Assembly: GCF_947568905.1 (NCBI RefSeq)
Contig: NC_079165.1
Span: 20,398,001 to 20,462,000, forward strand
Direction: 5' to 3'
DNA: 64,000 nt
From: Ostrea edulis
Taxonomy: Eukaryota
Shown: positions 1 to 64,000 of the stretch, in pieces
Position numbering within the stretch: the stretch's first letter is position 1
How the letters are laid out: each line of letters starts with the position of its first letter
Notes under the pieces: model-generated
Told to the model about the DNA's origin: nothing
What the model saw: the letters and a program-made list of their open reading frames with translations, nothing else
Database searches by the model: none
Program-made: the position numbers and the translations under genes

Positions 1-237
1 TTGAACTCTGTGATACCATATATACTCTATATTTATGGTATCACAGAGTTCGAGCCCATACGGGCTTACAGAGTTCGAGTCCAAACGGGCTTAGCCCTGT
101 GGTTACATGTATCAATTAGTTTTAAAAGGTTTGCAAACTTATCATACAGACTATTAGTATTTCCAAATCCCCATCCTAGAAATTACGAGATGTATCTATT
201 CTGGCAGTCGACTTAGTATTAGTCTGGTCTTTTACAG

Positions 238-3039
238 AGGTCACGTGGAGCTACGCACCGACTCCGCAATGCATCCAATTCAGTTTCCTAAAATTTACCT
301 AGAAACGATGAATGAAGGTGAAAGGTAAGACAGTGTTATGTCGGTGGAATTGAAAAAATAAATATAAATAAACCGCTGTAACGTCTTAGAATTAGTAGAA
401 TAAAGATTAAAAGGGAAATTTGATTATTTTAAATTTTCACTGAACTCAAAACGGGGGAAAACATGTTATTCACAAATAAACGAATAAATAGGATCGCAGG
501 TACATGTACTGATGTACAAGTCATGAAAATCAAAAGAAAGTTACAAAATATGATTATGAAATATAAATATAGGTGTCGCAGATTATGGAGGAATTTCCCA
601 GGGTTCCGCTGTTTGTATACCCCTGTAATACATACAACATGGATATATTTTATAATTTAATATTTAAATTTATTTGATTTGTTGCTTTCTGTAAATTAAT
701 GGGTTTTGTGTCAAGTTGAAGTTCGTTGCTTTTTTTTTTTTTTTTTTTTTTTTTTTTCTTCTTCTTCTTTGAAATAGTATAGATTCATTACAGACAAAAT
801 ATTGGGAAATGCAATAATAAAAATGTTATTCCGAAAATGAAAACAAGAGAGATGTAAATCTCCCTCACTATTGATTTTTACTTTCTTGCACTCCTGATTT
901 AGTCCAATAATTATTTTCTTTATTTGTCCGCTCTCTTTTGAAGTTATGACACCGTAAATCGTTCCCAAGCAACACTCTTTTGCCATCTGTCGATTTTCTA
1001 CCAGCACGTGAGGGTTGGTCAGAAACACTCTTGAAAGGTCGGGAAATCCGGTCCCCGTGATTGTTTTGTATTTCCATTACATTGATTCGTTAAAGATCTT
1101 TATTTTTCCCTTCAAACTTTTTTCTAAAAAAAAAAACCCACAATTTTGTATTTAAATGGCACGATGGAAACTTTTCAATTTATCAGTTTTTCATGAATAG
1201 ATTTTTTTTTTAAATTCATACATTTACTGGTATTAACGATCATTTCGAATGCCTTCAAAATGTAGGTTGATTTAGATTCGCTTTCTGAATGGATTTAGGA
1301 AATGCAGAAATATTTCTATCACTTTATATCCTATAATTACTTTATTCACCCCATTTTATGAGCGTTCTTAAGAACTTTTTGTCCTATGTAATTCTAATGT
1401 CCCTGGGGCTTTTCCAGACTGATAAAGCGTGACAAAGCCCGACCCCCTACAGAACCAAGCTACAACAGTGCCCACGTAAGAAAGAGGGAGAACCACAGGC
1501 ATGTCAAAATGTTTCTGCTTGGAAGAAACGAAAGCGTGGGTAGGTGGTTGTTCGACAGTAGAAATATCCACAGAATGGACGACGTAGATTCGCATTCAAA
1601 TCGTTACAAATGCTATTGTTTTCAACCAAAAATAAAGATTGCTCGTTACGACATTCTATCATTGTATACATTACAGGGGAGCCGGAAGTTCTTCTGGGAC
1701 TCGACACATACATGCAGACCGCCGTGTGCACGGAGAAAGTGGAAGTTTTAGTGTTAGAAATGAAGCATTACGAACGACTTTTTGTGAGGCGACATCCTAG
1801 GACTATAGAAGACATGAGAAGAATTCTGGAAGTAAAGCTAGAAACACGATTGAAACTGGTCTCTAATAAAACTGATATACCTTTTCTTTCACGTGTGAAA
1901 ACGAAATTAAATATGATGAATAATCCACAACCTCTTGTCAAAAAGGAAAAAGAGCTCCCCTCGCAGAAAATGGCAGAGAGGGAATTTCTTAATCATAAAG
2001 GACCGCTTATTGACATGTACGGCCCTGGGAGTGTGTTTTACATGATACGAGTGCGCGAAAAAACCAAAGTTAAGGGATTTAGTCCTAGAGAGAAACGGAA
2101 ACCTCTCTATAGCAGCAAGGATTCCAACGACAACGAGCATTTACATGCAATCAAGGTCCCGCAAACTCTAGTGTTGGCTGCTCAGATGGCAGGCGCCAAG
2201 AAAGACAGGGAAGTGCTTTTTGACAGAAACGAAATTGAAACTACCTCGGTACGTGCCCCTAGTTCAAAGGCGAATCACATGGGGCCCAAGTCTTTCCGAA
2301 GAATACAAAGTGCAATGAAACCAGACGAGGAACCAATGAACACAAATTCAGACTTTTTTGATTTCGATGACGATAAAGAGACAAGCAGGTCATGGCCAAA
2401 CGAGACTAGATATGGAACAACGGTGTCCTTTATGGATGCTGAGGATGACGTCAGCTTGTCTAAACTCGAAAATAAAGTCCGAAGTTGGCTGAGTTATGGC
2501 AATCCAAAAAGTGGACCTCAGGTGGCTCAGCTGCGACGCCTTGCGGTTGAAGTATGTGTGTTTTAAAACGTAGCTGTATTTCTGATATAAAGTAATCCTA
2601 CTAATAATGACAAAATATATCCGATAGCATTATCTCTTGCCGCACTACATACTGTGTAACTGGTATGTACGTGCAAGGGATTGTGAGTAATATTTACGTC
2701 ACTTGCAAAATACTGTAAGAGTGTAGGCTAAAGCCTAGTTTGCTATGGTTACTAGAAAGATAGTGGCTAATTTTGGGTCAACGGCTAGCAGACCCATAAA
2801 TGATATGTACAATCTATTTAGAACTTCTATTATATCAACAAAAATACTGAACTCTTTTTCCCCGTTGACAGGAACTGGAAACCATACCAAAACCTGGAAA
2901 TAGGGTGGTGGTGCACAAGCGCAGTCGTTCTACTCACAGTTCAAGCAGCGGAAATGAAGCCGACAGCACGGTTTCCAAGAAAGAATCACCTCGACAGGAA
3001 GAGAAATTCGACAAATACCGAATTCTCCTCGCTCATTAG
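238..3039 (+). CDS. 3' portion of a cyclic nucleotide-binding domain protein gene (CNBD2-like); exons 238-324, 1418-1539, 1677-2551, 2872-3039; 5' exons lie upstream of the window
   Basis: GT-AG junction phases match (2,1,0). The joined peptide GHVELRTD...MFLLGRNESVG|EPEVLLGLDTYMQTAVCTEKVEVLVLEMKHYERLF resembles a cNMP-binding beta-barrel (GE..LL motif, then A.C.E.VEVLVL). The last exon ELETIPKPG...YRILLAH ends at TAG 3037-3039. Confidence 0.8.
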
Positions 3040-3191
3040 ATGAGCTTACCAAAAGATATTTACTAATTTTTCTTCTAATATGATAGCATACATATCAATT
3101 ACCTGCAATATACCCCAACCTATTTCTGTTTTGTTATCTAGGTATGCCCAAACATGGTTCTCGAATTTCCTTCGTTCTCTAGGTTAACCAA

Positions 3192-3203
3192 TTTATTAAT
3201 AAA
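3192..3203. promoter_or_regulatory. Palindromic TTTATTAATAAA giving an AATAAA poly(A) signal on both strands between two convergent genes
   Basis: Perfect 12-bp palindrome, about 150 nt after the + gene stop (3039) and about 270 nt after the - gene stop (3472). Confidence 0.45.
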
Positions 3204-3471
3204 CCATGCAAAAGAAAACACATTTACATATGCAAAATATTTCTAAAATATACAACGAATACAGTGATCAAGTGATTATATCATGTACAATGGTTAAATA
3301 AATATATATAATACTGCTTTCAGAATACTGTAATATTATCGGTAGACTAATAGTCTCGGTAGCCAAAGATGAATGGTATATCGTTATGAAAAATTGTAAA
3401 ATCAATCACTCCATAATTAAATGTCATTCCTGAAATGTTGATTGCGTTGTCTTGTGTTTCAGAATGTTTAT

Positions 3472-6400
3472 CTAGATTGTTATTTTGTTTCCGAGCGCGT
3501 TTTCTGTGCTGTGTCCAAACGTATTGCCATGTCGGAACTTCTGACCTACAAAAGCGAAAATTATAATTGAGGTAAACGTTCACAAGAGCCTGAATCATTC
3601 ACCTGGCTTCAATAACAGTCTCGTTTAAAGTCAGCATATTTCGCAAATTCTATACGGTCTAGTTTGCCAGTACAACCTGTCATTGGGTCAAATGCTGTCT
3701 GACGTGTTTCATACCCATTGTTAGACCGTTCTTGACACACTGATTCTGACTACGGATTACTACGTTTCCCTGATCAAGATGTCATAGGGCTCAAGGTGGG
3801 TGTGACCGGTCGACAGGTGATGTTTAACTACTCCTAGGCACCTGATCCCACCTCTGGTATATCCAGGGGTCCGTGTTTTGCCCAACTCTCTATTTTGTAT
3901 TCCCTATTGTAGTTAGGAGATTGATCACAAGCCAGCCCCTCTATAAGTTAGGTCGTTGCTTGTTTTCCGTCCCTTCGAATGTTTTTCCACTAATATCAAA
4001 AGGTCGCCAGCTGTAGGTGAAGCGCCAGAAATTTAATTTTCTACGTGGCACCCAGGACCGTAGCTGTGAGGGTTCTTTATTACGCCACTAAATGGGCCCT
4101 CAGTTTATAAAGTCTCGCCAAAACGACACGCGGCTCTCGCTTCTAAATGACGAGCGTTTGGCGGAGGAGCAGTCGCCACATATTTTTACGTCATGGGTTT
4201 ATGACGCAGCCAAGGCATGCAAGGAATGACATACTTTTAGATATTCATGAAATCTCCTTTTCGACTTGAAAACTCCTATGCAGCCATGCAGATCGCTTCA
4301 AAAGTAACAACTTTTCTGCAGGATCACTGAGATACATTTGTACTACGTATCGTATAAGTTTCGGTGACCTTAGTGATAAACCGCGATTTTCTCATTAATC
4401 ACTTGGATTAAATAAATAAATAATACTCCTACCATTAAAGTAATTAAATTCCTTTACATTCATCCAAAAATTCCAACTCCGTTGGTACGTTAATTGAATA
4501 TATTTTCGTAACAAAAAACATGTCACTTTGTGGTCCTAAAACGGTGACGTCACCTATTTCGGTGATCATTGTTAATATAGGTTTACCAAAAGTTTGTAAC
4601 TGTTAAAACGTATATACAGGAAAAATGTGCAACTAAACGTCAATGAATAAAATAATATAGTGTAAATTTCTAGACTGCTGGTATACTTTATATCAATTTG
4701 AAGGTTTCCTTGAAAAAGTAATAAGTAAATGGGCTTATTTTTGGGGTGCTCGTGTTGATTTTTTGCATACTCTCCTTCTAGTGGTTCATTTTCGGAAAAA
4801 AATTGAAGACGCACTCTATATAGGTTTGCAAACACTACGGCGATCTACACCCGGAAACGACAACGCGAACACGTAAACAAAAGGTCACCGATTCTGGTCA
4901 GTCACCGAAATAGGGCAGTCGACGATATATGTATGATGACTTGGACAAAGAAGTAGTGGAGAAGTCGATTTGTCTCGTCGAATAGCTTCAAAAACCAACA
5001 ACACTTCCGAGAGGCAACTAGAAAAACGTTTGAACAAATTATGATGATATGGAGATGCATCCATTTTCCGTTTCATTGTTTCAGAAACGTAGCCTAAGCG
5101 GTAGCATGCCCGCTTCGTGATCGGAAATCGTGAGTTTGAGCTCCGACCGCGTCATACATATATACGTAGCGACTGTTCCTTTTCCATGGGCTCGGAACTG
5201 GAAGTGAATGTCGCGGTAGTGACCGCCTTCCGGGTGACACCTTAACAATCTAGGTATCGCACCACAGTAGACGACGGCACAATAAAGAAATTCGCTGGTT
5301 GCGCATAGCATGGTCAGACACCCCATAAAGCTGGTGACGTATCTTCATGTGTAAAAGTTGTACACCTACATCCAACCAACCGCACCCCTAACCCAATCCA
5401 ACCAACCTCATCCCTAAACTAATCCAATCAACTTCACCCCTAAACTAATCCAACCAACCTCACTCCTAAACTAATCCAACCAACGTCATCCCTAAACTAA
5501 TCCAACCAACCTCACTCCTAAACTAATCCAACCAACGCCATCCCTAAACTAATCCAACCAACCTCACTCCTTAACTAATCCAACCAACCCCATACCTAAA
5601 CCAATCCAACCAACGCCATCCCTAAACTAATCCAACCAACCCCATACCTAAACCAATCCAACCAACGCCATCCCTTAACTAATCCAACCAACCCCATACC
5701 TAAACCAATCCAACCAACGCCATCCCTAAACTAAAACAACCAACCCCATCTCTAAACTAATCCAACCAACCCCATCCCTAAACTAATCCAACCAACGCCA
5801 TCCCTAAACTAATCCAACCAACCTCACTCCTAAACTAATCCAACCAAGCTCACTCCTAAACTAATCCAACCAACCTCACTCCTAAACTAATCCAACCAAC
5901 CTCACTCCTAAACTAATCCAATCAACCTCACTCCTAAACTAATCCAAACTAATCCAACCAACCTCACTCCTAAACTAATCCAACCAACCTCACTCCTAAA
6001 CTAATCCAATCAACCTCACTCCTAAACTAATCCAACCAACGCCATCCTTAAACTAATCCAACCAACGCCATCCCTAAATTAATCCATCCAACCTTATCCC
6101 TAAACCAATCCAACCAACCTCACTCCTAAACTAATCCAACCAACCCCATCCCTAAACTAATCCAACCAACCCCATCCCTAAACTAATCCAACCAACCTCA
6201 TCCCTAAACTAATACAACCAACCTCACTCCTAAACCAATCCAATCAACCTCATCCCTAAACTAATCCAACCAACCTCACTCCTAAACTAATCCAATCAAC
6301 CTCACTCCTAAACTAATCCATCCAACCTCATCCCTAAACTAATCCAACCAACCCCATCCCTAAACTAATCCAACCAACGCCACCCCTAAACTAATCCAAC

Positions 6401-9400
6401 CAGCCTCATCCCTAAATCAGAAGATTTTTATCTAGCGTTGATCTCGAGGAACACAGAAGAACTTATGAAGAAAAATTTCAAAATGGTATGCTGCATTGAT
6501 AGATTCTTTTTTACCATAAAAAGGAATTTAGCTTTATACTTAATTAACATTTACTAGTATTCTGATTTACACTATAGATAGAATATGGCTTATTTTGTGG
6601 GGTCACAGCTATGTACTTGTTAATGCGGGAATTAATAGTTTTGGTTTTGGTTATATAAACGTCTAAATTATTTCCTTGCTTTGTACATACAGCCTATAAA
6701 ACGCAAAGTCATTGTTTCATCAGTCGTTAAAAAGATTATCGGTTCACTTTCATCAACGTTTATAAAAATTATTCATACCTGGAACATGTCCTGTGTAATG
6801 GGGGACAATTCCCGTTTCTTTCAGGTAAATAGGTTTACCATCCCTCAATTGAGTGGTGGGTCTAGCAAAATTAACGCTCTTTGAAGCTGGAACTGATTGA
6901 GATCGGAGATCGTCTGTGAATTCATTGAGAGCTAGGTGTGTTGTCATTGGATAACTCATTCCCACCTGGCCGCGACTTCGGGGAACAAATCCCGAATAAC
7001 CTACGTAATGGAGATTTTAAAACCAGATGTTTAAACTAAGCATAGACACATATATACATCATACATCTTCTGCAATGTATTCATCCGATAAAATGCATCG
7101 GGTGTAACTTAAACTTACCTGATATAAAATTCTTCCATGGACTGTCATTCTCTAAGTAATACGGCGACAAAGATGGAAGAGCGGTGTGTTTGGAGACAAA
7201 GGGTTTGGGTTCCCTCGCAATAGGTTGTAAAGGGGTAAGGTATCTACTGCGTATATCCTAAAACATCAAATGATGACAGAATATCAAATTACTTCATCCC
7301 AACGGACAAAGGCACGTTATGTTATACGATGACATAGATTGATTGTTCGCTGTTTTACGTCCCGTCGAAATTTTTTTTTACTCATTTTGAGACGTGACCA
7401 GCTGTAGGTGAAGTACATGTACCACTTTAGATCTACATGTATGCTCAGCGCTCAGGGCTATAGCAGTGCGGGTTCTTTAACGTTCCAACGCCTGCCGTCT
7501 CAGAGAGACCCGTAATTCTTACTCTCGTGCAACCAGACGCTCGGTTGTCTCCGTAAATCTCCGACGAGCAGATAGTCTTATAAAGACTCACGATAACGAT
7601 TGTAACATCAGATAATAACTGTTACCGCTAGAGAACGCTAATTCAGTTTCGGTTTGATTCTCTCTAACATAAACAGTCAATTCCGAGTTTTGATGTTAAT
7701 TAGTTGATCCTTCATTAATGATACTAATGGGTAAATCATTACTGACGTACAATAGGAAAACTGCAATCGTTGTCAGCTGGAAATTGTACTTTCACTTTTG
7801 CCTCCCAAAGTAATTTTGGTATTTAAAATTGAATACAAAACGGTTTTACCATATCCCGTAGGTAGAACTGCAAATAAATCCTTTCCTTTTTTAACAGTTT
7901 TTAAACGCTCTAGTTGTAAATACTTAAGCTTAAACGGCAAATTCCATCTATTACAAATTTCTGGAGGTATTTAGGAATCAACCAATCAAATTAAATACCG
8001 ATATTTTGGTTAGCCTCGTTCTGACGTTACAAACATTATCTTATCGTTGAGTCTTTACTAGACTCTCTGCTTGTCGGAGATTTGCGGAAACAGCAGAGTG
8101 TTTGGTTGAACGAGACTGTTCTGAATACCATCTTGAATTTGACGCGACTATGGCACGAGCGGGGCTCGAACTCATGACCTCCCGGTTACGAACGCTCTAC
8201 CACTGAGCTACCGCAACCGGTTACGATAGTTCGATGCCGCAATTAGATTAACATAAACAATGAGGCCCAGTATCCAAGTAAATGCCAAAACATTAAGGAT
8301 CGTCATGTAGTATATATTCAACACCCAACACCCCTCCCAAACCAGAAGCCCTAACAGGTTCACAATAGGAATTTCTTTTACAGAGGAATGTAATGATGTG
8401 AAAATTCAAATTCTTTAAAAATATTTTCAACATGAACAATGCGTGTAGTCAAATAAAGAAATAAAGCACCCTCGTATAGAGTAGATTCAATTTTGTTCGA
8501 ATTTTAATCCCAAGACCCAGGGCAGCGCCATGATGTGGATTCCTAAAAATTAAAAAAATATTCCGAACACCTCTAGGGTACAATTTGTATCCAATATCCA
8601 AGAACGCTCATGTAGTTTACATTCAAGTTTGATCGAAACATGACCCCCGCAGTCACGGCGGTTTTTAAATTTTGCATAGGAATGTATGTTGGATATACAT
8701 ATTTAACGGAGATATCCAAGGATCTATAATTATGTACATGTCATATAGGAGAAGATTTATACATATCATAACCTACCACCACTTAGCCAAGATTGAGCTA
8801 GAGATCCAAAAATCACCTCTTGCAATCATTTGGAATCTTTAAAAGCCACAAAATAATTGCGATTTGTCAAGGTGATATGCAAATATTCTGAGACATGTAT
8901 GGGCGGCGGAAAGGGTAAAAAAAAAGACGTTAATGAAAAACAAACAAACAATTTTCAAAAACACTAAAATACAAAACAAACCAGCTTAAAATAAAATCAA
9001 CAGACTCCCTTGCAAAACCAACGATCATCGATGCCAAATCAACAGTCATTAACTGAATTGTCGCTAGATGGCGTGCAAAAAAAAACAACCCAGACACTAT
9101 CTGAATTAACGCTAGATGGCGCGGGATAATTGTTGGTCTTTTTTACCCTTTCCACAGCCCAGACATGCAGTGTCCCAGTATTAGTTGTCCAGTGACTGTA
9201 AGGTCTTGGCGTACTGTTGGACTTTTATACTAAAACTTTTGAGTCTCATTTGTGTATGGCGAGGATGACTCGGGTGAACGTTATGACCCATTAACATCTT
9301 GTATTTACCCCAAACCAGTCTACGATTTATCACCCTTGTAACGCGAATGCTGAACGTTCCTCTTACCGGAAGTCTTAATGAATTTCCTTGTGGTACAGGG

Positions 9401-12400
9401 CTTCCGGTTTGAAGAGCAGTTGTAAGTTTCAGTTCATTTCTCTTGTCTACGTGTGCCTGTTGATCTTCATTAAAATCTTCAATGGCGTTTTTACAGTTGA
9501 GTGAAAAACTGTTCCCAAAGTAGTGCTGGCCCTTCGGTATAAACCCTAGAAGATATTAATGTTAGTTTTCAGAACTTAAAAAGTGAGCGTCAAAAATGAT
9601 GTATTTGATTACTAGAAAGTAGAAAATCTTATTATTTCACTGAATTTCAACATAAAATTGAAGACATATCTATATGCCAGAATGTAGGAATATATGAGTA
9701 CAGGGGAAAATTCATGGTAGAGGTATATTTTAAGAAAAAATTAAATATGATTATAATATGCCGATTATAGTCTCCCAAACGAAGTACAACTGGCTGTGTA
9801 AAAATGGGCTTTTCCTGAGTACTATACAATAATAATGATGATGCAAAAAATAATATAATACTAATAATAAAATTCATATAGGGCCTTATATATAACAAAT
9901 TACTCTGAGGCGCTTTACAAGGGTAAGAAGAGAATAAATCACAATTAAATGAAATGAAATGACAATATGGCATATCATCTTATATCAGTAAAATTACCAA
10001 AATAAAACACTATAAATAAGACCAATTGCTAAAGTACCCCCCCCCCCCCCACACACACACACATTAATTAACTCCCATGCACAAAATCCATGCCAATTTT
10101 AATTTTATTTTTAAAATTTAGATCGCAAATACCTTGATTTTGAAAATTTTCAAAAAATCCCTTTTTTTCCTTCAGTAAAACTAGTGTCACTTGACCTTGA
10201 TCCTAGTTTGTAGGTCCCTACATTCTCTCATTGTTTCTGAAGATCACATGTCTAACAGCCCCGGTTCTAAGTTTATATGACCAAGGTTAAAAATCAAGGT
10301 CACTGGAATCACTTGACCTTGAAACTAATTCTTAGATGCCATCATCCTTTCATCATTTCTGAAGATTCCATGTCTGCATCTTGATACTAGTTTATACGTC
10401 CTATCATCCTCTTATTATTTCTGAAGATCCCATGTCGCTATTAGTCCTGGGTTCATGGTTAGAGGTCAAGGTCATTGGAGTTATTGACCTTAATACTAGT
10501 TTGTAGGCCCTGGCAGGCTCTCCTCAGGAACTAAGGACTTTATCTATCATATAGGTCAAGTTATATCTGTTCAATTTTGAAATTAATTTTCCCCATAGAG
10601 TTCTATCTTACACCCCACCCCCATTTGATCCCCCTAAACATTTATCCTAACCCCCTTCAATCTGAAAACAAAAACATTTCTGCACAACTAGATACATTAG
10701 CTTATATCTTTGAATATCTATTAACAACAACAAACGGAAGAAGGATAAGAACCGAGCAAAAACAATAAGTCTCCAAACTTCGTTTTGGAGACTTAATTTC
10801 ATGTACATGTACAAACTGTTTTTTACAGTATAATTACGGAAGATTGTTGGCGTCAGGTGAGAAAACTATTGTATATAGTGGCCGCCAGATAACTATTTTT
10901 CTCTCTTGGAACCAACCTGGTTTCAAACATAATTGTTTAAGTATGCACTGTCTTCATAATGTAACAAATGTTCTTTAATGAAACAAAATACTTTATACCA
11001 GCACTTTGATAATTCTTAAGAATTGTTTGAAGAAAAAAGTTTTAGTTACCGGCATATCCAGGCACCATTTTATCTACTAGTTTCTGGTCTCCCAAGCCCT
11101 GGGCCCGTTTCTTCAGTAGCCTGGTATTGGAGGCGGAGTCCGGCCTCACGGGTTTAATATCTTTGAGAACTAATTTACCAGAAGTCACCACTCTGGAGTC
11201 CTTCAATAACTTATTGGTGGTCTTCCCGAAGGTTTCACCTAACTGGAATTTAAACTGGGGACAAAACCCGCCATATCTGTAAACACAAGGTAAACTCTTA
11301 ATTGTTAGTTTCATTTGAACAATTAACGACACAGATCAAGATAAGCTTCTTTTTTTCGCTAATTCTAAAACACAGAGACAATGGCACACTGTGGATCAAT
11401 GACGTGCTCGCTGTGCATACGGCGTGTGGTTATTTGACAACTTTCCAGATTCTCGAGTTAGTGATATGCATACCGATACAAATATTCTGGTCACTCTCAC
11501 ATCATTTCTGATTTTTGTTTGCTTTTAAAACGTTCTACTTAGCTATAAATGATTATACTTAATTCGTCATATACATGTATATTAGAATTTCATACGAAAT
11601 CATTTTCAGTAATATAGTACTTGAAATTCCATTATAGTTGTACAAGTTCCAGAGATGAACTTCTCGATATAGTTCGATTAGCCGGAGACGTCGGCTTTCC
11701 CAGTGCTCGATTATAGACGCGTGGTCTGTGTTATTCGGTATAGCCTTCCTCACATCCATCAGCACTGAACATCCGCATATCCATTTGCTTTTACGGGTAC
11801 ATCAATAAACTTGTGAGAGTGTACTCATGGAAACCTCAATACCGTAAAAGATTCAATACAGTGTTAAAGTGCCAAGACTGAAAATGGCTGGATGTAGATT
11901 TAAAAATAATCGTATTCATTGAATGTATTCATATCGTGATTGTCCAAAAAAAAAACACATCGTAGGTCATCATGCAAACTTAATGAAAAGAAAGACTCAA
12001 GCAAGTTTTTATGTGATGGAAATGAATGTTTGCCAGTTGTAAATTTTTCAATTTCTTCAGAATAGGTGTTTCTGACTAGTTAGGACAAAACTCCGCCTTT
12101 TCTTCAAAAACACTGTACGCTGTATAAAAGTATTGTATACTGTATATAAAAATACTGTACGCTGTATAAAAATATTGTACGCTGTATATTAAAATACTGT
12201 ACGCTGTATATAAAAATACTGTACGTTGTATATAAAAATACTTTACGCTGTACATGTATATAAAAATACTGCACGCTGTATATAATTGATAATGATACGT
12301 ATTCGAAGACGGTGGCTTCTGACTATGGCTGGGATAAAGCTGAACATTTTCATAAAATAGTCAATTTTCCAGTCATCAGCCCTGGCGAAAATTGTTTTTC

Positions 12401-13600
12401 TAGTGACTCTGAATAGGACATGCTACTAATACATTGAAAGTCAAAGGTCCCGATCCGTTGCTCTCATCTTCACCCATGGCAGATTTAGTCGGAATAATGA
12501 TGTCATGCAAACAAGATCCGACAGAGAGTGCTGCGTGGTATTCAGCTGAATGTTGTGGACCGAGTAGCTCTTGTTTCTTTATTCATTTAATCATCTTTGA
12601 ATATGCTTACGAGTAAAAGGACTTGGGAAGGTTTTTCATCATGGATTTCAATAATACTTTTTTCAATGACAGTGGTTTTTCTGTATCAAGTCCACATGGA
12701 CCGATGCCTGTACTCATTATCTCCCCTCTGAGTTGTTTATCTTTAACGGAAGTTCACGTGTGGAATATCGGCGTAAGGAACAATGAATTAAAGCTCAAAA
12801 ATGTCTCACCCCTCAACTTGCAACAGAAATTACGGCACATCAGTGAAACCCCGTTTCATTACGGTTTGAAACAAAATCAATCTGAATATCGATATACATA
12901 TTCCCCTCGTATGAAAAACATGGAAAGTCTTTATTGGATTTTCAAATACACAGTATTTAAATGACATGAATAAGATTTGTTCTCAGTGGGCATATTGATT
13001 TCAAAACCAAACACAATTGAAATTAATACAGTTTCTCTCCCAGGCGAAGATTTTTTTTCTCGATTCACTGTGCACCGCAAAATTCAGTCAATACTTATCA
13101 ATGCGGTCGGTCAATGGGTCATTAGTGCTTAATTTGCCCCTTAAACATTTAATGAATAAAATTCTACATTCTGTTATTGCTTTTTTCATATGTGTATTTA
13201 AATATTCTAATCCAACGAGTGATAGTATTATGGACGTCGGTTTCTACTATAAATATTTATGCATTAGATATGTTTCCATTGTCACCAAGATTTTACACAG
13301 ACAATAAACAAAATGAAATTTATATATTTATTCCTCATATCCTTGGAAACCTTATTCACCGGCTGTCTTAGCGTGCAAATGTTTGCAAATATTGTATACT
13401 ATCTGCTTATATTTGCATAAAGAAAAAAAATTCCTGCTCATTTGATCGAAATAGTTTGCAATCAGTTTTGCGTACCATTACCCCACAGTAAATATTCTGC
13501 TAATTAAAAACGCTTTGTTAATTATGAATCATATGTAATTAACTTACCCGGGTGTGTGATATGGATCCGGGGTCATCAGGATACTTTTTCCGACTGGCAT
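3472..13600 (-). CDS. FAM166B: FAM166/CIMIP2-family ciliary microtubule inner protein, 297 aa; exons 13600-13548, 11276-11050, 9545-9367, 7257-7119, 7000-6779, 3545-3472
   Basis: Six exons with canonical GT-AG sites and consistent phases sum to 894 nt, from ATG (MPVGKSILMTPDPYHTPG) to TAG. It carries the repeated PGY-type motifs of the family: PGYGGFCPQFKFQLGETFG, PGYAGFIPKGQHYFG, SGYSGFVPRSRG, PHYTGHVPGQKFRHGNTFGHST. The paralog label (A/B/C) is uncertain. Confidence 0.88.
3608..3928 (+). mobile_element. 3' fragment of a Penelope-like retroelement (same family as 21700-23176)
   Basis: Matches the RT C-terminus and 3' UTR at 22840-23155 (cgtttaaagtcagc, gtctgacgtgtttcatacc, cctgatcaagat, cccaactctctattttgtat). 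Confidence 0.75.
3960..4215 (-). mobile_element. SINE-like repeat body (related copy at about 7345-7500)
   Basis: Shares the ccagctgtaggtgaag...gagggttcttta core with 7395-7480. It ends in tgacgcagccaaggcatg, which in other copies (8140, 55460) leads into a tRNA-like head. Confidence 0.45.
4348..4927. mobile_element. About 600-bp MITE-like element with imperfect TIRs (copy 1; left TIR degraded)
   Basis: Close match to 32433-33032 over its whole length. Right end is gtcaccgaaatagggcagtcgacgata. Confidence 0.75.
5370..6417. repeat. 26-bp minisatellite (CCTAAACTAATCCAACCAACCTCACT and variants), about 40 copies, in the last FAM166 intron
   Basis: 26-bp period read directly (cctaaa at 5465 and 5491). 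The + strand is almost free of G. Confidence 0.95.
8140..8222 (-). mobile_element. tRNA-derived SINE head
   Basis: The reverse complement has an A-box (TAGCTCAGTGGTAGAGC) and a B-box (GTTCGAGCC) but no complete cloverleaf. A related copy lies at about 55460-55530. Confidence 0.6.
12110..12282. repeat. 22-23-bp tandem repeat (AAAATACTGTACGCTGTATATA), about 8 copies
   Basis: Periodicity read directly. Confidence 0.85.
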
Positions 13601-28328: not shown

Positions 28329-29462
28329 ATGACAGATACGAATAAAAGGCCCGTTGCATCACGGCTGTGCATTAATCTACAGGGAGACAATGACGAGGAC
28401 GGGACTACGAGACCGTCTCCGCTGTGGATTAACCCCCGCGTGGATGGACGAATGAGAGAGTCGGTGGACTTCTCATCGTGGCTCAAACCAAACTGGCTCG
28501 AGGAGCAGGGACAATTTTCGTACACCCGTTCGCCTAGTCCTGGGGCAGATTCCTCATCGGATGACGATAGCAACTCGGAAAAAAGCTGTCAACAATCGGG
28601 TGGTAGAAAGAAAGGAATAAGCTTTGCGACTGTCGTTAACATTAAAAAGGCGGCAAACCTCTTTAGAAGCAGCAGGACACAGGCACAGAAAAGACAATCA
28701 GTTGCTAACATTGCTGATTTCCCCCGAAGTAAGACGACAATTGGAATCGAGGCTTCGCGACATAGCATTTCTAGAAACAAGAGTGTTCGCTGGATGGACG
28801 GCAATTCGCGGAAAGACAGTGTGGAGGCTTATCACGATACAACAATGATATCTAGAAGTAAATCATTTTCTCATAATGAGCCAATCAGTGGTCTCTTCGA
28901 TATTTCCAAAGCGGCGGGAAAGAGGAAGCCAATCTTGCTAAACACTAAATCAACCTTACCCTCGCCAGCACCATATAGCCTTTATTTATATGCGCAAACA
29001 CCGCAGCCTCCTAAACCAGAAAAAGAATTCAAGATTCCAAAGAAAAAACGGAAGAGGCTATGCAAAATATTACCGACAGAAGATGAAGAACCGCATAAGC
29101 CAAAGATAGGCGACAGGAAGGTTTCAGAAGATGAGCTAGAGGCAATAGTGTCGAGGCTTATTCGACCAACAAATGCAAGTCGAGCAAGATCGGCTTCGAT
29201 AAGCCGAATATTCTTTCAGCATCCCGAGAAGAAGCCACAGCCACGCGATCGAGTGGATTACTTGGTTTTCGAGCCAAATCGTTTCCGAGGATTGAGGAAA
29301 GTCGGAAATAATGAAATTGAAGAGATCACAGAGAGACTGAACATGTACGATATTGAGCGGTGGCCCCCCAATTCCGCGCGGGATGAAATTCGGAAAACTG
29401 TGAAGGAGGACAAACTTGGTGTTTTAAATAGCTATCGCTGGAAAGGAATTAAGAACTGTTGA
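28329..29462 (+). CDS. Uncharacterised single-exon 377-aa basic, Ser-rich protein
   Basis: A 1134-nt ORF, GC-richer than its flanks, preceded by ttcttcag. It contains EAIVSRLIRPTNASRAR and EEITERL motifs and basic clusters (KKKRKR). Confidence 0.8.
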   Translation: MTDTNKRPVASRLCINLQGDNDEDGTTRPSPLWINPRVDGRMRESVDFSSWLKPNWLEEQGQFSYTRSPSPGADSSSDDDSNSEKSCQQSGGRKKGISFATVVNIKKAANLFRSSRTQAQKRQSVANIADFPRSKTTIGIEASRHSISRNKSVRWMDGNSRKDSVEAYHDTTMISRSKSFSHNEPISGLFDISKAAGKRKPILLNTKSTLPSPAPYSLYLYAQTPQPPKPEKEFKIPKKKRKRLCKILPTEDEEPHKPKIGDRKVSEDELEAIVSRLIRPTNASRARSASISRIFFQHPEKKPQPRDRVDYLVFEPNRFRGLRKVGNNEIEEITERLNMYDIERWPPNSARDEIRKTVKEDKLGVLNSYRWKGIKNC

Positions 29463-31260
29463 TCAGATCAAAGAAAGAGAAAATGTGTGTATAAATAATT
29501 TCATAAGGAATTTAAAAGTACCATTAACAAAAAGGTGATAATGAATATTAGCTGTATTCATAAGTGAGATTTCAAATAAGAAATGACGATGAAATTCTCA
29601 AGTAAGAAAATTATTTTCATCAAAATTATTTGGATCATAGCTTGCCTAAATGTGTCTGTTTTTAAAATTCCTGTCTGGAATCCCACTGAATGCAAAGTTT
29701 TAAGTGGTAGAAGTGGTGCAGCGCTCTAGACGTGTTGTTCTTTATTGATCACTCGTTTCATGTTTGTACAATGTTTCAGTGTAAAAAAAAAAAACCCCAA
29801 CATTTTCATCTAATATGATTACTAACTATAAAGTTCTACAATCAAAATGCTTAGTTTTTGCTTGGTTATTTATTACAGTTTCAAATCCAAGAAATGCGTT
29901 GAATCGTAGAAAGTTTTGCTTGATAATTTTTGTACAACAGTCTGGCACCTTCACGCCTTTCATTCGCGTTATTACGTGTTTTATTTGCGTTATTACGTGT
30001 TTTATTTGCGTTATTACGCCTTTAATTTGCTTCGTCTTATTATGCCTTTATTTTGCACTATAACGATTCGCATTATTACGCATTTAGAAATATTTTTTGT
30101 TGTTTATGTGATCCTAATCGGCTTTCGTAAAGATCTGATATGTAATTTACCCATGCAAATTTTCAAAATGGGGTCGAGAATGACCAATTTCTTTAATCTG
30201 TTTACTCTTATCCATTCTTTTGGAGTTCATGGGGGAATGCACATGACTTCTTATGAAAATAGATATTTTTAACTAGGAGGGAAAACTCCGTTCATCAGCA
30301 CTATTGTATGAGCTATTCTACACAAAAAACGAAATTCAGTTACATTATACACGTATACGCAATGAAAACATTCAACTGATAAGAAGTTTATTGTTGACCT
30401 CGAGGAGGATTCTGGGAAGAAACGTTGTTTCCGCGCTTCTGTCAGGAACATATTAGTAAATAAATCATATCAACTGAATAATGAGACATACCACAGTCTA
30501 CGTCATAAATCGAGGATAGTTCAAGATTTTCGAACTTTTCGTCATTTATCAAAAATATCCCAGGTCATTTGAATGACCTGTAAAATGTTGCATTGACCAA
30601 TTTGGAGTAGGTCACTTCCGTATAGTTTTCCTATCAATTGATTATTATGGGAAAAGTGGATTAAAATAGGAATAAAATCAAGAAATGAAACATCACATTA
30701 TTTGCAAGAGTATAAAAATTCAAGAGATGAAACTCTAGAGTTGAACAATTCAAGGGATAAAACATTAACTCACATGATTTGCAGGAGTCGACTAATTCAA
30801 GAGTTCATATATTTTAGATTTTCAAAAGATAAACAATTAATGCAAAAGTTGATACAATCCGTAATTTACAATTAAGAGATGACCAATTCAAGAGTCGACA
30901 TTTTTTTCTTTTTCATTTTTGGTGTGCAAGGGTGCAATACTTTAAAGAGATGATGTATTTAATTCTTGAAATATTTTGATCAGTATACTATTTGTTTTAA
31001 TTATATGTAGTTTTTTTTTTTTAATTATGCGAGAAAACAATCGAAGTTAAAAAATCCCACCAAAGAGCCCTGGTGAGCAAATTCAATTTCAAAAGCAACT
31101 TATTTTCAGAATCTTTGTTCGAAAACGAATATGGAGATATCAAAATAATGCCCTCAGAACACATGGTGTGAAAAGAAAACTTACTTGTACTGAAATAATC
31201 AGACCAATGGACAACAAATATTCAAGAGAATAAGGAAAAAATGCGATTTCAATAGAAAAA

Positions 31261-31990
31261 ATGAAGATCACGAACAGTGATCAATGTCATAAATCCCACA
31301 AAAATTGCAAAATTAAGGGAAACAGGGACCGCTGGATACACCAGAGGTGGAATCCGATGTCTAGGAGGAGTAAGCATCCCCTGTCAAGTGGCCACACCCG
31401 CCGTGAGCCCTATATCTTGACCAGAGGTGGAATCTGGTGTCTAGGAGGAGTAAGCATCCCCTGTCAAGCGGTCACACCCACCGTGAGCCCTATATCTTGA
31501 CCAGAGGTGGAATCCGATGTCTAGGAGGAGTAAGCATCCCCTGTCGACCGGTAACACCCGCCGTGAGCCCTATATCTTGACCAGAGGTGGAATCCGATGT
31601 CTAGGAGGAGTAAGCATCCCCTGTCGAGCGGTCACACCCACCGTGAGCCCTATATCTTGACCAGAGGTGGAATCCAATGTCTAGGAGGAGTAAGCATCCT
31701 AAGTTGACCGGTAACACCCGCTGTGAGTCTTATATCTTGTTCAGGTAAACGGAGTGATCTGTAGTCAAATTCAGTATGTAAAGAACGGTCTAACAAACTA
31801 GTATGAAACACGTCAGATAGCATTCGACCAAATGACAGGTTGCATTTGCAAATTAGGTCATTATAATGACTATGGAACTTGAGAAATGCTGTCTTTAAAC
31901 AACACTATTGAAATCCCAGTAACAACTTATTTGTAGACAGTCTGTCTCGATTTTTTTTTTAAATCATCATACGCAGAACATGCTCTCCCA
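31261..31990 (-). mobile_element. Penelope-like 3' fragment containing an internal 80-bp tandem array
   Basis: Reverse complement of the RT C-terminus and 3' UTR at 22790-23176. Its terminus is atgaagatcacgaacagtgatcaat. Confidence 0.75.
31341..31740. repeat. 80-bp tandem repeat x5 derived from the Penelope-like 3' UTR
   Basis: ccagaggtgg starts at 31341, 31421, 31501, 31581 and 31661. Confidence 0.95.
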
Positions 31991-32432
31991 TATCAAATCA
32001 GTTGATAGACATAAACACCATATGCAGTCGATAATGGAATATTGCTACAGTAATATGGGAAGTTGGCAGTAGAAAAGCTGATGCCATCCCATAGAGAAAT
32101 GGGTAACTGCTAACATTTACCTGGTATCAAATACTTTTTTCTGAAGGAAGCAGAGGCAGAAAATATTTGGCCAGTTTATTTGTTTGTAATGCTCAGAAAG
32201 AAGTTAATCAAAATTCATTAGGAGACTCGATCCAAGGGACTTCTTGTGAAGCGCTGCCGGTGGGCGGGAAGCGTCACAATTTATACCCACATGTATTTTC
32301 AAAATTTTAGATATAGCTCTAAAGATTTTTTCCATGGGGAAAATACACGTAGCCCTGAAATCAGTTTGAACATTGTTTCTGTGTCTGTATAACATATTGT
32401 ACTTTATATCCTGCTGACCATGCCACAACTAT

Positions 32433-33032
32433 TATCGTCGACTGACCAGTTTCGGTGACCTTAGTGATAAACCGCGATTTTCTCATTAATCACTTGAATT
32501 GAATAAATAAATTACACACCTACCTTTAAAGTAATTAAATTCCCTTACTTTCATCCAAAAATTCCAAATTCATTGGTACGTTAATTGAATATATTTCCGT
32601 AACAAAAAATATGTCACTTTGTGGTCCTAAAACGGTGACGTCACCTATTTCGGTGACCATTGTTAATATAGGTTTACCAAAAGTCTGTAAGTGTTAAAAC
32701 ATATATACAGGAAAAATGTGCAACTAAACGTCAATGAATAAAATAACATAGTGTAGAATTCTAGACTTTTGGTATACTTTATATTGATTTGAAAGTTTGC
32801 TTGAAAAAGTAATAAGTAAATGGGCTTACTTTTGGGGTGCTCGTGTTGATTTTTTGCATACGCTCCTTCTAGTAGTTCATTTTGGGTTAAAAACTGAAGA
32901 CGTACTCTATATATGGTTGCAAACACTACGGTGAAATTGATGACGCAATCTACACCCGGAAACGACAACGCGCAAATGTAAACAAATGGTCACCGATTCT
33001 GGTCAGTCACCGAAATAGGGCAGTCGACGATA
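32433..33032. mobile_element. About 600-bp MITE-like element with ~27-bp imperfect TIRs (copy 2)
   Basis: tatcgtcgactgaccagtttcggtgac ... gtcaccgaaatagggcagtcgacgata; matches 4348-4927. Confidence 0.8.
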
Positions 33033-33353
33033 CATATATATTTTATCACATGCTGCCCATGACAATTTCTCATTTTGACATTCGCCTCACATATGTATAC
33101 AAACCTAATTCTTTTCTCGAACATCCACTTATCATAAATGAAATCTTGAAATCTATACATATATATATAAACACTAAAGTTCCAACAACACCCGATATCT
33201 CAAAGTGTCGGATCCACAACATGGATACAAGGTCAAATACAAAAAATTATACAAAGCACTAAAATGACCAACGACACGAACAACCAGATTGTCAAATTCA
33301 GTCGTCCTGAACATTTGACAATCTGGATGTTCGTGTCGTTGGTCATTTTAGTG

Positions 33354-33401
<48 letters not shown>

Positions 33402-35183
33402 AATGGGGTAATGGGGGTTGCAACATCCTTGCCCGTTTGGTTGGTTGTACATTTTAAACGAAAAAGTTCATTTTTGTTATTCTGACATTACTAAATTCCA
33501 AAACCGTTCTTCATTCCATTCGACTTTTACATCGATATTAGGATTATTCAAATATAATATTTATATAGGCACTTCAATGAAAAATAGTAAACTATTTACT
33601 GTAAAAATATTTACATTTAAAATATTTCATTTTAGGTACCTCAAGTAGAGAGTAAAAAAATATTTCATTATATTCTTTTTTGAATGTGCCTTTTTCGTAT
33701 TAAACTTCCACAACATTTACCATATCATCATTTTGATACGACGGAAAAGGTGTTTACGAAAGCTTGAGAACGGTTAATTTTTAAGTCTGGTTCCCATCCC
33801 GCCACTCCTTGATCACTAGTGATATATAGTTTTATTATGTACCCATCAATGATATATACCCATCTAGTGATATATAGTTGTATCTATGGTGACAGGGGAC
33901 AGTTTCTTTGGTTCTGAAACATGTGGGTAGGGGGTATACATCAAAGTCACATTATGACAGACTAATAAAAAAAATCCTATTTCCCTTTTATGTCAATACT
34001 TGTATTTCATATTGCTGTAGTTAATAAATTATGACCCTAAATTACATGTGATTTATATATACTGGTGCGGGTGCACAAAGCATGCTCTGAGCAGGTGCCC
34101 CTTTTTTGCTTTGCTTTTCTCTCATTTGGGCTAATCCGCAACCTGCCCCCCCCCCCCCCCCCAGCACAGTACCAAACGTGAGGATTTAGACACTGTGTAC
34201 AATCAAGAACCCTGTCCGCCCTTCTTAAAAATCTACCTTTCATATGGGGCCATCCACCTTCCCTCTCAGCTACAGATCTTTTGTTGGACCATGCATGTTT
34301 TCACCGGAATTTCTTCAGCAACTGACCATGTGTCTTAGTTTCGTATTTGCACCTATCTATATGCTAGGAATCATGGTGACACCTACATGTACATGTTGTA
34401 TATCAACATTTTTATTAAGCACTCGGCTTCATTTGACATGTATCCTAAAATTATTCTACACATTTTTCCACATGTAATATCACTTCAAATATGGGGTATT
34501 TCCATTTTTTCAAAAAGTTGACCGGGCCTATAGTGCGAAACTGTCCCCTGCTTCATATTAAGAGTAATTGCAGAATGTGAATGATAATTCCAAACTGATG
34601 AATATTGAAATGTTTGTACATTACTACAAGTGTAAGGAATATTGTTATCCGCCAGACCCGATTGAAATAGAAACAAAATTGCGAGCCATTTCTAAAGAAA
34701 ACATATCGTTAAATACAACACATTTGCAATCTTGGAATTTTAGACCACCTTCAGAAAATTCATGATAGAAACTTTTAACGCTATAATATCATATCTATAA
34801 TACACCATACCGATGCAGTATTGATACTTTGTTAAATATAGCAATTCGCTATTACCGGTAGTAAATTTCTTGTTGTTCAAGTGCTCGGTTTGGAGATTTG
34901 CAAATGTTTGCATTAAAACACATTTTTTAAAGAAATATTTCATAACCAGCATTATTATTGAAACCCATTTTTTAAAGAAATATTAATAGAAATAATATAG
35001 CTACGCAACTAGTCGATTCCATGAATCCGTTTAATTTTGATGAAATATATAAAAGTTCTATAGTGTTGAAATTGTCAGTCTTTGTATACGTATAGGATCG
35101 TCAGTCTATTTCGAACAGGGAGATTCTCAGTCTACCTTAAAGAGCAAGTCTCCAACTCAATTGCAAGTCTATCGCACCGATAG

Positions 35184-35192
35184 TATATAAAG
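35184..35192 (+). promoter_or_regulatory. TATA box of the vWA gene, copy 1 (copy 2 at 40218-40226)
   Basis: TATATAAAG lies 94 nt upstream of an ATG in good Kozak context (aacATGG). AATAAA is at 37149-37154, after the stop. Confidence 0.5.
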
Positions 35193-35277
35193 ATCATTTC
35201 AAACCGAGAAACAGCAATACAAGCAGAGACGCACGAAGTAACTCTGAAACAACTCAATACAGACCACAATATTTAAC

Positions 35278-37009
35278 ATGGCATCCCCACCAGGCGGTCC
35301 GATCGAGATTTGTTTCTCGTTTGATACGACTGGATCTATGTCCAGTTCCATCAATGCTGTTAAACAGAATGTCCAAGAAATGATTCAAAGACTTCAAACG
35401 GATATACCCGGTATCAGAATCGCTGTGTTCGCTCACGGAGACTACTGTGACCGGAATTCTTCTTATGTCACCAAGTACATAGACTTTTCTACAGACTTGA
35501 AGGAACTGTGTCAGTGGGTGAAAAACGTGGGCTCCACTGGGGGTGGCGACTCGGATGAGTGCTATGAACTGGTTTTGCACGAGGTTCAAAATCTGACTTG
35601 GACGCCCGGAACTCAAAGGGCACTTGTGATGATAGGTGATGCCCACCCACATGATGTGAATTACCCAGACAATAAATTGAAGTTGGACTGGAAGCAGGAA
35701 GTCGAGAAGTTGGCAGTGATGGTGAGTAAATTACATGTTACATGATGACTAAAAATCGTCCTACCTTCCAATATTTAATTGTTGAACTCCACGACAATGT
35801 TACTTTATCTCTTTGCAAATATCATAGATTATATCAATTGTAAAATTGTAGGGTATCCGAGTGTATGGAGTGCAATGTAGAGCTTCGGGTGACAAAAGGA
35901 CCCATGACTTCTACCAAACACTAGCCGACAAGACAGCAGGCAGACGAGTAGAACTAGACCAGTTCTCCAACCTGTTTGACTTCATAATGGCCATCTGCTA
36001 CAGAGAACAAGGAGCAGAATTTCTGGACATCTATGAACAAGAAGTACGACAAAGAAACGCTAGAATGGGTCTTCATAAAGACTTGAATGCGATGTTTGGC
36101 GCACTCAAAGACGGAGAACCTTGTACGTCTTCATCCACTAAAGTGGCAGATTCGCCAAAGTCCAAAACACTTCCCTACAAGCCGGTCCTGAAAAAGGTGT
36201 CATCCTTGACAAAAGTTCCTTCCATTGTAAATCTGAAGAAAAAGACTTCAATCATTCATGGGGTCAAGAAAACAATCGCCAAAAGGTCTCCTCGCTCTGC
36301 TGTGGATAGAAAGAAAGCGAAATCTCTGGCCATTTCGTGTCAGAAGGTATTAAAGTTTAAGTAATGTTTTCTAGATATCAAGAAGAATAACGTTATGAAG
36401 TTGGAAGTAATATTAACAATTGACATCTAATGATAATCCTATTTCACAATACTGTAATTTAGATTCCAATATATCAAAATGTTGCAATTCTATATGACTG
36501 GAATATTTCTTTTGCAGATTGATACGCTAAGAAAATTGAAGAGGGAAAATGTCCCAGAGACGAATTTCTCTATGAGCAGGATACAATGGTCACCATGGGA
36601 ACTCGCCATTGCTCCCAGTAGACCGGAAGATGACGCTGAATGGGTAGAAAGACACAGAGGAAGAAGGGATTTCCGAAAATCTACCATATGTGGAGGAAAG
36701 ACATTCCCCGCAGCTGTGTACGAGTTCTCGGTGAGGAAAACTGGTGATTCCAAACGTTTTGTTGCGTACTGTAAAATGTCTTCGGGATTTACCAAAACAC
36801 GGTGTTGGGAATCCCGTCTTTTATCCAATTCGGACGTTCGATCTCAAGTGAACAAAATGGTATCCTTAGGATATCATGTGTTTGTGCGCAGATGTTTGGT
36901 AACAGACTGTAACAAGAACACGATAAAGAAGTCTCTTTTACGATATGACTATGCATGGAGACGTGTAAGAAATGTTAGAGAGTCTCACAGGGATATGGAG
37001 ATGGTTTAA
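35278..37009 (+). CDS. vWA-domain protein with a basic linker and a C-terminal GIY-YIG-like (ET-type) domain, 476 aa, copy 1; exons 35278-35721, 35852-36346, 36518-37009
   Basis: Three exons joined by two phase-0 GT-AG introns (atg|gtgagt...tgtag|ggt; aag|gtatta...tgcag|att). MIDAS-type residues: FDTTGSM, STGGGD..ECYE, IGDAHPH. The C-terminal domain has WSPW, AVYEFSV and YDYAW. Confidence 0.9.
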
Positions 37010-37669
37010 CAGTGGCGTCTACCGTGAAGACATAAACAGCAGCTATGATAATTATGTTTTGTATGCTCACCTCTGTCTGTGAATCATTTGGATGACCTCA
37101 TATTGTTATTTCATTACCTCATATTGTTACAATATATTTTGATTCTGTAATAAATTTCAAAATACATACGTGGTGAATGTAGTTTTTTTGGCATGCAGGC
37201 TTGTACTTGACAAACTAAGGGGTATATGGTATATTCATATGTGTGTGGAGGATGTCTCTGTAGCTGCCAGGCTAGACAAATCTCGTATTTCGCTTGAAGA
37301 CGACCCTGTGCACCGAGCAAAGAAATAAATTTTCCAAATTCCTTCATTCAACTATCCTCTCGCTTGCCTTATGATTCTCCTTCTTTCACCCTCACAGTTC
37401 ATGTTCCCTCGTGGCTCCAGCGACTTTAATCTGTTCATAGGATATGCTTTAAATTGAAATAAATAATGCACCGGCGGTAGAAAATGTACTCGTTAGTAAG
37501 CCACCGACTCGTGATGTGAATTCCAAGATGATGCGATATGCTAAACTTAACATATAACACTGGTAGACCTTCTAGCCTACTAGTATTTATATAAATGAAA
37601 ACAACTTCAAATGGAAATGTCCAACAATTATTGATTTGAGTAGGCAATATCTCGTATTCATTTTGAATC

Positions 37670-38000
37670 GGTGAGATCCCCTATTTGCATTTCGCAAATT
37701 CTATGGTTGTTAAATTGATCTAATTTGCAAATATAGCCTGTCGTTAGGTCCAATGCTGTCTGACGTGTTTCATACCAATTGTTAGTCCGTTCCGTACACA
37801 CTGACTGCGACTACGGATTACTACGTTTACCTAATCGAAATATGGGGCTCGTGCGAGAGTGACCGATCAACAGGGAATATTGACTGCTTTTAAACTCATG
37901 ATTTCACCTCTGGTATGTCCAGGGGTCCAGTTTATTGCCCCAATCGTAATATTGTATTCTTTATAGCATTTATGAATTTGACCACCGTTCGTTTTTTCCC
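37670..38000 (+). mobile_element. Penelope-like 3' fragment inside the duplicated unit (second copy at about 42705-43035)
   Basis: gcatttcgcaaattctatggt...gctgtctgacgtgtttcatacc...cctctggtatgtccaggggtcc matches the 22850-23170 family. Confidence 0.7.
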
Positions 38001-38384
38001 CATTTTCATCGCCAAGTTGAATCGTTTTCATGAACGAAATCATGAGCAACAACTCTGAGAACAACATATCGTTATGAAATATAGTTCGAATAAATGACAT
38101 TACCTATTCGAAATCATTCCTATTGAATTGGTGATATCACCTATTTGAATGGTGATATCACTCATTCAAGTAAGTGATCATACCTGCTATTTAAATTCAT
38201 TCATTACCAAATCAATGTAAATAGCTTGTATTGCGAACTAGGATCTGTGATATTTTATTTCTAGTCACGGAGATATCAAATTGAATTGGTATTATCACCT
38301 AAAAGAATGAATGATATAACATATTCGGAAAAAGTTATAACACTATTCAAAAAGTGATATCTGTTTAAACTGAAAAGCTGATGC

Positions 38385-38429
<45 letters not shown>

Positions 38430-40311
38430 AATGGGGTAATGGGGGTTGCAACATCCTTGCCCGTTTGGTTGGTTGTACATTTTAAACGAAAAAGTTCATT
38501 TTTGTTATTCTGATATCACTAAATTCCAAAACCGTTCTTTATTCCATTGGACTTTTACATCGATATTAGGATTATTCAAATATAATATTTATATAGGCAC
38601 TTCAATGAAAAATAGTAAACTATTTACTGTAAAAATATTTACATTTAAAATATTTCATTTTAGGTACCTCAAGTAGAGAGTAAAAAAATATTTCATTATA
38701 TTCTTTTTTGAATGTGCCTTTTTCGTATTAAACTTCCACAACATTTACCATATCATCATTTTGATACGACGGAAAAGGTGTTTACGAAAGCTTGAGAACG
38801 GTTAATTTTTAAGTCTGGTTCCCACCCCGCCACTCCTTGATCACTAGTGATATATAGTTTTATTATGTACCCATCATTGATATATACCCATCTAGTGATA
38901 TATAGTTGTATCTATGGTGACAGGGGACAGTTTCTTTGGTTCTGAAACATGTGGGTAGGGGTAGGGGGTATACATCAAAGTCACATTATGACAGACTAAT
39001 AAAAAAAATCCTATTTCCCTTTTATGTCAATACTTGTATTTCATATTGCTGTAGTTAATAAATTATGACCCTAAATTACATGTGATTTATATATACTGGT
39101 GCGGGTGCACAAAGCATGCTCTGAGCAGGTGCCCCTTTTTTGCTTTGCTTTTCTCTCATTTGGGCTAATCCGCAACCTGCCCCCCCCCCCCCCCCCAGCA
39201 CAGTACCAAACGTGAGGATTTAGACACTGTGTACAATCAAGAACCCTGTCCGCCCTTCTTAAAAATCTACCTTTCATATGGGGCCATCCACCTTCCCTCT
39301 CAGCTACAGATCTTTTGTTGGACCATGCATGTTTTCACCGGAATTTCTTCAGCAACTGACCATGTGTCTTAGTTTCGTATTTGCACCTATCTATATGCTA
39401 GGAATCATGGTGACACCTACATGTACATGTTGTATATCAACATTTTTATTAAGCACTCGGCTTCATTTGACATGTATCCTAAAATTATTCTACACATTTT
39501 TCCACATGTAATATCACTTCAAATATGGGGTATTTCCATTTTTTCAAAAAGTTGACCGGGCCTATAGTGCGAAACTGTCCCCTGCTTCATATTAAGAGTA
39601 ATTGCAGAATGTGAATGATAATTCCAAACTGATGAATATTGAAATGTTTGTACATTACTACAAGTGTAAGGAATATTGTTATCCGCCAGACCCGATTGAA
39701 ATAGAAACAAAATTGCGAGCCATTTCTAAAGAAAACATATCGTTAAATACAACACATTTGCAATCTTGGAATTTTAGACCACCTTCAGAAAATTCATGAT
39801 AGAAACTTTTAACGCTATAATATCATATCTATAATACACCATACCGATGCAGTATTGATACTTTGTTAAATATAGCAATTCGCTATTACCGGTAGTAAAT
39901 TTCTTGTTGTTCAAGTGCTCGGTTTGGAGATTTGCAAATGTTTGCATTAAAACACATTTTTTAAAGAAATATTTCATAACCAGCATTATTATTGAAACCC
40001 ATTTTTTAAAGAAATATTAATAGAAATAATATAGCTACGCAACTAGTCGATTCCATGAATCCGTTTAATTTTGATGAAATATATAAAAGTTCTATAGTGT
40101 TGAAATTGTCAGTCTTTGTATACGTATAGGATCGTCAGTCTATTTCGAACAGGGAGATTCTCAGTCTACCTTAAAGAGCAAGTCTCCAACTCAATTGCAA
40201 GTCTATCGCACCGATAGTATATAAAGATCATTTCAAACCGAGAAACAGCAATACAAGCAGAGACGCACGAAGTAACTCTGAAACAACTCAATACAGACCA
40301 CAATATTTAAC

Positions 40312-52418: not shown

Positions 52419-55400
52419 AGCTGTTGTCCGAGGACACAGTCTATAACTGTTTTGTTACACACCTTCATATTTTTAGGCTGTTTTTACTAGATGCACACGG
52501 TTTTTTGACTTTGAACAGGACAGTGTGATTGTTATCATTTATCACCGTATCCACTAGTTTAAAAGAAAATATATCCAATATCCTAATTATTAATATTATA
52601 GGGTTATTGAACTTATATTGGTGAATATTGGCACGAGTTGGCTGTAAAAATGCACGAGCTTGCGAGTGCCTTTTGACAGCCAACAAGTGCCAGTATTCAC
52701 CAATATATGTCCAATAACCCTTTTATTATATCGCTAAAGTCTTTAGTTGTTAAATTATATTCCTTTTCACTCAAACTACTCCAAAATAGACGAGAATTAA
52801 TCAATATTGGCATCTAAGGTGAAGGTGTGCAATAACAGCATGCATTTCTTAACTGTTTAATATTTAACCCGTCATTAATGCGTGAAGCAACTGCCTTTGT
52901 AAATGGGGACATCATAATTTATGTACAGTAAAACATTTTGCTTTAGTAAATATTAAATACCGGCTCTGTCAGATTCGGAGGACCGTCGTCTGCCATTTTG
53001 GCTTGTTTACGTCGTTACGGTAACGTCAATATTAAACACTCATACTCGGAATGTTTCGGGCGTATACAATTTACGCAATGCAAAGTTAGCGTTCAATAAA
53101 TTCTCAGGATATTGAACGCTAACATTCTCTAGATTTTACGCAGATTTTATTTTAAACTATTTATTAGCTATATAATAATAACAGTTACCGTGTTTCACAG
53201 TTTATTGTGTTTCAGCTCTGGTTCATCTACAATCTGATTAAAATACAGATCTCTCATGTAGCGCACAGTGCAGAGAGATCTGACAACAACCCATAGAGGG
53301 TCATGTTCTGTGACGTAAAGATCACCTCAATAATTTGCATAAAAGTTACTTTCGAATTGCGTATAGCGAGAGAAGATGGCGTCAAAATCAAGCGTGGCTG
53401 ATGCATTTGAGAAAGTTAAAGGATTATTTGGAATAGAGAAACTGAAAGAAGAGCAATTGGATAGTTTTACAACGCTGGCGTGTTTCCGATAGCATTACAT
53501 CATAAACTTTCTGATTGTGGTAAGCTCAGATCTGATTGGCTAAAACAAAGGTAATATTTACGTCACAGAACATGACCCTCTATGGGTCGTTGTCAGATCT
53601 CTCTGCGCTGTGCGCTTTATGAGAGATCTGTATTTTAATCAGATTGGTTCATCTAGTAAATTCTGTACTTCATCACCAGTTAAATCAGTGAACCTCGCCA
53701 TTGTATAAACCAGCAGACCAAAACTCATGTGATTTGTGAAGCCAATAGAAATAAGGTAGACTATTGGGATCAACTCCAGTATACGGACAAATAATCCACA
53801 TGTAGTGTAGTATTAAGCAGTAATTCACCCTGTGTTATGGTTGACAGGTCGACGGTTCATATATTTGTCAACGGTTGATAGGTCGACAGTTCATATAATT
53901 GCCAATGGTTGACAGGTCAACAGTTCATACAATTGGCCGCAGTTGACAGGTTGACAGTTGACACTTCAAAATTTTGTCAATGGTAGACAGTTCACAATTC
54001 ATATATTTGTCAATGGTTGACAGGTCGACAGTAAAGCGTCAACTTACCCTCCTCTAGTGACACCTGGAGAAGTGCTAACGGTCGACTTGTCAACCTATAG
54101 TGATACATGGGAAAGTGTCAACTGTCGACCGTCAACCTAAATCATAAAAAGTTTCCATTGCAGACAAAAGCAGCGATTACAACAATAATTGCGTATTAAT
54201 TCATAACAAAAAAATTTAACATGAACTATTTGTCCATATACTACTGTTGAGCCGACTAGGATCAACTCTAGTATACAGACAAATAGTCCACATGTTTGAC
54301 CAGTCATGTGAGAGTTGGTTTAACAAGTTGATTCTAAATCATGATGAAAACATATAGAAAATAAATTAAGGTATACAATAAAAAATAAATATTGACTTAT
54401 CATAAGCCAGTCAGAATTACTAACATCTTTAAAAAATATATATAAACATTGTATACACACACACAGACAATATTCAATTTACCATTTTTGAAATTCTTTC
54501 CGTGTCCACTCAAATTTATGGTCAAAGTGTCTAAATCTGAGCTTTCCTGGAAAGAGGGTGTTGAATTCAAAGTTTGGGGTGGTGACTATTACCAGGAAAG
54601 GATGAAGACGACCAAACACAGCGTCTTCAACCTTTACTAAAATGTCTGGAACTAGGTGTTCTATGCTGTAAAAATTAAATATTTTTTTAATTATCATAGT
54701 GCAATCATGTTAAAATAGAGAGAGATTGGCATACAAAGATCTCTAGCCAAAATAAATAATACAAACATTAATAAACAACAATAATATATCATAACATTTT
54801 CTTACAACTCAACCATGGAGACAGCATCACATCCTGTAACCCTCTGATCCAAATTTACTGCACTTCCCTCGTAAATTTCAATACTTAGTGGATTCTTCCG
54901 CTTGAATATGTAATCTGATGCGTGGGGTTTGATGCAATTTTTATGGAATTCTAACGTCTCTCTGTCAATGTCAACCAGCTGCACCTTTCGCAGGGTTGGT
55001 ACTTCTCTATAAAACCTGACGATTCCACACTCGGAGCAACCAAAATCTACCACCTGAAATCAAAAAGACATGGGCTCTATAGGGTGTCTCCTGTGTGGTC
55101 ACTATTTACTATTTTCTGTCAATTTTAATGTCAGATGCAATTAATAAAATAACACAAATTTTATGGGTTTTTTTGGAATAGAATGCAAGCTCTCCAAATA
55201 AAAGTAACAATAAATCAAATGATCTTGTCATTTATTTCTCTGAGAGTGAAAAAAATAACTTCTTTTTTTTATTGTTTATTAATTTTTTTCTAAACAAGCA
55301 ACCATGATTTTCATCAAATTTTAAAATCTTATGGAAGGGTGTTGGGGGTAGAGGATGCACCTTCCTTATATATGCCACTGATATCTGAAAGACCCATGAT

Positions 55401-56675
55401 TGCAGAGCGCTTGGCAAAGGAGCAATCACTAAACTGTACCTATCTTAATTACATCTTGGGTTTGACGCAACCATGGCATGAGCGGGGCTTGAACTCATGA
55501 CCTCACTGTTATGAAACGAATCCTCTACCAATGAACATCGCACCAATAATGGAACATGATTTAATTAGAATCTGGGCCGAAGTGTCCAACTTTTGGGTTG
55601 AAACGTCCGACTACCATGTGATGATCGTTGTAGAGAATAAAGATAATTTAAAGACAATTTACACCACGATAATTAGTTTTGTTTTAGTGAATATAAATAT
55701 TGCATGCACAGCATGGTATTTTCATCAAAAGTACTATGTTGTTATTACTGGGAGTGTTTTTCAAACATTGATGCATTTGAGTGCTTTATTCAATCAGATG
55801 TTTCTGAAAATTTCGTACAGAAAATGTACAGATTTTTTCATTTCAGCACTATTTTTTCTTATTTTCATTAAAATATAAATACAAAACCCAAAGACCAGGC
55901 TTGGTCCATAGAATGTTTTTCTATTTTCTGCAGGACAGCAAATTTTATCCCTAAAGGGTTTCAGTTCTACTACCACAACTTGTCCACAAGAGGATGCAGA
56001 TTTATAATTCTTCCGATGTGTCCTCTTAACTTTGTTAAACGGCTGCTCATCATTAACAGTAAGAGAATACATTTCTTAAATGGACATGCATAGGCCTAGT
56101 CTAAATCCACATATTGGCTACTAATCTCAGCAAGATTTGTCGAGGCTGGTTATATTTAGACTGACGTCGATCCAAATATCCAGCCTCAACAAATCTCGCT
56201 GAGATTAGTAGGCTATACGTCTGTACATAATCTCAGCAAGATTCGTCGAGGCTGGATAACTGGACTGAAGAGGCTTCAGTCCAAATATCCAGCCTCGACA
56301 AATTTCGCTGAGATTAGCCTGTCCACTTCTCTAAACTAGAACAGAAGTAAAGCCTATAATAAACGATTTTCTGTTACGATGAAAGGTCACTCGCGCATCA
56401 TCTAGTTCAGATATTGATATTATTAAAAACAATAAAACATCAAAGGATTATCGCTCACAAAACATTAGTATATACATTATACATACCCATTCCACGTTAT
56501 GCTTTTCCAAGATATTTGCAGTATATGAATACCGTTGCATGTATAGTGGTGGGTAAAACCTCACATCTCTTCCTAGACTGTTCTCATCTTCTAATTTTCC
56601 TTTTCGTTCATCTGGATTTAGTGTATCCGGCTCTTTTTCAGTAAATATATCTTGTTCAACGAGATTCACCGACAT
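45830..56675 (-). CDS. HENMT1: Small RNA 2'-O-methyltransferase (HEN1), 397 aa; exons 56675-56487, 55053-54806, 54665-54483, 52024-51859, 50275-50058, 46019-45830
   Basis: Six exons with matching phases (0,2,2,0,2) sum to 1194 nt. Diagnostic motifs: FYPPLYMQRY (FXPP), VVDFGCSEC (SAM-binding), VDID, IEHL, TTPNFEFN and RHFDHKFEWTRKEFQKW, followed by an acidic C-terminal tail. Confidence 0.95.
46027..46665. mobile_element. HINE/DINE-1-like non-autonomous Helentron with ~140-bp internal repeats
   Basis: One end is aaacaagaggtactgtgagcaatgctcactaagaatac (shared with 48061). The other end has a (GACA/GACG)n microsatellite and a short inverted repeat. Confidence 0.6.
47230..47842. mobile_element. 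Helitron/Helentron-like element carrying Cg170-like units
   Basis: Contains gatttgtgccaagtttgattgaaattgacccaatggttcttgagaa units and ends aaaactcacttgatgtttcagctcaggtgagctaaaaa with a terminal hairpin. Confidence 0.6.
48061..49950. mobile_element. HINE-like element interrupted by the TIR element at 48583-49783
   Basis: Same terminus as 46027. Its internal repeat (catc.tctcatggtgat) resumes at 49784, and a (GACA)n microsatellite lies at about 49865-49912. Confidence 0.65.
48583..49783. mobile_element. 1201-bp non-autonomous TIR transposon with a 6-bp target-site duplication (superfamily unassigned)
   Basis: 16-bp perfect TIR CATACATGCCAACTTT / AAAGTTGGCATGTATG. CTCATG is duplicated at 48577-48582 and 49784-49789. 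Confidence 0.85.
50338..50840. repeat. 28-bp minisatellite (CCTATAATAAAATGAATCTCAAACACAT), about 18 copies, in a HENMT1 intron
   Basis: Period read directly (ataataaaat at 50341 and 50369). Confidence 0.95.
51409..51590. repeat. 46-bp tandem repeat x4
   Basis: atggattttgattagg starts at 51409, 51455, 51501 and 51547. Confidence 0.9.
52328..52441. repeat. Long imperfect palindrome (non-autonomous element, possibly Crypton-like)
   Basis: gactgggtcggaggacaacag...ggatctgt / acagatcc...ctgttgtccgaggacacagtc. Confidence 0.55.
52600..52721. repeat. Long imperfect palindrome (non-autonomous element, possibly Crypton-like)
   Basis: agggttattg...atattggtgaatattggcac...gtgccagtattcaccaatat...caataaccct. 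Confidence 0.55.
53230..53646 (+). mobile_element. Internally deleted AcademH-like DNA transposon (417 bp) with long TIRs, a 9-bp TSD and a RecQ-like helicase N-terminal remnant
   Basis: TIRs of about 90 bp (caatctgattaaaatacagatctctc... / ...gagagatctgtattttaatcagattg). GTTCATCTA is duplicated at 53221-53229 and 53647-53655. An internal ATG at 53376 reads MASKSSVADAFEKVKGLFGIEKLKEEQLDSFTTL. Confidence 0.75.
56118..56316. repeat. Two adjacent ~90-bp fold-back palindromes (MITE-like) in HENMT1 intron 1
   Basis: ctactaatctcagc...gctgagattagtag (56118-56211) and taatctcagc...gctgagatta (56228-56316). Confidence 0.8.
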
Positions 56676-58232
56676 TGTACAAAGATGGTGAAATGAAAGT
56701 GAAAGTAGATAATTTAAAACAAAAAATCCGATGAGTTCCGATTATTGTTTACAAGTTGTCATGCGATAAACTATAGCTATACTGTCAACAACAGTCACCT
56801 ACGGATAACACCGTGTAAGTAATGACTTTCATGTATTTTTTGCATTTCACAATATTCTGCTTAATTTTGTTTAGAATCTTTTTAATGGTGTTGTTGGGGT
56901 GTGTGGGGTTTTTTTTTTTTTTTCCCCGTGGTGGGACTTTACGTTAATCCGAATGATCTCAGTACAAGAAACTTTAGAACAGTTACGACTTGTCATATCA
57001 TATTTAACACTGGGATTTCTTAAAATATATTTATATTCTGCAACTACCCTATGTACTAAAAGGTAAGAAACTAAAGATATATTCGGTTGATGCTCCGCAG
57101 GCATTGCTCGTGTTTTTCAGAGTTTAATGACGTCAGAGACGCAACCGCCAACGCAAGACTTCGCTGGTTATAAATATGAGAAATTTACCGTAGGTAAAAT
57201 CTTATTTGATTTGATATTATTGTGTTGCAGGGTTTACAAGCAAAATAGGATAAAGAGCGTAAACTGGGACCTATCGTATTAAATATTTAAACTGTTATCT
57301 TAAAATAGAAAAAAAAAAATGTTTTTATAAAACGGATTTGATGTAGATCTATCAAACTAGTATGAAGAAAATATAAATTTTTCATGATGTACAGCAGTAT
57401 TTTCGTAGCAACAAACTGAATATGGAGGAGCCAAATACATTGTGGCTTAACAGCAGAATTTTGATAATTAATGTAAAATAAATTCCAATGAAAAGCTTTA
57501 TATAAGTGAAATTAATTTAAAGGATAAACACATACAACAAAGTTAACTGTATACAGCTGATATAGTAAATGTAACAACAATGCAGTTTCATGGTCAATGA
57601 ACATGCAGAATAACATTATGGGAAAGGAAAAATTTTATGGTAGAACCGAACCGAACCAGGGATCCCAGTGCTTTACTAGATAGATGCTCTATATCCACTT
57701 AGCTATCCAAGCCAATATATCCACAGCCCAGTCAGCCCAAACATGTGTGCGACTTCTTCCTCCCTCTGTAAATTGTTAAATTATCTTCCCACTCAAAATC
57801 ATAAATCCCAAATTCCCAGGGAGGGGGGGGGGGACTTATTTTGGAAACATACATCTGTACCCACTATATATGACAATCATGGCTTATAATTGTGACTTCA
57901 CAATTATGATGGTAACATACAGAGGCAATCATAACATTACTCAGCCTATAGACAGGAAATGCTGAATGATGTTCCCATTAGTACAGTGACTGTAAATAAG
58001 CAGTTTTAGTACAGGGTATAGGGGTCCCCTTATGAATTATAACAGAGAATGGACTACAGATGCATCCATCATTTTATCATGTTCTTTAATAAAATGATTT
58101 ATAGTTTTAGAAGGTACAGTTATGGCCATAAATGAGTTATCATTTCATTTTTTCACTATATATTTCATTGAAAAATCCACTTTTATAAACACTTACGGTA
58201 TTGTGAGGTGACAATATCAATTCAATTTCCTT

Positions 58233-58268
<36 letters not shown>

Positions 58269-59704
58269 TAATTATGCAAAATTGTTCAAATTTTCTTTTC
58301 TTAGAATGCTCAGCAAGTTGTGATACATTTTTCATCTATCAAATTCCTAACCTCAAAATACTACAATTTATTACCAACTTTGTGCTGTAAAATTTCAATT
58401 TCACATTTGAGGGGTAATTAATTAACACCACAACACCTACAGATCAACTTATTTTGAAATTACGTGAAGAAACTACAAACAATTTTGCATTTTATGATAT
58501 TTAAATAGGAATATGCATCGGATCGTTTTGTGGTGTTTTGTTATTTGATCAAACATTCCGTTATCAATTGAAAATATTTTATCAGTACTTTAAAAATTGT
58601 ATTATTCAATAAATTATATAGGATAAATTAGCAGTGCAGAAATACATTTGACCTTCTTAGATCCGCGCCGTATACTCTGCGTAAGATGATCTGACATAAC
58701 CTGACTAGAGGTCATGTTCATGTGAACTTTATGTTAGCCAATCAGCATGTCGCCTATGAAATCATCGGTGTTTACAATTCAAGGAAAATTACTGCGATTG
58801 TTTGGTTTGAAAGAAAACACATCTCAGCTAGATGTGACGTCACAATGCACCGTTTACGTCGACTGGTGTTATATTCCTCGCATTAATTAAGTAAACATCT
58901 TGAAAACTATTCAAATCGTACCATACTATTCATACATAAATCGCAATTCACAATCAATTTAATCTAGGTGTATTTTACATCGTACGTTTTGTTGTTTGTA
59001 TGGATGGAATAGATTAGGCATTACTGCGAAAGTTTAAAATTCCTTATATTAGAATACACAATTTTATAGTGTGGAATAAACTTTGTGGGAGAGAGATTAC
59101 TGCAACTTGTTTACGAATTGCCAGGAACCGCCTAAATAGCCATCATTGTCTGTATGGCGCAATCTGACAGGCTGATAGTTCTCATGAATATTTAAAGCAA
59201 AAGGTCATGTGGACATGACCCCCTATGGGGTTATGTCAGATCCTATTGTATAGTGATTGTGAGCGTATTTTAGGATATGATTTTAATTAGATTGCATTCA
59301 AATGTCAAATAAGTGATGCAAATTTTGACATGTATTGGAAAGCGTAACCAGCAATGTGCCATGATATTGCAAATGATTGAATGTTTTATAAAAACAATGG
59401 AACTATATAACTCATTTTAGGTATGAATGCATTTTGTTTTCCTAAATTCATTCAGTTTTTAAAATCAAATTATCATAGCCCTCTTTGTGAACAGGACAAG
59501 ATAGTTTATTAGTTTAGGATGAGGATATCATAATTTTAAATTAATTATCAAACCTTGAATATTGATATCTGTGGAAGTCATGCAGCTTGGTTGTGATGTT
59601 TGGAGAGACAAATATTCAGTAAATATTAAAGTTTTATTTTGAGTAAGTCAATATTGAGGTGTTGTTCTATTCAACAGATAGACTTTGTTGAGATGACCTG
59701 AAAA

Positions 59705-59890
59705 ATGTCTTCTCCAAAAAGACAGCTTTCAAAGGGATTATCCAATAATAAATGGATGAAACTATGGAAAAAATGGCAAAGAAAGGATGTTACCTTGGTG
59801 AATGAAAATCACCGCCGCCACAGTGCCCTGGAGTGCATCAGGGAGGGAATCCGGGACTTGTTTGACAAACATCCAGAGCTGGGGATTAAG
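59705..59890 (+). CDS. First coding exon of an unidentified gene divergent from HENMT1 (MSSPKRQLSK...FDKHPELGIK); downstream exons not found in the window
   Basis: The acceptor ttcaacag at about 59670 precedes aaaaATG. 62 codons of non-repetitive sequence end at AAG|GTAATG. Confidence 0.6.
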
Positions 59891-60447
59891 GTAATGATTG
59901 GAATCCTATCATACTTTGTAACAGAGCTGGGGATTAAGGTAATGATTGGAATCCTATCATACTTTGAAACAGAGCTGGGGATTAAGGTAATGATTGGAAT
60001 CCTATCATACTTTGTAACAGAGCTGGGGATTAAGGTAATGATTGGAATCCTATCATACTTTGTAACAGAGCTGGGGATTAAGGTAATGATTGGAATCCTA
60101 TCATACTTTGTAACAGAGCTGGGGATTAAGGTAATGATTGGAATCCTATCATACTCTGTAACAGAGCTGGGGATTAAGGTAATGATTGGAATCCTATCAT
60201 ACTCTGTAACAGAGCTGGGGGTTAAGGTAATGATTGGAATCCTATCATACTCTGTAACAGAGCTGGGGATTAAGGTAATGATTGGAATCATACTCTGTAA
60301 CAGAGCTGGGGGTTAAGGTAATGATTGGAATCCTATCATACTTTGTAACAGAGCTGGGGATTAAGGTAATGATTGGAATCCTATCATACTTTGTAACAGA
60401 GCTGGGGATTAAGGTAATGATTGGAATCCTATCATACTTTGTAACAG
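59874..60447. repeat. 48-bp tandem repeat x12, each unit containing AAG|GTAATG
   Basis: GT donors at 59891, 59939, 59987, 60035, 60083, 60131, 60179, 60227, 60275, 60318, 60366 and 60414. One unit is 5 bp short. Confidence 0.95.
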
Positions 60448-61129
60448 GTATAACCTGTGGGTGTCCATTTTTTTGGTGGAAGTTTGCGGATAGGAAAAAT
60501 CTGCAAAAATTAGAATTGCAAAATATAGTACAGTGTATTATACATACTGATAAATATAATGCAACTGCAGAAATTGGAAACGCAGACTATGGATGAAATC
60601 ACAAAAGTTTCCAACCGCAGAAAATACCCTGTATATGGCATTTTGTGGGAGCCTAATTTTTGTGGATTCCTTGGGTCCACATATCCTTTGAATTTCAAAC
60701 CATTAACATGAAATACACAATTTATATTATGTTTGAAAACTTTCTTGACAATCCACAAGAATTGGCTCCTATCAATTTTAAATGATCCTACAGCATGTCA
60801 ATGTTGTTGCCTATACTCTAGCAACAGCTAAAGATATCAGACCTGGGTGCATCTGTTCCAGGGACAGATTCAGAAAGTTTTGAATGGGGGAGGTTCTATC
60901 ATTAATTTTGGTTTTCAAAGGGGGGGGGGGGGTTCCACCCTCAAAATGCGTTATTTTTACCTTTTTATCAAAATTTTCTGACAAAAGGGGGAGGGAGGTT
61001 CCAACCCCTGGAACCAACACACACACACACACCCCGGATCTGCCACTGTGTTCGTCTGTCTTTTGGGTCATCTGCCTGTCTGTTTGGGTTCAGAATAATC
61101 TATTATAATATGGCGATCAGACGGAGTTG

Positions 61130-61225
61130 ATCGCCGGTGGCCAGATAACTCGGTTGGTAGAGCACTTGAATAGGGGGCCCGGCCTCATGGGTTCGAATCC
61201 CAGTCTGATCCATTGCATTTTCTTC
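61130..61225 (+). mobile_element. tRNA-derived SINE head (second partial head at about 61365-61400)
   Basis: A-box-like ataactcggttggtagagc and B-box gggttcgaatccc, with no acceptor stem. Confidence 0.55.
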
Positions 61226-61539
61226 CTGCCTCTTACATTTGGTGGCGTAGACCAACCCTTGGAACTGAAAGGTGAAAATGCCTGCCAGGGGAAATCCTGG
61301 GCTGATTTCAGATCAAGGTGTGAAGACATTTAACGAGGGAGGAATGTGGCAGTCAGACGAGTTTGATTGCTGGTAGCCAGTTAGCTCAGTTGATAAGTTG
61401 ATAGAGATGAGTGATGTTTAAAACTGTGCCAACATATTCATCGGCAAATTGACAGCATGATTGGAAATGATCAATTTTGATGGCGGTGCTCATAAGTCTT
61501 GAGTATATTTCCTACACTCAATAGTAGTTGGTTCACAGT

Positions 61540-63720
61540 AGATTTATAGATATTCAATTGCTGCAGCTTTAGATTCCTGTAGATTTATACAGATATTCAA
61601 TTGCTGCAGCTTTAGATTCCTGTAGATTTATACAGATATTCAATTGCTGCAGCTTAAGATTCCTGTAGATTTATACAGATATTCAATTGCTGCAGCTTTA
61701 GATTCCTGTAGATTTATACAGATATTCAATTACTGCAGCTTTAGATTCTTGTAGATTTATATAGATATTCAATTGCTGCAGCTTTAGATTCATGTAGATT
61801 TATACAGATATTCAATTGCTGCAGCTTTAGATTCCTGTAGATTTATATAGATATTTAATTGCTGCAGCTTTAGATTCTTGTAGATTTATATAGATATTCA
61901 ATATTGCTGCAGCTTTAGATTCCTGTAGATTTATACAGATATTCAATTACTGCAGCTTTAGATTCTTGTAGATTTATACAGATATTCAATTACTGCAGCT
62001 TTAGATTCTTGTAGATTTATATAGATATTCAATTGCTGCAGCTTTAGATTCCTGTAGATTTATACAGATATTCAATTGCTGCAGCTTTAGATTCCTGTAG
62101 ATTTATATAGATATTTAATTGCTGCAGCTTTAGATTCCTGTAGATTTATATAGATATTCAATATTGCTGCAGCTTTAGATTCCTGTAGATTTATATAGAT
62201 ATTCAATATTGCTGCAGCTTTAGATTCCTGTAGATTTATACAGATATTCAATTACTGCAGCTTTGGATTCCTGTAGATTTATATAGATATTTAATTGCTG
62301 CAGCTTTAGATTCCTGTAGATTTATATAGATATTCAATATTGCTGCAGCTTTAGATTCCTGTAGATTTATATAGATATTCAATATTGCTGCAGCTTTAGA
62401 TTCTTGTAGATTTATACAGATATTCAATTACTGCAGCTTTAGATTCTTGTAGATTTATATAGATATTCAATATTGCTGCAGCTTTAGATTCCTGTAGATT
62501 TATACAGATATTCAATTACTGCAGCTTTAGATTCCTGTAGATTTATACAGATATTCAATTACTGCAGCTTTAGATTCTTGTAGATCTATATAGATATTCA
62601 ATTGCTGCAGCTTTAGATTCATGTAGATTTATACAGATATTCAATTGCTGCAGCTTTAGATTCCTGTAGATTTATATAGATATTTAATTGCTGCAGCTTT
62701 AGATTCTTGTAGATTTATATAGATATTCAATATTGCTGCAGCTTTAGATTCCTGTAGATTTATACAGATATTCAATTACTGCAGCTTTAGATTCTTGTAG
62801 ATTTATACAGATATTCAATTACTGCAGCTTTAGATTCTTGTAGATTTATATAGATATTCAATTGCTGCAGCTTTAGATTCCTGTAGATTTATACAGATAT
62901 TCAATTGCTGCAGCTTTAGATTCCTGTAGATTTATATAGATATTTAATTGCTGCAGCTTTAGATTCCTGTAGATTTATATAGATATTCAATATTGCTGCA
63001 GCTTTAGATTCCTGTAGATTTATATAGATATTCAATATTGCTGCAGCTTTAGATTCCTGTAGATTTATACAGATATTCAATTACTGCAGCTTTGGATTCC
63101 TGTAGATTTATATAGATATTTAATTGCTGCAGCTTTAGATTCCTGTAGATTTATATAGATATTCAATATTGCTGCAGCTTTAGATTCCTGTAGATTTATA
63201 TAGATATTCAATATTGCTGTAGCTTTAGATTCCTGTAGATTTATACAGATATTCAATTACTGCAGCTTTAGATTCCTGTAGATTTATATAGATATTTAAT
63301 TGCTGCAGCTTTAGATTCCTGTAGATTTATATAGATATTCAATTGCTGCAGCTTTAGATTCCTGTAGATTTATATAGATATTTAATTGCTGCAGCTTTAG
63401 ATTCCGGTAGATTTATATAGATATTCAATTGCTGCAGCTTTAGATTCCGGTAGATTTATACAGATATTCAATTGCTGCAGCTTTAGATTCCTGTAGATTT
63501 ATATAGATATTTAATTGCTGCAGCTTTAGATTCCTGTAGATTTATATAGATATTCAATTGCTGCAGCTTTAGATTCCTGTAGATTTATATAGATATTTAA
63601 TTGCTGCAGCTTTAGATTCCTGTAGATTTATATAGATATTCAATATTGCTGCAGCTTTAGATTCCTGTAGATTTATACAGATATTCAATTGCTGCAGCTT
63701 TAGATTCCGGTAGATTTATA
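61540..63720. repeat. 43/45-bp satellite (GATATTCAATTGCTGCAGCTTTAGATTCCTGTAGATTTATACA), about 50 monomers
   Basis: Period read directly (ctgcagc at 61561 and 61604). 45-bp variants contain aatattg. Confidence 0.97.
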
Positions 63721-63745
63721 TGAAATTAAATACATGGATATAACA

Positions 63746-63968
63746 TACTGTGGAATCCTCATTGTTCGTGGGGGATTGATGTTCGTGGATTTCCGTGGGT
63801 CATTCTTACCAATGAATTTACGTGTCCTCAAACATTTTTTAAACGAAGTAGTGTTATCTCTCCTAGTGACATCGTATCGCTTACCCACGAAATTACGTCC
63901 CCACGAACTAGCAAAATTTTGCTTACCCACAAACATTGACCCCCACGAAATAAAATTATTCCACAATA
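63746..63968. mobile_element. Tc1/mariner-like MITE with TA flanks
   Basis: TA-ctgtggaat ... attccacaa-TA, with internal cccacgaa repeats. Confidence 0.55.
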
Positions 63969-64000
63969 GTTGTCTGAATGCATTCAATATTGAATTTGTC

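Follow-up and report, generated by a model that had tools for sequence, protein, structure and literature searches.

EFFECTOR OF TRANSCRIPTION (ET) proteins are described as plant-specific; their GIY-YIG domain is followed, on the C-terminal side, by Cys-rich ET repeats that bind zinc and DNA (PMC6585611). The domain of plant ET2 is reported to nick DNA, by single-strand cutting, in the passage of that paper that cites Ivanov 2008. The same core occurs in the canonical GIY-YIG nucleases T4 EndoII (2wsh), Hpy188I (3oqg), UvrC (1ycz/1yd6), I-TevI (1ln0) and Eco29kI (3mx4), and in Penelope-like and homing elements, which combine it with RT or NUMOD/DNA-binding modules and have a canonical active site. 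A second set of relatives is defined by a vWA domain of the VWA_4 type. It includes proteins of cyanobacteria, Myxococcota, Planctomycetota and jumbo phages, whose C-terminal partner is a domain of ~120 aa of the phrog_26613 type, and, as a lead only, the VwkA-type vWA alpha-kinases of Dictyostelium.

Here we describe a gene of Ostrea edulis that joins a vWA domain to a GIY-YIG-like domain. It lies in a stretch of 64,000 nucleotides (NC_079165.1, positions 20,398,001 to 20,462,000, forward strand), called the window below. In the models, the whole 160-aa C-terminal domain (C-domain) superposes on those of ET2 (F4K933) and ET3 (Q9FJT6), with residues 6-161 of the query on residues 54-204 of ET3, and the superposition takes in an extension N-terminal to the GIY-YIG core with conserved R-E and W-S-x-W. 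A Y-E strand motif and a Y-D-Y-A-W helix motif are hallmarks of the family, in the ETs and in the oyster domain alike. In plant ETs, however, the GIY-YIG domain is N-terminal, whereas in the oyster protein it is C-terminal and fused to the vWA; it has lost the canonical Glu, Asn and Gly, and the host is an animal. The oyster protein ends three residues past the domain model and has no Cys-rich ET repeats, by Pfam and by eye. Because these repeats are absent, it is not an ET protein.

With the canonical nucleases the oyster domain shares the core (Z 7.6 to 3.1), with Y68 placed in the GIY strand and Y84 in the YIG strand, but identity is only 7-10%, the Glu has become Ile, the Asn has become Arg and the Gly of both motifs is lost. 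The RT and NUMOD/DNA-binding modules of Penelope-like and homing elements are absent from the oyster protein, in which the active-site residues are lost as well. The bacterial and phage VWA_4 proteins have F-D-T-T-G-S-M and A-H-G-D-Y-C-D exactly as in the oyster, but their own C-terminal partner is unrelated to the oyster C-domain. The VwkA-type kinases have the Pfam vWA subtype in common with the oyster protein and carry an alpha-kinase domain, whereas the oyster protein gave no Alpha_kinase match in Pfam.

Gene Structure and Tandem Copies

The three exons of the gene (Table 1) encode a product of 476 aa. Spliced and translated, they match, at 100% identity over 476 aa, the RefSeq protein XP_048778031.2 of Ostrea edulis (LOC125681830; P0218 in our set), which belongs to the NCBI chromosome record OX387705.1 and is labelled "uncharacterized protein". 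The three-exon, 476-aa ORF given in a preliminary description of this DNA was thus exact and agrees with an independent RefSeq model, and the motifs quoted there are all present. In two runs, single contigs of 1541 and 1301 nt run through the three exons and lack both introns, the splice junctions being exactly those predicted. Both runs were marked "RNA?", the kind of run being guessed; two further runs contain the intron-bearing genomic form of the locus. The 476-aa vWA-GIY-YIG gene is real, expressed, and conserved. No hydrophobic stretch is seen at the N-terminus, where the first vWA strand begins near residue 9, in agreement with the earlier claim that a signal peptide is absent.

Table 1: Features of the vWA-GIY-YIG locus, in positions of the 64,000-nucleotide window.
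Feature	Position	Strand	Description
Exon 1 (aa 1-148)	35278..35721	+	N-terminal two thirds of the VWA_4-type vWA domain; holds MIDAS D16-x-T18-x-S20, T87, D121
Intron 1, 130 nt	35722..35851	+	GT..AG, phase 0; spliced out in the run X1 and run X2 contigs
Exon 2, first part (aa 149-235)	35852..36112	+	Remainder of the conserved vWA block, from the conservation profile and the phage/bacterial alignments over aa 9-233
Exon 2, second part (aa 236-313)	36113..36346	+	Lys/Ser/Pro-rich basic linker, low conservation, pI 10.5
Intron 2, 171 nt	36347..36517	+	GT..AG, phase 0; separates the linker from the first residue of the C-terminal domain
Exon 3 (aa 314-476 and stop)	36518..37009	+	Predicted ET-type GIY-YIG-fold domain without canonical Glu and Asn
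Spliced transcript contig, run X1	35268..37061	+	Extent of the contig
Second tandem gene copy	40312..42043	+	Exons 40312-40755, 40886-41380, 41552-42043; probably LOC125681832
Two ~5 kb direct tandem units	33473..43458		Offset 5034 bp; 99.2% identical over 4959 aligned bases

The window holds a second copy of the gene in the downstream tandem unit, and the coding sequences of the two copies differ at 5 nucleotides and 3 amino acids. At least seven loci on one chromosome of O. edulis encode 476-aa proteins that are at least 90% identical. The amplification of the gene in this species appears to be recent and multi-copy.

The vWA Domain and Its Relatives

Exon 1 matches the Pfam family VWA_4 (PF25106) with 41.3 bits and an E-value of 1.5e-10, above the cut-off of 27. 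In an alignment of 120 full-length relatives, residues 1 to ~235 are the best-conserved part of the protein, and the MIDAS residues of Table 1 are 97-100% conserved. A vWA domain with MIDAS-type residues, as originally proposed, is therefore present. The preliminary description had also likened this vWA to those of VwkA and of bacterial and viral proteins, and the searches bear this out. When two invariant vWA motifs were used in pattern scans, relatives turned out to be encoded in 154 viral and 297 prokaryotic stretches. The best of these are 46-51% identical over residues 9-233 (about 225 aa) and comprise phage, giant-virus MAG, cyanobacterial, myxobacterial, and planctomycete proteins. On the side of the kinases, ciliate proteins with alpha-kinase and VWA_4 were among the language-model neighbours of the vWA, and in one Atlas cluster 99% of members carried Alpha_kinase and 77% VWA_4, which we take as a lead only.

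Two of the viral contigs with the vWA look like phage from the genes nearby, which encode RNA ligase, NAMPT, and a PurZ-like enzyme; others are giant-virus MAGs, one of which encodes RING plus vWA. The bacterial carriers are mainly filamentous cyanobacteria, Myxococcota, and Planctomycetota. Behind the vWA, all these viral and bacterial proteins carry a conserved tail of another kind, ~120 aa long, which corresponds to the C-terminal part of phrog_26613, and none of the 160 loci fetched had an ET-type GIY-YIG domain next to the vWA. In 29 of 80 bacterial loci the vWA gene lies directly 5' of a gene for an NAD-dependent DNA ligase on the same strand; all 29 are cyanobacterial, from several orders, and the linkage may be mere synteny.

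The identity of 46-51% between the oyster vWA block and phage and bacterial proteins argues for a conserved binding function. A maximum-likelihood tree was built from 67 vWA blocks of lophotrochozoan, viral, and bacterial origin. In it all 20 lophotrochozoan vWAs group together as a single clade (SH-aLRT 99), whose basal member is the annelid Owenia and which is not nested within any sampled viral or bacterial group. The tree agrees with the animal vWA lineage having arisen once, long ago. On this sampling, that origin may have been vertical or, as the preliminary description suggested, horizontal or viral, and the tree gives no support to a recent viral transfer of the vWA.

The C-Terminal Domain and the Linker

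The preliminary description had likened the C-terminal domain to the GIY-YIG-like domain of plant ET proteins, and both profile and structure comparisons favour this assignment. The exon-3 peptide scores 18.5 bits (E 0.0017) on the Pfam profile PF19239 GIY_YIG_domain, short of the gathering cut-off of 21.4, while all six close orthologues match PF19239 and no other family (best E 1.9e-4). A profile search of 1.84 billion cluster representatives gave 206 relatives of the C-domain at E <=0.001. Among the best 150 of the 206, 26 match PF19239, with up to 155 bits, and two match the classical GIY-YIG family PF01541. The PF19239 cut-off is passed by P0006, P0018, P0036, P0192, and P0213 (23-27 bits), and scores of 39-60 bits are reached by P0066, P0138, P0139, and P0152. 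Three of the latter (P0066, P0138, and P0139) match PF19239 at E 1e-10 to 1e-16; P0138 and P0139 also pass the PF01541 cut-off, P0066 falls just short of it, and P0152 matches PF19239 only. The score of 155 bits is the total for P0024, from the clam Mercenaria, in which a transposase-type HTH is combined with five tandem copies of PF19239. No Pfam domain was found in the N-terminal extensions of longer paralogues.

The AlphaFold model of the C-domain, computed with an alignment of 150 sequences, has a pLDDT of 94.3 and a pTM of 0.89 (six close sequences gave a pLDDT of 54) and shows a beta-beta-alpha-alpha-beta-alpha core after a small extension. In a Foldseek search of the Swiss-Prot part of AlphaFold-DB, the top match was Arabidopsis ET3 (E 1.1e-4, TM 0.62, over the query residues given above), the second was Arabidopsis ET2 (E 2e-3), and the N-terminal domains of UvrC came next. 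The AlphaFold-DB clusters returned molluscan kin and then plant proteins named "ET2-like" or "GIY-YIG domain-containing" (E 1e-4 to 1e-3). Structural matches were also obtained in cnidarian-like, prokaryotic, and viral entries, the search of BFVD giving viral proteins at E 2e-4.

Foldseek found nothing significant in the PDB, where GIY-YIG entries appeared only at E near 1. VIA-align, both in a second look and in an independent comparison with 48,161 PDB chains, placed T4 EndoII first (Z 7.6-7.9 over 108-112 residues), followed by Hpy188I, UvrC, I-TevI, the N-domain of AtGRXS16, a 5hmC-specific endonuclease, and Eco29kI. GIY-YIG nucleases fill seven of the nine top places, and unrelated folds begin at about Z 3.3. 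By sequence and profile, comparison of the C-domain with the PDB returned nothing or chance ribosomal matches; the ESM Atlas gave noise only (scores <=0.58), and a word-index protein search from the canonical-motif relatives returned four matches, none of them a plant ET sequence. On the strength of the model and the profiles, we assign the C-terminal domain to the GIY-YIG fold, ET subtype.

The linker between the two domains is weakly conserved and 22-111 aa long in the relatives. It had been described as Lys/Ser-rich and basic, which its pI of 10.5, close to the family median of 10.9, bears out. Across the 120 relatives the median pI is 5.1 for the vWA, which is acidic, and 10.3 for the C-domain. 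The Lys/Arg clusters of the linker resemble nuclear-localisation signals. Basic charge by itself is no proof of nucleic-acid binding.

Catalytic Residues

Residues of the C-domain are given in domain numbering, and the columns were set by alignment to canonical-motif relatives. These relatives show G-I-Y-E, V-Y-I/V-G, a helix Arg, E-N, and Y-A-W-N. In the GIY strand of the oyster domain A66 replaces the Gly, with Y68 and E69 retained; in the YIG strand K86 replaces the Gly, with Y84 retained. The Arg column holds R95, but the Glu and Asn columns hold I136 and R148. The metal-binding Glu and terminal Asn are thus lost, as the preliminary description had it. The structural comparison, in which residues 2-93 of I-TevI align with 64-151 of the model and residues 1-89 of UvrC with 51-149, likewise puts Y68 and R148 at the Tyr and Asn of those enzymes. 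The catalytic Arg, on the other hand, had been placed in the ESRL motif (R100). This residue is outside the canonical Arg column, which is occupied by R95 and is itself unconserved in the fused clade, and the earlier placement has to be corrected.

In 309 domains, the full set of Tyr, Tyr, Arg, Glu, and Asn was present in none of the 148 that are fused to a vWA, as against 18 of 161 others, a class that includes fragments of fused genes. In the fused class, the residue at the Glu position is Val, Ile, Thr, or Ala; Arg occupies its own column in only about a fifth of the domains. Another set of residues is conserved in fused and non-fused domains alike (R9, E10, W24, W27, E69, R124, Y143, D144, Y145, W147, and R158); within it E69 and R124 never vary, and conservation is at least 80-90% for Y143, D144, Y145, and W147. 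Judging from this pattern of conservation, the fold and one surface are strongly constrained and the chemistry is not. The remaining conserved polar residues (E69, R124, D144, Y68, Y143, and Y145) could form a non-canonical active site.

Distribution of the Fusion

The full-length fusion has representatives among bivalves and gastropods and in a chiton, a brachiopod, a nemertean, and an annelid. Often a species has many paralogues, as in Haliotis, Mercenaria, and Mizuhopecten, and with one full-length member as query 1,745 proteins were retrieved at E <=1e-5. The fusions of vWA and ET-type GIY-YIG form one clade across Lophotrochozoa. In the databases they are named "uncharacterized" or "VWFA domain-containing", and a few have the automatic name "Ariadne-like RING finger protein R811". 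The latter labels stem from the vWA part. The full-text literature yielded no paper on the fusion, on its UniProt or LOC identifiers, or on vwkA in oysters, and no tie to this family could be established for a mussel transcript called "GIY-YIG DC" (PMC6215123). The suggestion that the system is undescribed is in keeping with this: the fusion is widespread in Lophotrochozoa, yet its members are unnamed and no paper was found. It is an unstudied combination of two known domain families.

Discussion

We propose a reading of this architecture to which we give an even chance of being right, in which a nuclease-dead GIY-YIG domain, together with the basic linker, holds nucleic acid and the MIDAS vWA holds a protein partner. 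The protein would be intracellular, perhaps nuclear as the preliminary description has it, and consist of three parts. The acidic vWA, with its intact MIDAS, would be a metal-ion-dependent docking site for a partner protein, and a disordered, strongly basic linker would join it to the C-domain. C-domain and linker would bind nucleic acid, most likely DNA, without canonical cutting, and the C-domain, once bound, would bring the partner held by the vWA to the nucleic acid. The recent amplification and the many paralogues may point to genome surveillance or defence as its role.

This proposal is opposed by a reading in which the C-domain is still a nuclease or nickase that works through a re-wired site (Y68, E69, R124, Y143, D144, and Y145) and is regulated or targeted by the vWA. 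The invariance of E69 and R124 and the high conservation of Y143, D144, Y145, and W147 would suit such a site, as would R95 in the canonical Arg column and the single-strand cutting that PMC6585611 reports for plant ET2 in the passage mentioned above. However, relatives with the full canonical set have the same residues, so these are not substitutes for the lost Glu and Asn; moreover, the fused domains have hydrophobic residues in the Glu column, and none of them has all five canonical residues. We consider a re-wired nuclease unlikely. The loss of catalytic residues can also be read as a sign that the fold has been re-used to bind proteins or small ligands, with a part in cytoplasmic regulation like that of VwkA or the RING-vWA fusions. 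The company that this vWA subtype keeps elsewhere speaks for it (an alpha-kinase in ciliates, RING in a giant-virus MAG, and the tail of ~120 aa in bacteria and phages), but in the whole family both C-domain and linker have a strongly basic character, and the structural relatives are all DNA enzymes, which makes this use very unlikely in our estimate.

A function in innate immunity or genome defence overlaps with our main proposal. The vWA would sense or recruit a factor, the GIY-YIG fold would recognise foreign, damaged, or mobile-element nucleic acid, and the gene arrays would reflect an arms race. The copy number in O. edulis, the tandem copies, and the many paralogues in Haliotis, Mercenaria, and Mizuhopecten are in line with this, as are the occurrence of the vWA type in phages, giant viruses, and bacteria with complex lifestyles and the union of a transposase-type HTH with five ET-type GIY-YIG repeats in P0024. 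Against this, the vWA is highly conserved and not diversifying, and copy number alone is weak evidence; we regard the defence function as rather doubtful. A bolder version, in which the protein serves surveillance across Lophotrochozoa, the MIDAS vWA, which keeps about 50% identity between oysters and cyanobacteria or jumbo phages, recognising one ancient universal ligand and the inactivated ET-type GIY-YIG domain tethering it to DNA, seems to us quite unlikely. The amplification could finally mean that the gene is no host gene: it might belong to a mobile element, as passenger or as coding gene, or be an artefact of repeat assembly. It does sit inside a duplicated unit of ~5 kb, and Penelope-like elements contain GIY-YIG domains. 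However, the introns are spliced, the locus is present in independent DNA runs, the copies are explained by tandem arrangement and not by dispersed insertion, and the orthologues broadly track species groups in the vWA tree (bivalves, gastropods, chiton, and annelid). Pfam gives VWA-type families for exon 1, nothing for exon 2, and PF19239 only for exon 3. With no RT or transposase by Pfam, spliced introns, and a vWA tree that broadly follows the species, we reject the mobile-element explanation, and mobile element and artefact together are extremely unlikely.

The ET-type GIY-YIG domain, called plant-specific in the literature, is abundant in lophotrochozoan animals. There it belongs to a large and entirely unstudied family with a two-module logic, of which 1,745 proteins were retrieved and whose C-domain is carried by 206 cluster representatives, and its partner, the vWA module, is unusually conserved across bacteria, phages, giant viruses, and animals. 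If the surveillance reading were true, the "plant-specific" ET nuclease domain would be part of a cross-kingdom toolkit for nucleic-acid sensing, and the gene arrays would be an amplification of the immune type. For the biology of the oyster, this recently amplified gene is a candidate for functions in genome stability or defence.

Transcript Contigs and Neighboring Features

Between positions 35268 and 37061 of the window, about 2% of positions differ from the spliced contigs of the two runs flagged as RNA (X1 and X2), and many of these transcript differences were present in neither DNA run. The contigs may be the product of another near-identical paralogue of the oyster gene, or of another allele. 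Two further features of the window are listed in the table.

Features of the oyster window and of two cyanobacterial loci
Feature	Position	Strand	Remarks
377-aa ORF, uninterrupted, Ser/Lys/Arg-rich	window 28329-29462	+	precedes the first gene copy by about 6 kb
Tandem array of an 18-residue peptide unit (~54 bp), at least 6 repeats	window 45238-45991	both	overlapping ORFs
vWA-plus-tail gene, then ligA	L095:2944-6373	same for both genes	cyanobacterial
vWA-plus-tail gene, then ligA	L156:2956-6134	same for both genes	cyanobacterial

Relatives of the vWA Domain

The NAD-dependent DNA ligase gene ligA was found directly downstream of the vWA-plus-tail gene, on the same strand, in 29 of the 80 fetched bacterial loci (two are given in the table; the remaining 27 lie within L084-L158). 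All 29 are cyanobacterial and span several orders (Microcoleus, Lyngbya, Tychonema, Chroococcales, Stigonema, Calothrix, and Phormidium). The pairing could be an operon or conserved synteny only.

On a phage-like contig (L008:1068-5080), the vWA-plus-tail gene is close to a second vWA-like gene (phrog_2971), with a PurZ-like adenylosuccinate-synthetase homologue and NAMPT as further neighbors. A single ORF of a giant-virus MAG (L036:3365-5116) joins a RING finger, the oyster-type vWA subtype and the phrog_26613-type tail of the bacterial and phage genes; the fetched stretch of this contig is highly AT-rich (GC 17%).

Relatives of the ET-Type Domain

The 991-aa protein XP_053393955.1 (P0024) of the clam Mercenaria mercenaria carries an N-terminal HTH of transposase or CENP-B type. 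Behind it, ET-type GIY-YIG domains are repeated five times in tandem, and only the last repeat keeps the full canonical catalytic motifs. A single-exon gene for a 164-aa ET-type GIY-YIG protein with canonical motifs was observed at L002:8001-8495, on a 1.4-Mb contig of an ENA assembly. The surrounding gene calls are sparse and short, which suggests that this contig belongs to a eukaryotic genome.

The top BFVD structural matches to the oyster domain were the viral proteins M1I060, M1HHK8, M1H415, and M1HWP8 (E 2e-4 to 3e-2), whose accession series we take to be that of chloroviruses. These matches could bear on the route by which plants and animals acquired their shared ET-type domain.
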